37,309 nucleotides of DNA from contig PCRM01000039.1 of the NCBI GenBank assembly GCA_002771215.1, positions 1 to 37,309 on the forward strand, given 5' to 3'. Source of the stretch: Candidatus Nealsonbacteria bacterium CG23_combo_of_CG06-09_8_20_14_all_40_13 (GTDB lineage Bacteria > Patescibacteriota > UBA1384 > UBA12157_A > GCA-002773005). Positions 1 through 37,309 of the stretch are shown one piece after another. Made by a program: the position numbers and the translations under genes. The notes beneath the pieces are model-generated. The model did no database searches. It was not told where the DNA came from and was given only the letters and a program-made list of their open reading frames with translations. The number at the start of each line of letters is the position of its first letter. Positions within the stretch are counted from its first letter, which is position 1.

Positions 1-35
1 AGGAAGAAGTAGATTTGGAAGATATTCCATTTTAA
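1..35 (+). CDS. ssb: 3' end of single-stranded DNA-binding protein (partial; start lies outside the window)
   Basis: Frame 3 reads ...EEVDLEDIPF then TAA (33-35). An acidic tail ending D-I-P-F is the SSB C-terminal signature, and ssb directly upstream of rpsR is the conserved rpsF-ssb-rpsR order. Only 10 codons are visible. Confidence 0.45.
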   Translation, partial: EEVDLEDIPF

Positions 36-49
36 ATTGGAGAAAATAA

Positions 50-265
50 ATGCAATTTGGCAGAGCAAAATTTTGTTATTTTTGCCGTAAAAAAATAGAA
101 GACATTGACTTCAAGGACGTTGCCACCCTGCAGCGTTATTTGACTATTTGGAGTAAGGTTAAAGGCGCTAAAGAAAGCGGCGCCTGCGCCAAACATCAGC
201 GCCGATTAACTAAATCTATTAAACGCGCCCGCTTTATGGCGCTGCTGCCTTATTCCTCAAGATAA
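50..265 (+). CDS. rpsR: 30S ribosomal protein S18
   Basis: 71-aa basic protein with CYFC...IDFKDV..L.RYL....KV......G.CAKHQRRLTKSIKRARFMALLPY, the S18 family pattern. Confidence 0.9.
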   Translation: MQFGRAKFCYFCRKKIEDIDFKDVATLQRYLTIWSKVKGAKESGACAKHQRRLTKSIKRARFMALLPYSSR

Positions 266-292
266 TATTTTCAAGTGATGTGGGAGGGGGAT

Positions 293-793
293 ATGCAAAT
301 TTTAGCCTCTCATCTAATTTCACTTCCCGTTGCCGCCATTGCCAATCAAAGCAAAATTGGCGAGCTTAAAAGTGTTGTTTTTGACCCGGAAAACGGCAAA
401 GTTTTGGGATTTTTAATCAAACAGTCAATTTTCCATAAAAATAAGCTACTGTCTTTGAGCGATATTTTAAGTTTAGATGAGTCGGGCGCGGTGGTGCGTA
501 ATCAGGATGATTTGGTGGACATTTCAGAAGTAGTCAGGATTGATAAATTATTGAAGAAAAATATTCCCATTTTGGGCCAACGCGCCAAGACCGAAAGCGG
601 CAAAAACCTGGGTCTGGTTGATGATATTTTAATTGATACTTCAACTCTTTGCATCACTAAATTTTATTTAAAAAGTTTGCTGCAGGACAAAATTTTGCCT
701 TATGAAAAAGTTTACCAAATTACTTCTAAAGCGGTCGTCTTTCAAGATGATGTGACAGAAGGCAAAACCGTTGCTGAAGGAATTATGGCTTAA
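293..793 (+). CDS. PRC-barrel domain protein (hypothetical)
   Basis: ORF 275-793. ATG at 293 is preceded by GGGAGGGGG, so it is preferred over GTG at 275. Two repeats of a PRC-barrel-like pattern (L.G..V.D...GK.LG.V.D). The stop abuts the next gene's ATG. Confidence 0.5.
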   Translation: MQILASHLISLPVAAIANQSKIGELKSVVFDPENGKVLGFLIKQSIFHKNKLLSLSDILSLDESGAVVRNQDDLVDISEVVRIDKLLKKNIPILGQRAKTESGKNLGLVDDILIDTSTLCITKFYLKSLLQDKILPYEKVYQITSKAVVFQDDVTEGKTVAEGIMA

Positions 794-1456
794 ATGAATC
801 TTATAAAACTTCAAAATGTCTCTAAAATTTATCAGCACGGTAAATTAGAAATGGTCGCTTTAAAAGATATAACCATCACTGTCCAAAAAGGACAATTTTT
901 AGCCATTATGGGGCCTTCAGGCAGCGGCAAATCGACTTTAATGCATATTATTGGTCTTTTAGACAGACCCACCTCTGGCAGTTATTTTTTAGAAGGAAAA
1001 GAAATCTCACTTAGAACTTCAGATAAAGTTTTAGCTCGTCTTCGGCAGGAAAAATTTGGCTTTGTTTTTCAAACTTTCAATCTTTTGCCTAGATTACGGG
1101 CGCTAGATCAAGTGATATTACCGACTATTTATGCCCGTGCCAAAAATCGCTGGCAGAAAGCAGAAAAAGTTTTAGAAAAAGTAGGACTGAAAGAACGTAT
1201 AAATCATTGTCCCTCGGAACTGTCAGGAGGAGAACAACAGCGAGTAGCTATTGCCCGGGCGCTGGTCAACAGTCCAGAGATTATTTTGGCTGATGAGCCC
1301 ACAGGTAATTTGGATAGCAAATCTGGCGAGGAGATTTTGAAAATTTTAATAGAATTAAACAAAGAGGGGAAAACGGTTATCTTAGTTACCCACGATCCTA
1401 ATTTGGCCAATCAAGCCGAGAGAATAATTAAATTGAAAGATGGGAGAATAGTGTGA
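794..1456 (+). CDS. ABC transporter ATP-binding protein (MacB/LolD-type)
   Basis: Walker A GPSGSGKST, signature LSGGEQQRVAIARAL, Walker B IILADEPTGNLD, H-loop VTHD. Confidence 0.9.
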   Translation: MNLIKLQNVSKIYQHGKLEMVALKDITITVQKGQFLAIMGPSGSGKSTLMHIIGLLDRPTSGSYFLEGKEISLRTSDKVLARLRQEKFGFVFQTFNLLPRLRALDQVILPTIYARAKNRWQKAEKVLEKVGLKERINHCPSELSGGEQQRVAIARALVNSPEIILADEPTGNLDSKSGEEILKILIELNKEGKTVILVTHDPNLANQAERIIKLKDGRIV

Positions 1457-2676
1457 TTGGGGAAGTTTTTAAAATGGCTTTGTATTCCATCTGGAATAAT
1501 AAAGCTAGAAGTTTTTTAACTATGCTGGGGGTAATCATCGGTATTGCCTCTGTCGCGACCTTGATGGCTATTGGCGAGGGACTCAAGCAAGATGTTTCTA
1601 AAACTGTCAAAGATTTAGGTTCCAACATTGTAATTGTTTTATCCGGCGATATTCCCATCGGAGAAGGTCAAGGTATGACATCAATGGGCAATCCGGCCTC
1701 TTTAATTTCCGGCGATATTTTGAAATACCAGGATGTTGAGGAAATTAGAAAAATTGAGGGCGTGGAGGCGGTTTCCCCCATGGCCATGGTGCCGGGTTCT
1801 TTCAAAAAAGACGGCAAAGTTTCCACTCCAATTATTGCCGGGCTGGAGCCATCGATACGTAAAATTATGACTGGTTTCAAATTATCCCGGGGCCGCTTTA
1901 TTGAAGATACTGACAAGGATAAAAATGTCGTGGTGGTGGGCGATAAAGTTAGAAAACAACTTTTTGACGATAGGGAAGACATTTTGGGCGAGAAAATAAT
2001 GTTTGATAAAACAGAATTTGAGATCATCGGTCAACTTTCTCCTCCTACATCTTCTTCTCTTTTCTCCTCTGATTTTGAAACCCTTTCCGCCATTCCTTTC
2101 CAGCAGGCCAAAAAATTCACTCAAAATCAGGAAAAGATTCTGCGTATTGGCATCAAAGTCAATGATAGTTATAAGGTTGATGATATTGTGCCCAAAATTA
2201 AGGAAAATATGCTTTTACGCCACCCCAAAGAGGATTTTACTGTTGTTACTCAAGAAGACCTCCTGGGTATGCTTAACACTATTGTCAATCTTTTAACGAC
2301 AGCTGTGGCTGCCATTGCCTCTATTTCATTAATTGTTGGTGGTATCGGCATAATGAATATAATGTTAGTTTCGGTCACCGAAAGAACGCGCGAAATTGGT
2401 TTAAGAAAAGCAGTTGGCGCCACATCTGGAGCAATTCTATGGCAGTTTTTAATCGAAGCGGTGGCTATCTCACTTTTGGGGGGCACAATTGGAATTTTGT
2501 TTTCTTTCCTCGGCACTTCAATAGTGGCGGCTAAAACCGCTATAAAACCAGAGGTCACTTTATCTGCTATTTTACTAGCCGCTGGTGTTTGTATTGGAGT
2601 TGGAATTATTTTTGGTCTTGCTCCAGCTATCCGGGCTGCCCGCAAAGACCCAATTGAAGCGTTAAGGTACGAATAA
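1453..2676 (+). CDS. ABC transporter permease, FtsX/MacB-like
   Basis: N-terminal TM SFLTMLGVIIGIASV, a large extracytoplasmic domain, then a C-terminal FtsX-type 3-TM bundle (TERTREIGLRKAVGA...). GTG 1453 overlaps the ATPase stop (GTGTGA); ATG 1474 is an alternative start. Confidence 0.85.
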   Translation: MIGEVFKMALYSIWNNKARSFLTMLGVIIGIASVATLMAIGEGLKQDVSKTVKDLGSNIVIVLSGDIPIGEGQGMTSMGNPASLISGDILKYQDVEEIRKIEGVEAVSPMAMVPGSFKKDGKVSTPIIAGLEPSIRKIMTGFKLSRGRFIEDTDKDKNVVVVGDKVRKQLFDDREDILGEKIMFDKTEFEIIGQLSPPTSSSLFSSDFETLSAIPFQQAKKFTQNQEKILRIGIKVNDSYKVDDIVPKIKENMLLRHPKEDFTVVTQEDLLGMLNTIVNLLTTAVAAIASISLIVGGIGIMNIMLVSVTERTREIGLRKAVGATSGAILWQFLIEAVAISLLGGTIGILFSFLGTSIVAAKTAIKPEVTLSAILLAAGVCIGVGIIFGLAPAIRAARKDPIEALRYE

Positions 2677-2679
2677 ATA

Positions 2680-2735
2680 AAACTCAAAACTTAAAACGAA
2701 AAACTCAAAACCACAACTTAAAAGTTAAAACTATT
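2680..2735. repeat. 7-nt-periodic A-tract array (AAAACNN)n; 2680-2711 is a 32-nt perfect inverted copy of 35783-35814
   Basis: aaaactc/aaaactt/aaaacga/aaaactc/aaaacca... read directly. The exact reverse-complement match to 35783-35814 was verified base by base. Confidence 0.85.
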
Positions 2736-2760
2736 TTTCTCTTTTTCAGTCATAAACTTT

Positions 2761-2803
2761 CTGCCTTCGCAGCACTGTCGCCTTTGGCGACAAAGTGATT
2801 TTT
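2761..2803. terminator. Hairpin pair between the convergent permease and groEL genes (possible bidirectional terminator)
   Basis: CTGC-cttc-GCAG (2761-2772) and TGTCGCC-ttt-GGCGACA (2776-2792), followed by a T-run on the plus strand. Sits 20-50 nt past the groEL stop. Confidence 0.35.
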
Positions 2804-2813
2804 GAATTATATA

Positions 2814-4564
<1,751 letters not shown>

Positions 4565-4566
4565 GA

Positions 4567-4848
4567 TTATTCGATAATCGCTAATATATCTTCTTCTTCC
4601 AAGATTTTTAATTCTTCACCATCAACTTTAATTTCTTCGCCGCCGTATTGCTTGAAAAGTACTTTATCGCCGGCTTTGACAGACAGCGGCACTCTCTTGT
4701 CATTTTCCCATTTGCCTTCGCCCACAGCTATTACTTTGCCTTCCTGGGGCTTTTCTTTGGCGCTTGCCGGCAAAAGAATGCCGGATTTGGTCTCTTTCTC
4801 GGTTAACGGTTTGATTAAAACATTTTTGCCAAGCGGTTTGATGTGCAT
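4567..4848 (-). CDS. groS: Co-chaperonin GroES (10 kDa)
   Basis: 93 aa, IKPLGKNVLIKP...SGILLP......PQEGKVIAVG.G, directly upstream of groEL. Confidence 0.95.
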   Translation of the reverse strand: MHIKPLGKNVLIKPLTEKETKSGILLPASAKEKPQEGKVIAVGEGKWENDKRVPLSVKAGDKVLFKQYGGEEIKVDGEELKILEEEDILAIIE

Positions 4849-4879
4849 TTTGCCTCCGATTTTAAAAACTTTAACTTTT

Positions 4880-4927
4880 GGTGGTTAAAGTGGCAGTAGA
4901 ACGGAAGGGGGAACCGTCTACCACCAC
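4880..4927 (-). promoter_or_regulatory. Inverted repeat in the groES leader (candidate operator or RNA structure; not canonical CIRCE)
   Basis: Minus strand reads GTGG-TG-GTAGACGG-ttccccctt-CCGT(T)CTAC-TG-CCAC. It has 8-bp arms with a 9-nt spacer, between the predicted promoter and the groES SD (GGAGG). Confidence 0.3.
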
Positions 4928-4968
4928 ATTTCAAAATAACATTTTTTACCAATTTCTGTCAAGACCTT

Positions 4969-4997
4969 ATTATAAAACTTAAATTGAAATAAGTCAA
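4969..4997 (-). promoter_or_regulatory. Sigma70-like promoter for groES-groEL
   Basis: Minus strand TTGACT (4997-4992), a 17-nt spacer, then TATAAT (4974-4969), about 120 nt upstream of the groES ATG. Confidence 0.5.
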
Positions 4998-5002
4998 TAT
5001 TT

Positions 5003-5968
5003 TTAGGCCAATGTTTTCATTTTGGTATTTTTGAGTTCAATATTTTTTGTCTTTGAGAGCCATCGCCGCAAAATTTCCTGCCGCTGGCTGAAGTGGTGCA
5101 GTTCAACCATTTTGTCATCTGCCCGGATGTTAGCGCCGGGTCGGCGTGCCTCCGGCAAGGAATAGATGCGCCAAATTTGCAGTTTGCCCGAAATGACATT
5201 AAAAATTGTGCCCCAGATGCCTCCTAACAACCATTCAAACAAATTGCGCCAGTCGCGCAAAATTTTGGAGTCGGCCACCAAATCTGCAATTAAATTGCTT
5301 CTTAATTTTAACTTGAAATTGGGGATATTGTCTGCCACCCAAGCGTTCGCCTGCCAGAATTTGAAAAAATTGGAAAAACTGTAAAGCGGCCGGGCCCAAG
5401 CAATCCAATATGGCGTTAAAATATCCAAACCAATCAGTTTTGTTTTTTGGATATTCAAGCCGTTTTCCACCAGATAGTAGCCCAGACAAATTTTATCACA
5501 CTTTTTATGCTTGCTTTTGCGCAAACCCAGCACAAAAATTGTGGCAATAACCAACAGCCGGCAAAGCCAAAGCCGGTTTTTGGCGCTGACAATTAACAGG
5601 TCAATGTCGCTTGACGGTTTGGCATTATCCAACGCCAAAGATTGGATGACAAAAATGCCGCGCAAAAATGGCACCCACTGCAAATCTTTGACCGCCCGTT
5701 TGGCAATTTGCAATTTTTTACTGGAAATTTGGCGGCGGCGCAGATGCAAAGGAATAATTTTTTTTCTTCTTTTAAAGGCAAAAAAACCATTTTGCTCGAC
5801 GATTATTTCTTCATTAAGCAAGAGCCTTACAGCTTGTTTAATTTCGTCGTTACGGGCGGTTGCGCGCCAAAGATAAATCTCCAGCTCCTCCAAGGTCAGC
5901 GGTCTGTCAAAAAGGTCAAAGAAAGCAAGGGTGGACAGGATTGATTGACAAATTTCTTGCTTAATCAT
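5003..5968 (-). CDS. Hypothetical protein with a possible Pol-beta-type nucleotidyltransferase motif
   Basis: 321-aa ORF with a clean ATG. Only a weak family cue (QSLALDNAKPSSDIDLLIV resembles GS...D.D of the NTase fold). Confidence 0.4.
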   Translation of the reverse strand: MIKQEICQSILSTLAFFDLFDRPLTLEELEIYLWRATARNDEIKQAVRLLLNEEIIVEQNGFFAFKRRKKIIPLHLRRRQISSKKLQIAKRAVKDLQWVPFLRGIFVIQSLALDNAKPSSDIDLLIVSAKNRLWLCRLLVIATIFVLGLRKSKHKKCDKICLGYYLVENGLNIQKTKLIGLDILTPYWIAWARPLYSFSNFFKFWQANAWVADNIPNFKLKLRSNLIADLVADSKILRDWRNLFEWLLGGIWGTIFNVISGKLQIWRIYSLPEARRPGANIRADDKMVELHHFSQRQEILRRWLSKTKNIELKNTKMKTLA

Positions 5969-5990
5969 TTGGTTTGATTATACATTAAAG

Positions 5991-6019
5991 TTGAATTTTT
6001 TTCAGATAAACTTTAAAAT
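5991..6019 (+). promoter_or_regulatory. Candidate promoter for trpS
   Basis: TTGAAT (5991-5996), a 17-nt spacer, then TAAAAT (6014-6019). The ATG is at 6029 and no SD is visible. Confidence 0.3.
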
Positions 6020-6028
6020 AAAAATAAG

Positions 6029-7009
6029 ATGAAAAGATTATTTTCCGGTATTCAGCCGACAGGTAATATCCATATCGGCAACTATTTGGGGGCAATTAGC
6101 CGCTGGGCAGGGATGCAGCAGGAGTTTGACAGCATTTTTTGCATTGTTGATTTGCACGCCATAACCGTGCCGCAAGATCCAAAAACATTGCGGGCTAAGA
6201 TTTTGGAAATGGCCGGCTTACTTTTGGCTGCCGGCATCAACGCGGAAAAATCACTTATTTTTGTCCAGTCGCAGGTTTGCGCTCACTGCCAGTTGGCTTG
6301 GATATTAAACTGCACAACGCCAATGGGCTGGATGCAGCGAATGACGCAGTTTAAGGAAAAATCAGTCAAATTAAAAGAGAAAGTCAGCGTTGGTCTGTTT
6401 GATTATCCGATTTTAATGGCCGCTGATATTTTGCTTTATGACACGGATGTGGTGCCGGTGGGCGAAGATCAAAAACAGCACGTGGAGCTGGCGCGCAACA
6501 TTGCTGAAAAATTTAACAGTTTGTACGGCCAGACCTTCCAATTGCCAGAGCCGCTAATTGCGCCGGTGGGCGGCCGGATTATGGCCTTGGATGAGCCGAC
6601 TAAAAAAATGAGCAAAAGTGACGAGAGTCCAGACAGTGTTATCGGCATCTTGGATTCGCCTGATGACATTGCCCGCAAAATTACCAAAGCCACCACTGAT
6701 TCTCAAACTGCAATCAAATTTGATGCGTCACGGCCCGGCATTTACAATCTGCTGGTCATTTATGAATTGTTCAGCGGTATGGCAAGAGAGAACATTGAGC
6801 AAAAATTTGCCAGCTCAAATTACAGCCAATTTAAAAAAGATTTAGCTTCTTTGCTGGCCACTAAATTAAAACCATTTCAAGAACAATTTCAAAAAATAAG
6901 TGCTGATAAAAGTTATATTAGCTCTATTTTAGATAAAGGCGCCCAAAAAGCCAGACCGCTGGCAGAGCGCACTTTATTGGATGTTAAACAAAAAATAGGA
7001 CTGTATTAG
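6029..7009 (+). CDS. trpS: Tryptophan--tRNA ligase
   Basis: Class I signatures GNIHIGNYLGA (HIGH) and KMSKS, about 326 aa, with a TrpRS-typical N-terminus (FSGIQPTG). Confidence 0.93.
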   Translation: MKRLFSGIQPTGNIHIGNYLGAISRWAGMQQEFDSIFCIVDLHAITVPQDPKTLRAKILEMAGLLLAAGINAEKSLIFVQSQVCAHCQLAWILNCTTPMGWMQRMTQFKEKSVKLKEKVSVGLFDYPILMAADILLYDTDVVPVGEDQKQHVELARNIAEKFNSLYGQTFQLPEPLIAPVGGRIMALDEPTKKMSKSDESPDSVIGILDSPDDIARKITKATTDSQTAIKFDASRPGIYNLLVIYELFSGMARENIEQKFASSNYSQFKKDLASLLATKLKPFQEQFQKISADKSYISSILDKGAQKARPLAERTLLDVKQKIGLY

Positions 7010-7963
7010 CTACACGTTTGGTATGGAACTTTTTGGTCTGCCTTCTAAATTTTTGGCGATCTCATCAATTCCCTGATCAAGGGTATATTTTGGCACATAA
7101 CCAAGTGCTTTCTGGATTTTGGTCAAATCAGCCAGATGGTGTCTGGCCGTCCATTTAAGCGGGCTTTTAATGTGTTTATGCTTGATATTTTTGCCCAAAC
7201 GCTGGTTGATCTTTTCAAGTATTTCATGAAGATTGTAATTTTTTGATGTGCCTACATTAAAAATCGTATGGCCAAATTTTTTGGGCGTTTCAACCGCCAG
7301 CTGGACAGCCGCGCAAACATCCGCGACATTGGTCAAATCCCTTTCTTGTAAACCATCACCATAAACTATTGGTATTTTATCAAGCCAAATATTCCATAAA
7401 AACTGGCTAACTAAGTTGGCATAACGAGTTTTGTGTTCTTCTTTTGGACCATAAACGCTCAAAAATCGAAAGCCAATAATTTCTGTTCCATACTCACGGT
7501 TGTAGACGTTGGCCAAATGCTCCATAGAATGCTTAGCCACTGAATAAAAATTTGGCGGGATAACGTGTTGATCCTCGGTAAATGGCGTTGGATTATCGCC
7601 ATAAATTGAAGAAGTGGAGGCAAACAGAACTTTTTTGACTTTTGTTTTACGAGCAAAATCAAGAACATTGATAAAGCCCAAAATATTGTTGCTCATAGCA
7701 GCTTTCAAATCTTCTTGAAACATAAATGTGCAAGAAGCGCCGGCCAAATGAACAATATAATCATATTTGCCCGGCAGATTTTCTAAATCTTTTATTTTTT
7801 CCACATCGCCTTTAATAAATTTAACTTTAGGCGTTAAATTTTCTTTTTTGCCAAGTGACAGATTATCAAAAGCACTAACATTATAGCCACTTTGGTAAAT
7901 GCGGTTGCAAAGATTAGAACCGATAAAACCACATCCTCCTGTAATAAGCACATTTTTAGACAT
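7010..7963 (-). CDS. NAD-dependent sugar-nucleotide epimerase/dehydratase (SDR family)
   Basis: ITGGCGFIGSNL Rossmann motif and YSVAK catalytic YxxxK; 317 aa. Its stop codon abuts the trpS stop with zero spacer. Confidence 0.85.
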   Translation of the reverse strand: MSKNVLITGGCGFIGSNLCNRIYQSGYNVSAFDNLSLGKKENLTPKVKFIKGDVEKIKDLENLPGKYDYIVHLAGASCTFMFQEDLKAAMSNNILGFINVLDFARKTKVKKVLFASTSSIYGDNPTPFTEDQHVIPPNFYSVAKHSMEHLANVYNREYGTEIIGFRFLSVYGPKEEHKTRYANLVSQFLWNIWLDKIPIVYGDGLQERDLTNVADVCAAVQLAVETPKKFGHTIFNVGTSKNYNLHEILEKINQRLGKNIKHKHIKSPLKWTARHHLADLTKIQKALGYVPKYTLDQGIDEIAKNLEGRPKSSIPNV

Positions 7964-8016
7964 AGCTTCTCCAAACTGATAAATTACAAGTTTCAGCCCG
8001 CCCCGCTACCTGACGC

Positions 8017-8037
8017 ACCCCGATGGAACATCGGGGT
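8017..8037. repeat. G+C-rich palindrome ACCCCGATG-gaa-CATCGGGGT (TACCCCG-type motif)
   Basis: 9-bp perfect stem read directly. On the minus strand it reads TTACCCCGATG...CATCGGGGTG, sharing the TACCCCG terminus with the elements at 17300-17415 and 34806-34922. Confidence 0.6.
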
Positions 8038-8057
8038 AAGAAATGGTGTGGGGTAAA

Positions 8058-8072
8058 ACCGGCCCCGCCGGT
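8058..8072 (-). terminator. Rho-independent-like terminator after the phosphomannomutase gene
   Basis: ACCGGC-ccc-GCCGGT stem followed by TTTTA on the minus strand. A T8 run also follows on the plus strand at 8081-8088, so it may work in both directions. Confidence 0.4.
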
Positions 8073-8104
8073 GATAAGAATTTTTTTTCTCACTTCGTTT
8101 TGCA

Positions 8105-9457
8105 TTATTTACTCATTTTCTTGGAAATTTCAATAATCTCTTTTTGCTTTTTACTAAGTAATGTTTTATCAGTTGATTCAATATTGAGCTTTAAAACTGG
8201 CTCCGTGTTGGAAGAACGAAGGTTAAAACGCCAATTGGGATATTCCACTGTTAAGCCATCTGTGTCGTTTTGTTGACCGTCAATATATTTAGCTTTGAGC
8301 GCAGAGATTATTTTTTCGCCGTTTGGGGAGGCAATTTTAATCTCATCGATCATAAAAAACTTTTTTCTCAAGTCGGCTAAAAGCTTAGACAATTTTTGAT
8401 TTTTATCGGATAAGAGTTTTAAAACCATTAAAAATGGAATAATACCGTTGTCGGAATAGAAATTGTCGCGGAAGAAATAATGGGCAGTCATCTCCGCGGC
8501 CATAAAAGCATTTTGTTTGCGCAATTGCTGTTGCATAAAGATCCGTCCGGATTTAACAAGTGACAATTTAATACCGTATTTTTGAGCCATTTGGACAATT
8601 GGATAAATCGCACGCAGATCAATAATTACTTTAGCGCCAGGTTTCTCTTTGGCAATATATTCCATCAAAATAGCGGTCACAAATGGTGCGGGCACAAATT
8701 CGCCCTTTTCATCAAAAAAGAAACATCGATCGCCATCGCCGTCCCAAGAAACGCCAAAATCAGCTTGATGAGTTTTAATAATGGCAATTGTATCGGCTCT
8801 TCTTTGGGGCAAAAGCGGATTGGGTTCACCTTTTCTAAGTTTTGGATCTGGCTTTTTATCAATCCAAATCATTTGAAGTGGTAAATCTTTAACAACCTGC
8901 TCAATGACCGGCCCCATCGCGCCATTTAAGGTGTTAAAAACCACTTTAAAAGGTTTAATTTTTGCCAACTTAACAAAAGAAAGAACAAATTTTTTATAGT
9001 CGGCAAAAATATCTAAACTTGTCAATTTACCTTTTTTATAAACTTTGCGAAATTTGCCTTTTTGGATAATGGCTTTAACATCTAACAGCCCTGAATTGCC
9101 GGTGACTGGAATAGCTTGCTTTCTAACAAATTTGAAGCCGCCGTACTCTGGTGCGTTGTGCGAGGCAGAAACAGCGATGCCGCCATCAAAACCGAAATGG
9201 CCAACCGCAAAAAAGAGCATATCTGTGGTAATTTGGCCAATTTGACAGACATCAACGCCCTGTTCAAGTAAACCTCGAATAAGTTCTTTTTCCATTGTGG
9301 CTGACTGGGCACGGACATCGCGGCCGACAATTACTTTTTTGGGTTTCAAAAAATCAGCATAGGCCCGACCTAAAAGATAAGCGACCTTTTCATTTACCTG
9401 TGTCGGATAAACCCCGCGAATATCATAAGCCTTAAAAATTGAATTAATAATTTTCAT
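8105..9457 (-). CDS. Phosphomannomutase/phosphoglucomutase family protein
   Basis: Phosphoserine loop VSASHNAPEYGGFK and metal loop GVSWDGDGDR; 450 aa; overlaps the upstream guanylyltransferase gene by 4 nt. Confidence 0.85.
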   Translation of the reverse strand: MKIINSIFKAYDIRGVYPTQVNEKVAYLLGRAYADFLKPKKVIVGRDVRAQSATMEKELIRGLLEQGVDVCQIGQITTDMLFFAVGHFGFDGGIAVSASHNAPEYGGFKFVRKQAIPVTGNSGLLDVKAIIQKGKFRKVYKKGKLTSLDIFADYKKFVLSFVKLAKIKPFKVVFNTLNGAMGPVIEQVVKDLPLQMIWIDKKPDPKLRKGEPNPLLPQRRADTIAIIKTHQADFGVSWDGDGDRCFFFDEKGEFVPAPFVTAILMEYIAKEKPGAKVIIDLRAIYPIVQMAQKYGIKLSLVKSGRIFMQQQLRKQNAFMAAEMTAHYFFRDNFYSDNGIIPFLMVLKLLSDKNQKLSKLLADLRKKFFMIDEIKIASPNGEKIISALKAKYIDGQQNDTDGLTVEYPNWRFNLRSSNTEPVLKLNIESTDKTLLSKKQKEIIEISKKMSK

Positions 9458-10593
9458 AGATAAAGATATTTCCCTTGTTCTTTAATTTTATCCAATAATT
9501 GTTTGAGTTCTTGAGCTTTATCTTTGGCGGCAACCAGCGTCACATCAGGCGAATCAACAATAATAACATCTTTCAGCCCTAAAGTCGCCACTAATTTATC
9601 ATGAGCATAAATTAAACAATTTTGGCTGCCATAGTCAACATGATGGCCTTTGATAATCATGCCGGATTTAAATGTTTCCGATAAAATATCATGCACCGAA
9701 GCCCAGTTGCCAACATCCGACCACTCCAAATCCGACGGAATAACAAAAACATTTTTGACAAAACCTTTTTTTTGGATAATAGCGATTTCGAATTGCTCGG
9801 ATTCAAAACGGGCAAAAAGCTCGGCGATTTTTTTGTTTTGAGGCTCTTTTTGAGTTAGTTCCTGTTTTATTTTATCCAATAGCTGCTTCATGCGGGGTTG
9901 GTATTTGCCAAACCAAGCCAGACAATCAGAAGCGCGAAAACAGTAATAACACGCGTTCCAAAGATATCTCCATGATTTAATATATTGCTGAGCAGTTGGT
10001 AAATCTGGTTTTTCCACAAAAGTATCAACTTGAAAAAGTTGGTGGCCATCGCTTTCTTTTAATTGTTTGCCCATTTTAATATAGCCCAAACCAGTTTCGG
10101 GCCGGCGAGGATTGATACCAATAGTTATTAAATGATTAGGATTTAAACTTGTGGCCTTGAAAGCAGCTTTGAGGGCTGCAGCAAATTCCTCGGGATTTTG
10201 GATAACATGGTCGGAAGCGATAGTAGTAATAATTGCCTTGGGATTGCGCATTAATATTTTGGTAGCGACAAAACCAATAGCTGGGGCAGTATTTTTTGAA
10301 GTTGGCTCAATAATAAATTGGGATTCTGGCAGTTCTGCCAACTGCTTTATAACTTCATCTTTATAAACCGCAGCGGTAGCCACAAAAATTTGACTCGGGT
10401 TTAATACCCGCTTAAGACGCAGGTAAGTCTCCTGCAAAAGAGTCTTCTCGCCAGTTAAAGCGTGAAATTGTTTTGGTCGGCTAATTCGGCTCATTGGCCA
10501 CAATCGTTTGCCCGAACCGCCAGCCATTAAAACGGCATAGTAATTACTGTTAATTATATTGTGAGATTTGGAAATTTGAGTTTTTTGCTCCAT
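9454..10593 (-). CDS. Mannose-1-phosphate guanylyltransferase (NTP-transferase domain, no C-terminal isomerase domain evident)
   Basis: N-terminal AVLMAGGSGKRLWPMSR...PKQF motif and ManC-like colinearity; 379 aa. Confidence 0.75.
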   Translation of the reverse strand: MEQKTQISKSHNIINSNYYAVLMAGGSGKRLWPMSRISRPKQFHALTGEKTLLQETYLRLKRVLNPSQIFVATAAVYKDEVIKQLAELPESQFIIEPTSKNTAPAIGFVATKILMRNPKAIITTIASDHVIQNPEEFAAALKAAFKATSLNPNHLITIGINPRRPETGLGYIKMGKQLKESDGHQLFQVDTFVEKPDLPTAQQYIKSWRYLWNACYYCFRASDCLAWFGKYQPRMKQLLDKIKQELTQKEPQNKKIAELFARFESEQFEIAIIQKKGFVKNVFVIPSDLEWSDVGNWASVHDILSETFKSGMIIKGHHVDYGSQNCLIYAHDKLVATLGLKDVIIVDSPDVTLVAAKDKAQELKQLLDKIKEQGKYLYL

Positions 10594-10605
10594 TATTATC
10601 CTTAA

Positions 10606-10760
10606 ATTAAAATTAGTATTTTTATTATAGCGCCTATCGGACGATATATTAAATTATTAAATTTATTATAGCGCCGAATACTGCGCTTTATTAAATTACT
10701 AAATTTATTATAGCGTTGAATACTGCGCTTTATTAAATTATTAAATTTATTATAGCAAAG
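10606..10760. repeat. 42-bp tandem repeat: two full units, a truncated third and a degenerate leading copy
   Basis: Units at 10648-10689 and 10690-10731 differ at 3 positions. 10732-10757 is truncated and 10606-10647 is degenerate. Each unit contains ttattatag and the small palindrome AGCGC-n8-GCGCT. Confidence 0.85.
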
Positions 10761-10786
10761 ATTATTGAAAAGGTGAAGGGGTAAGT

Positions 10787-12697
10787 TTAGTTTGTTGGCG
10801 CTGGTTGTTCAACTGGGGCCGGTTGGGCGGGAGCTGGCTGTTGGTCGGCTGGCGGATTTTCTGCCGGCACTGGTTCAGCTACTGGACCAGTGCCCCGTTT
10901 GAATTTTGCCCGCCAAGGCACGTATTTGGAAACAAAAGTTTTTTTATGGAGGATTTGGCCATTTTTGGTGACAGTCCAGTTAAAGGAGGCTGTGGCGCCG
11001 GCGACTGCTCTTTCAACTTGTCGGACTTCACCGGCTGGCAAAGAGGGGTCATCAATATACACTGGCTCGCCGGGTGAACGATAGTCATATATAGATGGGC
11101 CTTGAACTTCCACGTTTCGGCCATCTTTGGTGCCGAAGAACTGAAAAGTCAAGTTTGTTCCCTCAAGTTTAGTGTGGATGAGAATATAATCGGCTGTGTC
11201 ATTTTTAAATTTTAAATCCGGCGCCGGGTCATAAATCGTAGCGTCCATGCCCACCGGTGGCTCATAATATCTGACGCGAAAAGCGTGGGCAGTGCGCTCA
11301 ACAATTTCCAAGCCGGCATAGATAGCCGCTCGAAACATCGTGGTTGAAACTTGGCAAAGCCCGCCGCCTGTTTCAGGGACTAATCTGTCTTCTTTAATAA
11401 CCAATTCCGGCAAAAATCCTCTGGAGGCGGAAACTTCCCCTAAAATTTTCAAAAAAGAAAAAACTTCCCCTGGGGCAATTAAGACGCCTTCAAATAAATT
11501 GGCCCCCACTGTAATATTGTGAATTCGATTTGAGGGGCTACCTTTAAAAGAGGACGTTCCTTCGCCCATTAATTCTTCAATACCTAAGTTATTGATGCTG
11601 GTAAGGGTGATTTTGGGTTTGAGCACTTTGGTGGGCAAATTAATAGTTGTCTTTTTGGCGCTTCCTGACACTGCTTCAGACAATAAACTTAAGGTCTTAT
11701 CCTTATCTAAAGCCAAACCATCTTGCGAGGGCTGGAAAACGCCAACTTTGCCGTCTGTCACCCGTAATTTGGCGTCTACCGCCTCTAAATGTATGTCTTG
11801 CGCCAAGCTTTCAATATAACCTTTAATTTTGGCCGGGTCCACCCCTATTGTGATTAAAGAGATTGATTTTACAGCTTGCGCCGAAACCGCCTCGTTTTGA
11901 GAGGACTCGATTGCCTTTGACGGCGAAAGTTTAATCCACTTGGCAATATCGGCGGCAGAAACAGTGTAGTTGTGGTCATCAGATTTTAGAATAATGGTTT
12001 TATCAATAAAATTTTGGATTTGCGGCCAGGCGGCCTGGATATCTTTTTTGTAAATTTTAGGTTTGTCCACCGCAACGGTCAAACCAATTTTATTTTGTGG
12101 CAGAAGAGTACCAAAAATTTGGGCAATTTGTTGCTCAACCCCTTCGCGGTCATATTTTTTTCCATCTGCTTCAGAGAGAATTGCCAAACTTTCTGTTTTA
12201 AAAACAATGGATGCATCTTTGGCCGGCATATCAACTTCTTGGCTGATTTTATTTAAAAAATCAGTCAATGTTTTCGCTTGCAAGTTATAAACAGCCGCCA
12301 GCTGATGGTCTAAAAAAATGGATAAAAATTGTTCCTTGATACTCTCTAAAAATGAAGGCCGCCGGCCAATCGCATAGAGCGCATCTGCTGTTTTATCTAA
12401 ATCATAGGTCAGGTTTAAATCTTGAGGATTCAACTGCCAGCTTTTATCATCCAAATTCAAAGTGATAACTTGCGCCGATTCTTTGGCAAAATTATCCTTC
12501 AAAATTTGTTTGGCCTCTTCTTTGGTCAGGCCGGCCAAAGACAAAGGGCCGATAAATGTGTTGGGATAAATTTTGTCGGAATAATAAAGACAAAATATAG
12601 CAAATGCCAAAATGATAAGTCCCACAAAAGCGCCGATTAATATGAGCGAGAATTTAAATTTATTCTTAAGTAATATCGCAACTTTTGCTTTGACCAT
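10787..12697 (-). CDS. VanW family protein with N-terminal membrane anchor and Pro-rich C-terminal tail
   Basis: TM LILIGAFVGLIILAFAIFCLYY, VanW-domain pattern GGGLCQVSTTMFRAA, tail PVAEPVPAENPPADQQPAPAQPAPVEQPAP. Confidence 0.8.
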   Translation of the reverse strand: MVKAKVAILLKNKFKFSLILIGAFVGLIILAFAIFCLYYSDKIYPNTFIGPLSLAGLTKEEAKQILKDNFAKESAQVITLNLDDKSWQLNPQDLNLTYDLDKTADALYAIGRRPSFLESIKEQFLSIFLDHQLAAVYNLQAKTLTDFLNKISQEVDMPAKDASIVFKTESLAILSEADGKKYDREGVEQQIAQIFGTLLPQNKIGLTVAVDKPKIYKKDIQAAWPQIQNFIDKTIILKSDDHNYTVSAADIAKWIKLSPSKAIESSQNEAVSAQAVKSISLITIGVDPAKIKGYIESLAQDIHLEAVDAKLRVTDGKVGVFQPSQDGLALDKDKTLSLLSEAVSGSAKKTTINLPTKVLKPKITLTSINNLGIEELMGEGTSSFKGSPSNRIHNITVGANLFEGVLIAPGEVFSFLKILGEVSASRGFLPELVIKEDRLVPETGGGLCQVSTTMFRAAIYAGLEIVERTAHAFRVRYYEPPVGMDATIYDPAPDLKFKNDTADYILIHTKLEGTNLTFQFFGTKDGRNVEVQGPSIYDYRSPGEPVYIDDPSLPAGEVRQVERAVAGATASFNWTVTKNGQILHKKTFVSKYVPWRAKFKRGTGPVAEPVPAENPPADQQPAPAQPAPVEQPAPTN

Positions 12698-12933
12698 TAA
12701 CTTCCTTTAAAAATTTCATCCAACATGGCTTTAGCTAGATCCTTGGTTCTCTTGGTTTTTTGCTCTGCTGTTAAAAACTCCACATGCAGCACATCGCCTT
12801 CTTTGGCATCTTTGGGAAGAAATTTTTTGTAGATTTCCAATTTTTGTCCATGGCCAAAACTTAAAACAGCAACGCCGTTTTCAAAACGGTCAATCGCACA
12901 AATTAACGGTTCATGATTATTTTTTTTAGCCAT
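12697..12933 (-). CDS. DUF3006-like small protein
   Basis: 78 aa; AIDRFENGVAVL.....L.I....LP.DAKEGDVL pattern. TAATG overlap with the VanW gene start. Confidence 0.55.
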   Translation of the reverse strand: MAKKNNHEPLICAIDRFENGVAVLSFGHGQKLEIYKKFLPKDAKEGDVLHVEFLTAEQKTKRTKDLAKAMLDEIFKGS

Positions 12934-12934
12934 T

Positions 12935-14923
12935 TTAGATTATAAATTGAACAATTAAAAGCGCAATGATGTTTAAAATTTTAATCATTGGGTTGATGGC
13001 CGGGCCGGCCGTGTCTTTGTAGGGGTCACCAACCGTGTCGCCGGTCACGGCGGCTTGGTGGGTAAAGGAGCCCTTGCCGCCCAATTTGCCCTCCTCAATG
13101 TATTTTTTGGCGTTGTCCCAGGCGGCGCCGCCGGAAGTCATAGAAATGGCGACAAAAATGCCGGTGATAATGGAGCCGACCAAAAGGCCACCCAGCGCTT
13201 CGGGACCAAGTAGCCAGCCAACTAAAATCGGCGAGAGTACCGGCAGCAGCGCCGGCAAAATCATTTCTTTCTGTGCCGCCGCCGTCACGATAGCTACACA
13301 ACGGCTGTAATCAGGTTTGGCCGTGCCTTCCATAATGCCTTTGAGTTCTTTAAACTGGCGGCGCACTTCCACCACCACCGCGCCGGCCGCTTTGCCGACA
13401 GCCGACATCGCTTTGGAGCCAAAATAGTAGGGCAAAAGACCGCCGATAAATAAGCCAACCAAAACATAAGGGTCGTTCAATTGAAAATTGAAAATTGAAA
13501 ATTGAAAATTCTTTAATTCTTCTGTGTAGACGGAAAAAAGCACCAAGGCGGCCAGACCAGCTGAACCAATCGCGTAGCCCTTGGTCGTGGCTTTAGTAGT
13601 GTTGCCAACGGCGTCTAACAGATCCAAATTACTGCGCACTTGAGCGGGTAAATTAGCCATTTCACAAATGCCGGCGGCGTTGTCGGCAACCGGCCCGTAA
13701 GCATCAATAGCGATAATAATGCCCATCACCGAAAGCATGGCAAAAGCGGCCATTGCCACCCCAAAAATGCCGGCTAAAAGATAGGAAAAAATTACGCCGG
13801 CGCAAATGATTAAAACGGGCCCAGCCGTTGAAGACATAGAGACAGCCAATCCGGTAATAATGTTAGTGCCATGGCCGGTTTGTGAGGCCTGGGCGATAGA
13901 CAAAACCGGTCGGTATTTTTTAGAAGTGAAATAGTCGGTAATTAAAACCAAAAGCCAAGTCACGGCCAAACCGATTAAAGCGGCATAAAATAAATTCGAG
14001 TTTGGTGAGATATCTTTATTTTTTAATATCCACCAAAAGCCAGCAGCCGACAAAATTGCCGAGACAATTAAACCCTTGTAAAATCCAAACATAATATTTT
14101 TGGCGCCTTGAGGAATACTAATAAACCATGAGCCGACAAGGCAAGCTAAAATAGCTATGGCGCCCAAACCAAGCGGCAAAGCAATCATCAGTTGTGTTTT
14201 GAAAATAATTTCTGCCAAAAGCATGGCGGCCACGGTGGTCACCACATAAGTTTCAAATAAATCGGCGGCCATGCCGGCGCAATCACCCACGTTGTCACCC
14301 ACGTTGTCGGCAATCACCGCCGGGTTGCGCGGGTCGTCTTCGGGAATGCCCGCTTCAACTTTGCCAACTAAATCCGCGCCGACATCGGCGGCTTTGGTAA
14401 AAATGCCGCCGCCCAATCGGGCAAAAATGGAAATGAGCGAACCGCCGAAACCCAAGCCAACCAAGGCGTATAGGTTGTGGGTCCATTGATAAAACATTGT
14501 GACAGCCAGCAGTGCCAAGCCGGCCACCAAAAAGCCAGTTACCTGGCCCGATTTGGCGGCAATGAAAAAAGCTTTCTGCTGGCTGCCAACCGCCGCTTGC
14601 GCGCAGCGCACATTAGCTCTGGTGGCGACAGTCATGCCAATTGCGCCGGCTAAAGCCGATAAAAATCCGCCCAGCAAAAATCCCAAAGCAGTGATTAATC
14701 CTAACTTCCACCAAATAATCGCGGCTAAAACTATGGCGATGGCGGCTACAACTTGGTACTGTCTTTTAAGATAAGCCGAAGCGCCTTCCTGAATAGCTTT
14801 GGCTATCTCCTGCATTTTTGCGTTGCCGGCCGGTTGGCGCATAATCCAGAAAATTAGATAAAGACCATAAAGGATGCCAAGAGCCGAAGCACCCAAAGCA
14901 AACCAAAGAAAAGTTTTTTCCAT
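12935..14923 (-). CDS. hppA: Membrane-bound proton-translocating pyrophosphatase (K+-independent signature)
   Basis: [32 protein letters not shown] (Lys at the position that is Ala in K+-dependent enzymes), [18 protein letters not shown]; 662 aa, multi-TM. Confidence 0.95.
13481..13508. repeat. (ATTGAAA)4 heptanucleotide tandem repeat inside the hppA coding sequence
   Basis: attgaaa x4 read directly. Encodes [10 protein letters not shown] in a loop between TM helices. Confidence 0.9.
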
Positions 14924-15055
14924 TTTACTCCTTTAAAAACTTTTGCGGGATTTTGGATTTCCCCTTTAAAATTAAAATACCATATTATAAGATATTTTTA
15001 AACCAACTTTTCATATTAAGTGAGGACTGCAAAAAATACAAGATATCGTTTATGT

Positions 15056-16192
15056 TTATCTGTTGGTTAAAATTTTTTGATAAATATTAAGAGTTTCCTC
15101 TGCCGTTTTTTGGAAAGAATATTTTTTAACCTGCTTGAAGCCGCGGGCGATTAAGCTGTGGCGCAGGTTTTGATTTTCCAGCGCTTCTTTGATTTTGGCC
15201 GCCATATCTTCCGGTTTTTGGGGATTGAAATACAAGGCAGCGCTGCCCAAAATTTCCGGCATGCAGCTGGTGTTGGAGGCGCAGACAGGAGTGCCACAAG
15301 CCATCGCTTCTAAAGGCGGCAGGCCAAAACCCTCGTAAAATGAGGGAAAAATAAAAACAGATGCCGCCGAATACAAAGCCGGCAAATCGTCGTCAGCCAC
15401 AAAACCGGGTAAAATAATGTCTTTTTTGTGCTTGCTGGCTTGGATTTTTTCAGCAATTTCGGGAAAATCGGGATTGGGCTTGCCCGCAATGACAAACTGC
15501 AAACTTTTATAGTATTTTTCATGTAAAATCTCGAAAGCGGCAATCGCCTGCAACAGCCCCTTGTGCGGCCGCCACTGCGAAACAAAAAGAATAAATGGTT
15601 TAGTGATGGCCATTTTTTGCTTAATTTTGTCCTGCTGGAATTTGCTCGCCGACCCAAATGTGTCAGAAGCACCCTCGTAAATAATAGCAATTTTATCTGA
15701 ACTTGCACCATAATATTTAATAATATCTTCTTTGACGCAATGGCTGGCAGTGATGATTTTTTGACTTTTGACAATAGCTGTTTTAAGCACCTTAATGAAA
15801 GCCTGACGAAAGATTTTTGATTGCTGCCGGCGCAGCGCCGGATAAAAAACCATCGTCAAATCATGAATGGTCACCACAAATTTGCCTTGATAAAAAATAG
15901 GCAAATTAAAATTTAAAAAGTGCATCAAATCTAAATTATATTTTCTTAAAATAAAAGGCAGTTTTACTTGTTCGGCTAAAGAGTAATGGGGAATATCGGT
16001 TAAAATTTTTTTTAAATTGGGGGCTTCAAGGTTACATTCTGGTAGATCTTGTTTGGTCAAAAATAAAAAATATTGATTTTGGCTGTCAATTTTTAACATA
16101 TTTTGCACTAATTGTTGGCTGTAGCGGCCAATGCCGCCGGTTTGTCGGCGGTAAAAACGACCGTCCAAGCCAATGTTCCAACTTTGAGCCAT
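15056..16192 (-). CDS. Glycosyltransferase family 4 (GT-B)
   Basis: C-terminal [22 protein letters not shown] (E-x7-E region); 378 aa. Confidence 0.85.
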   Translation of the reverse strand: MAQSWNIGLDGRFYRRQTGGIGRYSQQLVQNMLKIDSQNQYFLFLTKQDLPECNLEAPNLKKILTDIPHYSLAEQVKLPFILRKYNLDLMHFLNFNLPIFYQGKFVVTIHDLTMVFYPALRRQQSKIFRQAFIKVLKTAIVKSQKIITASHCVKEDIIKYYGASSDKIAIIYEGASDTFGSASKFQQDKIKQKMAITKPFILFVSQWRPHKGLLQAIAAFEILHEKYYKSLQFVIAGKPNPDFPEIAEKIQASKHKKDIILPGFVADDDLPALYSAASVFIFPSFYEGFGLPPLEAMACGTPVCASNTSCMPEILGSAALYFNPQKPEDMAAKIKEALENQNLRHSLIARGFKQVKKYSFQKTAEETLNIYQKILTNR

Positions 16193-16199
16193 CTTTATT

Positions 16200-17285
16200 T
16201 TACTTGGTATATTTTTTAATTAAATCTTTAAAAGTATAATAGGCTGGCTTTTTATCGCCGAGCCACCACTGGCCATCCTGATATTTCAACTTAATTAAAC
16301 CTAAGGATTTTTCATCGCTATCGATTTTATGGGATTCATCAGTCAGGCGGAAGACGAAAAGCCCGGAGAAGACACCGCTGTCATAAATGCGCGGGATAAT
16401 GGTTTGTAAATACTGTACCTGCGCGTCTTCGCCATACAAGCTTCCTTTGAAAGCATTAACTTCTGTCAGCCAAAGTTCTTTTTTAAATGATTTTAATTTT
16501 TCCAAAAGATTATATTCTTGTCCATCGTTTTTAACTTTACTCAAATCCAAATTATCTTTCTGATCCCAGTCCCACCCCAGAATCTCAAATTGTAAACCAT
16601 CACGGATGGCCATGTCAAAAAAACCGATGTGCAGCCAATGGCCATTGGCCACCCTTTTGGCGTGAGGGTCGGCCTTTTTAACACCGTCGGAAAAACCTTT
16701 CAGCCAGGCAATCTCCTTTTGATACAAGTCCAAATTATACGATTCCTCTGTCAGACCCGGCCAACTGGGGTTGACGACGTTGCCAGCCGGCTCGTTGCCT
16801 ATTTGATAATAATTGATTTTCCCTTGGTAATGGCTCACTAATGCTACCGCATCATTGTAACCTATTTGGTAATAATTTTCTTTTTGAAAAAGATTTTGGT
16901 CCTGTGCCACAACCATAACTACCTTTAGATTCTTAGCTAAAATTGCATTGACAACTGTGTCCATATATTCATAATCATCAATCTTTATATAATCAGGCCA
17001 ATCTATTCTTACAGCCGTAATACCCAAATTTTTGGCATCTTGTAAAAGCTGTTCCAAAACGCCTGCATCACGCACATTGGTCGGGGTCGTCATAATACCC
17101 ACGCCCCAAATAAATTTGGGCGCTGGCGCATTGTAAGGGTCTTTTTGACTTAATTGCGTTTGACCGTTTTTTTTGCTGAAAAGATTGGCAATTTTGGCAA
17201 AAGTGATTTTTTTGGAAATAATCAGATTAGTAAGAATGCTTAAAACGAGAATTGTAACGACGAACCAAAAAATTTTTCTGTTCAC
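16200..17285 (-). CDS. Membrane-anchored glycoside hydrolase, clan GH-A (GH5-like) TIM barrel
   Basis: N-terminal TM. YQIGNEPAG (NEP acid/base) and LWLTEVN (nucleophile Glu) are spaced as in GH5-type enzymes. GTG start preceded by AAGGAGG. Confidence 0.55.
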   Translation of the reverse strand: MNRKIFWFVVTILVLSILTNLIISKKITFAKIANLFSKKNGQTQLSQKDPYNAPAPKFIWGVGIMTTPTNVRDAGVLEQLLQDAKNLGITAVRIDWPDYIKIDDYEYMDTVVNAILAKNLKVVMVVAQDQNLFQKENYYQIGYNDAVALVSHYQGKINYYQIGNEPAGNVVNPSWPGLTEESYNLDLYQKEIAWLKGFSDGVKKADPHAKRVANGHWLHIGFFDMAIRDGLQFEILGWDWDQKDNLDLSKVKNDGQEYNLLEKLKSFKKELWLTEVNAFKGSLYGEDAQVQYLQTIIPRIYDSGVFSGLFVFRLTDESHKIDSDEKSLGLIKLKYQDGQWWLGDKKPAYYTFKDLIKKYTK

Positions 17286-17299
17286 CTATCCTCCTTTTC

Positions 17300-17415
17300 G
17301 TTACCCCGACCCCCACTAAGAGGGCTTCTCACCGAGCCAGAGGCTCTCTGAGCCGGTGGCCGCCCTCTTAGCTCCCCGACGTAACGTCGGGGAGGATCCC
17401 CTCGGACGGGGTAAC
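17300..17415. repeat. G+C-rich, highly structured intergenic element with GTTACCCCG / CGGGGTAAC termini
   Basis: Terminal inverted repeats at 17300-17308 and 17407-17415. Internal 10-bp stems CTAAGAGGGC/GCCCTCTTAG (17316-17325 / 17362-17371) and CTCCCCGACG-taa-CGTCGGGGAG (17372-17394). Confidence 0.6.
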
Positions 17416-18626
17416 TAATTATTTATTATTTTTTCTGAATTATCAAATGCCATAGCGATAAAAAACAGCGCCCAAAACAATACCGAAAGGTCATTTTTAA
17501 AATAAGGGGTGTCCACTAAACCATAAGCTAAAATAGCCACCATAGCACAGATAGCCGGCCAAAGAAAAACTTCTTTGCGGCTTTGAAAAAATAAATAGAG
17601 CAGCCAAAGGAAAGCAGCCAGGCCCAGCAGACCCAAATTGAGATAAAGCGCCAAATACAAATTATGCGGGCTGTAAGCTTTATCAATAATATAGAGTTGG
17701 TAGCCGGGCTTGTCTTGGAAATTGGCAATAAAATAATTTTGAAAATTGCCAAGGCCAATGCCAAAAATTGGGTGACTTTTGATTATTTGCCAAGACGATT
17801 GCCAAATTTCCCAACGGGTGTTATTGGAAGAGGCGACGCGGCCAGAATGGGCGGAAAAATCTGGCTTAGCTACCTGCCAGAGAAAAAATAAGGCCAAAAC
17901 AACAACTATTGCCGCCGCAATTTTTACCAATTTTGCACTTTGGGTAAATTTACGTTGTAAAAGATAAAAAATTATCGCCAAAAGTCCGGCCAAAACGGCT
18001 AGGATTCCTCCCCGGCTGCCGGAGAAATAGATGGCACCAATCATAATAATTGCACCGCTAAAATAAAACCATTTTTTCCAGCCGGCCGCCGGCATAGCAA
18101 TTCCCAAAGCCAAGACGGCCAGCGGTGCAAGATACAAAGCCAAAAAATTTGGCGAGGCATTTTCTTTGGGAAAAAGACCATAAATGCCCAAAACTCGGCC
18201 GTCCAAAGCGACTTGCCCTGAAATTTTTTGCCCAATTGTGTGCAAACCAACCAATAATCCTGCCGCAATTAGCCCCGTGTACAAGAGATTCAGTTTCGCT
18301 TTAAAATCTCCTCTTTGAAGTCGGTCAAACAAAACCAGCCCAAATAAAATCGGCAGAACTATCCAGCTTTTCAACTGCCCTAAAGCCACTCTTTTCTCTG
18401 GTGAAACCAAAATTCCTATTATTGCCGCAACTGTAAAAATAACTATCGGCAAGAGAATTTTTCCCGGCGGGATTTTGGCGTTTCTCATATAAATTGAACG
18501 GCCTAGCCACCAGAGAAATACAATAATAATTAAGATATCCAACAAGTTAATTGGCAGAAAACCAAGATTAAATCTGATTTGATATACGGGTAATAAAAAC
18601 AAAATAAAAGACAAAAAATATGTCAT
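17415..18626 (-). CDS. O-antigen ligase/polymerase-like (Wzy_C family) membrane protein
   Basis: 403 aa with about 10-12 TM helices and a central loop containing GSRGG, as in Wzy_C/WaaL-type proteins. Lies in the glycan locus. Confidence 0.7.
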   Translation of the reverse strand: MTYFLSFILFLLPVYQIRFNLGFLPINLLDILIIIVFLWWLGRSIYMRNAKIPPGKILLPIVIFTVAAIIGILVSPEKRVALGQLKSWIVLPILFGLVLFDRLQRGDFKAKLNLLYTGLIAAGLLVGLHTIGQKISGQVALDGRVLGIYGLFPKENASPNFLALYLAPLAVLALGIAMPAAGWKKWFYFSGAIIMIGAIYFSGSRGGILAVLAGLLAIIFYLLQRKFTQSAKLVKIAAAIVVVLALFFLWQVAKPDFSAHSGRVASSNNTRWEIWQSSWQIIKSHPIFGIGLGNFQNYFIANFQDKPGYQLYIIDKAYSPHNLYLALYLNLGLLGLAAFLWLLYLFFQSRKEVFLWPAICAMVAILAYGLVDTPYFKNDLSVLFWALFFIAMAFDNSEKIINN

Positions 18627-18649
18627 TTGATTAAATTATATCATAGAAA

Positions 18650-20077
18650 TTAAACATTTTTTGCTTTGGCAAATATCAAATTTTGCGTGACCACCAACAG
18701 ACCCATTAGAACCCAAATTGCCAAAATGTAGATGGTGGAAAAGGTCACAAATTGGGCTAAAACGCCAACAAAAGCAGCCATCAGCCCCAACATTGTTGCT
18801 TTTAAGAAATTATCTTTCGTTTTGAAATAAGCCATAATTGACCGAACAAACAAAATGATAAAAATTAACATTAAAAATGTTATCCCTAAAATGCCGTTTT
18901 CCGCCAAAGTTTCCAGATATTGATTGTTAACGATTGGCCAGCCGGTGGGGGGAATTTGATTGGGATAGTTTTTCACGTAAGGACCGAAATTGCCTGCACC
19001 AATGCCGAGCAGAGAGTTTTCACGAAAGGCCGTAAAAGCTGAATCGGCTGCTTTTAATCTGGCCACTACGGATTCGCCCCGCGAAAAATCTTCAACTTTG
19101 GCATGGCCTAAAAATTCGTCCAGTGCCTTGGGCGCACTGTAGGACAAAAAAAGATAAACGGCGGCTGAAACAATCATCGCCACTGCCGCAAATTGGATGA
19201 TATTTTTAACTGTGAATATTTTACGCGCTTGGAAAATGGCAAAAGTTAAAAAGAAAAATGCCAGCCCGAGATAGGCGCCCCGCGATAAAGTCAGCACAAA
19301 AACTACTAAAAACAGCAAAATAAGAACAAACAGCCATGGCCTTTTGATAATTTTCACCTTTTGGAAAAAATAAGACAGCGTCAGTCCCAACGGAATAAAC
19401 AAAAAATTAGCAAAATAAAGCGGTTCAAGCGAAGCGGCATGAGGCCGCGGGAAACCAAAAACTATTTTGTTATAACCCGATTTTAAGCCGGTTAAACTCA
19501 ACGGCAGTCCTGCCAAATCGCCAAAAAACTGGTAAAGCGCAAAAATACTGACAATTAAAGAGGTCAAAAATAAAACTAAAACTGCCTTGCGCATTAACTC
19601 TTTTGAGCGGATTAAATTTACGATTAATATGTGGGCTAAAATGACAAAACCCAGAAAAACCACCACCATGGCGGCGCGTTTCAAATCACGGGCAAAAAGT
19701 AAAGTTGCCAAATTGACCAAAAAGAAAAATAAAATGGTAATGCCGGCAGGATTTTTTTGAAAAATCATTTTGCGCTGAGCCAGCATCCAGCAAAGCCAAA
19801 TTAAAAAAGTCAGCCCAATTAAAAAGTGGTTAATGCGGATATTAACCCCGCCAACTTCTACGGAAGGCATCCGTTCAAACGGCAGAAAAAATAATATCAG
19901 CAAAGCGCCAACTGAAGGATTTTTAATTAAGAAAATTGAGACCAGCAGCAAAAAGGGGATTCCCACGACGGCCGCCAGCGCCAGCGTATCGTAGCGCTGC
20001 TGCAGTGCGGGGATTACAAAAGCAAAAATAATCGAGACAATCGCAACCGCTAAAAATGGCAGGATTTTTTTAAACAT
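18650..20077 (-). CDS. O-antigen ligase/polymerase-like (Wzy_C family) membrane protein, second paralog
   Basis: Multi-TM with LSRGAYLG loop. ATG at 20077 (MFKKILPF) forms a TAATG overlap with the GT2 stop, so it is preferred to the ORF-track start at 20149. Confidence 0.7.
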   Translation of the reverse strand: MFKKILPFLAVAIVSIIFAFVIPALQQRYDTLALAAVVGIPFLLLVSIFLIKNPSVGALLILFFLPFERMPSVEVGGVNIRINHFLIGLTFLIWLCWMLAQRKMIFQKNPAGITILFFFLVNLATLLFARDLKRAAMVVVFLGFVILAHILIVNLIRSKELMRKAVLVLFLTSLIVSIFALYQFFGDLAGLPLSLTGLKSGYNKIVFGFPRPHAASLEPLYFANFLFIPLGLTLSYFFQKVKIIKRPWLFVLILLFLVVFVLTLSRGAYLGLAFFFLTFAIFQARKIFTVKNIIQFAAVAMIVSAAVYLFLSYSAPKALDEFLGHAKVEDFSRGESVVARLKAADSAFTAFRENSLLGIGAGNFGPYVKNYPNQIPPTGWPIVNNQYLETLAENGILGITFLMLIFIILFVRSIMAYFKTKDNFLKATMLGLMAAFVGVLAQFVTFSTIYILAIWVLMGLLVVTQNLIFAKAKNV

Positions 20078-20970
20078 TAAATTCTCTTTCCAAAGCGGCC
20101 AAGCAGACCGTCGCGAATGCCAAGATAAGCGCCGGCAACGCGCGGCCATTTGTCTTTTCTTGGCTTTAATATAGCACCAAAAAGATTGTGAAAGAAATTT
20201 TTACCGATTAAATTGGGTAAAAATATTAACCATTGCCACCAACGGCCGTGTTTTTTCATAAATAAAATTTTGTTGCGGCTGTCAAAATAAAGGTGGCGAA
20301 AAGTGCGCACGCCGAAACTGCCGCCGGCCTTGTGAAAGACGATGGCCTTAGGCACGTACAAAATTTTAAAGCCATACTTGAGAAACCGCCAGGATAAATC
20401 GGTGTCTTCGTTGTAAGCAAAAAATTTCTCGTCAAACAAGCCGACTTTTTTTAGACAATCAGCTTTGAGCATCATGGCCGCGCCGGTGGCAAAATTAACC
20501 TCTCGAGAACTTTGTGAATCATCGCTTTTAACGTTGTGAATTGAGCCGCCGAGGATAAAAGAGATTTTGCCACCGGCGTACCAGAGGTTTTTGCCATCGG
20601 GGAAGAATATTTTGGGCACAGCGATGCCGGCTGAAAGATTTTTTTCTAAAGTTTCCTTTAAAATGCCTATCGTTGATTTGGCCACTTGGGTGTCATTATT
20701 TAAAACAAAAATGTAGTCAGCCCCCTTTGCCAAAGCATATTTAATGCCTACATTGTTGCCGGCGGCAAAACCTAAATTGCTTTTGTTTTGTAAAAAATGA
20801 AAATTATTATTTTGGGAAAATTGCTTTTGCAGTTTTAAAGCAGAACCTTCTGTTGAAGCGTTGTCAACCAAAACCACTTGAGAATTGCTCTCTTGCAATA
20901 AGCTTCGCAAACATTTTTGGGTATCTTGAAAATTATTCCAGGATAAAACAACGGTAAAAATTTTAGCCAT
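20077..20970 (-). CDS. Glycosyltransferase family 2
   Basis: VVLSWNN......C..SL, VVLVDNASTEGS, FVLNNDT (DxD-like), GAAMML; 297 aa. Confidence 0.85.
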   Translation of the reverse strand: MAKIFTVVLSWNNFQDTQKCLRSLLQESNSQVVLVDNASTEGSALKLQKQFSQNNNFHFLQNKSNLGFAAGNNVGIKYALAKGADYIFVLNNDTQVAKSTIGILKETLEKNLSAGIAVPKIFFPDGKNLWYAGGKISFILGGSIHNVKSDDSQSSREVNFATGAAMMLKADCLKKVGLFDEKFFAYNEDTDLSWRFLKYGFKILYVPKAIVFHKAGGSFGVRTFRHLYFDSRNKILFMKKHGRWWQWLIFLPNLIGKNFFHNLFGAILKPRKDKWPRVAGAYLGIRDGLLGRFGKRI

Positions 20971-22111
20971 TTTTCGCTAGCCCTTCAAAAACTTTCAAAG
21001 TTTCTTGAGCGGTTTTAGCCCAAGAAAATTTTTTAGCTTGATATAGCCCCTTTTGCGCAAGTGAGGTCTGTAATTGTTTGTTGCCAATTGTCTCAGTGAT
21101 GGTTTTGGCCCAAACGGCAATATCTTCGGGCGGCAAAAGAATGCCGGCCTGGCCAACCACTTCGGGTAAAGAAGAAGTATTGGAGCAAATAACCGGCACA
21201 CCGGCCGCCATTGCTTCCAGCGGCGGCAGGCCAAAACCCTCATATAGCGACGGAAAGACAAAAATTTCTGCCAAGTTATAAATTACAGGTAAATCTTTAT
21301 CGTCAACATAGTCAAGAAAAATAACTTCATTTTTTAACTTAGCGGCGGCCTCAAAAATTCCTTGATAATTCCAACCTTTTTGGCCGGCGACGACAAGATG
21401 ATAGTCCTTTTGCAATTTTGCCGGCAGTTGCAAAAAGGTCTTAAACAACATTGGTAAATTTTTGCGCGGCGACAGTGTCCCGACAGTCAAAATAAATTTT
21501 GCCGGCAAGTTGTATTTTTGAGAAATTTGCCGGCGCAATTTTTCATCTTTAATTGGCCGGAAATGAGCATCTGCGGCCAAGTGGGTCACCACAATTTTCT
21601 GTTTAGGTACGTTTAAAATCTTGATTAAATCTTTTTTGGTATGCTCGCTGATGACGATGATTTTGGCCGCTTTTTGGCAGGCGCTTTTGGTTTTCGCCCT
21701 GGCAAAAGCGCTTTGTTTGCCCCCTAAATGCGAAGGAAATTTAAAATAGGTCAAATCATAAATTGTTAAAACCTGCGGCTTTTTGCCCGCCCGTCCTAAA
21801 TCAATAAAAGTCGGCGTAAAAATTACATCTTGTTTACCGCAAAATAAATCTGGAAAAGGCATAATTTTTTGATTCAAAAGAAATTCTTTCAGCCGGCCGG
21901 GCATTTTGATAATTTTAGTTTGCCAATTTAAAGCTTTGAATTGTTCAATTTTTCTCTTTTTTGTCCCATCTGGATCTTTGGCAAAAATAAAATACAGCAA
22001 ATATTGATTTTTATGGTCAATTTTGGCCAGATTTTGAATTAAATTGTTTAAATATTTTGCGATGCCGGCTTTTTCGTTAACTGTTCGCGAAGCGTCAATG
22101 GCAATTTTCAT
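20963..22111 (-). CDS. Glycosyltransferase family 4
   Basis: [22 protein letters not shown]; 382 aa; overlaps both neighbours. Confidence 0.85.
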   Translation of the reverse strand: MKIAIDASRTVNEKAGIAKYLNNLIQNLAKIDHKNQYLLYFIFAKDPDGTKKRKIEQFKALNWQTKIIKMPGRLKEFLLNQKIMPFPDLFCGKQDVIFTPTFIDLGRAGKKPQVLTIYDLTYFKFPSHLGGKQSAFARAKTKSACQKAAKIIVISEHTKKDLIKILNVPKQKIVVTHLAADAHFRPIKDEKLRRQISQKYNLPAKFILTVGTLSPRKNLPMLFKTFLQLPAKLQKDYHLVVAGQKGWNYQGIFEAAAKLKNEVIFLDYVDDKDLPVIYNLAEIFVFPSLYEGFGLPPLEAMAAGVPVICSNTSSLPEVVGQAGILLPPEDIAVWAKTITETIGNKQLQTSLAQKGLYQAKKFSWAKTAQETLKVFEGLAKNG

Positions 22112-23190
22112 TTTGCACCCTGATAAATCTTTTCATAAATTGAAATTGTTTTTAAAGCCGTCTTTTGCCAGGAAAATTTCCGCGCCTGCTGCAGCCCTTT
22201 TTGACGATAAAAAGAAGCGATATTTTCTTTACTTAAAATTTCGCCAATAGCTTTAATCCACAAACTAGCGTCATTAAGCGGCAAAAGGATGCCGCCCTCG
22301 CCAATGACCTCGGGCATTGATGAAGTATCGGAAGAAACAACCGGGCAGCCACAAGCCATCGCTTCTAAAGGCGGCAGGCCAAAACCCTCATACAACGAGG
22401 GAAAAACAAAAACGCTGGCTCCCGCGTATAAATAAGGCAGGTCTTCGTCCTGAACGTAGCCGGTAAAAATAACTTTTTGGTCCAAATTTAATTTTTGAAC
22501 TAAATTAAACAAACCCTTATAATACCAGCCTTTTTTGCCGGTGATGACCAAATGAAAGTTGGGATTTGAACTCACAACTTTGGAAAAAACCTTCACTAAA
22601 AATTCTAAATTTTTGCGGGGTTCTAAGGTGCCCACGTGCAGCAGATACGGCTGGGTAATTTTGTAACGACGAAGGGCTTTTTCAATATCTTTCTTTTCAT
22701 GGTTAGGATGAAATTTTTCCGACACGGCCAAATAGACAACTTCAATTTTATCCTCTGGTATTTTTAATATACCCATCAAATCTTTTTTAGTATTAACGCT
22801 GTCGGCAATAATCATATCCGCTTTGCGGTAGGAATAGGGCATCCATTTGGAAAAAAATAAACGCGAGGCGAGGGGTAAGTTTCGCGGGAAAAAAACTGCA
22901 ATTAAATCATGGCAAGTCACCACTTTTTTGCCTGAATAAAAAACCGGCGTGGAAAAACAAGGTTGATGTAAAAGGTCAACTTTGGCCTTTTTGGCTAGGC
23001 GTGGCATTTGAAATTGATCCCAGACAAAACGGCGAGGCGTTGAGAGGTCGGCAATATCTTTAGGTTTTAGCAAAATATATTCGTTTTTTGGGTCATATTT
23101 TTTAAGATTTGAAACTAAATTTTCAACATAAAAACCAAACCCTGTTTTTTGCCCTGCGGTAGTTTGTATATCAATGGCGATGCGCATCAC
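22108..23190 (-). CDS. Glycosyltransferase family 4
   Basis: [22 protein letters not shown]; 360 aa. Confidence 0.85.
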
Positions 23191-24650
23191 GCTCCTTTCG
23201 CTATTGATATAATTAATTCTTTAGAAATACCGCGGATTAAATACAAAGTTGTAAAATAAATAATTACAGCAGCCAAAAGCAAAACAAAAAGATTTAAAGA
23301 GGAAAAAAAGTATAAAAAAATGCCCATCACTGCAGAAGCGACAATAACCTTACCTAAAATTTTGATTTGCGGGGAAATTTTAATTAAGCTAAGAGCAACT
23401 TTGGCAGATAAAGTAGTAATTAAAATTTGGGTGGCGACGGAAACGATGGCAGCCGCCAAATAGCTGTAGTGAGGAATTAAAAATAAGTTAAGCCCAATGT
23501 TAAAAACGACGCAAACCACATTGGGCCAAATTAAATATCGCTGTTTGCCCATCGCGATAATTAAATAGCCGAACAGAGAAGAGATAAAGGAGATGCCTAC
23601 CGCGAAAAGCAAAATTTGCAAAGTTGAAGAGGTGGTAATTGTCTGGCCTAAAAATGAGATTTTAGAAGCTGCAGCAAAGTTTGAGCCAACCACGAAATTC
23701 ATAATTTTTTTAGCCAATAATACGCCAGCCACCACCAGCGGTAATGAAGTAATTACCATAAAATCAAATGATTTTTGAAAAGCCGATGGGAAACGTTCGT
23801 CGCCTTTAGCCGCATAATTAGACAGCACTGGAAAAGCGGCGCCCATAAACATTGAGGGTAGAGCCACTAAAATTTCTAAGATTTTGAAAGGCGCGCCGTA
23901 AATGCCGACATCGTCACTTGACTTGAAAACGGACAAAATAACAGAATCCATTTTAAAATAAATCATACCCAACACAATCAAAACGCCCATGGGCCAGGCA
24001 GCTGTAAAAATACTTTTCCAAATTTTTAAATCAAAAGCCGGACGAATTTTAACAAACTGTCTGGACAAAGTAAACGACACTATTAAGTTGATGAAACTGC
24101 CCAAGGAGTAACCGGCCAAAATAGCAATTAGACCGGCTTTAATGTGAATCAAATATAAAACCGAAGCCATAATTACCAGCCGACCAATAATGTCGGTTAA
24201 CACTGCCTTGTCAACGCGTAAATTCGCCTGAAAAACGCCAACTAAGGTTTGGTTTAAGGTTAGCCAGAGCATATTGGTGGCCGCAATGCCAATGCTGAAT
24301 TTGACCATCAGTGGGTAGGGGAAAACAAAACTGGTTAAAAAAGCCAATAGATAAATGCCGAGCGCCATGCAGGTTCTTAAAGTAAAAACATTGGACACTA
24401 CCTTGACCACTTCATTCTGCGGCCGGCCGGTAGTCATCTCCCGCATCACCACCCAAAAAAAACCAAAATCAGCCAAAGTCGAGAAAAATGCCACAAAGGC
24501 AAATGCTATGGTGTATTGACCATAGCCGGAAATTCCTAAATAACGGGTTAAATAGCCGATAATTACCAAAGAAATCAAAGTCGTAGTGATCTTGCCGACC
24601 GCTTGAATACTGGTATTAAACGCAACTTTTCTAGTCATCGAAACAGCCAT
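23187..24650 (-). CDS. Polysaccharide flippase (Wzx / MOP superfamily)
   Basis: 487 aa, about 12-14 TM helices, N-terminus typical of polysaccharide-biosynthesis (Wzx) proteins. Lies among the GT genes. Confidence 0.75.
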   Translation of the reverse strand: MAVSMTRKVAFNTSIQAVGKITTTLISLVIIGYLTRYLGISGYGQYTIAFAFVAFFSTLADFGFFWVVMREMTTGRPQNEVVKVVSNVFTLRTCMALGIYLLAFLTSFVFPYPLMVKFSIGIAATNMLWLTLNQTLVGVFQANLRVDKAVLTDIIGRLVIMASVLYLIHIKAGLIAILAGYSLGSFINLIVSFTLSRQFVKIRPAFDLKIWKSIFTAAWPMGVLIVLGMIYFKMDSVILSVFKSSDDVGIYGAPFKILEILVALPSMFMGAAFPVLSNYAAKGDERFPSAFQKSFDFMVITSLPLVVAGVLLAKKIMNFVVGSNFAAASKISFLGQTITTSSTLQILLFAVGISFISSLFGYLIIAMGKQRYLIWPNVVCVVFNIGLNLFLIPHYSYLAAAIVSVATQILITTLSAKVALSLIKISPQIKILGKVIVASAVMGIFLYFFSSLNLFVLLLAAVIIYFTTLYLIRGISKELIISIAKGA

Positions 24651-24659
24651 TTTTAATCC

Positions 24660-25904
24660 TTAAAGTTTGGCTAATATTTTATAAAAATAGTATTTTGCCG
24701 CCAGCCAAAAAGGTCTTTTTTTATCTTGCGCTCGTTTTGGATAACGGCAAAATTCTAAAAGTGGTTTGGCCACATTTGGCCAATAAAATCTTGATTTTAT
24801 TTTTACAATATTTTTTTGACAGCTATTGTAAAACTTTTTATCTTGCAAAAGTTTTAAGATAGCGGTCGCCATTGCTCTGGCCTTTTCAAAATCAACGCTC
24901 AAGCCAATTTTTTCAGCTTCTACAAGGTTGGCGAAATAATCGCCTTTCGTTGTGACAATCGGTAGTTCCGCTTTTAAATAATCCAAATCTCTGGTGCGAA
25001 AAGCGTATTTTGTTTCTAAATTGTCAAAGTGGGCACAGATTCCCAAATAGGCGTTTTGGAAATAATTATCTCTTTCCTCATAAGCAATCCAGCCGGGTAA
25101 AAAATAGACAAAACGGTTGTAAAGTTGTAGCTTTTCGGCGAAAGTAATTGCTTTCTCTATCATATCCATCTTGGGTAGGGCGGGATTGGGATGTGTGCTA
25201 CTTAAGAAAATCAGTTTGGCATCTTTTCTCTGTTTGATGACTTCTGCCATGGCTTTAATTGGCGTGATGGGGTCAAGCCAGTCATAAATTCCGCCGCCCC
25301 ACAAAATGATTTTATCATTTTTGCCGATGCCTTTGATTTTATGGTAAATATTTTGCTTATTGTCTTTAATATTTTTTTGCAGACCGAAAGGAACGACACT
25401 GATTAAGTTTTGACCTCGCCCCATTTTGTCTAAATACATTTGCCACCAATCTCGCTGAATGTGACTGGCGCAAAGAAAGTAATCGCCGCTGGCCAACATG
25501 AGCTGCAGCTGGCTGGCAATTTGCGCAAGTTTGATTTTTCTTGTTAAAAGCGGAGTGTTTTTTAATCTTTCTTGCTGTTCAAAGATGATTGGGTCGTACA
25601 AATCAAAGATTAATATTTTGTGGTTGATTAAAGCGCTTTTGATCAATTTCAAAGATAAAATTGAAGCGACAACAATATCTGATTGCAAAATTTCTTTTTC
25701 TTGGTTGACGGCCGTCTTGCAACTAACCAGCTTGATCCCTTTGAGCTGAAAATTATCCTCCATTATAGGTGATGTTAGGGTAACTTGATAACCAGCACAA
25801 GCGGTTTCTTGCGCAAGATTTAAATAGCGAATACCTACTCCAGAAATTTTTCTGCCTAAAACATCATGACAGATAAATAAAATTTTATCGGCTTTATTTG
25901 CCAT
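24660..25904 (-). CDS. Glycosyltransferase (GT-B fold, GT4-like, divergent)
   Basis: ATG 25904 (MANKADKILFICHD) is preferred to TTG 25937. Two-Rossmann-like architecture; weak motif support. Confidence 0.55.
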   Translation of the reverse strand: MANKADKILFICHDVLGRKISGVGIRYLNLAQETACAGYQVTLTSPIMEDNFQLKGIKLVSCKTAVNQEKEILQSDIVVASILSLKLIKSALINHKILIFDLYDPIIFEQQERLKNTPLLTRKIKLAQIASQLQLMLASGDYFLCASHIQRDWWQMYLDKMGRGQNLISVVPFGLQKNIKDNKQNIYHKIKGIGKNDKIILWGGGIYDWLDPITPIKAMAEVIKQRKDAKLIFLSSTHPNPALPKMDMIEKAITFAEKLQLYNRFVYFLPGWIAYEERDNYFQNAYLGICAHFDNLETKYAFRTRDLDYLKAELPIVTTKGDYFANLVEAEKIGLSVDFEKARAMATAILKLLQDKKFYNSCQKNIVKIKSRFYWPNVAKPLLEFCRYPKRAQDKKRPFWLAAKYYFYKILAKL

Positions 25905-25957
25905 AACTGAAATCTCGTCTTCTAATCTTAGCACCAAATTGTAATTGCTTCAATAGA

Positions 25958-27505
25958 TTATTGAGCTGGCTTGTAAATTTTAACTTTTGGGAAACCAGAG
26001 ACACTTTGAAATTTATGATAATCAATCTCTGGCAGATTATCCCATGGCAAATCGGGATAAGGAATTTCAATTTCCTGGAAACTCTCTGGAATTTGTATCT
26101 CTGGCCAGTATTTTCTTTTAATAATCCAATCGGCGGTATAAGGACTGTGAGTCAGCTTAAAAACTGGGCTTTGCGGATTGGCAACTCTGTTGATAATCTT
26201 GGCGTCAGTGTAGAAAATAATTGATTCCTGCTCATAATTGGTTTCTAAAGTATCACCGGGCTGAATATTCTTCCTTAAAAATTTAACAATGCCGGATATT
26301 GGACCGATATAATTGTGGTTAATTTCATAAAGATAATCCTTTAGATATGATTGGGCGGCAATGGTTTTCTGTTTGCCGCCGGCACTTTTCAAAATCGGAT
26401 TTAAAATTCCCAGCCAGCCCAAGGAAAAAATATTGGTAAAAATGAAAACTATGGCCACCAAAAAGGCGATTGCCGGGCTTTTTTGCCACAGCCATGACAA
26501 AATTAAAGCAAAAATCGTGGCAAATAAAGGCACAACATAAGTGATGTAGCGAAGCGATAAATAAGCGTCAGAACGGGCCAAAATAAAAGACATAAAAATC
26601 CAGCTGACTAAAATTGGAAAAATTAGCAGTGAAACCTTCCTTTTTAATTTGCCCTTTCGTTTTTTATCCGGCCAGATAAAAAATAACAGCGGCAGCAATA
26701 TTAGCGGAAAAATATAATGAAATTGATTAAGGTACAAATAAATATTGCCTGCAACCATTTTCAAAGTCGGCTGCGCGTGCAAGCCGTTGTAGAAAAAGTA
26801 AAGCCAGGGCACGGTAAAAATTAGAAAAAATAAAGCGGCTATTATTAATTTTTTTAATCTTTCTTTGGAAAAATCATAAAGCAAAAAGAATAAGATTAAA
26901 CTCAAAAACAAGGCACCGGCGGCATAAAAATTACTGTGAAAAAGTAAGATAGAAAATAAAGCCAGAGCAAAGATTCCTTTTTTTTCTTTAATAATTTTAT
27001 CATAAAAATAGAGCACCAACAGGCCAAAAAGCGCGGCTAAAATGTAATATCGGCCCTGACGCGAGTAGAGCAAAAAAGGAACGGAAAGTGAAAGTAACAG
27101 CGAGGATAAAAGCGCCAAGCTTGAGTTTTGAAAAAGTCGTTTAACTAGTAGGTATAAGACAAAAATTGATAACACAGCGGCAAGAGCAAAAGGCAGACGG
27201 GCAGTGAAATTGTTGACACCAAAAATTTTAAAAGAACCGGCGGTAAGATAATCCTGCAACCAAGGGTGCCAGGCCCAAAAATAGGCATTGCCAATTTGCA
27301 CGGTTTCGCTGCCGTTTTGCTGGGTGATTAAATTTTTACCATCCCAGGGCGAAGGATAGCCGTATTTTAAAATATTTCTAGCAATTACAGCCGTCTCTGC
27401 CTCATCATTCCAAAGCATTTGCTGCCCTAAATTTTTAAAGATTAAAAAACTGGCAATGGCCAAAATTACAATTAAAATTAGAATCTCAATTTTGTTTTTC
27501 TTCAT
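25958..27505 (-). CDS. GT-C family glycosyltransferase (ArnT/PMT-like, polyprenyl-phosphate sugar dependent)
   Basis: 515 aa. N-terminal 11-13 TM helices with an early extracytoplasmic-loop DE motif (WNDEAET), then a soluble C-terminal domain. Confidence 0.7.
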   Translation of the reverse strand: MKKNKIEILILIVILAIASFLIFKNLGQQMLWNDEAETAVIARNILKYGYPSPWDGKNLITQQNGSETVQIGNAYFWAWHPWLQDYLTAGSFKIFGVNNFTARLPFALAAVLSIFVLYLLVKRLFQNSSLALLSSLLLSLSVPFLLYSRQGRYYILAALFGLLVLYFYDKIIKEKKGIFALALFSILLFHSNFYAAGALFLSLILFFLLYDFSKERLKKLIIAALFFLIFTVPWLYFFYNGLHAQPTLKMVAGNIYLYLNQFHYIFPLILLPLLFFIWPDKKRKGKLKRKVSLLIFPILVSWIFMSFILARSDAYLSLRYITYVVPLFATIFALILSWLWQKSPAIAFLVAIVFIFTNIFSLGWLGILNPILKSAGGKQKTIAAQSYLKDYLYEINHNYIGPISGIVKFLRKNIQPGDTLETNYEQESIIFYTDAKIINRVANPQSPVFKLTHSPYTADWIIKRKYWPEIQIPESFQEIEIPYPDLPWDNLPEIDYHKFQSVSGFPKVKIYKPAQ

Positions 27506-28937
27506 GATATTCTAAATCGGCGTTGATTTGTTCAAGATCGTAAATTCTTTTACCCAAAATGATATTTTTCGCCGCCCACAGTCCTCCTAAAATTGAGTGA
27601 TCCATATTATTATATTTATAGGTTCCATAGCGGCCTACAAGCTGGAGGTTTTCAAATCGCGAAAGATATTCTTGAATGATTTTCAACGGCTTTTGGTAGC
27701 CGATTTTATAAACCGGGTAGGCCTTACTTGTTCTGACGACGAAAGCATCAACTACATCTTCTATTGTAATAAAATTCATAACTTCTGTCAGGTCTTTCAT
27801 CACCAATTTAATTAATTGGCTATCGTTTTTGCGCCAAACTTCATCATTTTCCTGGCACCACAATTCACAAACAAGCGAGCTTTGATTTTGATTTGCCACC
27901 ATATATTTACTCCAATTTTTGGGCTCATGCAGTCGGCCCAACCCTGCGGCCGAGTCGTGGATATAGACCCAAGTATCGGATGTAATTTGCGGCCGGTCAA
28001 TAATAATATGAACTGTGATTAGCGCGCGATAGGTCAATTTTTTTGAGGCATCAATTATTGCTTGCGGCGCGGCAGAAGTGAGAATTCGTATCAATTGGGT
28101 GAGAGGGATAGAGGAAATAAACTGGTCTGCGGCAATTTCGCGCGTCTTTATTGCGCCGCCTGTTTTTTCTTCAACTATTACACTTATAATCTTGCCATTT
28201 TTATGATTTACCTGTTTGACGGTCGTCATTAAAGCAATCTGGTTATTATGCTTTTTGATTTCTTCCGCTAATCTTTCGCAAATTCTACCAATCCCAAATT
28301 TTGGATATAAAAATTTATCAATTAAAGTTTTGGGCTTGCTTTTGGCTGGTATTAGCGCATTTCTGATGGCGCTGCTTAAAGATAATCCTTTGATTCTTTG
28401 GGCTGCCCACTGTGCGCCAATTTGCCGACAGGGAATGCCCCAAAGTTTTTCCGTGTAAGTTTTAAAAAAATAGCTGTATAAAACATAACCGAAATTAGCA
28501 ATAGTCCAATCTTCAAAAGTTTTCAGCGGTTTAGGATTGAGGCGATATTTAATTCTGACCAAAAGATATGACAAGACTACTTTGGTGCTTTTCCAAAAAC
28601 CCAAACCTTTCAGGACATTGCTAATTTTTATCGGATAGTCAAAATATCTGCCGTCAAAAAAAATTCGTGAGGTGCGATAGACCTCTATTAGCTGTCTACC
28701 CAGAAGTTTTTTAACAAGTTTGTCGAGTTCGTCAATTTTAGTAAACCAACGATGACCGCCTAAATCAAAACGAAAACCATTTTTCACAATGGTTTTAGAA
28801 ATGCCGCCGACTTGATTTTGGGCTTCAAAAACTTTAACTTTGATATCATTTTTAGACAATTGATAAGCCGCCGACAAACCAGCGGGACCTGCCCCCATCA
28901 CCACAACATTTTTACATGGTTTGTTTTTCATCTTCAA
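27486..28937 (-). CDS. FAD/NAD(P)-binding oxidoreductase (amine-oxidase / UDP-galactopyranose-mutase-like fold)
   Basis: VVVMGAGPAGLSAAYQL....V.VFEA....GG dinucleotide-binding motif; 483 aa. Confidence 0.75.
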   Translation of the reverse strand: MKMKNKPCKNVVVMGAGPAGLSAAYQLSKNDIKVKVFEAQNQVGGISKTIVKNGFRFDLGGHRWFTKIDELDKLVKKLLGRQLIEVYRTSRIFFDGRYFDYPIKISNVLKGLGFWKSTKVVLSYLLVRIKYRLNPKPLKTFEDWTIANFGYVLYSYFFKTYTEKLWGIPCRQIGAQWAAQRIKGLSLSSAIRNALIPAKSKPKTLIDKFLYPKFGIGRICERLAEEIKKHNNQIALMTTVKQVNHKNGKIISVIVEEKTGGAIKTREIAADQFISSIPLTQLIRILTSAAPQAIIDASKKLTYRALITVHIIIDRPQITSDTWVYIHDSAAGLGRLHEPKNWSKYMVANQNQSSLVCELWCQENDEVWRKNDSQLIKLVMKDLTEVMNFITIEDVVDAFVVRTSKAYPVYKIGYQKPLKIIQEYLSRFENLQLVGRYGTYKYNNMDHSILGGLWAAKNIILGKRIYDLEQINADLEYHEEKQN

Positions 28938-29293
28938 CTTCTAAAAACGAAATAGACGCCTGCAATAATTAGAACAACGCCTGCTATCCTTACCGGTGAG
29001 ATAGTTTCATGTAAAAAGGCCCAAGACAAAAATAAAATTAAAATATAGCCCAAAGAGAGCAAGGGATAAGCGATAGATAAATCAACTTTGGACAAAATCA
29101 TCACCCAAAGGACAGACGACAAAACATAAAGAAACAAGCCAAGCAAAATCATTGGCGCGGTAAAGGCCTTGTATAAAAAAGTGGCAATTGGCATATTACT
29201 GTAAGAACCAATGTGGTTAATCGCTTGTTTTATCAGAAATTGACCAGCAACACCCAAGGGAATGTTGATTAAAATTAGTAAAAGACTAGACAT
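28934..29293 (-). CDS. Small 4-TM EamA/SMR-like membrane protein (ArnE/ArnF-like flippase-subunit candidate)
   Basis: 119 aa with four hydrophobic helices. Overlaps the oxidoreductase and rfbD genes and lies next to the GT-C gene. Confidence 0.55.
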   Translation of the reverse strand: MSSLLLILINIPLGVAGQFLIKQAINHIGSYSNMPIATFLYKAFTAPMILLGLFLYVLSSVLWVMILSKVDLSIAYPLLSLGYILILFLSWAFLHETISPVRIAGVVLIIAGVYFVFRS

Positions 29294-30137
29294 TGTTCTC
29301 CTTCATATAATCCTTTAAAGCGCTTTGCCAAGAACGTGGTTTTATTTTAAACGTTTTTTGAAATTTATGCGTATTTAAAACAGTATAATTTGGCCGAGGC
29401 GCGCCGCCGGGCTTAATTTTAGACCATTGCTGAGTTGTTATCGGGATAATTTTGACGTTATTTTTATTTTTTAATTTTAAAATCTTTTGGGCAAACTGGA
29501 ACCAAGAACAAGAACCTGAATTTGTAAAATGATAAAGTCCATATTTTTGTGTCAAAATAAGCTTGGATAGACCCCTGGCTAAATCCAAAGTGTAAGTTGG
29601 GCTACCAAACTGATCGGAAACTACATTAATCTCTTTTTTGGTTTTTGTTAAATTTAAAATGGTTTTGGGAAAATTCTTGCCTTCGCCGTAAAGCCAGGCA
29701 GTGCGGACAATGAAAAATTTTTTCAATATTTTTTGCACTTGCCTTTCGCCGGCTAATTTTGATTGGCCATAGATACCCAAAGGATTGGTTTTGCCTGCCT
29801 CAGAATAAGGCGTTTTCTTTCTGCCGTCGAAGACGTAATCAGTAGAAATATAAACCATCGCCGCGCTAATTTTTTTGGCTGCTGCCGCCACATTGGCCGC
29901 GCCGCCGCGGTTAACTTTGAAAGCCAATTTTTGATTCAACTCTGAACCATCAACATCGGTGTAGGCAGCGCAGTGAATAATAACTTGAGGGGAAATTTTT
30001 AAAATTTTTTTTAAAACCTCTTTTTTATCGGTAATATCCATCTGTTCTTTGTCAACAAAAAAAGAATCCTTTTCTGGTAAAACTTTTTTTAAAGCCCGGC
30101 CTAATTGTCCATTGCCGCCGGTAACTAATACTCGCAT
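29286..30137 (-). CDS. rfbD: dTDP-4-dehydrorhamnose reductase
   Basis: MRVLVTGGNGQLG, STDYVFDG, YGQSKLAGE (YxxxK). ATG 30137 with an AAGGAG SD is preferred to TTG 30155. Confidence 0.85.
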   Translation of the reverse strand: MRVLVTGGNGQLGRALKKVLPEKDSFFVDKEQMDITDKKEVLKKILKISPQVIIHCAAYTDVDGSELNQKLAFKVNRGGAANVAAAAKKISAAMVYISTDYVFDGRKKTPYSEAGKTNPLGIYGQSKLAGERQVQKILKKFFIVRTAWLYGEGKNFPKTILNLTKTKKEINVVSDQFGSPTYTLDLARGLSKLILTQKYGLYHFTNSGSCSWFQFAQKILKLKNKNNVKIIPITTQQWSKIKPGGAPRPNYTVLNTHKFQKTFKIKPRSWQSALKDYMKENNV

Positions 30138-30151
30138 TTTTAAACTCCTTT

Positions 30152-31173
30152 TCAAACATACTCCTTATAAATCTGGCTGGCAAGACTGCGACTCAGTTTG
30201 TAGCTATTGCAATGTTGCAATAGTCCTAAGTAAGAGGACAGATTTTTTCGGTTGGCTCTTTTGAACATTCTTCTTTTAGTTTTGGTTCTCAAGAGCCGAT
30301 AGTGGGGCAAAACTACATAACTCAAGAAATCAATTCCTTGTTTTAATTTTCGAATAATAATTTTATTAGGATGTACTTTAAGTTTTAACTTGTTGTTCAA
30401 AAAATGCTCTATAACCTCGATTAAAGATTTTAATTTCTCCAAATCACTGCCTAAAACCACAAAATCATCGCAATAGCACAGGTAATATTTTGCGCCAGAG
30501 GCGCATCCGCCTTTGGCGGAAATTTTCAGGTTGTGCTTAATAAATTTATCAAGTACATCAAGATAAATGTTGGCAAAAAGCTGGGAAGTTAAATTGCCGA
30601 TTGGGATACCCCTATTAACTCTCTCTCTCTCTCTGGATTTCCAAAGCTCAAAATAATATTCCAAAGCAAATCCAGAGTATCTTTTTCGAAAACTTTTTTC
30701 TTAATCAGCTCAAACAAAATATGATGATCAACTGAATTAAAAAACTTCTTGATATCGCACTTTAACGCCCAACATTCGCCAATATAATTTTTCGATACCT
30801 TTCGAGTAAAACTTTCCAACCTATCAACCGCCTTATGTGTTCCCTTTTTATTCCAACAAGAATAAGAATCATAAATAAACCCTTTATCAAATATCGGATA
30901 CAAAACTCTGTAAATTGCGTGGTGAACAATTCTATCCTTGACACAGGCCTTGTGAATATTTCTTACTTTTGGGTCAGTAATAAAAAATGAGGTATAATTT
31001 GAATGTCGGTAAGTTCTGTTTTTTAGTTCAAAATGCAAACTAAACAGATTATCTTCTAAATTCCGCTCAAAAATTTGGACATCTGATTTTTTACATTTAC
31101 CCTTGCGAAATTCCTGCCAACTGGCAAATAAATTTTCTAAACTAATAATTTTACAAAAAAGATTATTATGCAA
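30152..31173 (-). CDS. DGR-type reverse transcriptase, interrupted by a frameshift in an (AG)8 tract (two ORFs: 30589-31173 and 30152-30664)
   Basis: N-terminal ORF has LENLFASWQEFRKGK and RT motifs 1-3. C-terminal ORF has RGIPIGNLTSQLFANIYL (the (I/L)GxxxSQ motif typical of DGR RTs) and YCDDFVV (YxDD). The frames join if one AG unit is removed, giving about 339 aa. Apparent TTG start at 31173. Confidence 0.8.
30619..30634. repeat. (CT)8 / (AG)8 dinucleotide repeat at the RT frameshift site
   Basis: Read directly: aa-ctctctctctctctct-gg. Confidence 0.95.
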
Positions 31174-31524
31174 AATGAAATTCCTTTATTTCAAAAAATA
31201 TATGACTTTTATAAACTATTTTATGCTTGCATTGATAATTTCTCCAAAAAATCTCGCGAAACTTTAGCGTCAAAAATAGAAAATACTATTATTGGGCTCT
31301 TAGAATCAGTCGCATCGGCTGCATATACCAACCAAAATGAAAAGTATAGTTCCATCCTGAATGCTTCTGCCAAAGTGGATTTTCTTAAAATTCTTTTCAG
31401 ACTTTGTTACGAATTAAAAATTATTAACCAAAAGAAATACCTTCTGATGGAAGAAAAATCACAGGAAATCGGTCGTATGCTTGGCGGTTGGATTAAATCA
31501 TTAAAAACATCAGACCGCTCATAA
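31168..31524 (+). CDS. avd: Avd-like accessory variability determinant (four-helix-bundle / 23S rRNA-intervening-sequence protein family)
   Basis: 118 aa, predicted all-helical, C-terminal IGRMLGGWIKSL resembling the Avd LGxWI motif. Adjacent to TR and RT but on the opposite strand; its ATG (31168) overlaps the RT start codon region. Confidence 0.75.
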   Translation: MQNEIPLFQKIYDFYKLFYACIDNFSKKSRETLASKIENTIIGLLESVASAAYTNQNEKYSSILNASAKVDFLKILFRLCYELKIINQKKYLLMEEKSQEIGRMLGGWIKSLKTSDRS

Positions 31525-31536
31525 AACGGTCTGATG
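31508..31536 (-). terminator. Perfect 10-bp hairpin abutting the TR; terminator-like on the minus strand
   Basis: CATCAGACCG-ctcataaaa-CGGTCTGATG. On the minus strand it is followed by TTTTTAA. The loop contains the avd stop codon. Confidence 0.5.
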
Positions 31537-31538
31537 AG

Positions 31539-31670
31539 AAATTCCCACGGGACGCACAGCCCTGTTGTTCCAGTGATTATCGACATTGTTGTAGTTCACA
31601 TCCGCAAGTCCACCGTTGTCAGAGTTACCACCATTGAGACGGTTTGAAGCGTCCTTGAAAATTTATTTGT
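31539..31670 (-). repeat. DGR template repeat (TR)
   Basis: Non-coding copy of 32005-32136 (offset 466). On the minus strand it carries seven AAC codons in the VR frame, all of which differ in the VR. The 5' boundary is fuzzy and may extend to about 31680. Confidence 0.85.
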
Positions 31671-31917
31671 TCTCGTCAATCAGCCACTGTCCCTTGATCA
31701 CTCTTGGGGCTGTATTTTATTTGAAAGTACCCCGATAATTCGGAGATCTTTTCTAAAAACAGATAAGGAGTTTCTTTTCTTTAATGGCAATTCTTTGAAG
31801 CCTTGGCCGCAAAGTTTATAACCATTAAAAGGAATCAAGTATTATTCTTAAGCCATAGCCGAAGAAGCAAACTTGTTCCAAAAACATTTTATCAAAAAAT
31901 GAGAAAATTACAAAAAT

Positions 31918-31946
31918 GGCGGGGAACCTAATGCAGGTTCCCCGCC
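31918..31946 (-). terminator. G+C-rich 11-bp hairpin downstream of the target gene/VR (terminator and/or DGR-associated stem-loop)
   Basis: GGCGGGGAACC-taatgca-GGTTCCCCGCC, followed by ATTTTTG on the minus strand. It lies about 50-75 nt past the stop codon. Confidence 0.5.
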
Positions 31947-31993
31947 GAAAGATAGGGGTCCAAGAGACCAAAAGAACCAAAGGATCAAAAAGC

Positions 31994-32932
31994 CTAAGCG
32001 TCCAAAACTCCCACGGGACGCACAGCCCTGTAGCCCCAGTGATTATCGACATTGAAGTAGAACGCATCCGCAAGAAAACCGCCGCCAGAGCTACCACCAA
32101 AGAGACGGCTCGAAGCGCCCCTGAAAAACTCCTCGAACCAGACCCAAGTATTGGTCCGGCCGTCTTTTTTGCGGGGTATCCACATGTAAAGCTGTGGGAT
32201 GACGTTGGCCTCGATGGTCTGCTCTAGGCGGAAGGTTACCCCTTCGAACTCCGGACGGGCCTCGAGCGCTGGTCTGATGTGTTCATCCCATTCTGAGGAT
32301 GAGATGTTAAACCGACTGCTTGGCGGACCGGCGTCGGTGTGGGCAATTTTGCCTTCGGTACGAAGAGCTTCAATCACTCCACCAAGGAAGCCTTCGTCGT
32401 TGGCAAACATCTGTCGACCGCCATCGTAAGCCGGCTTGCAGCGGGTGTCGATGAGGACGGTGGTGCCTTCGAAGCGAACTTCTTTGACTATTTCCAACTC
32501 GCCAGCGACGTTACGGCGCTTGATGGAGCCGTCCGCCACCTTCTGCCAGAACCATGACTCGGGTTTGATCTTCCAGCCGGGAAATTTTGATCCATGCGTG
32601 AAGACAATCCTGGGTAAAAAGTGGGGCTTCAATCCCAGCTTGGCCCATTGCATGACGCGCTTTTCGCCAAACTGTTTCAGTGTTGCCGCAAACTGTGACA
32701 AGTCGAATGTCTCGTTGAAGAAAGCGCCGAGAGCATTATTCTCGGCTTGGACCAACTGATCAAGCCAGTTGATTTTCGAACGAATCAGCACATTCCGCAA
32801 ACCTTCTGATAGTTGTGCTGAATGTCCAATCCAGAACAATGCATCTTCCTCAGAGAGATCATCGGGTAAAATTTCCGTAATCCTACCGATAATCCTTCTT
32901 TGGGTTTTTAAGGTGAGGGTGGTCCGAGACAT
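31994..32932 (-). CDS. DGR variable (target) protein with C-terminal VR; likely C-type-lectin-fold ligand-binding domain; no signal peptide seen
   Basis: 312-aa ORF with GGAGG SD. The C-terminal ...WVWFEEFFRGASSRLFGGSSGGGFLADAFYFNVDNHWGYRAVRPVGVLDA is encoded by the VR. Visibly more G+C-rich than its neighbours. Confidence 0.8.
   Translation of the reverse strand: MSRTTLTLKTQRRIIGRITEILPDDLSEEDALFWIGHSAQLSEGLRNVLIRSKINWLDQLVQAENNALGAFFNETFDLSQFAATLKQFGEKRVMQWAKLGLKPHFLPRIVFTHGSKFPGWKIKPESWFWQKVADGSIKRRNVAGELEIVKEVRFEGTTVLIDTRCKPAYDGGRQMFANDEGFLGGVIEALRTEGKIAHTDAGPPSSRFNISSSEWDEHIRPALEARPEFEGVTFRLEQTIEANVIPQLYMWIPRKKDGRTNTWVWFEEFFRGASSRLFGGSSGGGFLADAFYFNVDNHWGYRAVRPVGVLDA
32005..32136 (-). 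repeat. DGR variable repeat (VR)
   Basis: Near-identical to the TR. 22 mismatches in the core, 19 at TR adenines (minus-strand sense). An identical 22-nt block CAGGGCTGTGCGTCCCGTGGGA lies at the 3' end. Confidence 0.85.
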
Positions 32933-33095
32933 TTCGGGTGTTCCTCCTTTGCGCCACCTGCCTGCCGATGAGGCGAGGTTCAGGAATTTACGCGCTTCTT
33001 GCTCTCCTTAGAGCTTATTTAATCAGGATAAAATAGCCGTTTCCCTGGCCAAATAAGCTCCAAGGAGTATTTTCAAGGTTCAATTCTAACACTAA

Positions 33096-33124
33096 AGTAT
33101 AGCATAAATATGAGAAAAAGTCAA
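33096..33124 (-). promoter_or_regulatory. Sigma70-like promoter for the DGR target gene
   Basis: Minus strand TTGACT (33124-33119), a 17-nt spacer, then TATACT (33101-33096), about 160 nt upstream of the ATG at 32932. Confidence 0.45.
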
Positions 33125-33342
33125 GAGAAAAAGATCTGTGATAGAGATTTGAGATAGAGACGAAAACGAGCGAGCCTGTAGCCGAAGCAAACCATGTTCC
33201 GCCAAAAGGCGGATAAACTCCGACAAGTCGACTGGTCCGCCGAAACTTTAGTGAAGGCAGAGACACGAGCAACGCCCGGGGAAAAACATTAATTTAGAAC
33301 ATTACGGCGATTGCGTGTTTGCGCGGCGCAGGCGAGCGATGG

Positions 33343-34341
33343 CTATTTGTTATAAATCTTTTCCGCTTCGGCTTTTAGTTTTTTCCACCAGGCCGGGTTT
33401 TGGCGATACCAAGCCACGGTTTGGGCAAAAAGTTTTTTAATATCTTTTGAGGGCCGCCAGCCCAACCGTTTTATTTTTTGTGCTGAAAGCCCGTAACGAA
33501 AGTCGTGTTGTGGCCGCGGGTCAGGTACAAACTCAATCCAATCCTTGGGGTCAATTTTCATCGCCTGGCACAAAATTTCGGCGACATCGCGGTTTCTGAT
33601 TTCGGGCTTGTTGTTGGCCGCGATGTTATAAGCTTGCCCAATTTTGCCTTTTTTAATCAAAAGTTCTATCGCTCGGCAACAATCCTCTACATAAAGCCAG
33701 TCGCGCACCTGCAAACCCCTACCCCAAACCGGCATTTTTTTACCCAAAAATACATTAGTGATGTAGCGAGGCAGGGCTTTTTCTGGATGTTGGCGAGGAC
33801 CAAAATTGTTGGTCGGCCGGACAACGATTACCGGTACTCCTTTTTTGGCATACTCACGAGCCAGTTTGTCGGCTTGGGCTTTAGATTTGGGATAATCGGA
33901 TTTTAAATAGCGAAAGCGCCGGTCGGCATCATTTTCTTTAAAAAAGCCATTTTTGATAGAGCCGTAAATTTCATCGGAAGAGATATGAATGAATTTTGAT
34001 AATTTCGTTTTGGTCGCTGCCTCCAAAAGCGTCCTTGTCCCCTTAACGTTGGTTTTGTAAAAAATTTCTGGGTGTTTTTCAGCCCGTGTGTTGTGGCTTT
34101 CAGCGGCAAAATGAACAACGATGTCAATATTCTTCAACAAATCATTCACAAGTTTTCTATTGCAAATATCGCCCTTGACAAATTCAATTTTTTTTAGCAC
34201 TCCCTTTATATTGTCAGTGTCCCCGGCATAAGTCAAAGCATCGAGCACTACAATTTTGTCTTGGGGGTGCTTTTTGACCCAAAAGTGGACGAAGTTGCTC
34301 CCAATGAACCCCGCTCCGCCAGTAATTAGAATCTTTTGCAT
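33343..34341 (-). CDS. rfbB: dTDP-glucose 4,6-dehydratase
   Basis: MQKILITGGAGFIGSNF, catalytic YPKSKAQAD (YxxxK), RmlB colinearity. ATG 34341 is preferred; the 27-codon ORF-track extension is encoded by an A-tract repeat array. Confidence 0.9.
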   Translation of the reverse strand: MQKILITGGAGFIGSNFVHFWVKKHPQDKIVVLDALTYAGDTDNIKGVLKKIEFVKGDICNRKLVNDLLKNIDIVVHFAAESHNTRAEKHPEIFYKTNVKGTRTLLEAATKTKLSKFIHISSDEIYGSIKNGFFKENDADRRFRYLKSDYPKSKAQADKLAREYAKKGVPVIVVRPTNNFGPRQHPEKALPRYITNVFLGKKMPVWGRGLQVRDWLYVEDCCRAIELLIKKGKIGQAYNIAANNKPEIRNRDVAEILCQAMKIDPKDWIEFVPDPRPQHDFRYGLSAQKIKRLGWRPSKDIKKLFAQTVAWYRQNPAWWKKLKAEAEKIYNK

Positions 34342-34412
34342 AGTGATTTTTTTAATTTTTTCAATTTTGCATTTTACATTATCATTTTGAGATTTGCATT
34401 TTGCACTTTGAA
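34342..34412. repeat. 7-nt-periodic T/A-tract array in the rfbC-rfbB spacer
   Basis: tcaattttgcattttacattatcattttgagatttgcattttgcactttgaatt. Shares CAAAATGCAAA (minus-strand sense) with the groES-groEL spacer array. Confidence 0.6.
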
Positions 34413-34982
34413 TTATCGCCATTTATATCCAATCTCCGGGCTATTATAAGGCAAGCGTTCTTCGTCTGGGCTTTCGGCATTATACGGCTCTGTCGTATGA
34501 TAAAAAAGCAAAACCGGCTCTTTTGACAAAACTTGATAGCCGTGGGCGATGCCTTTAGGAATCAGGACTAATTTATAATTATTTTCGCCGGCTAAAATAA
34601 CTTGAGTTTTTTTAAAAGTCAGTGAATTTTTTCTTAAGTCATATAGGACTATTTTTGCTTTACCGGTAGCAACAAACCAGAGGTCATCTTGTTTGTGATG
34701 AAAATGAAAACCTTTGATTGTTCCTTGATAAGCGACCGTAAAAGTAGTTTGACCAAATTTTTGAAGTAGTTTATCGTCTTGACGTAAAACTTCAACGAGA
34801 AAACCAGGCTTTATTTTGGCGGCGAGAATACCCCGCCTCTTGGGGCGAGGATGAAAGCCGCCGAAAGAACTCGCCCGAAGGGATACCCCGTCCCTTGGGA
34901 CGGGGTAGTTCATTTTCGTCTTTCGAACATCGGGTATATCACGATGGATTTTTAATTTTTTGATTTTTACACCTTCAATCAT
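34413..34982 (-). CDS. rfbC: dTDP-4-dehydrorhamnose 3,5-epimerase carrying a 39-codon in-frame insertion
   Basis: Cupin core GFHFHHKQDDLWFV...IPKGIAHGY. Removing residues 21-59 restores IPDVRGFLVEVLR, which matches the usual RmlC DxRG strand. Confidence 0.8.
   Translation of the reverse strand: MIEGVKIKKLKIHRDIPDVRKTKMNYPVPRDGVSLRASSFGGFHPRPKRRGILAAKIKPGFLVEVLRQDDKLLQKFGQTTFTVAYQGTIKGFHFHHKQDDLWFVATGKAKIVLYDLRKNSLTFKKTQVILAGENNYKLVLIPKGIAHGYQVLSKEPVLLFYHTTEPYNAESPDEERLPYNSPEIGYKWR
34806..34922. repeat. 117-nt G+C-rich palindromic element inserted in frame in rfbC
   Basis: Minus strand: TACCCCGTCCC-aa-GGGACGGGGTA (11-bp stem), GGGCGAG...CTCGCCC, GGCGGC...GCCGCC, ending ...GGCGGGGTA. No stop codon in the rfbC frame. 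Confidence 0.75.
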
Positions 34983-35025
34983 TCTACTTCCTACTAAATT
35001 ACGAATTTAACAAAATTACAAATAT

Positions 35026-35406
35026 TCATTTATTCAAGTTAATTATCCGTTTAAATCTTACTCCTTTGCTTGTGAAATTAATGAGTAATCCTAATTTTAA
35101 TTTCATACTTTTTAGATAAGAAAATATTTGTTCTATATCTCTTCTGAAAAAATGGTCACCGACTTTCAATTCAACTGCAATGGCATTATCAATTAGAAAA
35201 TCTAAAATATATGTGTCAAAAACTTTGTTGTTTATTTTCAGCGACACCCGAACTTGACTCTTGAAATTTTTTTGTTTTTGTTTCAAAATTTCCGCTAATG
35301 CTTTTTGATATGTGCTTTCTCTTAATCCGGGCCCGAGAGTGTTAAAAACTTCATAACAACAACCGATTATTTCATAACTTTCCTTTTTGTAAATGATTTT
35401 TGCCAT
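35026..35406 (-). CDS. GxxExxY family protein (PD-(D/E)XK-like)
   Basis: 126 aa; ESYEIIGCCYEVFNTLGPGLRESTYQKAL contains G-L-R-E-S-T-Y, the family's eponymous motif; ...AVELK... Confidence 0.7.
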   Translation of the reverse strand: MAKIIYKKESYEIIGCCYEVFNTLGPGLRESTYQKALAEILKQKQKNFKSQVRVSLKINNKVFDTYILDFLIDNAIAVELKVGDHFFRRDIEQIFSYLKSMKLKLGLLINFTSKGVRFKRIINLNK

Positions 35407-35482
35407 AATTTATAAGAACCATCGCCTTCGGCGAGAACCTTAGTCCCGCTTCACGTGATAAATTATTCGTAATTTCGCTTGA

Positions 35483-36271
35483 TTAGTAAATTCGTAGTCC
35501 CTTCTTCCTTGCCCAATAAACTGCGGTTTTAAATAAACTATCAAAGGTGCCGGCATCCGACCAAAAACCTTCCAGTGTCGCCCAAGCTAATTTGCCGGCT
35601 TTAACGTAGCAATTATTTACATCAGTTATTTCCAGCTCGCCGCGGGCTGATGGTTTACATTTTCGAATAAAATCAAAAACCTTGTTGTCATAGATGTAAA
35701 GCCCAGTGACTGCGAAATTTGATTTTGGCTTTTTGGGCTTTTCCTCGATTTTGACAATTTTATGCGTTTCCGGAGTTATCTTGTTTTGAGTTTTTCGTTT
35801 TAAGTTTTGAGTTTGAAACACCGGCACGCCAAAGCGCTGGGGGTCGGTTACTTCTTTCAAAAAAACCATTGCTCCCTTCCCCGAAGGGGAGCCTTTGGCT
35901 TTAAATTTTTTTACTGGTTTAGAAATATCGGCATCAGTACAATTGTCGCCTAAAATAACGGTGACTGGCCCGCCCTCAGCAAAATCTTCACAAAGTGATA
36001 AGGCCTGAGCAATACCGCCCTCTTTTTCCTGATATGTGTATTCTAAATGTTTAAGCCCTAATTTTTTGCCATTACCCAAAACTCTGATATAGTCCCCTGC
36101 ATAAGGGCCGCCTGTCACAATAATTACATCTTTAATTCCAGCTTTAACGAGGGTTTGAATCGGATAAAATACCATAGGGGAATCAAAAATCGGCAATAGG
36201 TGTTTTGATGTAGCATAGGTAAGAGGATATAGCCTTGTCCCTAAACCACCAGCAAGTACTACTCCCTTCAT
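35483..36271 (-). CDS. rfbA: Glucose-1-phosphate thymidylyltransferase (short form) with in-frame repeat insertion
   Basis: MKGVVLAGGLGTRLYPLT, EEKPKKPKSNFAVTGLYIYD. The segment QTQNLKRKTQNK is encoded by the 32-nt repeat copy at 35783-35814. Confidence 0.85.
   Translation of the reverse strand: MKGVVLAGGLGTRLYPLTYATSKHLLPIFDSPMVFYPIQTLVKAGIKDVIIVTGGPYAGDYIRVLGNGKKLGLKHLEYTYQEKEGGIAQALSLCEDFAEGGPVTVILGDNCTDADISKPVKKFKAKGSPSGKGAMVFLKEVTDPQRFGVPVFQTQNLKRKTQNKITPETHKIVKIEEKPKKPKSNFAVTGLYIYDNKVFDFIRKCKPSARGELEITDVNNCYVKAGKLAWATLEGFWSDAGTFDSLFKTAVYWARKKGLRIY
35783..35814. repeat. 32-nt perfect inverted copy of 2680-2711, inside rfbA
   Basis: gttttgagtttttcgttttaagttttgagttt equals the reverse complement of aaactcaaaacttaaaacgaaaaactcaaaac. 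Confidence 0.9.
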
Positions 36272-37113
36272 TATATTAACTCCTTTCTAATGGCTAAATA
36301 GAAATTGTGTTTCCTATTTAGATAATATTGGGCATTTAGATAAAGCCAATCAAAAATTCTCAAAGCCTGTTTATTGCCTCTATATCGCAAAGCAAAATGA
36401 TTGCTTTTTTTAATATTGCGCGTCAATTTAGTTCGATTTAAATTTAGGTACCTGATTAGGAATTTTTGAATATTTGATAACAAACCCTTAGAACCAACAA
36501 TTTGAAAAAGAAGTGAACGCTTTTTTTTATCCCACAATATACTGCCATCTCCTTCGAATACCCCAAGAATGAAGGATTTAATAATTTGTTCGTCATTATC
36601 TCTTTTTAATATTTCTGGAAAATTCTCCTTCGTAGATTTATTGGTTTTTATACCAATCTCCTCAATCCTTCTAACTAATTTAGCGCTGGTTATCAAAAGG
36701 GCGATTTGAAAATATGTTTTTCTTGTTTTTTTTAGTTGAGTTTTCATCTTAATTAATTTTCCTGTGTAGAATAAAAGCTTTCTAATTTTCTGTAAAACAT
36801 CCTTATCTTTAATTGAAACTTTAATTCCAAATCTGGGCGATTTATCGTTCCCCCTCACAAACCCATCACTAACAAGCCAACCTAAAACCCAAGCATTTTC
36901 ACTATTAATCTGATCGAAATAATTTTCATTGACATGATATTTTCTTTGGCCCAGCTTTCGAGTTTTGTCTTTTGCTTTGAGTCCATATTGTCTCATTCTA
37001 TGTGAAATCACCCATTGAGAAATTTTTAATTCTTTTGCGATTAAATCTTGCGACAGATTTTTAATAAAATATCTGTCAATTATAAAAGTTTTTGAAATTT
37101 GGTATTTTCTCAT
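36271..37113 (-). CDS. LAGLIDADG-family homing-endonuclease-like protein with N-terminal HTH
   Basis: Two LAGLIDADG motifs, LGWLVSDGFV and LGVFEGDGSI, about 100 aa apart. N-terminal IAKELKISQWVISHRMRQYGL is HTH-like. ATG 37113; the stop forms a TAATG overlap with the rfbA start. Confidence 0.75.
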   Translation of the reverse strand: MRKYQISKTFIIDRYFIKNLSQDLIAKELKISQWVISHRMRQYGLKAKDKTRKLGQRKYHVNENYFDQINSENAWVLGWLVSDGFVRGNDKSPRFGIKVSIKDKDVLQKIRKLLFYTGKLIKMKTQLKKTRKTYFQIALLITSAKLVRRIEEIGIKTNKSTKENFPEILKRDNDEQIIKSFILGVFEGDGSILWDKKKRSLLFQIVGSKGLLSNIQKFLIRYLNLNRTKLTRNIKKSNHFALRYRGNKQALRIFDWLYLNAQYYLNRKHNFYLAIRKELI

Positions 37114-37198
37114 CAATGCATCCCAATCAAAATGACGCCTTTCATATTTTCTCCTGTAGATTGAGGATATTTTATAATAGCCAAACTGTCAAATATAA

Positions 37199-37274
37199 TG
37201 GCGCCCTCGGGCCGATTCGAACGGCTAACCTTCAGATCCGCAATCTGACGCTCTATCCATTGAGCTACGAGGGC
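37199..37274 (-). tRNA. tRNA-Arg (anticodon GCG by manual fold), 3' CCA encoded
   Basis: Hand-folded cloverleaf: acceptor GCCCTCG/CGAGGGC, D arm GCTC-AATGGATA-GAGC, anticodon arm TCAGA-TTGCGGA-TCTGA, T arm (A)GCCG-TTCGAAT-CGGC(C), discriminator G, CCA. Confidence 0.8.
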
Positions 37275-37281
37275 AAAATTT

Positions 37282-37309
37282 GACGAGCAGCTCTATCCGC
37301 TGAGCTACA
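37282..37309 (-). other. tRNA 5' fragment (acceptor end plus D arm) with no room for the rest of a tRNA
   Basis: Minus strand reads ..TG-TA-GCTC-AGCGGATA-GAGC-T-GCTCG. Only about 9 nt then separate it from the tRNA-Arg 5' end, and the upstream part is cut by the window edge. Confidence 0.35.

Follow-up and report, generated by a model that had tools for sequence, protein, structure and literature searches.

Diversity-generating retroelements (DGRs) are, to our knowledge, the only natural system of targeted protein hypermutation in prokaryotes. Simple-sequence repeat (SSR) contingency loci are the phase-variable genes of Haemophilus, Neisseria, Campylobacter and Helicobacter, including the methyltransferase 'phasevarions'. 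Among CPR bacteria, architecture B3 makes up 90% of DGRs according to the accessible text of one survey (Wu et al. 2018, PMC5758913). This survey and a later one (Roux et al. 2021, PMC8144416) compiled 'putatively functional' DGRs, and the searchable parts of both texts mention neither frameshifts nor repeat tracts in the reverse transcriptase (RT). Here we describe a DGR of a tiny groundwater CPR bacterium in a 37,309-nucleotide stretch of DNA (hereafter, the window), in which the RT gene is interrupted by a dinucleotide repeat of unstable length. The locus is a DGR whose mutagenic retrohoming is probably gated by a repeat-mediated, phase-variable switch of the RT. It is the unstable RT repeat that is new here; the DGR itself is of an already known type.

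Architecture of the locus

The cassette is arranged in the order target gene with its variable repeat (VR), template repeat (TR), inverted avd and RT, and is flanked by rmlB-like and rmlD genes. The RT, TR, VR and target gene all lie on the minus strand, with avd alone on the plus strand. The features are as follows.

33096-33124, minus strand: promoter-like site TTGACT-17-TATACT with an extended -10, upstream of the target gene (consensus match only)
31994-32932, minus strand: DGR target gene, 312 aa; the N-terminal region is predicted to be helical and the variable domain to be FGE-type and CLec-like
32005-32126, minus strand: VR, codons 270-309 of the 312-codon target ORF 31994-32932
32009-32030 (3' end of the VR) and 31543-31564 (TR), minus strand: IMH-like G/C-rich block of 22 nt, CAGGGCTGTGCGTCCCGTGGGA, identical in both copies
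31918-31946, minus strand: 13-bp G/C-rich hairpin followed by a T-run, 48 nt past the target stop codon (dG -26.5 kcal/mol, z -6.2)
31886-31913, minus strand: promoter-like site TTGTAA-16-TAAAAT with TG, which could start a separate TR transcript (consensus match only)
31539-31660, minus strand: TR, non-coding, with 33 adenines and 7 AAC codons in the VR register
31508-31536, minus strand: 13-bp hairpin followed by TTTTT, directly past the TR; it overlaps the convergent avd at its end (dG -19.3, z -4.7)
31168-31524, plus strand: avd, 118 aa, pI 9.2, on the opposite strand to the TR and RT
30152-31173, minus strand: DGR RT gene, here in two pieces, with ORFs at 30589-31173 (194 aa) and at 30152-30664 (170 aa); RVT_1, 3e-23

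The order TR, avd on the reverse strand and RT, with the target gene upstream, is architecture B3 as defined in the accessible text of Wu et al. (2018, PMC5758913), and both this order and the inverted position of avd recur in at least 30 related loci. The window locus is a genuine chromosomal DGR of the CPR-specific type in a Candidatus Nealsonbacteria-like genome, and because its cassette order matches the published B3 architecture, the DGR as such is an ordinary representative of a known type.

A repeat search recovered a pair of 123 nt (31539-31661 and 32005-32127) with 82% identity and an offset of 466. The first-pass annotation of this DNA had described copies of about 130 bp (31539-31670 and 32005-32136); the repeat and its offset are correct, but similarity decays past 31660, so that the core is about 122 nt and not 132. 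The first copy is non-coding, as had been proposed, with a stop codon in the register of the target ORF, and the second encodes target codons 270-309. No further VR-like copy was found within the 37-kb window. Our recount over 31539-31660 on the minus strand reproduced the reported adenine bias, with 22 mismatches of which 19 fall at TR adenines (19/33 at A versus 3/89 at non-A positions; Fisher p = 1.0e-10). All seven TR AAC codons are changed in the VR (to AGC, AGC, GGC, TTC, TTC, GGC and TAC), matching the earlier list. Three changes from TR to VR fall at non-A positions, namely 31611 (G>T), 31610 (G>T) and 31598 (T>C); several such substitutions are typical of CPR DGRs, according to the accessible text of Wu et al. 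(2018, PMC5758913).

The 22-nt block is indeed identical in both copies, and the TR and VR diverge just downstream of it; it had also been placed next to the stop codon, but ends 12 nt before it. Judged from the sequence, the block and the downstream hairpin are putative IMH/IMH* boundary elements. The hairpin at 31918-31946 could be the terminator of the target gene and/or the equivalent of the hairpin downstream of the IMH in other DGRs. The hairpin at 31508-31536 is probably a bidirectional terminator, and an equivalent hairpin of unrelated sequence is present in 21 of 35 related loci.

The assignment of the 118-aa protein to Avd holds, with a score of 82.1 bits against NF033474 DivGenRetAVD (curated NCBIfam cutoff 80) and of 74.5 bits against PF22296 bAvd (cutoff 40; 1.1e-20). 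The plus-strand orientation of avd and the split of the RT were both absent from the first-pass account. The RT motifs are present as described, IGNLTSQ at 30601-30581 and YCDD at 30475-30464. The closest PDB relative of the RT is 8ub7 (328 aa; E 4.7e-39), which we take to be bRT of BPP-1; the E value is 5e-15 for a group II intron RT and 1e-14 for retron-type RTs. A search of the RT against DGR RT profiles had been proposed as a check. In this respect NCBIfam returned no DGR RT model match, and it is the comparison with solved structures that favours the DGR RT 8ub7 over group II and retron enzymes. With adenine-specific divergence of TR and VR, an Avd above cutoff and an RT closer to that of BPP-1 than to group II or retron RTs, the identification as a DGR stands.

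Target protein

The target protein has no Pfam or PDB match at the sequence level; its homologues comprise 41 in CPR bacteria and 498 representatives in a library of 1.84 billion proteins. The AlphaFold model (pLDDT 91.4) was compared with the PDB using Foldseek, and the top matches are all FGE/PvdO/EgtB/TvpA folds, at weak scores (E 0.01-0.3, TM 0.25-0.44), including 2y3c, the DGR target TvpA. These matches, weak but uniform, suggest that residues ~100 to 312 form one FGE-type C-type-lectin-like fold. The earlier statement that the N-terminal ~260 aa resemble nothing nameable is true of the sequence, but the predicted structure, on these weak matches, puts much of that region within the CLec-like fold.

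The target had been described as having no signal peptide or TM helix, and we likewise found no hydrophobic segment (maximum KD19 0.77). In six of the 10 long relatives examined, the variable domain is fused C-terminally to AAA_5 P-loop ATPases. Given the lack of a hydrophobic segment and the fusion of the same domain to AAA_5 ATPases in relatives, an intracellular, cytoplasmic location of the target is plausible.

A dinucleotide repeat of variable length splits the RT

The RT is interrupted by the following feature.

30619-30634, minus strand: (AG)8 simple-sequence repeat that breaks the RT frame; it lies in the loop just upstream of GIPIGNLTSQ

The window contains no intact translatable RT, the frame being split at (AG)8, and deletion of one unit, giving (AG)7, yields a 339-aa ORF. 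This tract is the sole dinucleotide repeat of at least five units in the 37-kb window. The first-pass annotation took the split as a frameshift to correct; we consider it the most interesting feature of the locus. The annotation's description of the element as complete and active fails literally for the window copy: its RT is out of frame at (AG)8, and (AG)7, which is in frame, is a rare allele.

Alleles with n = 6, 7, 8 and 9 all occur in the window strain, and only n = 7 is in frame (ON, with the out-of-frame alleles termed OFF). The assemblies with n = 6, 8 and 9 are otherwise identical haplotypes. The protein cluster contains roughly 16 contigs with n = 6, 12 with n = 8, 6 with n = 9 and a single one with n = 7 (~35 contigs), where the same assembly may have been deposited in several repositories and each consensus contig reports the majority allele only. 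The product of the n = 7 allele (P0210) matches the predicted 339-aa RT exactly, and the locus that encodes it (L165) is otherwise 100% identical to the window. This ON allele was found once, on a 1.3-kb contig.

Turnover of the variable repeat

A second VR allele is found in other metagenomes (L001-L003), and all 20 of its 20 differences from the TR lie at TR adenines. These loci are identical to the window across 3.9-5.6 kb apart from 21 VR positions, which comprise 18 TR adenines and the three non-A sites of the window allele. The earlier suggestion of recent activity is thus supported, since this allele, changed at TR adenines only, lies within 5.4 kb of otherwise identical DNA. Related loci in which the RT is OFF still show adenine-specific divergence of TR and VR. 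Haplotypes of the window strain that are set apart by point mutations have one fixed VR in common. A possible link between ON frequency and VR diversity comes from two strains.

The tract recurs at one site in many lineages

A frame-blind DNA pattern scan of metagenomes matched at least 120 stretches and gave at least 80 loci with (AG)n of n at least 6 at the RT loop. Clustered at 97% nucleotide identity, the loci listed form 78 groups and are therefore essentially non-redundant. Among the loci listed, 14 are in frame, 28 are +1, 20 are +2 and 18 are unscorable. The in-frame fraction of 14/62 (23%), against an expected one third (binomial p = 0.08), indicates that frames are roughly random. 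Both halves of the RT are open in the out-of-frame alleles (176-241 codons for the N-terminal and 133-165 codons for the C-terminal half), and dN/dS among OFF-OFF pairs is 0.09-0.12, compared with 0.08 in an ON-ON pair. ON and OFF alleles also occur side by side in a second strain (L046/L090 versus L076), and in a Berkelbacteria strain a full-length RT is present in at least 29 contigs and a split RT in at least 26.

Target-selected CPR DNA (264 kb) contains three dinucleotide repeats of at least six units, each of them at the RT site, and one such repeat is found elsewhere in 403 kb. Among the best 120 database matches to the N-terminal half of the RT, 107 are N-terminal halves only, and 76 of these 107 end just past an (ER)n run. 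The loop that holds the tract ranges from 0 to ~25 aa among homologues, with few residues in bRT, and in other lineages the same loop carries a poly-G tract (G10-G11), the RT being out of frame there too. RTs bearing ER runs are scattered over the tree, with 12 or more state changes among 116 sequences, which implies that the tract was repeatedly gained and lost. Two cassettes are degraded (L031 and L040), with truncated or internally deleted RTs and no detectable TR in either.

A proposed phase-variable switch for mutagenic retrohoming

The tract resembles a contingency gene in several respects: the repeat is intragenic with a unit that is not a multiple of three, its length polymorphism toggles the frame, the gene is under selection, and the tract is confined to the site. 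By analogy with BPP-1, the TR would be transcribed and an RT-Avd complex would make cDNA, misincorporating opposite adenines; this cDNA would then replace the VR, and the boundary of homing would be marked by the conserved G/C-rich 3' block. Retrohoming would rewrite ~26 codon positions, predicted to form the ligand-binding face of the FGE/C-type-lectin-like domain of a probably cytoplasmic protein. Slipped-strand mispairing would change the length of the (AG)n tract, which lies in an RT surface loop that appears tolerant of length. Full-length RT would be made only where the tract keeps both halves in one frame, which is n = 7 here and would also be n = 4 or 10, and any other length would lie one repeat unit from an in-frame length.

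As only some tract lengths give full-length RT, the population would be mostly OFF. Most cells would then have hypermutation switched off and a frozen VR, and a minority flipped ON would be able to diversify the VR, the flip being reversible. The sequences directly show the anatomy, the adenine bias, VR turnover between populations, the tract-length alleles with the ON allele among them, and split RTs that recur under purifying selection; the rate and reversibility of switching, the inactivity of the RT in OFF alleles and an adaptive role are the parts of this reading that we infer. We also lean, with somewhat less assurance, towards the wider view that many CPR DGRs carry an evolved contingency switch, formed by (AG)n or poly-G in a length-tolerant RT loop. 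Under this view, a frameshift-prone repeat in the RT would make targeted hypermutation itself phase-variable. In an incomplete literature search, we found no earlier description of a repeat-based RT switch in DGRs.

Alternative explanations

An unlikely alternative is decay at a mutational hotspot, where the tract is an accidental, tolerated low-complexity insertion in the loop and frameshifted DGRs are simply inactivated. In favour of decay, just one consensus assembly of the window strain is in frame, haplotypes with point differences share one fixed VR, truly degraded cassettes occur (L031 and L040) and tract presence is patchy on the RT tree. Similarly, an in-frame fraction of 23%, slightly below one third, fits drift through a hotspot as well as a regulated switch. 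Simple inactivation is harder to reconcile with out-of-frame RTs that lack other lesions in 48 lineages, with an OFF-OFF dN/dS of ~0.1, with the coexistence of ON and OFF alleles in three strains, and with the position of each OFF allele one unit from ON. An accidental insertion also sits poorly with pure tracts of 12-51 nt kept at one site in at least 80 lineages and nearly absent elsewhere, and with a different repeat type (poly-G) in the same loop of other lineages. If decay were the explanation, inactivation might additionally be favoured because it freezes a good VR, and the cassette in the window strain would be heading to loss.

It is rather improbable that recoding instead yields full-length RT from the out-of-frame alleles, by ribosomal ±2/±1 or transcriptional slippage, with the tract acting as a dosage rheostat. 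In favour of recoding, (AG)n reads Arg-Glu in all three frames, so that ±2 ribosomal slippage could in principle leak full-length RT: AGA-GAG occurs in every frame, and the P-site tRNA could re-pair perfectly after a 2-nt slip. Moreover, the two RT frames overlap by 75 nt around the tract (30664-30589), and purifying selection on split genes is equally predicted. A conventional programmed frameshift site, however, conserves one frame relation, whereas here the relations 0, +1 and +2 are all represented (14/28/20) and a single strain combines alleles that would require opposite shifts (n = 6/9 versus n = 8). We noticed neither a canonical slippery heptamer nor a downstream stimulator at the tract, and the poly-G lineages are better explained by slippage at the DNA level.

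That the tract length is a sequencing or assembly artefact and the RT really intact is very improbable. Repeats are error-prone, some related contigs have low coverage and, in one contig with n = 9 (L004), a stretch of N lies 70 nt from the tract; nevertheless, n = 8 and n = 6 each appear in at least four independent assemblies (different samples, assemblers and repositories), n = 9 is backed by six contigs, and tracts of 12-20 nt are well within Illumina reads. In addition, 77% of 62 lineages are out of frame with both halves perfect, which random errors would not produce. Reproduction of the tract alleles across independent assemblies largely refutes the artefact.

Finally, the idea that this is not a DGR, with an RT from a group II intron, retron or defence system and a repeat pair arising by chance or recombinational duplication, can draw on the best NCBIfam match of the RT (a group II intron RT model, far below cutoff at 141 versus 300 bits) and the absence of a DGR RT model match there, but is refuted by adenine-specific substitutions (p = 1e-10), an Avd above cutoff, the IGNLTSQ motif, a solved DGR RT 24 orders of magnitude closer than group II RTs, and the same cassette in dozens of loci.

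Implications

If the phase-variable switch is real, a heritable and reversible ON/OFF repeat in the RT would be a concrete mechanism that restrains DGR activity. It would amount to a second-order evolvability device, in which the VR is frozen in most cells and a stochastic minority re-opens diversification, and it would account for many DGRs that seem 'inactive' or were overlooked, since a pipeline requiring an intact RT would miss about three quarters of such elements. Catalogues built on this requirement probably undercount CPR DGRs and misjudge their activity.

Comparison with known systems

The window element shares with the BPP-1 DGR (mtd-avd-TR-brt) an adenine-specific flow from TR to VR, an AAC-rich TR, a VR at the target's 3' end, an IMH-like 3' block rich in G/C and, downstream of the VR, a hairpin. 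Both have a small, basic, helical Avd and an RT with the (I/L)GxxxSQ motif, the BPP-1 enzyme being the closest solved relative. In contrast to BPP-1, the window element is chromosomal in a CPR bacterium and not carried by a phage, its target is not a tail fibre, and its RT bears a frameshifting repeat tract. Because avd is inverted between TR and RT, the region downstream of the TR consists of antisense avd and a terminator-like hairpin, and not the spacer RNA of BPP-1.

CPR DGRs, as described in the accessible texts of the surveys (B3, Wu et al. 2018, PMC5758913; DGR clade 2, Roux et al. 2021, PMC8144416), have the same order, orientation and CPR host, and their targets, like that of the window, lack recognisable domains. 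Unlike these surveyed elements, most alleles of the window RT lineage are out of frame at a repeat.

The AAA_5-fused relatives of the variable domain resemble the CLec sensors that are linked to NTPases and diversified by DGRs (Kaur et al. 2020, PMC7159879; Doré et al. 2024, PMC10907252). The lack of a signal peptide and of a TM helix in the target suits a sensor of ligands inside the cell. It differs from these sensors in being a stand-alone protein (312 aa) with a short helical N-terminal region, and no effector or NTPase gene was identified adjoining it.

The likeness to SSR contingency loci lies in the tract itself: an intragenic repeat whose unit is not a multiple of three, length polymorphism among near-identical genomes, ON and OFF states one unit apart, and a gene otherwise under purifying selection. 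Unlike those loci, the one described here is in an uncultivated CPR bacterium. As in phasevarions, the switched gene would regulate downstream variation; since that gene is a mutator enzyme, what the switch sets would be the rate of targeted hypermutation, instead of a surface antigen or a methylome.

Cassette identity and organisation

The diversity-generating retroelement (DGR) comprises the following parts.

31994-32932, minus strand: 312-codon target ORF, with the VR at codons 270-309
31168-31524, plus strand, opposite to all other parts: Avd, 118 aa, pI 9.2
31173 to 30152, minus strand: reverse transcriptase (RT) with the motifs IGNLTSQ and YCDD

The TR and VR lie in a repeat pair (31539-31661 and 32005-32127, offset 466, identity 82%), and the two near-identical copies reported by the first-pass annotation are present, at ∼122 nt each. 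Across the core (31539-31660, read on the minus strand) there are 22 TR/VR differences, of which 19 fall at adenines of the TR, which is the non-coding copy; 19 of 33 TR adenines are changed, compared with 3 of the 89 other bases (Fisher p = 1.0e-10), and the claimed adenine bias therefore survives a recount. Non-adenine changes from TR to VR number three (31611 G>T, 31610 G>T and 31598 T>C). Not one of the seven AAC codons of the TR survives in the ORF copy, where the replacement codons are those given by the first-pass annotation, and the 22-nt G/C-rich block is the same in both copies (31543-31564 and 32009-32030). TR and VR part company directly after this block, which would be the pattern expected for IMH and IMH*. 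A scan of the whole window revealed no extra VRs templated by the TR. One related contig (L005) has VR bases at five adenine positions in the 5′ part of its TR (window equivalents 31667, 31656, 31652, 31645 and 31643, within 31643-31667), a pattern left either by an assembly that fused TR and VR or by VR-to-TR conversion; this contig carries an n = 6 allele of the RT tract described below.

The 118-aa helical protein is confirmed as Avd by its score of 82.1 bits to NCBIfam NF033474 (cutoff 80), and it scores 74.5 bits to Pfam bAvd. The RT is far closer to a DGR RT than to group II intron RTs, which disposes of the refuting outcome proposed at first pass: its nearest solved structure is 8ub7 (a 328-aa RT, which we take to be the BPP-1 bRT) with an E-value of 4.7e-39, and the top-scoring group II intron RT reaches 5e-15. 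The order VR, TR, (avd), RT recurs in L018, L019, L025 and L030 and in ∼30 metagenomic loci. The combined repeat and motif pattern had 0 matches among viral contigs, which fits a cellular CPR element.

The host is a groundwater CPR bacterium resembling Candidatus Nealsonbacteria. In its genome the cassette is placed between rmlD and an rmlB-like gene, and breaks up a dTDP-rhamnose gene cluster. The neighbouring genes are as follows.

29286-30155: rmlD
33343-34422: rmlB-like gene
34413-34982: rmlC
35026-35406: PD-(D/E)XK nuclease gene
35483-36271: rmlA-like gene
36271-37116: LAGLIDADG-like ORF

In a sister strain (L005 100-2187), the rmlB-like gene encodes 695 aa and contains an intein. The single Rfam match in the window is a tRNA gene (37202-37274, minus strand).

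The target protein

No meaningful family was found in Pfam or NCBIfam for the target or any of the 36 family members, and a profile search of PDB sequences returned only noise. The family has 41 close homologues in CPR and 498 representatives in a 1.84-billion-protein library. Using the family alignment, we obtained an AlphaFold model of the target with a pLDDT of 91.4. The top Foldseek PDB matches to this model are all C-type-lectin folds of the FGE type (PvdO, CarF, EgtB, FGE and TvpA, 2y3c), with weak scores (E 0.01-0.3, TM 0.25-0.44), and TvpA is itself a known DGR target; the model is likely to represent a C-type-lectin fold. Foldseek found nothing significant for it among viral structures.

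The target lacks hydrophobic segments, its highest Kyte-Doolittle value over 19 residues being 0.77, and 6 of 10 long relatives carry its domain as a C-terminal fusion to an AAA_5 ATPase. Both observations agree with the earlier suggestion of an intracellular target, and the protein would fit a role as an intracellular sensor.

The whole target gene, beyond the VR, is GC-rich (52.6%, compared with 40% for the window, 33% for the RT and 31% for avd). Homologues likewise exceed their surroundings (L018 2289-3224, 61 vs 41.5%; L019 784-1701, 61 vs 38%; L040 5001-5930, 58 vs 43%). This richness may reflect expression or conservation, not transfer, because the GroEL and H+-PPase genes in the window are similarly GC-rich. 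Horizontal transfer was also rejected for two islands of high GC content (3-4 kb and 13-15 kb), as these are the ordinary conserved genes for GroEL and H+-PPase.

Of the 27 loci with a target homologue in GTDB representative genomes, 18 (including L020-L024, L026-L029 and L032-L039) lack an RT, Avd or TR within 5 kb. These homologues match VRs in the variability of their C-terminal regions, and are either remote targets or orphans that lost cassettes have left behind. In L031 and L040 the RT is truncated or internally deleted and the TR is missing, which looks like true decay.

VR turnover

Contigs from other samples (L001-L003) match the window over 3.9-5.6 kb save for 21 positions, all of which are in the VR. 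Compared with the TR, this second VR allele has 20 changes, 20 of 20 at TR adenines; compared with each other, the two VR alleles are distinct at 18 TR-adenine sites and at the three sites where the window allele has its non-A changes. The alleles therefore reflect at least two independent retrohoming events in this lineage. The VR has turned over in L001-L003, yet the window VR is common to haplotypes with point mutations elsewhere, so that diversification is episodic.

Hairpins and a candidate TR transcript

Three elements flank the TR.

31946-31918, minus strand: strong terminator-like hairpin, 48 nt past the target stop codon
31913-31886: promoter-like site upstream of the TR
31536-31508, minus strand: strong terminator-like hairpin directly after the TR, overlapping the end of the convergent avd

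In 21 of 35 related loci the post-TR place is taken by a hairpin whose sequence is unrelated, and this hairpin is missing where the TR-avd gap is short or avd is absent. The terminator-like hairpins, together with the promoter-like site, suggest that the TR may be made as a separate short transcript. L009 and L015 carry two uncompensated substitutions (window equivalents 31924 and 31928) in the hairpin that follows the VR, both in its 3′ arm, and these would weaken the stem. Upstream of the target start codon, and downstream of a promoter-like site (33124-33096), the presumed 5′ UTR holds a further near-perfect hairpin of ∼27 bp (33004-33067, minus strand; dG −33 kcal/mol, z −6) that lacks a T-run and is unmatched in Rfam.

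A dinucleotide tract splits the RT in this strain

The RT is read as two ORFs that overlap around a repeat in the loop upstream of GIPIGNLTSQ, where n denotes the number of AG units.

30589-31173 and 30152-30664, minus strand: RT ORFs
30619-30634, minus strand: (AG)8 tract, the only dinucleotide repeat of at least five units in 37 kb

Removing one AG unit yields a 339-aa RT. Among independently assembled contigs of the same strain, n = 8 appears in five (including the window), n = 6 in four and n = 9 in one, and several of these allele contigs belong to haplotypes that share 4 kb of identical sequence with the window. In the protein cluster (90% identity) to which the RT N-half belongs, the products can be tallied: the n = 6 product has the tail 'NPERES*' (∼16 contigs), the n = 8 product 'NPERERELIGVSQSAI*' (∼12 contigs) and the n = 9 product 'NPERERES*' (∼6 contigs), while n = 7 is represented by a single 339-aa protein, P0210, which equals the frame-corrected RT exactly. 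The contig encoding it (L165) has (AG)7 and otherwise no difference from the window. The in-frame allele is therefore real but rare, being found once in the cluster.

The tract recurs across related lineages

RTs of L018 and L019 (65% and 52% identical) carry pure (AG)9 and (GA)10 at the matching loop, in frame, and 26 of the 116 close homologues of full length have (ER)n there. Homologues differ in the size of this loop, from 0 to ∼25 residues, and bRT has only a few, a spread indicating that the site tolerates insertions.

We scanned metagenomic DNA, irrespective of frame, for (AG)6 followed by a gap of 4-34 nt and then a P-x-G-N-x-T-S-Q coding pattern. At least 80 loci matched, and these are essentially non-redundant because they form 78 clusters at 97% identity. 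Frame was scored for the 62 listed loci with enough upstream sequence: 14 are in frame, 28 are shifted one way and 20 the other, a distribution compatible with random among the matches listed (p = 0.08 against 1/3). Apart from the shift, the out-of-frame RTs among these matches are intact, their N-halves spanning 176-241 codons and their C-halves 133-165. Values of dN/dS are 0.09-0.12 for out-of-frame pairs, similar to the 0.08 of an in-frame pair, and out-of-frame loci have TR/VR pairs with the usual adenine-specific divergence. Avd was undetected in seven (AG)n-RT cassettes (L054, L059, L071, L075, L092, L096 and L098), in which the RT start directly follows the TR, so the repeat is not restricted to the B3 architecture.

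Alleles with the RT halves in one frame (ON) or out of frame (OFF) coexist within strains, with L046 and L090 (18 nt) OFF and L076 (20 nt) ON. A Berkelbacteria strain has a full-length RT in at least 29 contigs and a split RT in at least 26; its target cluster has 55 members, with at least seven VR alleles among the 15 listed. Two full-length, in-frame RTs from this strain (P0182 and P0186) have GLPIDNLTSQ in place of GLPIGNLTSQ, and this Gly-to-Asp change in the DGR signature motif might inactivate them by another route.

Repeats of this kind are otherwise scarce. In 264 kb of CPR DNA chosen without regard to repeats, dinucleotide repeats of at least six units number only three, each of them at the RT loop; in 403 kb of related contigs a single one lies outside it, a (TC)9 (L112 720-737). 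Of the best 120 database proteins matching the RT N-half, 107 are N-halves only, 76 of which end just past an (ER)n run; the closest N-half relatives in this set (70-82% identity) are all split. In other lineages, from three samples, a G10-G11 tract occupies exactly the same RT loop and the RT is again out of frame.

L166 1273-1283: poly-G tract
L167 and L168 722-732: poly-G tract
L169 1462-1471: poly-G tract
L170 1378-1388: poly-G tract

About 10 further N-half proteins among the best 120 matches end in GGG-type tails, suggestive of the same poly-G arrangement.

Interpretation of the frameshift

The simplest account of these sequences would be phase variation of the RT by slipped-strand mispairing. 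Tract length would drift by single units, one length class in three would give a full-length RT, and selection during the ON state would keep the gene functional; we infer the switching rate, its reversibility and the loss of activity in OFF alleles.

Recoding on the tract could possibly yield a full-length RT from split genes, as (AG)n reads Arg-Glu in every frame. All three frame relations are found, however, and alleles with opposite shifts coexist; the occurrence of all three relations also disfavours a classical programmed frameshift. Functionless decay at a mutational hotspot would explain why the ON allele is rare in the window's strain, but fits poorly with the intact RT halves, the low dN/dS, the specificity for one site and the convergent poly-G tract. 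A sequencing or assembly artefact is excluded by the replication of tract lengths across assemblies and by the allele series.

Comparison with known systems

Repeat tracts or frameshifts in DGR RTs are not mentioned in Wu et al. 2018 (PMC5758913), Roux 2021 (PMC8144416), the 2024 survey, Doré 2024 (PMC10907252) or the 2021 RT review, and a bioRxiv full-text search for DGR with frameshift or phase gave no description of a repeat in the RT. We provisionally regard the tract as new to the literature, PMC-wide coverage being incomplete. A theory preprint from 2026 predicts that DGR activity oscillates between ON and OFF, but names no mechanism of the repeat type. The DGR itself is of a well-described kind, with B3 architecture and a place in Patescibacteria clade 2. 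We considered the inverted avd as a new feature and rejected this, as it is already published as the B3 architecture, which accounts for 90% of CPR DGRs (Wu et al. 2018, PMC5758913). CPR DGRs also often have several non-A substitutions (Wu et al. 2018, PMC5758913), a property shared by the window element.

Follow-up and report, generated by a model that had tools for sequence, protein, structure and literature searches.

A dinucleotide tract in the reverse transcriptase gene of Patescibacteria DGRs as a candidate phase-variation switch on hypermutation

Analysis of the window, i.e. the whole 37,309-nt stretch of DNA considered here, points to an (AG)n tract within the reverse transcriptase (RT) gene of a DGR as a contingency (phase-variation) repeat that gates DGR hypermutation, is conserved among related elements and mostly stands in the OFF state; we place the probability of this reading at roughly 0.7. 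That slipped-strand changes at the tract might turn the RT on and off had been proposed in a sequence-only reading of the window, and the proposal is now supported by a polymorphism of 6-9 units, by the homoplasy of tract length and by three variable repeat (VR) alleles in one population. The functional step, in which frame state would govern cDNA synthesis by the RT and turnover of the VR, is one that we infer.

Results

A complete DGR carries a reverse transcriptase gene split at an (AG)8 tract

The window locus is a complete DGR that comprises an RT, Avd, a pair of template repeat (TR) and VR, and a target gene (Table 1), and proteins nearly identical to those of the window carry names of Candidatus Nealsonbacteria (Patescibacteria/CPR). 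The bAvd gene is divergent from the RT gene, with the 5′ ends of both overlapping by 6 nt, and this divergent orientation is common to 76 of 80 related loci. Mismatches between the window TR and VR fall at TR adenines in 19 of 22 cases. The other three were considered as a sign of decay; this idea was dropped, since an alternative VR allele has none of them and several non-A changes are often seen in CPR DGRs (Wu et al., PMC5758913).

Table 1. Features of the DGR locus (positions in the window)
Feature	Position	Strand	Basis
DGR reverse transcriptase gene; this allele out of frame, 339 aa if the tract has 7 units	30152..31173	-	Repaired translation; RVT_1 and 8ub7 matches
N-terminal RT ORF, 194 aa, motifs 1-3; passes the tract, stop 28 nt beyond	30589..31173	-	ORF listing
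C-terminal RT ORF, 170 aa as listed; PIGNLTSQ (motif 4), YCDD (motif 5), motifs 6-7	30152..30664	-	ORF listing; homologue comparison
(AG)8 simple-sequence repeat (SSR), equal to (CT)8 on the + strand	30619..30634	-	Proposed switch element
Accessory variability determinant bAvd	31168..31524	+	PF22296, E 1e-20
Template repeat (TR), 123 nt	31539..31661	-	TR/VR comparison
Variable repeat (VR), 3′ end of target gene; three alleles in the population	32005..32127	-	TR/VR comparison; allele comparison
DGR target gene, 312 aa, without a Pfam family	31994..32932	-	ORF listing; Pfam search

The RT is encoded by two overlapping ORFs that meet at the tract, and both the ORFs and the underlying sequence confirm the repeat as the frame-switch point that had been claimed for it. 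In the gene sense (minus strand) the tract stands in the context GGAAATCC(AG)8TTAATAGG, and the N-terminal ORF ends in ...GNPERERELIGVSQSAI followed by the stop codon. No other dinucleotide run of at least 5 units exists in the whole window (G+C content 40.3%), and none of 100 dinucleotide-preserving shuffles matched the (AG)8 run, even with one mismatch allowed. The tract occupies a variable loop with RT motif 3 on one side and motif 4 on the other, directly N-terminal of GIPIGNLTSQLFAN (motif 4). Among homologues the length of this loop spreads from 0 to about 40 aa, being short in the Bordetella DGR RT (bRT; 8ub7), and the loop is thus probably a site permissive for length change.

Because the tract precedes motif 4, this motif, YCDD and everything downstream are lost in out-of-frame alleles; in the 8-unit allele the C-terminal ORF is not translated from the N-terminal start. 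Alleles built in silico behaved as had been stated for the two restoring lengths, with 7 units giving a continuous 339-aa RT (...GNPERERVNRGIPIGNLTSQ...) and 10 units a continuous RT of 341 aa, and those of 6 or 9 units stopped at ...ERES. The repaired protein matched RVT_1 in Pfam (E 3e-23), its best match among solved structures was bRT (8ub7, E 4.7e-39), and the DGR-type motif 4, [I/L]GxxxSQ, is present as PIGNLTSQ. The window RT additionally bears a lineage-specific 10-aa insertion immediately before YCDD, which may have an effect on its activity. A split RT formed from two polypeptides appears unlikely, given that the C frame of the 8-unit allele offers no ATG or GTG close to where the N-terminal ORF terminates and that the called ORF starts differ between alleles.

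Tract length varies among near-identical public contigs

Both RT fragments were looked up in protein clusters of 90% identity, and the 34 contigs encoding cluster members were compared with the window. Each of these contigs was at least 99.56% identical to the window across 1-10 kb, and as samples they are not independent, since they apparently come from few sites and some reads may be common to the JGI, ENA and Logan assemblies; one 8-unit contig (L031) matches the window at 100% identity and possibly represents the same assembly. Cluster members differ from one another almost only at the tract. One of them (P0016) is identical to the N-terminal RT ORF of the window, close variants of which also occur in public assemblies, and another (P0127, encoded by contig L001) represents a natural in-frame allele with an intact 339-aa RT. 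The public contigs hold 6, 7, 8 and 9 units (Table 2), and the repeat-length polymorphism that had been named as a test of the switch is therefore present, with the 7-unit allele encoding the intact enzyme.

Table 2. Tract-length alleles in the window lineage
Units	RT product(s)	Contigs	Contig identifiers
6	N-terminal fragment 184 aa (...ERES, stop); C-terminal fragment 162 aa	15	L002-L016
7	Single intact 339-aa protein	1	L001 (run SRR6051700)
8	N-terminal fragment 194/195 aa; C-terminal fragment 170 aa	12, plus window	L020-L027, L031-L034
9	N-terminal fragment 186 aa; C-terminal fragment 164 aa	6	L017-L019, L028-L030

Throughout the aligned region the tract was the sole indel between the 34 contigs and the window, and no further indel or stop was found in the RT across the 35 sequences of the lineage (34 contigs and the window). 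Neither of the two outcomes that had been set against the switch, a single in-frame length or an out-of-frame length accompanied by other degenerative RT mutations, was thus encountered. The few SNPs do not sort with tract length: at window position 30322 the A/G variant was seen with 6, 8 and 9 units, and for a linked SNP pair in avd each of these three lengths was likewise represented. The VR allele of the window, too, is linked to three lengths (6, 8 and 9 units), each of them an OFF state. Tract length is therefore homoplastic with respect to both the linked SNPs and the VR allele. Recombination could account for part of this homoplasy, since SNP pairs in the same population occur in all four combinations. 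Five contigs end 41-166 nt beyond the tract and many begin inside the VR, a pattern that is only suggestive of assembler behaviour at within-sample heterogeneity. Only 1 of the 35 sequences of the window lineage is in frame, and since this contig (L001, 1338 bp) stops short of the VR, the ON state and VR turnover are not directly linked.

Three VR alleles record recent mutagenic retrohoming

The protein cluster of the DGR target contained a second allele (P0143) that differs in the VR only. The three contigs that encode it (L235-L237), each from a different sample, depart from the window sequence at 21 sites over 5371 nt, none of them outside the VR. Compared with the TR, their VR has 20 mismatches, 20 of 20 at TR adenines, and it retains the TR base at each of the three non-adenine departures of the window VR. 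A third VR allele was found in contig L008, with 18 of 20 mismatches to the TR at adenines. Mutagenic retrohoming has therefore yielded at least three products in this population, on a background devoid of other nearby substitutions, and because these alleles were made by adenine mutagenesis on an otherwise identical background, the RT was functional very recently in the window population. Most contigs of this population share the same VR.

The tract recurs in the same loop of diverse DGR reverse transcriptases

The comparison of tract presence and length in related RTs, which had also been suggested from the window sequence, extends the polymorphism well beyond this lineage. Runs of (Arg-Glu)n occupy the same loop in about ten of the 40 closest full-length homologues, which are 57-71% identical. 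Public metagenome contigs were scanned for a tract of at least six AG units with a degenerate pattern coding for P[IL]GNxTSQ 3-33 nt downstream. The scan recovered at least 120 contigs with a DGR RT carrying (AG)6-25 in the same loop, and grouping at 95% nucleotide identity left at least 112 lineages. The RTs are diverse, their N halves being mostly 36-76% identical to that of the window among the matches listed. In the 41 listed loci with enough upstream sequence, the TR lies upstream of the tract at a distance of about 1 kb, with the VR further up, and at least 76% of the TR/VR mismatches are at adenines. The exact-flank pattern gave no match in species-representative genomes, and the family tract pattern gave none in viral contigs; a phage origin is accordingly unsupported.

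The reading frame was called both from tblastn frames and from open frames, and the two approaches agreed except at one locus containing N's. Among the matches listed, 82 loci were out of frame (OUT), 19 were in frame (IN) and 19 were cut by a contig end; at the level of lineages, 78 of the 96 assessable were OUT and 18 IN, the latter being rarer than the one third expected from random lengths (binomial, p = 0.002). Close relatives can differ by a single unit, as in the pair L207/L220 (99.4% identical, 7 vs 8 units) and in the pair L168/L200, where 6 units are IN and 7 units OUT. A rough neighbour-joining tree built on the C half shows tract presence to be clustered, with about 21 state changes vs about 60 when labels were shuffled, which gives a hint, and only that, of repeated gain and loss of the tract across the RT tree. 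Neither the family-wide conservation of the tract nor OFF as its usual state had been anticipated by the sequence-only reading.

Across 601 kb of tract loci, other dinucleotide runs of at least 6 units were found only within 120 nt of the tract in the loop. A further 416 kb, surrounding 80 related RTs of species-representative genomes, contained ten such runs, every one of them at the RT gene: two were in the loop (both (AG)10 and in frame, L035 and L037), and eight were in the short region between the divergent 5′ ends of avd and RT. The latter constitute a second SSR class, in which 6-16 dinucleotide units reside in an avd-RT intergenic region of roughly 35-60 nt in eight other lineages. The existence of this class, together with the lack of such repeats elsewhere in the 416 kb, argues that repeats at the RT gene are selected. 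The window itself does not belong to the second class, having the loop tract and overlapping avd/RT 5′ ends.

Out-of-frame genes are maintained

Among the matches listed, both halves of the RT are open in 57 of the 63 OUT loci that could be fully assessed, the other 6 carrying extra lesions, and 15 of 16 IN alleles are intact. In this set, 58 OUT loci with open halves were testable, and every one is repaired by a change of a single unit, 29 by loss and 29 by gain. For lineage pairs in which both members are OUT (dS < 1.5), dN/dS had a median of 0.23 in the N half and 0.20 in the C half, the latter low value being obtained even though this is the part left untranslated in the OUT state. These ratios indicate that purifying selection acts on both RT halves in OUT lineages. 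In the matches listed, the adenine specificity of TR-VR mismatches is equal in OUT loci (568 of 608) and IN loci (147 of 155). A plain pseudogene, which the sequence-only reading had kept as a possibility, is rejected by the open halves, by dN/dS of about 0.2 and by the fresh VR alleles, and finds no support in the window lineage, where none of the 35 sequences has another RT lesion.

Alternative explanations

The main rival to a DNA-level switch is recoding, whereby dinucleotide slippage of RNA polymerase or a slip of the ribosome by +/-2 nt on (AG)n would make RT from out-of-frame alleles at a constant low dose, with DNA length change as a side effect. Such recoding would agree with 81% of lineages being out of frame and both halves nonetheless being under purifying selection (among the matches listed), and with IN alleles falling below the one-third chance expectation, as if full expression were harmful; a repeat of period 2 would also permit perfect re-pairing after a 2-nt slip. 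Strong GC-rich hairpins are found a few nt downstream of the tract in some lineages (L207, L226 and L165). GC-rich stem-loops 3′ of the tract, often with UUCG loops, were accordingly considered as a stimulatory element in several lineages, an idea that finds no support family-wide: RNA downstream of the tract is no different from that of tract-less RT loops in median MFE (-7.15 vs -7.3 kcal/mol) or median z (-0.47 vs -0.34). The fraction with z < -2 is 13% for tract loci vs 4% for tract-less loops, and a few lineages do have strong hairpins. Neither a canonical slippery heptamer nor a homopolymer is found. There is, moreover, no fixed frame relation, the two wrong offsets being equally common among the matches listed (+1 in 43 loci and +2 in 38, with 19 in frame), which rejects a programmed frameshift of fixed direction and agrees with the lower rank already given to programmed shifting. 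IN alleles exist and are nearly all intact (15 of 16 of those listed), and the length change observed directly in DNA is enough for the data. We therefore consider recoding unlikely as the main explanation; slippage of RNA polymerase or ribosome could nevertheless make OFF alleles leaky, and it is compatible with switching at the DNA level.

A non-adaptive mutational hotspot was judged still less probable. According to this explanation, a fragile tract repeatedly knocks the RT out, and OFF alleles are dead ends refilled from an in-frame reservoir, with no selected switching. The OFF state of most alleles, the single VR shared by most contigs of the window population and the extra lesions in 6 of 63 listed OUT loci would all be expected from it. 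Yet a pure tract has been kept at the same loop in at least 112 lineages belonging to many separate clades of the rough tree (about 21 state changes), and a purely harmful tract should be lost through synonymous interruption. The C half shows a dN/dS of 0.20 in OUT-OUT pairs, the VRs of OUT loci are as adenine-specific as those of IN loci, and an independent class of SSRs occupies the avd-RT 5′ region in other lineages, with no SSRs elsewhere in 416 kb. Least credible of all is a sequencing or assembly artefact, in which the true gene would be in frame and the 8 units would have arisen by mistake during polishing or assembly. In principle, dinucleotide repeats are prone to such errors, and several contigs do end 41-166 nt past the tract; tracts of (AG)6-9, however, are comfortably inside short-read accuracy. 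Such an error, which had also been raised from the window sequence, is hardly reconcilable with three out-of-frame lengths that each recur across many samples and pipelines (JGI, ENA, Logan and NCBI), with 6 units in 15 contigs, 8 in 12 and 9 in 6.

Discussion

A proposed switch on the mutator

In the contingency-repeat reading that we favor, slipped-strand mispairing at replication would add or remove AG units. When n = 1 mod 3 in the window lineage (7, 10...), the RT would be read as one protein, in which the repeat is predicted to form an (Arg-Glu)n stretch within a length-tolerant surface loop preceding motif 4. At other lengths, translation would end within a few codons past the tract, and the truncated product, lacking motifs 4-7 including the catalytic YxDD, would make no cDNA and leave the VR frozen. 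OFF would then be the state of most cells and populations, rare single-unit slips would produce ON cells that diversify the target protein, and lineages with a useful VR would be stabilised once their tract slips back to OFF. Switching would be reversible at a high rate, and the bias toward OFF would itself be selected. With somewhat less assurance than for the tract itself, we favor the view that a large group of Patescibacteria (CPR) DGRs carry a conserved and selected dinucleotide "switch on the mutator", which sits in the RT loop in at least 112 lineages and in the avd-RT 5′ region in 8 more, with OFF as the default and rare cells ON.

Relation to known systems

Repeat-controlled genes of several kinds resemble the proposed switch. 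In Haemophilus influenzae, the hifA/hifB fimbrial switch relies on (TA)n in overlapping divergent promoters, an arrangement similar to the second SSR class (the avd-RT 5′ region of eight other lineages) and not to the in-loop tract of the window. The sabA/hopZ genes of Helicobacter pylori are switched by CT/AG dinucleotide repeats. Similarly, coding-region CT/AG repeats switch the outer-membrane protein gene oipA of H. pylori (PMC10564699), where, as here, a perfect repeat lies within the ORF, unit number sets the frame and on/off alleles are found among close relatives; slipped-strand mispairing is the accepted mechanism for oipA and the one that we propose for the tract. In H. pylori, however, it is the 5′ signal-peptide region of the gene for a pathogen surface protein that holds the repeat, and a phenotype that is switched, whereas in these environmental Patescibacteria the repeat lies mid-gene, in the motif 3-4 loop of a catalytic enzyme, and what would be switched is a generator of variation.

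Another parallel lies in the repeat-mediated "genetic switches modulating mutability" described for Salmonella mutL (PMC2955026), in which a hypermutable tandem repeat within a gene likewise toggles mutability in a two-tier evolvability circuit. There, the genome-wide mutation rate is changed through in-frame copy-number change of a 6-bp repeat, whereas the 2-bp repeat described here is frameshifting and the hypermutation is limited to one 123-nt VR. Phase-variable DNA methyltransferases, or phasevarions (PMC5909438), share a coding SSR in a cytoplasmic enzyme, its occurrence at one position across many species, natural ON/OFF alleles and discovery by pattern searches; their units are mostly tetra- or pentanucleotides and their output is an epigenetic regulon, in contrast to the retrohoming mutagenesis considered here. 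As a DGR, the window locus is like the canonical element of Bordetella phage BPP-1 (bRT-Avd-TR-VR; 8ub7) in its I/LGxxxSQ motif, its Avd, its adenine-specific TR/VR and the position of the VR at the 3′ end of the target gene, and unlike it in that avd is divergent from RT in this clade and in the tract-bearing loop, which is short in bRT. A literature search of limited coverage found no published description of a DGR RT gated by an SSR, a frameshift or phase variation, consistent with the earlier remark that an SSR-gated DGR RT is not a standard described feature.

Significance

Surveys class many DGRs as "inactive" without offering a mechanism (PMC8144416), and the control of DGR activity in nature is largely unexplained; a heritable, reversible and stochastic gate on the RT would supply such a mechanism for a large group of ultra-small groundwater bacteria. 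If the proposed reading is true, it would explain why many environmental DGRs seem inactive or are annotated as broken. Gene callers divide RTs of this kind into two "hypothetical" ORFs, and consequently DGR censuses that demand an intact RT under-count or mislabel them. Existing time-series metagenomes permit a direct test, in which the frequency of tract alleles is compared with VR diversity, and the tract could act as a tunable on/off module in DGR-based directed evolution. More broadly, the finding, if true, would offer a clear example from nature of second-order selection, i.e. selection on the mutability of a mutability device, and would constitute a two-tier bet-hedging circuit of a kind undescribed for any retroelement.

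Dinucleotide repeats and gene orientation at the avd–RT junction

In the window, avd and the reverse transcriptase (RT) gene of the diversity-generating retroelement (DGR) lie on opposite strands, their 5′ ends overlapping by 6 nt, and this divergent orientation is common to 76 of the 80 related loci, L035–L114. In the Bordetella phage DGR, by contrast, avd, the template repeat (TR) and brt are co-directional. Since avd is opposite to RT and their 5′ ends overlap, a TR transcript reading into RT would run antisense through avd.

A second class of simple sequence repeats (SSRs) was observed at DGR RTs without a loop tract, namely dinucleotide runs, (GT)6–13, (CT)10 or (AG/GA)8–16, between the divergent 5′ ends of avd and RT, a region of about 35–60 nt. 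Across the 416 kb surrounding the 80 related RTs, the only dinucleotide runs of at least six units were these avd–RT SSRs and two loop tracts. The target of the avd–RT SSRs may be a shared divergent promoter, the 5′UTR or the N-terminal codons.

Features at the DGR loci and elsewhere in the window
Feature	Contig or locus	Positions	Note
avd–RT 5′ SSR	L036	2456-2467	
avd–RT 5′ SSR	L040	1772-1789	
avd–RT 5′ SSR	L048	849-868	
avd–RT 5′ SSR	L050	2437-2462	
avd–RT 5′ SSR	L093	2443-2474	
avd–RT 5′ SSR	L096	1734-1753	
avd–RT 5′ SSR	L108	504-521	
avd–RT 5′ SSR	L112	2463-2478	
avd/RT overlap	window	31168-31173	
Stem-loop within 40 nt after loop tract	L207, L220, L226, L165, L132, L219, L171, L231, L232		
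RT insertion	window	30490-30519	minus strand
DGR cassette	window	29286-34422	span takes in flanking genes; cassette: target, TR, avd, RT
rmlB-like, intein-containing	L003	100-2187	695 aa; one sample
rmlB-like, intein-less	window	33343-34422	359 aa
LAGLIDADG-like ORF	L235	1733-2575	
Tandem array	window	2679-2732	
Tandem array	window	4464-4562	
Tandem array	window	10610-10756	
Tandem array	window	13479-13510	
Tandem array	window	34364-34414	
Tandem array	window	35783-35814	
Contig starts inside VR	L004, L005, L008, L011, L013, L015, L021, L033		
Contig ends just after VR	L235, L236, L237		

Additional features of the RT gene

In some lineages, GC-rich stem-loops, several with UUCG loops, stand immediately 3′ of the (AG)n loop tract within otherwise AT-rich genes. 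Individual examples show very high stability, as low as −21 kcal/mol, and no family-wide enrichment 3′ of the tract was found relative to tract-less loops. The RT of the window also carries a 30-nt in-frame insertion directly before the YCDD motif. This GC-rich, partly palindromic sequence (GCCAAAGGCG...CGCCTCTGGC) codes for SAKGGCASGA, occurs once in the window and is carried by every population allele; it was not found in 39 homologues or in the Bordetella RT.

Genomic neighbourhood and other tandem repeats

The DGR cassette is located inside a dTDP-sugar/glycosylation gene cluster, flanked by an rmlB-like gene on one side and an rmlD-like gene on the other, with an EamA transporter, an FAD oxidoreductase and a PMT_2 glycosyltransferase downstream. 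The adjoining rmlB-like epimerase/dehydratase occurs in two allele forms, with and without an intein, and the population contigs L235 and L236 have a LAGLIDADG-like ORF further upstream. The window additionally holds several heptanucleotide tandem arrays, such as a perfect AATTGAA ×4.6 and AAAACTC ×7.9, and one 42-nt ×3.5 repeat. The rmlB-like ORF carries the array at 34364-34414 within its 5′ end, and L002, a contig spanning this array, displayed no indel there.

Variation of TR and the variable repeat in the population

The TR is polymorphic as well: population contigs L003 and L014 share five A-to-G changes (equivalent to window 31643-31667) in the 5′ part of TR and just upstream, which match the base of the variable repeat (VR) at three of the five positions and not at the other two. 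About 40–60 nt further upstream, a CC-to-TT change (window 31707-31708) is present in L003, L014 and L005. Possible causes of the TR polymorphism are VR-to-TR conversion, adenine mutagenesis of TR or an assembly chimera. In L005, sequence from upstream of TR is joined to VR. Many population contigs start in VR or end just after it, and these breaks are consistent with within-sample VR heterogeneity that disrupts assemblies.

Follow-up and report, generated by a model that had tools for sequence, protein, structure and literature searches.

A probable IS200/IS605-derived element inserted in frame in an rmlC-family gene of a Patescibacteria contig

Rickettsia palindromic elements (RPEs), reportedly described by Ogata et al., resemble in behavior the element reported here. 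In two summaries (PMC10969869, PMC3733652), RPEs are short palindromes that lie in frame in unrelated housekeeping genes, add a peptide while the open reading frame (ORF) stays open, are conserved at the level of nucleic acid structure, and occupy sites that appear compatible with the protein fold; the family described below does the same. The likeness is one of behavior, and the RPE sequence is probably unrelated to that of the rmlC element. By the same summaries, RPEs differ from this family in being about 150 bp long and CGTC tagged and in having no known dedicated transposase.

The IS200/IS605 family (IS608, ISDra2, and IS200) and its ends-only derivatives, the palindrome-associated transposable elements (PATEs), have direct subterminal imperfect palindromes with no terminal inverted repeats or target-site duplications, a long left and a short right linker (15 to 16 nt versus 8 nt by the IS200/IS605 rule in PMC3597680; more broadly, about 15 to 19 nt versus about 8 to 10 nt when PMC3201880 is included), and a target tetranucleotide on the left flank that is complementary to a guide lying 5′ of the hairpin. 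The target of IS608, TTAC, is paired by its left guide, AAAG, and IS200/IS605 elements leave the donor restored on excision, with no DNA gained or lost (PMC3201880). The rmlC element shares this arrangement of palindromes, linkers, guide, and target, and its right-end module is common to elements that carry a Y1 HUH tnpA gene, as IS200/IS605 elements do. It differs from the known members in an extra outer stem that encloses the left hairpin, in its target (TTAT rather than TTAC or TTGAT), and in its origin in Patescibacteria (CPR), where its cognate tnpA is putative. It is also short, at 99 nt, compared with about 271 nt for one PATE-like element (PMC7290912).

REPs and REPINs are likewise G+C-rich hairpin repeats tied to Y1 HUH transposases, and some intragenic REP copies supply residues or stop codons, as in the present family (PMC3733652). 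Their transposases are RAYTs, whereas those linked to this family are of the ordinary IS200 type, and a REP consists of one palindrome tagged with GTAG, or of two as an inverted doublet, whereas the rmlC element has two different ends in direct orientation. Classical MITEs (Correia/NEMIS, RUP, Nezha, and ERIC), which are moved by DDE transposases, are non-autonomous, multicopy, and structured like this family, but they have terminal inverted repeats and target-site duplications, both absent from the rmlC element. They too are sometimes intragenic and give rise to in-frame fusions (PMC10969869).

The in-frame insertion of such an element is already a known kind of event from other bacteria, comparable to RPEs and intragenic REPs, and the rmlC element leaves the current understanding of transposition unchanged. 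It places RPE-like in-frame palindromic insertion in Patescibacteria as well, a second small-genome lineage. Unlike for RPEs, a transposase family, an insertion mechanism, and a guide-set target rule (TTAT) can be assigned here; to our knowledge, such an assignment has never been possible for RPEs.

Extent and anatomy of the insertion in rmlC

The window analyzed here is the whole 37,309-nucleotide stretch of the contig. On its minus strand, the ORF list places an rmlC/rfbC-like gene of the dTDP-4-dehydrorhamnose 3,5-epimerase family at positions 34413 to 34982, with a product of 189 amino acids including the insert and 156 without it. The gene belongs to the RmlC family by sequence, fold, and operon context. 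A PDB sequence search matched solved RmlC proteins (E ~2e-13), the AlphaFold2 model matched RmlC-type cupins in fold, and nearly all of 636 homologs are 156 to 166 amino acids long and carry Pfam PF00908. The neighboring genes rmlB (33343 to 34422) and rmlA (35483 to 36271) complete an rml operon that is intact around the gene. The rfbC identity given in the first-pass annotation is thereby borne out by the PDB and cupin fold matches.

The loop between D18 and G60 is naturally variable, with 7 to 19 residues among the 120 orthologs compared (8 in 96 of them and 7 in 11), and reaches 41 residues in the window protein, five times the normal length. The inserted element proper is a 99-nt segment at 34815 to 34913, delimited by family conservation, ortholog loop length, and a virtual empty site. 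It amounts to 33 codons (RmlC residues 24 to 56; peptide MNYPVPRDGVSLRASSFGGFHPRPKRRGILAAK, which includes MNYPVPRDGVSLR...) and lies on the plus strand, antisense to rmlC, which is presumably the active ("top") strand of the element. Its G+C content is 61.6%, compared with 35.9% in the remainder of rmlC, and it contains no stop codon in the rmlC frame, both in agreement with the first-pass annotation. The insert folded better than all 200 shuffled sequences (z = −3.5 as RNA and −2.6 as DNA), and the stems named earlier are present in it.

Conservation across copies of the element begins at ATGAAC and stops 4 to 5 nt past ...RAA. Deletion of 34815 to 34913 yields ACG AAA|ATA AAG CCT GGT TTT (DVRKTK|IKPGF), with a predicted empty-site junction of ...ACGAAA|ATAAAGCC..., and leaves a loop of 8 residues, the modal ortholog length. 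Uninterrupted orthologs continue AAA ATA AAA CCG GGA TTT at this site, and two intact orthologs (P0014 and P0040) read AAA ATA AAA at the homologous position. The ortholog alignment thus upholds the in-frame insertion proposed earlier; the extent given for it, 117 nt or 39 codons at 34806 to 34922, proved too wide. The claim that the insertion splits a DxRG strand also fails, since the closest 119 orthologs read D-(7 to 8 variable residues)-GFL in this region and the canonical DxRG motif was not found among them; the apparent match "DVR|GFL" is a coincidence. A 105-nt, 35-codon element (ATG...AAG) was rejected because it would leave a 6-residue loop, found in no ortholog, and a 5-bp target duplication (AAAAT on both sides) because other copies show ATGAAC and RAAATAAA conserved with no duplication. 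The insertion is not an assembly artifact, because an independent assembly (L001) bears the identical insertion in rmlC. An empty-site DNA allele from a near-identical strain was not found, as this assembly also carries the insert.

On the plus strand, the left flank ends in TTAT (34811 to 34814), the putative target or left cleavage tetranucleotide (CL), which is conserved in this position and complementary to the guide AATA. Read in the rmlC sense, it is ATAA, within the codons ATA AAG; in other copies, the flank positions past ...RAA are A/T/A/A in 60 to 68 of 70 distinct copies and random thereafter. The left linker, as read from the sequence, is TTTGGCGGCGAGAATA (16 nt; 34815 to 34830), and its last four bases, AATA (34827 to 34830), form the probable left guide (GL), to judge from guide-target covariation across clades. 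The left subterminal hairpin (IPL; 34831 to 34850) pairs CCCCGCC with GGCGAGG around a 6-nt loop, with one C·A mismatch on the plus strand that is a G·U pair on the mRNA strand; it is conserved across the family alignment, in part with covariation. Around it, in folds and alignment alike, lies the outer stem (34818 to 34862), GGCGGC (34818 to 34823) with GCCGCC (34857 to 34862), which is helix 4 of the alignment (three pairs changed on both sides; 95.6% of cells paired). A small central hairpin, CCC-GAA-GGG (34874 to 34882), corresponds to helix 3 (98.8% of cells paired).

At the right end, GATA (34882 to 34885; TATC on the gene strand) is invariant in all aligned copies, lies directly 5′ of the right hairpin, and is the putative right guide (GR) by analogy with IS608 (PMC3201880). 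The right subterminal hairpin (IPR; 34886 to 34905) pairs CCCCGTCCC with GGGACGGGG and is lengthened by T-A and A-T pairs to TACCCCGTCCC and GGGACGGGGTA; it is seen in folds and in compensatory variants of other copies (GTCCC/GGGAC, GCCCC/GGGGC, GGCC/GGCC, and TCTCT/AGAGA). The 8-nt right linker TAGTTCAT (34906 to 34913) ends in the probable right cleavage site, TCAT. Its gene-strand reading, ATGAACTA, encodes Met24-Asn25; across 56 aligned copies, the ATGAAC in it varies little or not at all, and the sequence upstream is merely A/T rich. With its target, the element follows the end pattern TTAT|TTTRGCGGC...GGGGTAGTTCAT.

Both hairpins have the same orientation, and each is followed by GGGGTAT on the gene strand. 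The inverted TACCCCGYC ends described earlier are not such: the TACCCCG words (at 34829 and 34884) are the 5′ arms of the two same-orientation hairpins on the plus strand. The gene-strand ends, ATGAAC... and ...GCCGCCAAA, are not inverted repeats of each other, and no target-site duplication was seen in the flanks of the element or at the virtual empty site (AAA|ATAA); a conserved (T)TTAT occurs on the left flank only, and the right flank is just A/T rich. The element itself has no coding capacity and no transposase gene. Four of its six frames are open, and one begins with the element's own TGA.

Copies elsewhere and the link to IS200/IS605 transposases

No second copy of the element was found in the 37-kb window. 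A G+C-rich palindrome at 17290 to 17414 has no more than the TACCCCG word in common with the element and could not be aligned with it; that palindrome had no relatives among the fetched loci and no Rfam match. A peptide search, in which five reading frames of the element were joined as one concatenated peptide, gave matches for the rmlC frame only; by these, the element also lies within RuvC and Fur and at the beginning of an ORF for a nitroreductase. A pattern scan of metagenomes returned 91 stretches, or about 85 distinct copies, with two copies on several contigs. These copies lie in intergenic DNA as well as in unrelated genes. In our literature searches, no account of the family from CPR turned up.

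The majority of copies are intergenic; about one in eight distinct copies lies inside a gene, compared with nearly half of the RPEs of R. conorii. Copies within genes (RuvC, Fur, PilM, glycosyltransferases, and others) are each a multiple of three in length, and their host ORFs stay open and still match their own Pfam families. Orientation relative to neighboring genes is unbiased (26 same, 28 opposite, and 26 mixed); a bias is expected if insertion followed the direction of replication.

Across 56 aligned copies, 96.6% of stem cells are paired, and sliding the stem partners lowers pairing to 41 to 65%. Changes on both sides of a pair occur in 56 cells, compared with 24 ± 4 in shuffles (0 of 500 shuffles reached 56). 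The encoded residues shift with the stems (PVPRDGV, PAPRGGV, and PSLKRRGI). To judge from this alignment, selection is on the nucleic acid structure, not on the peptide. Because G·U pairs and C·A mismatches occur in the stems in comparable numbers, RNA and top-strand DNA are not distinguished as the selected structure.

A scan of species-representative genomes located the right-end module at 43 loci in many phyla; none of these matched the window's own copy. In three of them (L011, L023, and L035), the module lies directly 3′ of the stop codon of a 147- to 149-amino-acid ORF and is identical in its 21 specified bases. The three ORFs match Pfam Y1_Tnp (E = 1e-34 to 1e-37) and score 123 to 132 bits against NCBIfam transpos_IS200 (cutoff, 55) but only 22 to 28 bits against the RAYT model (cutoff, 80), and we refer to them as tnpA. 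Partial tnpA genes with the same right end occur at L016 and, in a Paceibacterota (CPR) genome, at L034 and L040. The tnpA-bearing units are multicopy and break assemblies at contig ends. The module hardly differs between Cyanobacteria, Desulfobacterota, Bacteroidota, Gammaproteobacteria, and CPR, which, as far as sequence comparison goes, points to a widely exchanged IS200 lineage.

Neither the window nor the CPR-type metagenome loci contained a tnpA gene. The left half of the CPR-type element has homology to the left ends of the elements with tnpA but has clearly diverged from them, and the scans recovered no full-length tnpA element whose left end is exactly of the CPR type. The linkers of the window element (16 nt left and 8 nt right) are in line with the IS200/IS605 rule, and related non-CPR copies have left linkers of 16 to 18 nt. 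Guide and target vary together across clades, with GL/CL pairs of AATA/TTAT, AATT/TTAA, AGTT/CTAA, and CATT/TGAA. At G2:C1 and G4:C4, Watson-Crick pairing holds throughout the 14 tabulated non-CPR copies and the CPR type; G1:C2 is Watson-Crick in 9 of the 14 non-CPR copies and non-Watson-Crick in 5. We conclude, with a probability of roughly 85%, that the element is a non-autonomous, ends-only derivative of IS200/IS605, a PATE or, loosely, a MITE, and we infer that it was mobilized by TnpA in trans. That a palindromic mobile element entered a housekeeping gene in frame, as proposed earlier, is upheld by the unrelated contexts of the copies, the empty site, and the ends held in common with tnpA-bearing IS200-type elements.

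Proposed mechanism and consequences for RmlC

As an IS200/IS605-type element, the rmlC element would move as a single-stranded DNA circle, cut and joined by a Y1 HUH transposase (TnpA) acting in trans. It would insert 3′ of a tetranucleotide that pairs with the 4-nt guide beside the left hairpin, leave no target duplication, and be excised seamlessly. At rmlC, the target would have been TTAT on the plus strand, sense ATAA, with entry between AAA (Lys23) and ATA (Ile). Because the element is 3n long, stop-free in frame, and entered at a codon boundary, the frame stays open, and the mRNA most likely keeps the insert, which would be translated as a 33-residue disordered extension of the variable loop between two N-terminal β strands of the cupin. 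The ATAA target and the element's own TGA rule out one of the three sense frames, the remaining two being stop-free. Selection would then spare only those intragenic insertions that are 3n long, stop-free, and in tolerant loops, which would account for the in-frame state of copies in genes.

The structure prediction suggested earlier is consistent with such a loop. The AlphaFold2 model of the window protein has a mean pLDDT of 87.7; 10-residue blocks from residue 71 on average 92 to 98, residues ~21 to 58 average 49 to 70, and no secondary structure is predicted between strands 12 to 14 and 61 to 63. The extra peptide is thus predicted to be a low-confidence, disordered loop on an intact cupin fold. 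Of the three outcomes offered by the first-pass annotation, a tolerated surface loop appears best supported, given the variable host loop, the intact core of the model, and the open ORFs of other in-gene copies. Retention of the insert in mRNA and protein and tolerance by the enzyme would fit this outcome, and we lean, less firmly than on the identity of the element, toward the view that the enzyme keeps its activity.

Alternative readings

The same element could instead have inactivated or crippled RmlC, leaving a young pseudogene or a hypomorph not yet carrying stops. The insertion site corresponds to the N-terminal part of canonical RmlC that is in contact with substrate (the DxRG region), so a functional cost is possible; a loop of five times the normal length and the identity of the insert in two assemblies, which suggests a recent event, point the same way. 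However, the ORF is intact with a predicted core pLDDT above 90, orthologs show anywhere from 7 to 19 residues in the host loop, the RuvC, Fur, and PilM ORFs that carry copies of the family are open, and the surrounding rml operon is intact. We regard inactivation as unlikely on this evidence.

Distinctly less probable is a reversible switch, in which seamless excision and reinsertion by TnpA would toggle a peptide loop, and perhaps activity, in envelope and DNA repair genes of genome-reduced CPR, with the 3n length and open frames as adaptations to genes. Excision in IS200/IS605 does leave a restored donor (PMC3201880), several hosts are cell envelope genes (rmlC, two glycosyltransferases, and PilM), and the target and TGA leave two usable sense frames, both stop-free. 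The length distribution (46 of 71 distinct copies are multiples of three, compared with ~24 expected by chance) would also fit, but the excess is dominated by one 102-nt subfamily of 27 copies and may reflect a founder element. Most copies are intergenic, orientation shows no bias relative to neighbors, and no polymorphic empty and filled alleles were observed, all of which argues against a switch.

The MITE/REP-type label applied earlier does not hold in either of its strict senses, and it is very improbable that the element is a REP or REPIN moved by a domesticated RAYT or a classical MITE with terminal inverted repeats and target-site duplications. For such a reading speak the short, G+C-rich palindromic character of the repeat, a GTAG word at the 3′ edge of the right hairpin (plus strand, 34905 to 34908), and the documented occurrence of intragenic REPs (PMC3733652). 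Against a REP stand the associated transposases, which pass the transpos_IS200 cutoff and fall far below that for RAYT, the multicopy state of the tnpA-bearing units, and hairpins that are direct rather than inverted; against a MITE stands the lack of terminal inverted repeats and of a target duplication.

Removal of the segment after transcription, as an intron-like or processed RNA, or after translation, as an intein, is more improbable still, although the segment is strongly structured, G+C rich in an AT-rich gene, and exactly in frame. At the gathering threshold, an Rfam scan found only a tRNA at 37202 to 37274, and a permissive scan of 34750 to 34990 gave chance-level matches only (E ≥ 0.17). 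Group I introns, group II introns, and inteins are all far longer than the 99 nt of the segment, in agreement with the earlier remark on inteins. The family is mostly intergenic with many copy lengths that are not multiples of three, and its ends are those of a DNA transposon; the suggestion of removal at the RNA level finds no support here. Finally, a native ancestral loop of 33 to 39 residues in this RmlC lineage is refuted: the few orthologs with 16 to 19 residues at this position have loops unrelated in sequence to the insert, 119 of 120 relatives lack the segment, and copies of this DNA are found between genes and in unrelated genes.

The nitroreductase ORF recovered by the peptide search begins at the element's own ATG. 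For genome annotation, recognition of the element explains the odd G/R/P-rich loops of 20 to 35 residues or false N-terminal extensions that gene callers and domain scans will report.

Boundaries of the insertion in rmlC

The rmlC gene (rfbC; 34413–34982, minus strand) encodes a 189-aa protein that solved RmlC proteins match over residues 58 to 188 (E about 2e-13). Nearly all of its 636 database homologues, many of them from the Patescibacteria (CPR), are 156 to 166 aa long and carry Pfam PF00908; in the alignment, residues about 21 to 59 have no counterpart among them. As the first-pass annotation had noted, the inserted segment is G+C rich (61.6%, versus 35.9% for the remainder of rmlC), strongly folding and free of in-frame stop codons. 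Its RNA fold beat 200 of 200 shuffles (z = −3.5), and 2 of 200 shuffles matched its DNA fold (z = −2.6). The identical insertion occurs in a second, independent assembly (locus L001), which excludes an assembly artefact.

That annotation had also proposed a 117-nt insertion whose removal (39 codons) would restore a "DVR|GFL" junction within a DxRG strand, a reading with which the orthologues disagree. The stretch from D18 to G60, 41 residues in the window, is 8 residues long in 96 of 120 aligned relatives and 7 residues long in another 11; it is longer in only six of the 120 (up to 19 residues, with unrelated sequences). The subfamily pattern here is D-IPD-xxxxxKP-GFL, and DxRG is absent. Across the repeat family described below, conservation starts at ATGAAC and ends at ...RAA followed by ATAA(A), with random sequence beyond. 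Because of these loop lengths and conservation limits, we place the element proper at 34815–34913 (99 nt, residues 24 to 56). Deleting it in silico yields ACG AAA|ATA AAG CCT GGT TTT (TK|IKPGF), and two uninterrupted orthologues (P0014 and P0040) read AAA ATA AAA CCG GGA TTT at the homologous place. On sequence grounds the latter can serve as a virtual empty site; a true empty allele of the rmlC insertion was not found.

A structured repeat family with IS200/IS605-type ends

When the open frames of the element were translated and joined into one query, the same sequence was recovered in the same frame in three further proteins: RuvC with an internal copy (P0122), Fur with a shortened internal copy (P0123), and a nitroreductase ORF with a copy at its 5′ end, where the gene caller's start is the element's own ATG (P0121). 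At locus L002 (10001–10112), a copy lies between two genes; its ATGA gives the upstream ORF its TGA stop, and its ATG was called as the downstream nitroreductase start, producing a 36-residue N-terminal extension, false or real. Comparable copies lie immediately upstream of a start codon in L033 and L043. A metagenome scan with the pattern CGGGGTATCCCN{4,6}GGYRAGTTCTTT returned 91 stretches representing about 85 distinct copies, with two copies on several contigs. Aligning 56 copies showed pairing in 96.6% of the cells that make up the 25 predicted pairs, and this fell to 41–65% when partner columns were slid by one to three. Both-side changes occurred in 56 cells versus 24 ± 4 after column shuffling (none of 500 shuffles reached 56). 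The compensatory stem variants (GTCCC/GGGAC, GCCCC/GGGGC, GGCC/GGCC, and TCTCT/AGAGA) change the encoded residues alongside, so selection acts on the structure of the nucleic acid rather than on the encoded peptide. In three copies (L057, 9951–10060; L070, about 4971–5075; L076, 1745–1850), the segment between the GGCGGC and GCCGCC arms is inverted, so that they read GAGAATACCC...GGGATGAAA, not TTTCATCCC...GGGTATTCTC. This inversion places the left-end hairpin on the strand opposite the right-end hairpin; it is presumably a product of recombination at the outer stem, and such copies should be immobile.

We scanned one genome per species for the right-end module (GAACTACCCCN{8,14}CGGGGTATCCC). 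The 43 resulting loci (L006–L048) included many at contig ends, where multicopy repeats are typically found (one gammaproteobacterial metagenome-assembled genome has 7 such contigs, and one cyanobacterial genome of this kind has 6). All 21 bases of the module that the scan specified (ATGAAC-TACCCCG...CGGGGTA-TCCC) were matched in Cyanobacteria, Desulfobacterota, Bacteroidota, Gammaproteobacteria, Calditrichia, Binatia, Anaerolineales, and several CPR lineages. This near identity suggests a widely exchanged IS200 lineage. A separate MITE version, about 95 nt long, is found in the Desulfobacterota. In L011, L023, and L035, the hairpin module sits directly past the stop codon of a 147- to 149-aa ORF on the other strand that matches Pfam Y1_Tnp (E 1e-34 to 1e-37) and NCBIfam transpos_IS200 (123–132 bits; cutoff 55) and scores far under the cutoff of the RAYT model. 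On the far side of this tnpA gene stands a second hairpin of similar stem and the same orientation; a linker and then a conserved terminal word come next. A Paceibacterota genome (L034/L040) has partial tnpA genes that carry the right-end module. The rmlC element is a pair of such ends joined without the gene. CPR-type left ends have diverged from the recovered tnpA-linked left ends, and tnpA is absent from the 37-kb window, the part of the genome covered.

Transposition in the IS200/IS605 family is single-stranded and strand specific: TnpA recognises imperfect palindromes in subterminal position, each cleavage site is read through a 4-nt guide that lies 5′ of the hairpin, elements insert on the 3′ side of a tetra- or pentanucleotide, and excision rejoins the donor with no DNA gained or lost (PMC3597680, PMC3201880). 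Every sequence-level feature of the family is present in the rmlC element. With the top strand defined as the tnpA-sense strand (here the window plus strand), TTAT is followed by TTTGGCGGCGAGAATA, a 16-nt linker with AATA as its last four bases, and by the left hairpin (CCCCGCC/GGCGAGG). A spacer then leads to GATA, 5′ of the right hairpin (CCCCGTCCC/GGGACGGGG), and the 8-nt right linker TAGTTCAT ends in TCAT. Guide and target covary between clades (AATA/TTAT in the CPR type; AATT/TTAA, AGTT/CTAA, and CATT/TGAA elsewhere), and two of the guide:target pairings are Watson-Crick in all tabulated cases. Given these features and this covariation, the element is best described as a PATE-type, ends-only IS200/IS605 derivative (PATE as used in PMC7290912), and TnpA-dependent steps would follow from family membership. 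It is neither a MITE with terminal inverted repeats and target site duplications nor a REP. The original suggestion that a mobile palindromic element had inserted into a housekeeping gene is borne out by the copies in unrelated proteins and loci and by the ends shared with tnpA-bearing elements. Ends-only IS200/IS605 derivatives are already known. Like the rmlC element, Rickettsia RPEs, REPs in many species, and some MITEs form in-frame intragenic palindromic repeats (PMC10969869, PMC3733652); a non-exhaustive literature search returned no description of this family, or of the phenomenon in CPR.

Copies inside genes and the RmlC protein

Intergenic positions account for most of the family. Of its roughly 85 distinct copies, about ten sit within long ORFs, and most of these hosts are confirmed by Pfam: RmlC, RuvC, Fur, PilM, a 2746-aa protein, a YdjM-like membrane protein, a PMT_2 glycosyltransferase (in a different sense frame), a 457-aa protein with no family assigned (antisense copy), and a group-1 glycosyltransferase to which the element contributes the C-terminal tail. 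The ORF-internal lengths (60, 69, 72, 75, 96, 99, 99, 99, and 102 nt) are all multiples of three. The sense frame xxA TAA is barred by the target ATAA and also hits the element's own TGA, so only two sense frames are possible; both were observed. Across the family, copies favour neither orientation with respect to the adjacent genes. The simplest account is survivorship, in which only stop-free insertions of 3n length in tolerant loops persist. Lengths of 3n were found in 46 of 71 distinct copies, an excess that we do not read as adaptation because a single 102-nt subfamily contributes 27 of them.

Three outcomes had been proposed for RmlC. The insert is most likely kept in the mRNA and translated as a floppy loop, since the modelled core is intact and the host loop is naturally variable among orthologues. 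The AlphaFold2 model (120 sequences; mean pLDDT 87.7) has 10-residue block averages of 92–98 from residue 71 onward and of 54, 49, 54, and 70 over residues 21 to 60, lacks secondary structure between strands 12–14 and 61–63, and superposes on RmlC-type cupins (best target-normalised TM-score 0.84). It is possible that the insertion abolishes or lowers RmlC activity. Nothing supports removal at the RNA level: the insert has no Rfam match, it carries the ends of a DNA transposon, and its relatives are mainly intergenic.

Other repeats and putative mobile genes in the window

A perfect 32-nt repeat, AAACTCAAAACTTAAAACGAAAAACTCAAAAC, occurs in an intergenic region (2680–2711, plus strand) and in the sense strand of rmlA (35783–35814, minus strand), where it codes for part of QTQNLKRKTQNKITPETH; this segment exceeds the corresponding loop of the solved RmlA structure 3hl3 by about 15 residues. 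The rmlA copy is also present in L001 and may represent another in-frame insertion of repeat origin within the operon that holds rmlC. This operon further contains a free-standing LAGLIDADG_3-domain ORF directly upstream of rmlA (36271–37116, minus strand; 281 aa) and, between rmlA and rmlC, a PDDEXK_3 (PD-(D/E)XK nuclease) ORF (35026–35406, minus strand; 126 aa) also found in L001; both resemble genes of selfish or mobile elements. The aligned 5′ part of rmlC, insert included, is the same in the window as in L001, and the proteins differ sharply over the last ~30 residues (...TEPYNAESPDEERLPYNSPEIGYKWR versus ...TETYNSKKPDEERISWDSPEIGFNWEKKEL; window 34413–34500, L001 about 2010–2106), which suggests a recombination breakpoint within rmlC.

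A second palindromic element, G+C rich and distinct from the one in rmlC, spans about 125 nt (17290–17414; termini GTTACCCCG...CGGGGTAAC) of the intergenic DNA between two minus-strand ORFs (16200–17285 and 17415–18626), and the AAGGAGG ribosome-binding site of the downstream gene follows it immediately. The element adopts a three-way fold (−75 kcal/mol, z = −6.0), aligns with the rmlC element only over the word TACCCCG, and has no Rfam match and no relatives among the fetched loci. An AT-rich unit of 42 nt (...AAATTATTAAATTTATTATAGCGCC...) is present in four tandem copies at 10610–10767, in the intergenic DNA between ORFs 9454–10593 and 10787–12697. Short A/T-rich repeats of the CATTTTG/CAATTTT type occur at 4510–4554, at 13479–13508, and at the 5′ end of rmlB (34350–34421), where the longest ORF starts within the repeat and thereby gains a 27-residue lysine-rich extension ahead of the likely true start, MQKILITGGAGFIG.

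Follow-up and report, generated by a model that had tools for sequence, protein, structure and literature searches.

Positions 35783-35814 of the window (the whole 37,309-nt stretch of DNA analysed) lie within the rfbA gene and carry, on the plus strand, the 32-mer GTTTTGAGTTTTTCGTTTTAAGTTTTGAGTTT. Its exact reverse complement occupies positions 2680-2711, in the spacer between macB and groEL. The two copies are inverted and lie ~33 kb apart, which raises the question of how one sequence came to occupy both an enzyme gene and a distant spacer. The initial annotation of this DNA had reported the match, which we confirmed over 32 nt, and had attributed it to recent copying into a coding region.

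Extent of the match and the heptamer arrays of the window

The match is exactly 32 nt long, and the bases flanking both ends differ between the copies. In 100 dinucleotide shuffles there were 0 matches to the 32-mer at ≤3 mismatches, a null that is too generous for a low-complexity array such as this one. A literature search with the literal sequence gave no matches. Rfam models run over the window matched a tRNA alone, with nothing credible at 2450-2950 at E values up to 1.

Misassembly or sequencing error was ruled out as the origin of the match, and the probability of such an artefact is negligible. The identical RfbA protein sequence is indexed in 53 assembly blocks and the MacB permease in 30, from different assemblers. 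The respective 32-mer was unchanged in all 16 loci that we fetched (rfbA copy, L001-L006; spacer copy, L008-L017), which are independently assembled NCBI MAGs and ENA and JGI metagenome contigs. As both copies are identical across independent assemblies, the match is not a misassembly, a point on which the initial annotation had asked for a check.

The same contigs bear on a second reading, in which recombination between the inverted copies would invert the intervening 33 kb, split rfbA at its loop and so turn a surface-sugar pathway on and off. Perfect, inverted copies, one of them within a surface-polysaccharide gene, are what such a switch would use. However, all fetched contigs (L001-L017, L074, L108 and L112) show the native junctions, although assemblies would under-report a minority arrangement, and there is no associated recombinase, making a switch highly improbable. 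Since 32 nt is a typical spacer length, a CRISPR spacer and protospacer relationship, in which direct repeats would flank the spacer and cas genes would lie nearby, was considered. It was rejected: no repeats flank 2680-2711, the window contains no CRISPR-like array, and there were 0 matches to viral contigs.

On its A-rich strand the 32-mer reads AAACTC AAAACTT AAAACGA AAAACTC AAAAC, or 4.6 units of AAAACNN. Tandem Repeats Finder (TRF) assigned period 7 to both loci, with 4.6 copies at 35783-35814 and 7.9 copies at 2679-2732, and autocorrelation within the window gave a signal at lag 7 only, in agreement with the periodicity originally described. TRF defined six period-7 arrays in the 37-kb window, four in untranslated regions or spacers and two within ORFs; just two, those of rfbA and the macB spacer, are of the AAAAC type. 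The features outside rfbA are as follows.

1453-2676, plus strand: FtsX/MacB-type ABC permease gene (macB), with a heptamer array behind the stop codon, as in the relatives L173 and L174
2679-2732, plus strand: whole intergenic heptamer array, 7.9 units, of which the first 32 nt are the shared copy (TRF, predicted fold)
2680-2711, plus strand: intergenic copy of the 32-mer, A-rich on this strand, 3 nt past the macB stop codon
2776-2792, plus strand: terminator-like hairpin TGTCGCC-TTT-GGCGACA, followed by a T-rich tail
2814-4478, minus strand: groEL, convergent with macB
4464-4562, minus strand: two more heptamer arrays, in the groES-groEL spacer (4464-4495 and 4511-4562; TRF)
13479-13510, minus strand: perfect (AATTGAA)x4.6 array, in frame in an H+-pyrophosphatase ORF, encoding 10 residues (TRF)
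34364-34414, minus strand: heptamer array occupying the rfbC-rfbB intercistronic spacer, the 5' leader of rfbB (TRF)

In the groES-groEL spacer, an A-rich array is predicted to pair with a U-rich array, in the groEL sense, to form a long hairpin. Relatives likewise have several period-7 arrays, mostly in spacers beside start or stop codons. Array length varies among them: the near-identical RfbA orthologues P0011 and P0013 differ by 7 aa, corresponding to exactly 21 nt or three units, and the L116 array is doubled. Among the assemblies found for the window's own species, no variation in unit number was seen. The 32-mer is a short heptanucleotide simple-sequence array, of a class with many members in this Patescibacteria-type genome and across many other phyla.

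Age of the rfbA and macB-spacer arrays

The rfbA ORF is an NTP_transferase (Pfam, E=2e-53) and is intact across the array, where the 32-mer encodes (Q)TQNLKRKTQN, as the initial annotation had it. The features of this gene are given below.

35483-36271, minus strand: rfbA, rmlA-type glucose-1-phosphate thymidylyltransferase (short form), intact ORF of 262 aa
35762-35815, minus strand: complete RfbA loop extension, Q153-H170, consisting of the array and an ITPETH tail (alignment, structures, model)
35783-35814, minus strand: rfbA copy of the 32-nt array, encoding Q153-N163 (sequence, TRF)
35879-35899, minus strand: second in-frame insert of 7 aa, A125-G131, around SPSGKG (alignment, model), its exact boundary ambiguous because of flanking short repeats

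The loop between RFGVPVF and KIIKIEEKP has 18 residues in the window (QTQNLKRKTQNKITPETH), against 3-6 in most of 29 aligned relatives. The short turn initially described for related thymidylyltransferases was thus borne out, in most orthologues as well as in solved RmlA structures, and the loop is a lineage-specific in-frame extension, though one that the alignment of orthologues found to be common to a subgroup of them. It is 14-15 residues longer than the loop of insert-free orthologues and of PDB 3hl3 and 4ecm (solved short-form RmlA), the difference from these structures being 15 residues. In an AlphaFold2 model (pLDDT 88.4) the extension joins strands 148-154 and 170-177 as the tip of a hairpin, and is modelled with less confidence. 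The array in rfbA is an old in-frame piece of a 14-15-residue extension at a predicted solvent-exposed beta-hairpin tip. Such an array is tolerated in the gene, as the 21 nt of three units correspond to seven codons.

The second insert adds 7 aa relative to all 28 orthologues and is private to the species. It is the least confident part of the model, with pLDDT <50 at residues 127-129. The insert overlaps a G+C hairpin at 35871-35892 (22 nt, GCTCCCTTCCCCGAAGGGGAGC) with a stem of eight pairs that includes one G-T pair on the plus strand; this hairpin was present and encoded SPSGKG as first described, in a transcription that was one letter too long. Separately, a homologue of the LAGLIDADG ORF upstream of rfbA was found in 2/6 insert-bearing and 0/~45 insert-free contexts, the insert-free loci being more distant, and we regard this as a lead.

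K/Q/N-rich inserts, 15-40 residues long and closing with a conserved ITP(E/Q/K)TH, are present in nine RfbA orthologues of 65-77% identity. The DNA of five of these inserts was examined (L007, L063, L064, L066 and L068), and all proved to be heptamer arrays of differing flavours: AAAACTN in L007, AAATCTC/AAACCTC in L063, AAAGATC/AAAAAGN in L064 and a perfect (AAAAATC)x4 in L066, while the array of L068 contains an extra 33-nt hairpin insert.

Of these, L007 has 31/32 of the window's bases in the array while the genes are 72% identical in DNA; the proteins are 76% (BLASTP) or 78% (codon alignment) identical. At codons for identical residues, the two arrays show 0/9 synonymous differences, compared with 105/190 elsewhere in the gene (P=7e-4; with K/Q/N/T/L codons alone compared, P=3e-4). 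The codons of the ITPETH tail differ at five of seven positions. The insert is consequently as old as the split between the two genes, the array part alone being frozen, and the divergence of the tail rules out recent horizontal transfer of the entire insert between the lineages of the window and L007. Within the array, the AAAACT core covers ten of the 11 third-codon positions, and most free seventh bases are at non-synonymous positions; maintenance of the core together with protein constraint accounts for the near identity to L007.

In a neighbour-joining tree built with the loop columns left out, insert-bearing and insert-free orthologues were interleaved, and L299, which is insert-free with the loop DKKR, was as close to the window rfbA as L007. 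The history of the rfbA insert is, by these comparisons, not simple, and since the tree is star-like and poorly resolved we draw no conclusion from it on gain or loss.

The spacer array has relatives of its own. In the two closest permease relatives fetched, L173 (MacB 88% identical) and L174 (77%), an A-rich heptamer array begins 1-6 nt past the stop codon, with a sequence unlike that of the window, and a complementary T-rich array lies just before the next gene, which is not groEL in those genomes. The L173 spacer, GAAAACTT AAAACTA AAAATTA AAATGTT AAATC, is homologous to the window array and differs from it at units 1, 3 and 4. An array of like flavour has long followed the macB stop codon, predating the proposed copying event. 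L087, L091 and L098 were considered as macB-spacer orthologues, having a similar extended flank, and were rejected on their Planctomycete-like context.

The AAAACTN family and comparable repeats

Arrays of this type extend well beyond the window. The 24-nt core (CTCAAAACTTAAAACNAAAAACTC) gave 80 matches, in 58 JGI metagenome contigs and 22 species-representative genomes, the latter including Planctomycetota, Bacteroidota, Ignavibacteria, Acidobacteriota, Cyanobacteria, Saccharibacteria, Thiodiazotropha and others. Across 55 distinct contexts, a conserved block ran from 2-3 bases before the core to 6 after it, the same extent as the window match, between random flanks. A control core with the two middle units swapped was found in 23 genomes, compared with 22, in alike geometry. 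The equal frequency of the permuted control indicates a generic (AAAACTN)~5 family in which unit order is not special, and rules out a single universally conserved 33-mer. It also tempers the initial statement that an exact 32-nt match is far beyond what low complexity would produce, which was overstated: dozens of unrelated genomes contain (AAAACTN)n arrays that are nearly identical.

Family arrays often have about five units and sharp ends, and are located just upstream of starts, downstream of stops, beside an inverted partner or in frame within genes. The in-frame hosts were LpxK, a Zn-dehydrogenase (Zn-ADH), a dihydroorotase-like protein, GatA, a Mur ligase and a 2-oxoacid:ferredoxin oxidoreductase, with the array read in two frames as KTQNLKLKTQN or NSKLKTKNSKL. 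GatA, Zn-dehydrogenase and H+-PPase gain little or no length from the array when compared with their homologues. In GatA the array-encoded loop is of equal length in relatives down to 70% identity, with the 7-nt periodicity kept (in L178, GAAACTG TAAACTA CAAACTA CAAACTA AAAACTT). The Thiodiazotropha array is one arm of a composite, present in several copies, in which a G+C hairpin core stands between a T-rich and an A-rich array, and one Thiodiazotropha genome has at least eight copies of one array variant.

These features could suggest a very small mobile or dispersed repeat with a unit of ~32-33 nt, (A)AACTC AAAACTN AAAACNA AAAACTC AAAAC(T), inserted at both window loci and into ORFs elsewhere. 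The spread of the core over many phyla, the 55 contexts in which the block ends as the window match does between unrelated flanks, the in-frame occurrence in two reading frames inside six unrelated genes and the copy number in Thiodiazotropha are consistent with this reading. We nevertheless consider it unlikely. Relatives already have arrays at both window loci, the rfbA insert exceeds the unit length and carries an old, diverged tail, and the array brings little or no extra length to its three hosts named above. The 32-mer, a direct array and not a palindrome, has no terminal inverted repeats at either copy, and there is no target-site duplication in the flanks (AATAAATA|...|CACAAC and GTGTTTC|...|AAGATA). 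Between the empty site of L299 (GTG TTT GAC AAG AAG AGA AAA ATC) and the filled site the difference is 42-45 nt including the old ITPETH tail, not 32-33 nt. The window has two copies, the G variant occurs in two contexts of the JGI metagenome scan, and a permuted unit order is as frequent as the native one. The notion that a mobile mini-element landed in the gene was therefore not upheld, and the pair looks like two older arrays that have been homogenised. Likelihood falls from a mobile mini-element through chance and an inversion switch to an artefact.

The closest description among known systems is that of the TAACTGA heptamer direct repeats of marine Beggiatoaceae, Cyanobacteria and Bacteroidetes (MacGregor 2015, PMC4679880). 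These repeats comprise 2-6 units, mostly intergenic and near start or stop codons, occasionally in ORFs, in unrelated phyla; they have no known mechanism, and a role as binding site for a post-transcriptional factor has been proposed (PMC4679880). The likeness to the 32-mer lies in short sets of a 7-nt unit containing AACT. The window differs in its AAAACNN unit with a free seventh base, in its Patescibacteria-type host, and in an array that stands in frame in mid-enzyme, is synonymously frozen and has an exact copy at a second locus.

STRR heptamers occur in heterocystous cyanobacteria. As related in PMC4679880, heptanucleotide units are the most abundant class of long simple-sequence repeats in prokaryotes (Mrazek et al. 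2007). The window shares with LSSR and STRR repeats the tandem 7-nt units, many arrays per genome and a possible slippage-type length change (the 21 nt between P0011 and P0013), but its arrays are short (~5 units) and imperfect, without length variation seen within the species. Phase-variable contingency loci offer a further parallel, in that a surface-polysaccharide gene contains repeat units whose length is not divisible by 3; the rfbA array differs from these in having 4.6 imperfect units and in encoding part of a 262-aa protein that is identical in 53 blocks, with no sign of frameshifting.

Rickettsia palindromic elements (RPEs) are mobile elements of 100-150 nt in many copies, which Ogata and colleagues are said to have described in 2000 as inserted in frame in protein-coding genes. 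The rfbA array resembles them as a non-coding-type repeat tolerated in frame on the surface of a conserved protein, but the 32-mer is non-palindromic, present in two copies and a tandem array. A 99-nt G+C-rich insert in rfbC resembles RPEs more closely than the 32-mer does. A scan for the rfbC hairpin pattern returned >120 matches in all kinds of genomes, about the chance expectation, and was uninformative. Small dispersed repeats of Nostoc form hairpins and reach high copy number; they reportedly (Elhai and colleagues, 2008) measure 21-27 nt and occur within heptameric tandem repeats. The L068 rfbA array, with its 33-nt hairpin insert, fits this description, whereas the 32-mer is the heptameric array itself. 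We know of no description of the AAAACTN family, nor of any heptamer array that is synonymously frozen in a conserved enzyme and has an exact copy elsewhere.

Probable copying between the two arrays

The evidence on how the two window arrays came to match lies in individual units. Unit 3 is AAAACGA in both window copies, AAAACTA in the L063 rfbA and the L173 spacer, and AAAACCA in L007; 51/55 unrelated family members have AAAACTA. Among JGI metagenome contigs, the scan found the G variant in just two contexts, the window's own loci (L074; L108/L112). For a derived G common to both loci, with relatives that do not have it, the best account is that one locus passed the base to the other once the substitution had arisen. 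The window spacer is unlike L173 at units 1 and 4, where it has what the rfbA orthologues conserve, and this makes rfbA the more parsimonious donor. Direction and timing rest on parsimony, because the relatives of the two loci are not demonstrably the same genomes. The shared tract stops where the similarity of the two arrays stops, as expected for homology-driven conversion.

On this comparison we give about an even chance to a recent ectopic gene conversion between two pre-existing arrays, probably from rfbA to the spacer, that homogenised them. The transfer in this lineage would have been short-tract, homology-driven and non-reciprocal, by ectopic gene conversion or by template switching between the two inverted arrays, most probably with rfbA as donor, and would have left them identical over a stretch that was already alike. 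More generally, such arrays may undergo frequent short-tract templated correction, with slippage and conversion acting among the units of an array and now and then from one array to another; the result would be to keep the AAAAC(T) core frozen at synonymous sites while flavours drift in concert. Of the original proposal, copying is supported by the shared derived G, whereas a recent insertion into rfbA is contradicted by the presence of the array and ITPxTH tail in orthologues at 65-77% identity.

Two independent arrays of one flavour might also have converged by chance, given that the family is highly constrained (AAAACT and a free seventh base), that near-identical arrays occur in unrelated genomes and that the control order is equally common. 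The two copies would nevertheless have to coincide in register and length, in four free seventh bases and in the rare T-to-G variant. Against a heptamer-array null the 32-mer carries ~14-16 bits of information, by a rough estimate ~1e-4 to 1e-5 per array pair. The G was seen in this genome's two copies only among the 55 contexts, and the rfbA and spacer arrays are the sole AAAAC-type arrays in the window. Convergence is accordingly very unlikely.

The conversion reading has its own difficulties. We infer the event from sequence comparison, and selection for identity would leave the same pattern; moreover, 32 bases are near the lower limit for RecA-type exchange, which counts against conversion. 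Synonymous freezing and the retention of arrays at the same position in several genomes could reflect selection for a function instead.

The main rival to templated correction is a sequence-specific partner acting in trans, which would read both copies and so keep them identical; we consider this unlikely. An RNA-binding protein or small RNA might read the A-rich array in the rfbA mRNA and the macB 3' UTR. In an alternative form, the U-rich complement on a groEL read-through 3' UTR might pair over 32 nt with the rfbA mRNA and regulate it. The frozen array codons fit a shared partner, as does the keeping of arrays just past the macB stop codon in three genomes and in intercistronic leaders, and A-rich and U-rich arrays are predicted to pair in cis elsewhere in the window and in relatives.

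The layout of transcripts around the spacer bears on the antisense form in both directions. The intergenic copy ends 102 nt from the groEL stop codon, and no minus-strand terminator-like site was found between groEL and the array. As groEL and rfbA are both on the minus strand, groEL read-through would give a perfect 32-nt antisense to rfbA, for which the shared derived G would be a compensatory change. However, the sole terminator-like hairpin (2776-2792) faces the way a macB terminator would, so that the array falls within the macB 3' UTR, with its first 32 nt unpaired in the predicted fold; the array would then have the same sense as rfbA and the transcripts would not pair. In relatives, macB is not adjacent to groEL. 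The lack of a matching Rfam family and a single informative substitution, with no independent co-variation, weigh against functional constraint in either form.

A broader proposal, which we offer as speculation and think improbable, is that five-unit (AAAACTN) arrays are cross-phylum, nucleotide-constrained modules of ~32 nt that are copied between loci, their core being held by templated correction or by a shared RNA- or DNA-binding partner. The window pair with its private G would be a recent instance, and the groEL-side complement a possible antisense partner of the rfbA mRNA.

Arrays of heptanucleotides rank among the most frequent simple repeats of bacteria. The present locus is a clean, dated example: an old array in a housekeeping enzyme, with a frozen core and an exact copy, marked by a private substitution, 33 kb away. 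Such a pattern speaks for templated exchange of short tracts among arrays, or else for a sequence-specific partner; the concerted behaviour of these repeats would follow from either, and both ideas are open to test wherever such arrays occur. Proteins of the candidate phyla radiation can carry repeat-encoded loop extensions, which should not be taken for functional domains or for assembly errors.

Genes and inserts around rfbA

The rfbA gene, whose product carries an array-encoded loop insert, lies in the window beside three minus-strand ORFs, one of which (rfbC) has an in-frame insert:
34413-34982, minus strand, rfbC
34812-34910, minus strand, G+C-rich insert in rfbC
35026-35406, minus strand, PD-(D/E)XK (PDDEXK_3) ORF between rfbA and rfbC
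36271-37116, minus strand, free-standing LAGLIDADG-type ORF

The stop of the LAGLIDADG ORF overlaps the rfbA start. A homologue with 64% identity occupies the same position upstream of the insert-bearing rfbA in the fetched loci L068 and L069, and none was found near the approximately 45 insert-free rfbA loci examined. It is possible that the LAGLIDADG endonuclease and the rfbA loop insert are linked. At the position of the PDDEXK_3 ORF nothing intervenes in two relatives, L064 (insert-bearing) and L299 (insert-free), where rfbC directly follows rfbA.

The rfbC insert is 99 nt long and encodes 33 residues (NYPVPRDGVSLRASSFGGFHPRPKRRGILAAKI), which sequence comparison showed to be missing from the RfbC of relatives with 76% identity. 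Folding predicted two strong hairpins in the insert (z = -3.3). This insert is closer to an in-frame palindromic element than the heptamer array is. The NCBI gene call for rfbC places the start within this insert. Two small hairpins are present in a 33-nt insert (ATTCGCCCAAGCGACGAAATTCTAAAGAATTTC) nested within the rfbA heptamer array of L068 (10415-10561) and L069, as defined relative to the otherwise near-identical locus L066.

In-frame heptamer arrays in housekeeping genes

The gene for the H+-pyrophosphatase, a conserved membrane pump (12935-14923, minus strand), contains a perfect in-frame (AATTGAA) array of 4.6 units at 13479-13510, encoding 10 residues in a loop that is no longer than in solved homologues. 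The (AAAGAGC)x5 array within the pyruvate phosphate dikinase ORF of the related genome L064 (8189-8234) is a further in-frame heptamer array in a housekeeping gene. In the LpxK ORF of L073, a locus of the cross-phylum array family, a single protein carries two array-encoded segments, TINLKLKTKNY and TTQNLKLKTQNY, of which one is degenerate and the other perfect.

Spacer arrays and other repeats

Three further repeat features were observed in the window:
4464-4562, groES-groEL spacer, A-rich heptamer array and complementary U-rich array
10610-10756, spacer between two minus-strand ORFs, A+T-rich tandem repeat (42-nt unit, 3.5 copies, 86% matches)
31539-31661 and 32005-32127, template/variable repeat pair of a diversity-generating retroelement

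The two copies of the retroelement pair differ by 22 mismatches, 19 of them at minus-strand adenines of the 31539-31661 copy, and bAvd and reverse-transcriptase genes are present at the equivalent loci of independent assemblies (L001, L002 and L004). A 12-bp G+C hairpin (31918-31946) lies near the pair.

Immediately before the groEL start, the groES-groEL arrays pair with each other to form a long, imperfect hairpin, and the same A-array/T-array arrangement is found after macB in the relatives L173 and L174. In the Planctomycete-like contig L087 (5100-5420), arrays of AACACTG/AACTCAG, AGCGGAT and AAAACTN are adjacent, indicating that many heptamer flavours coexist within one genome.
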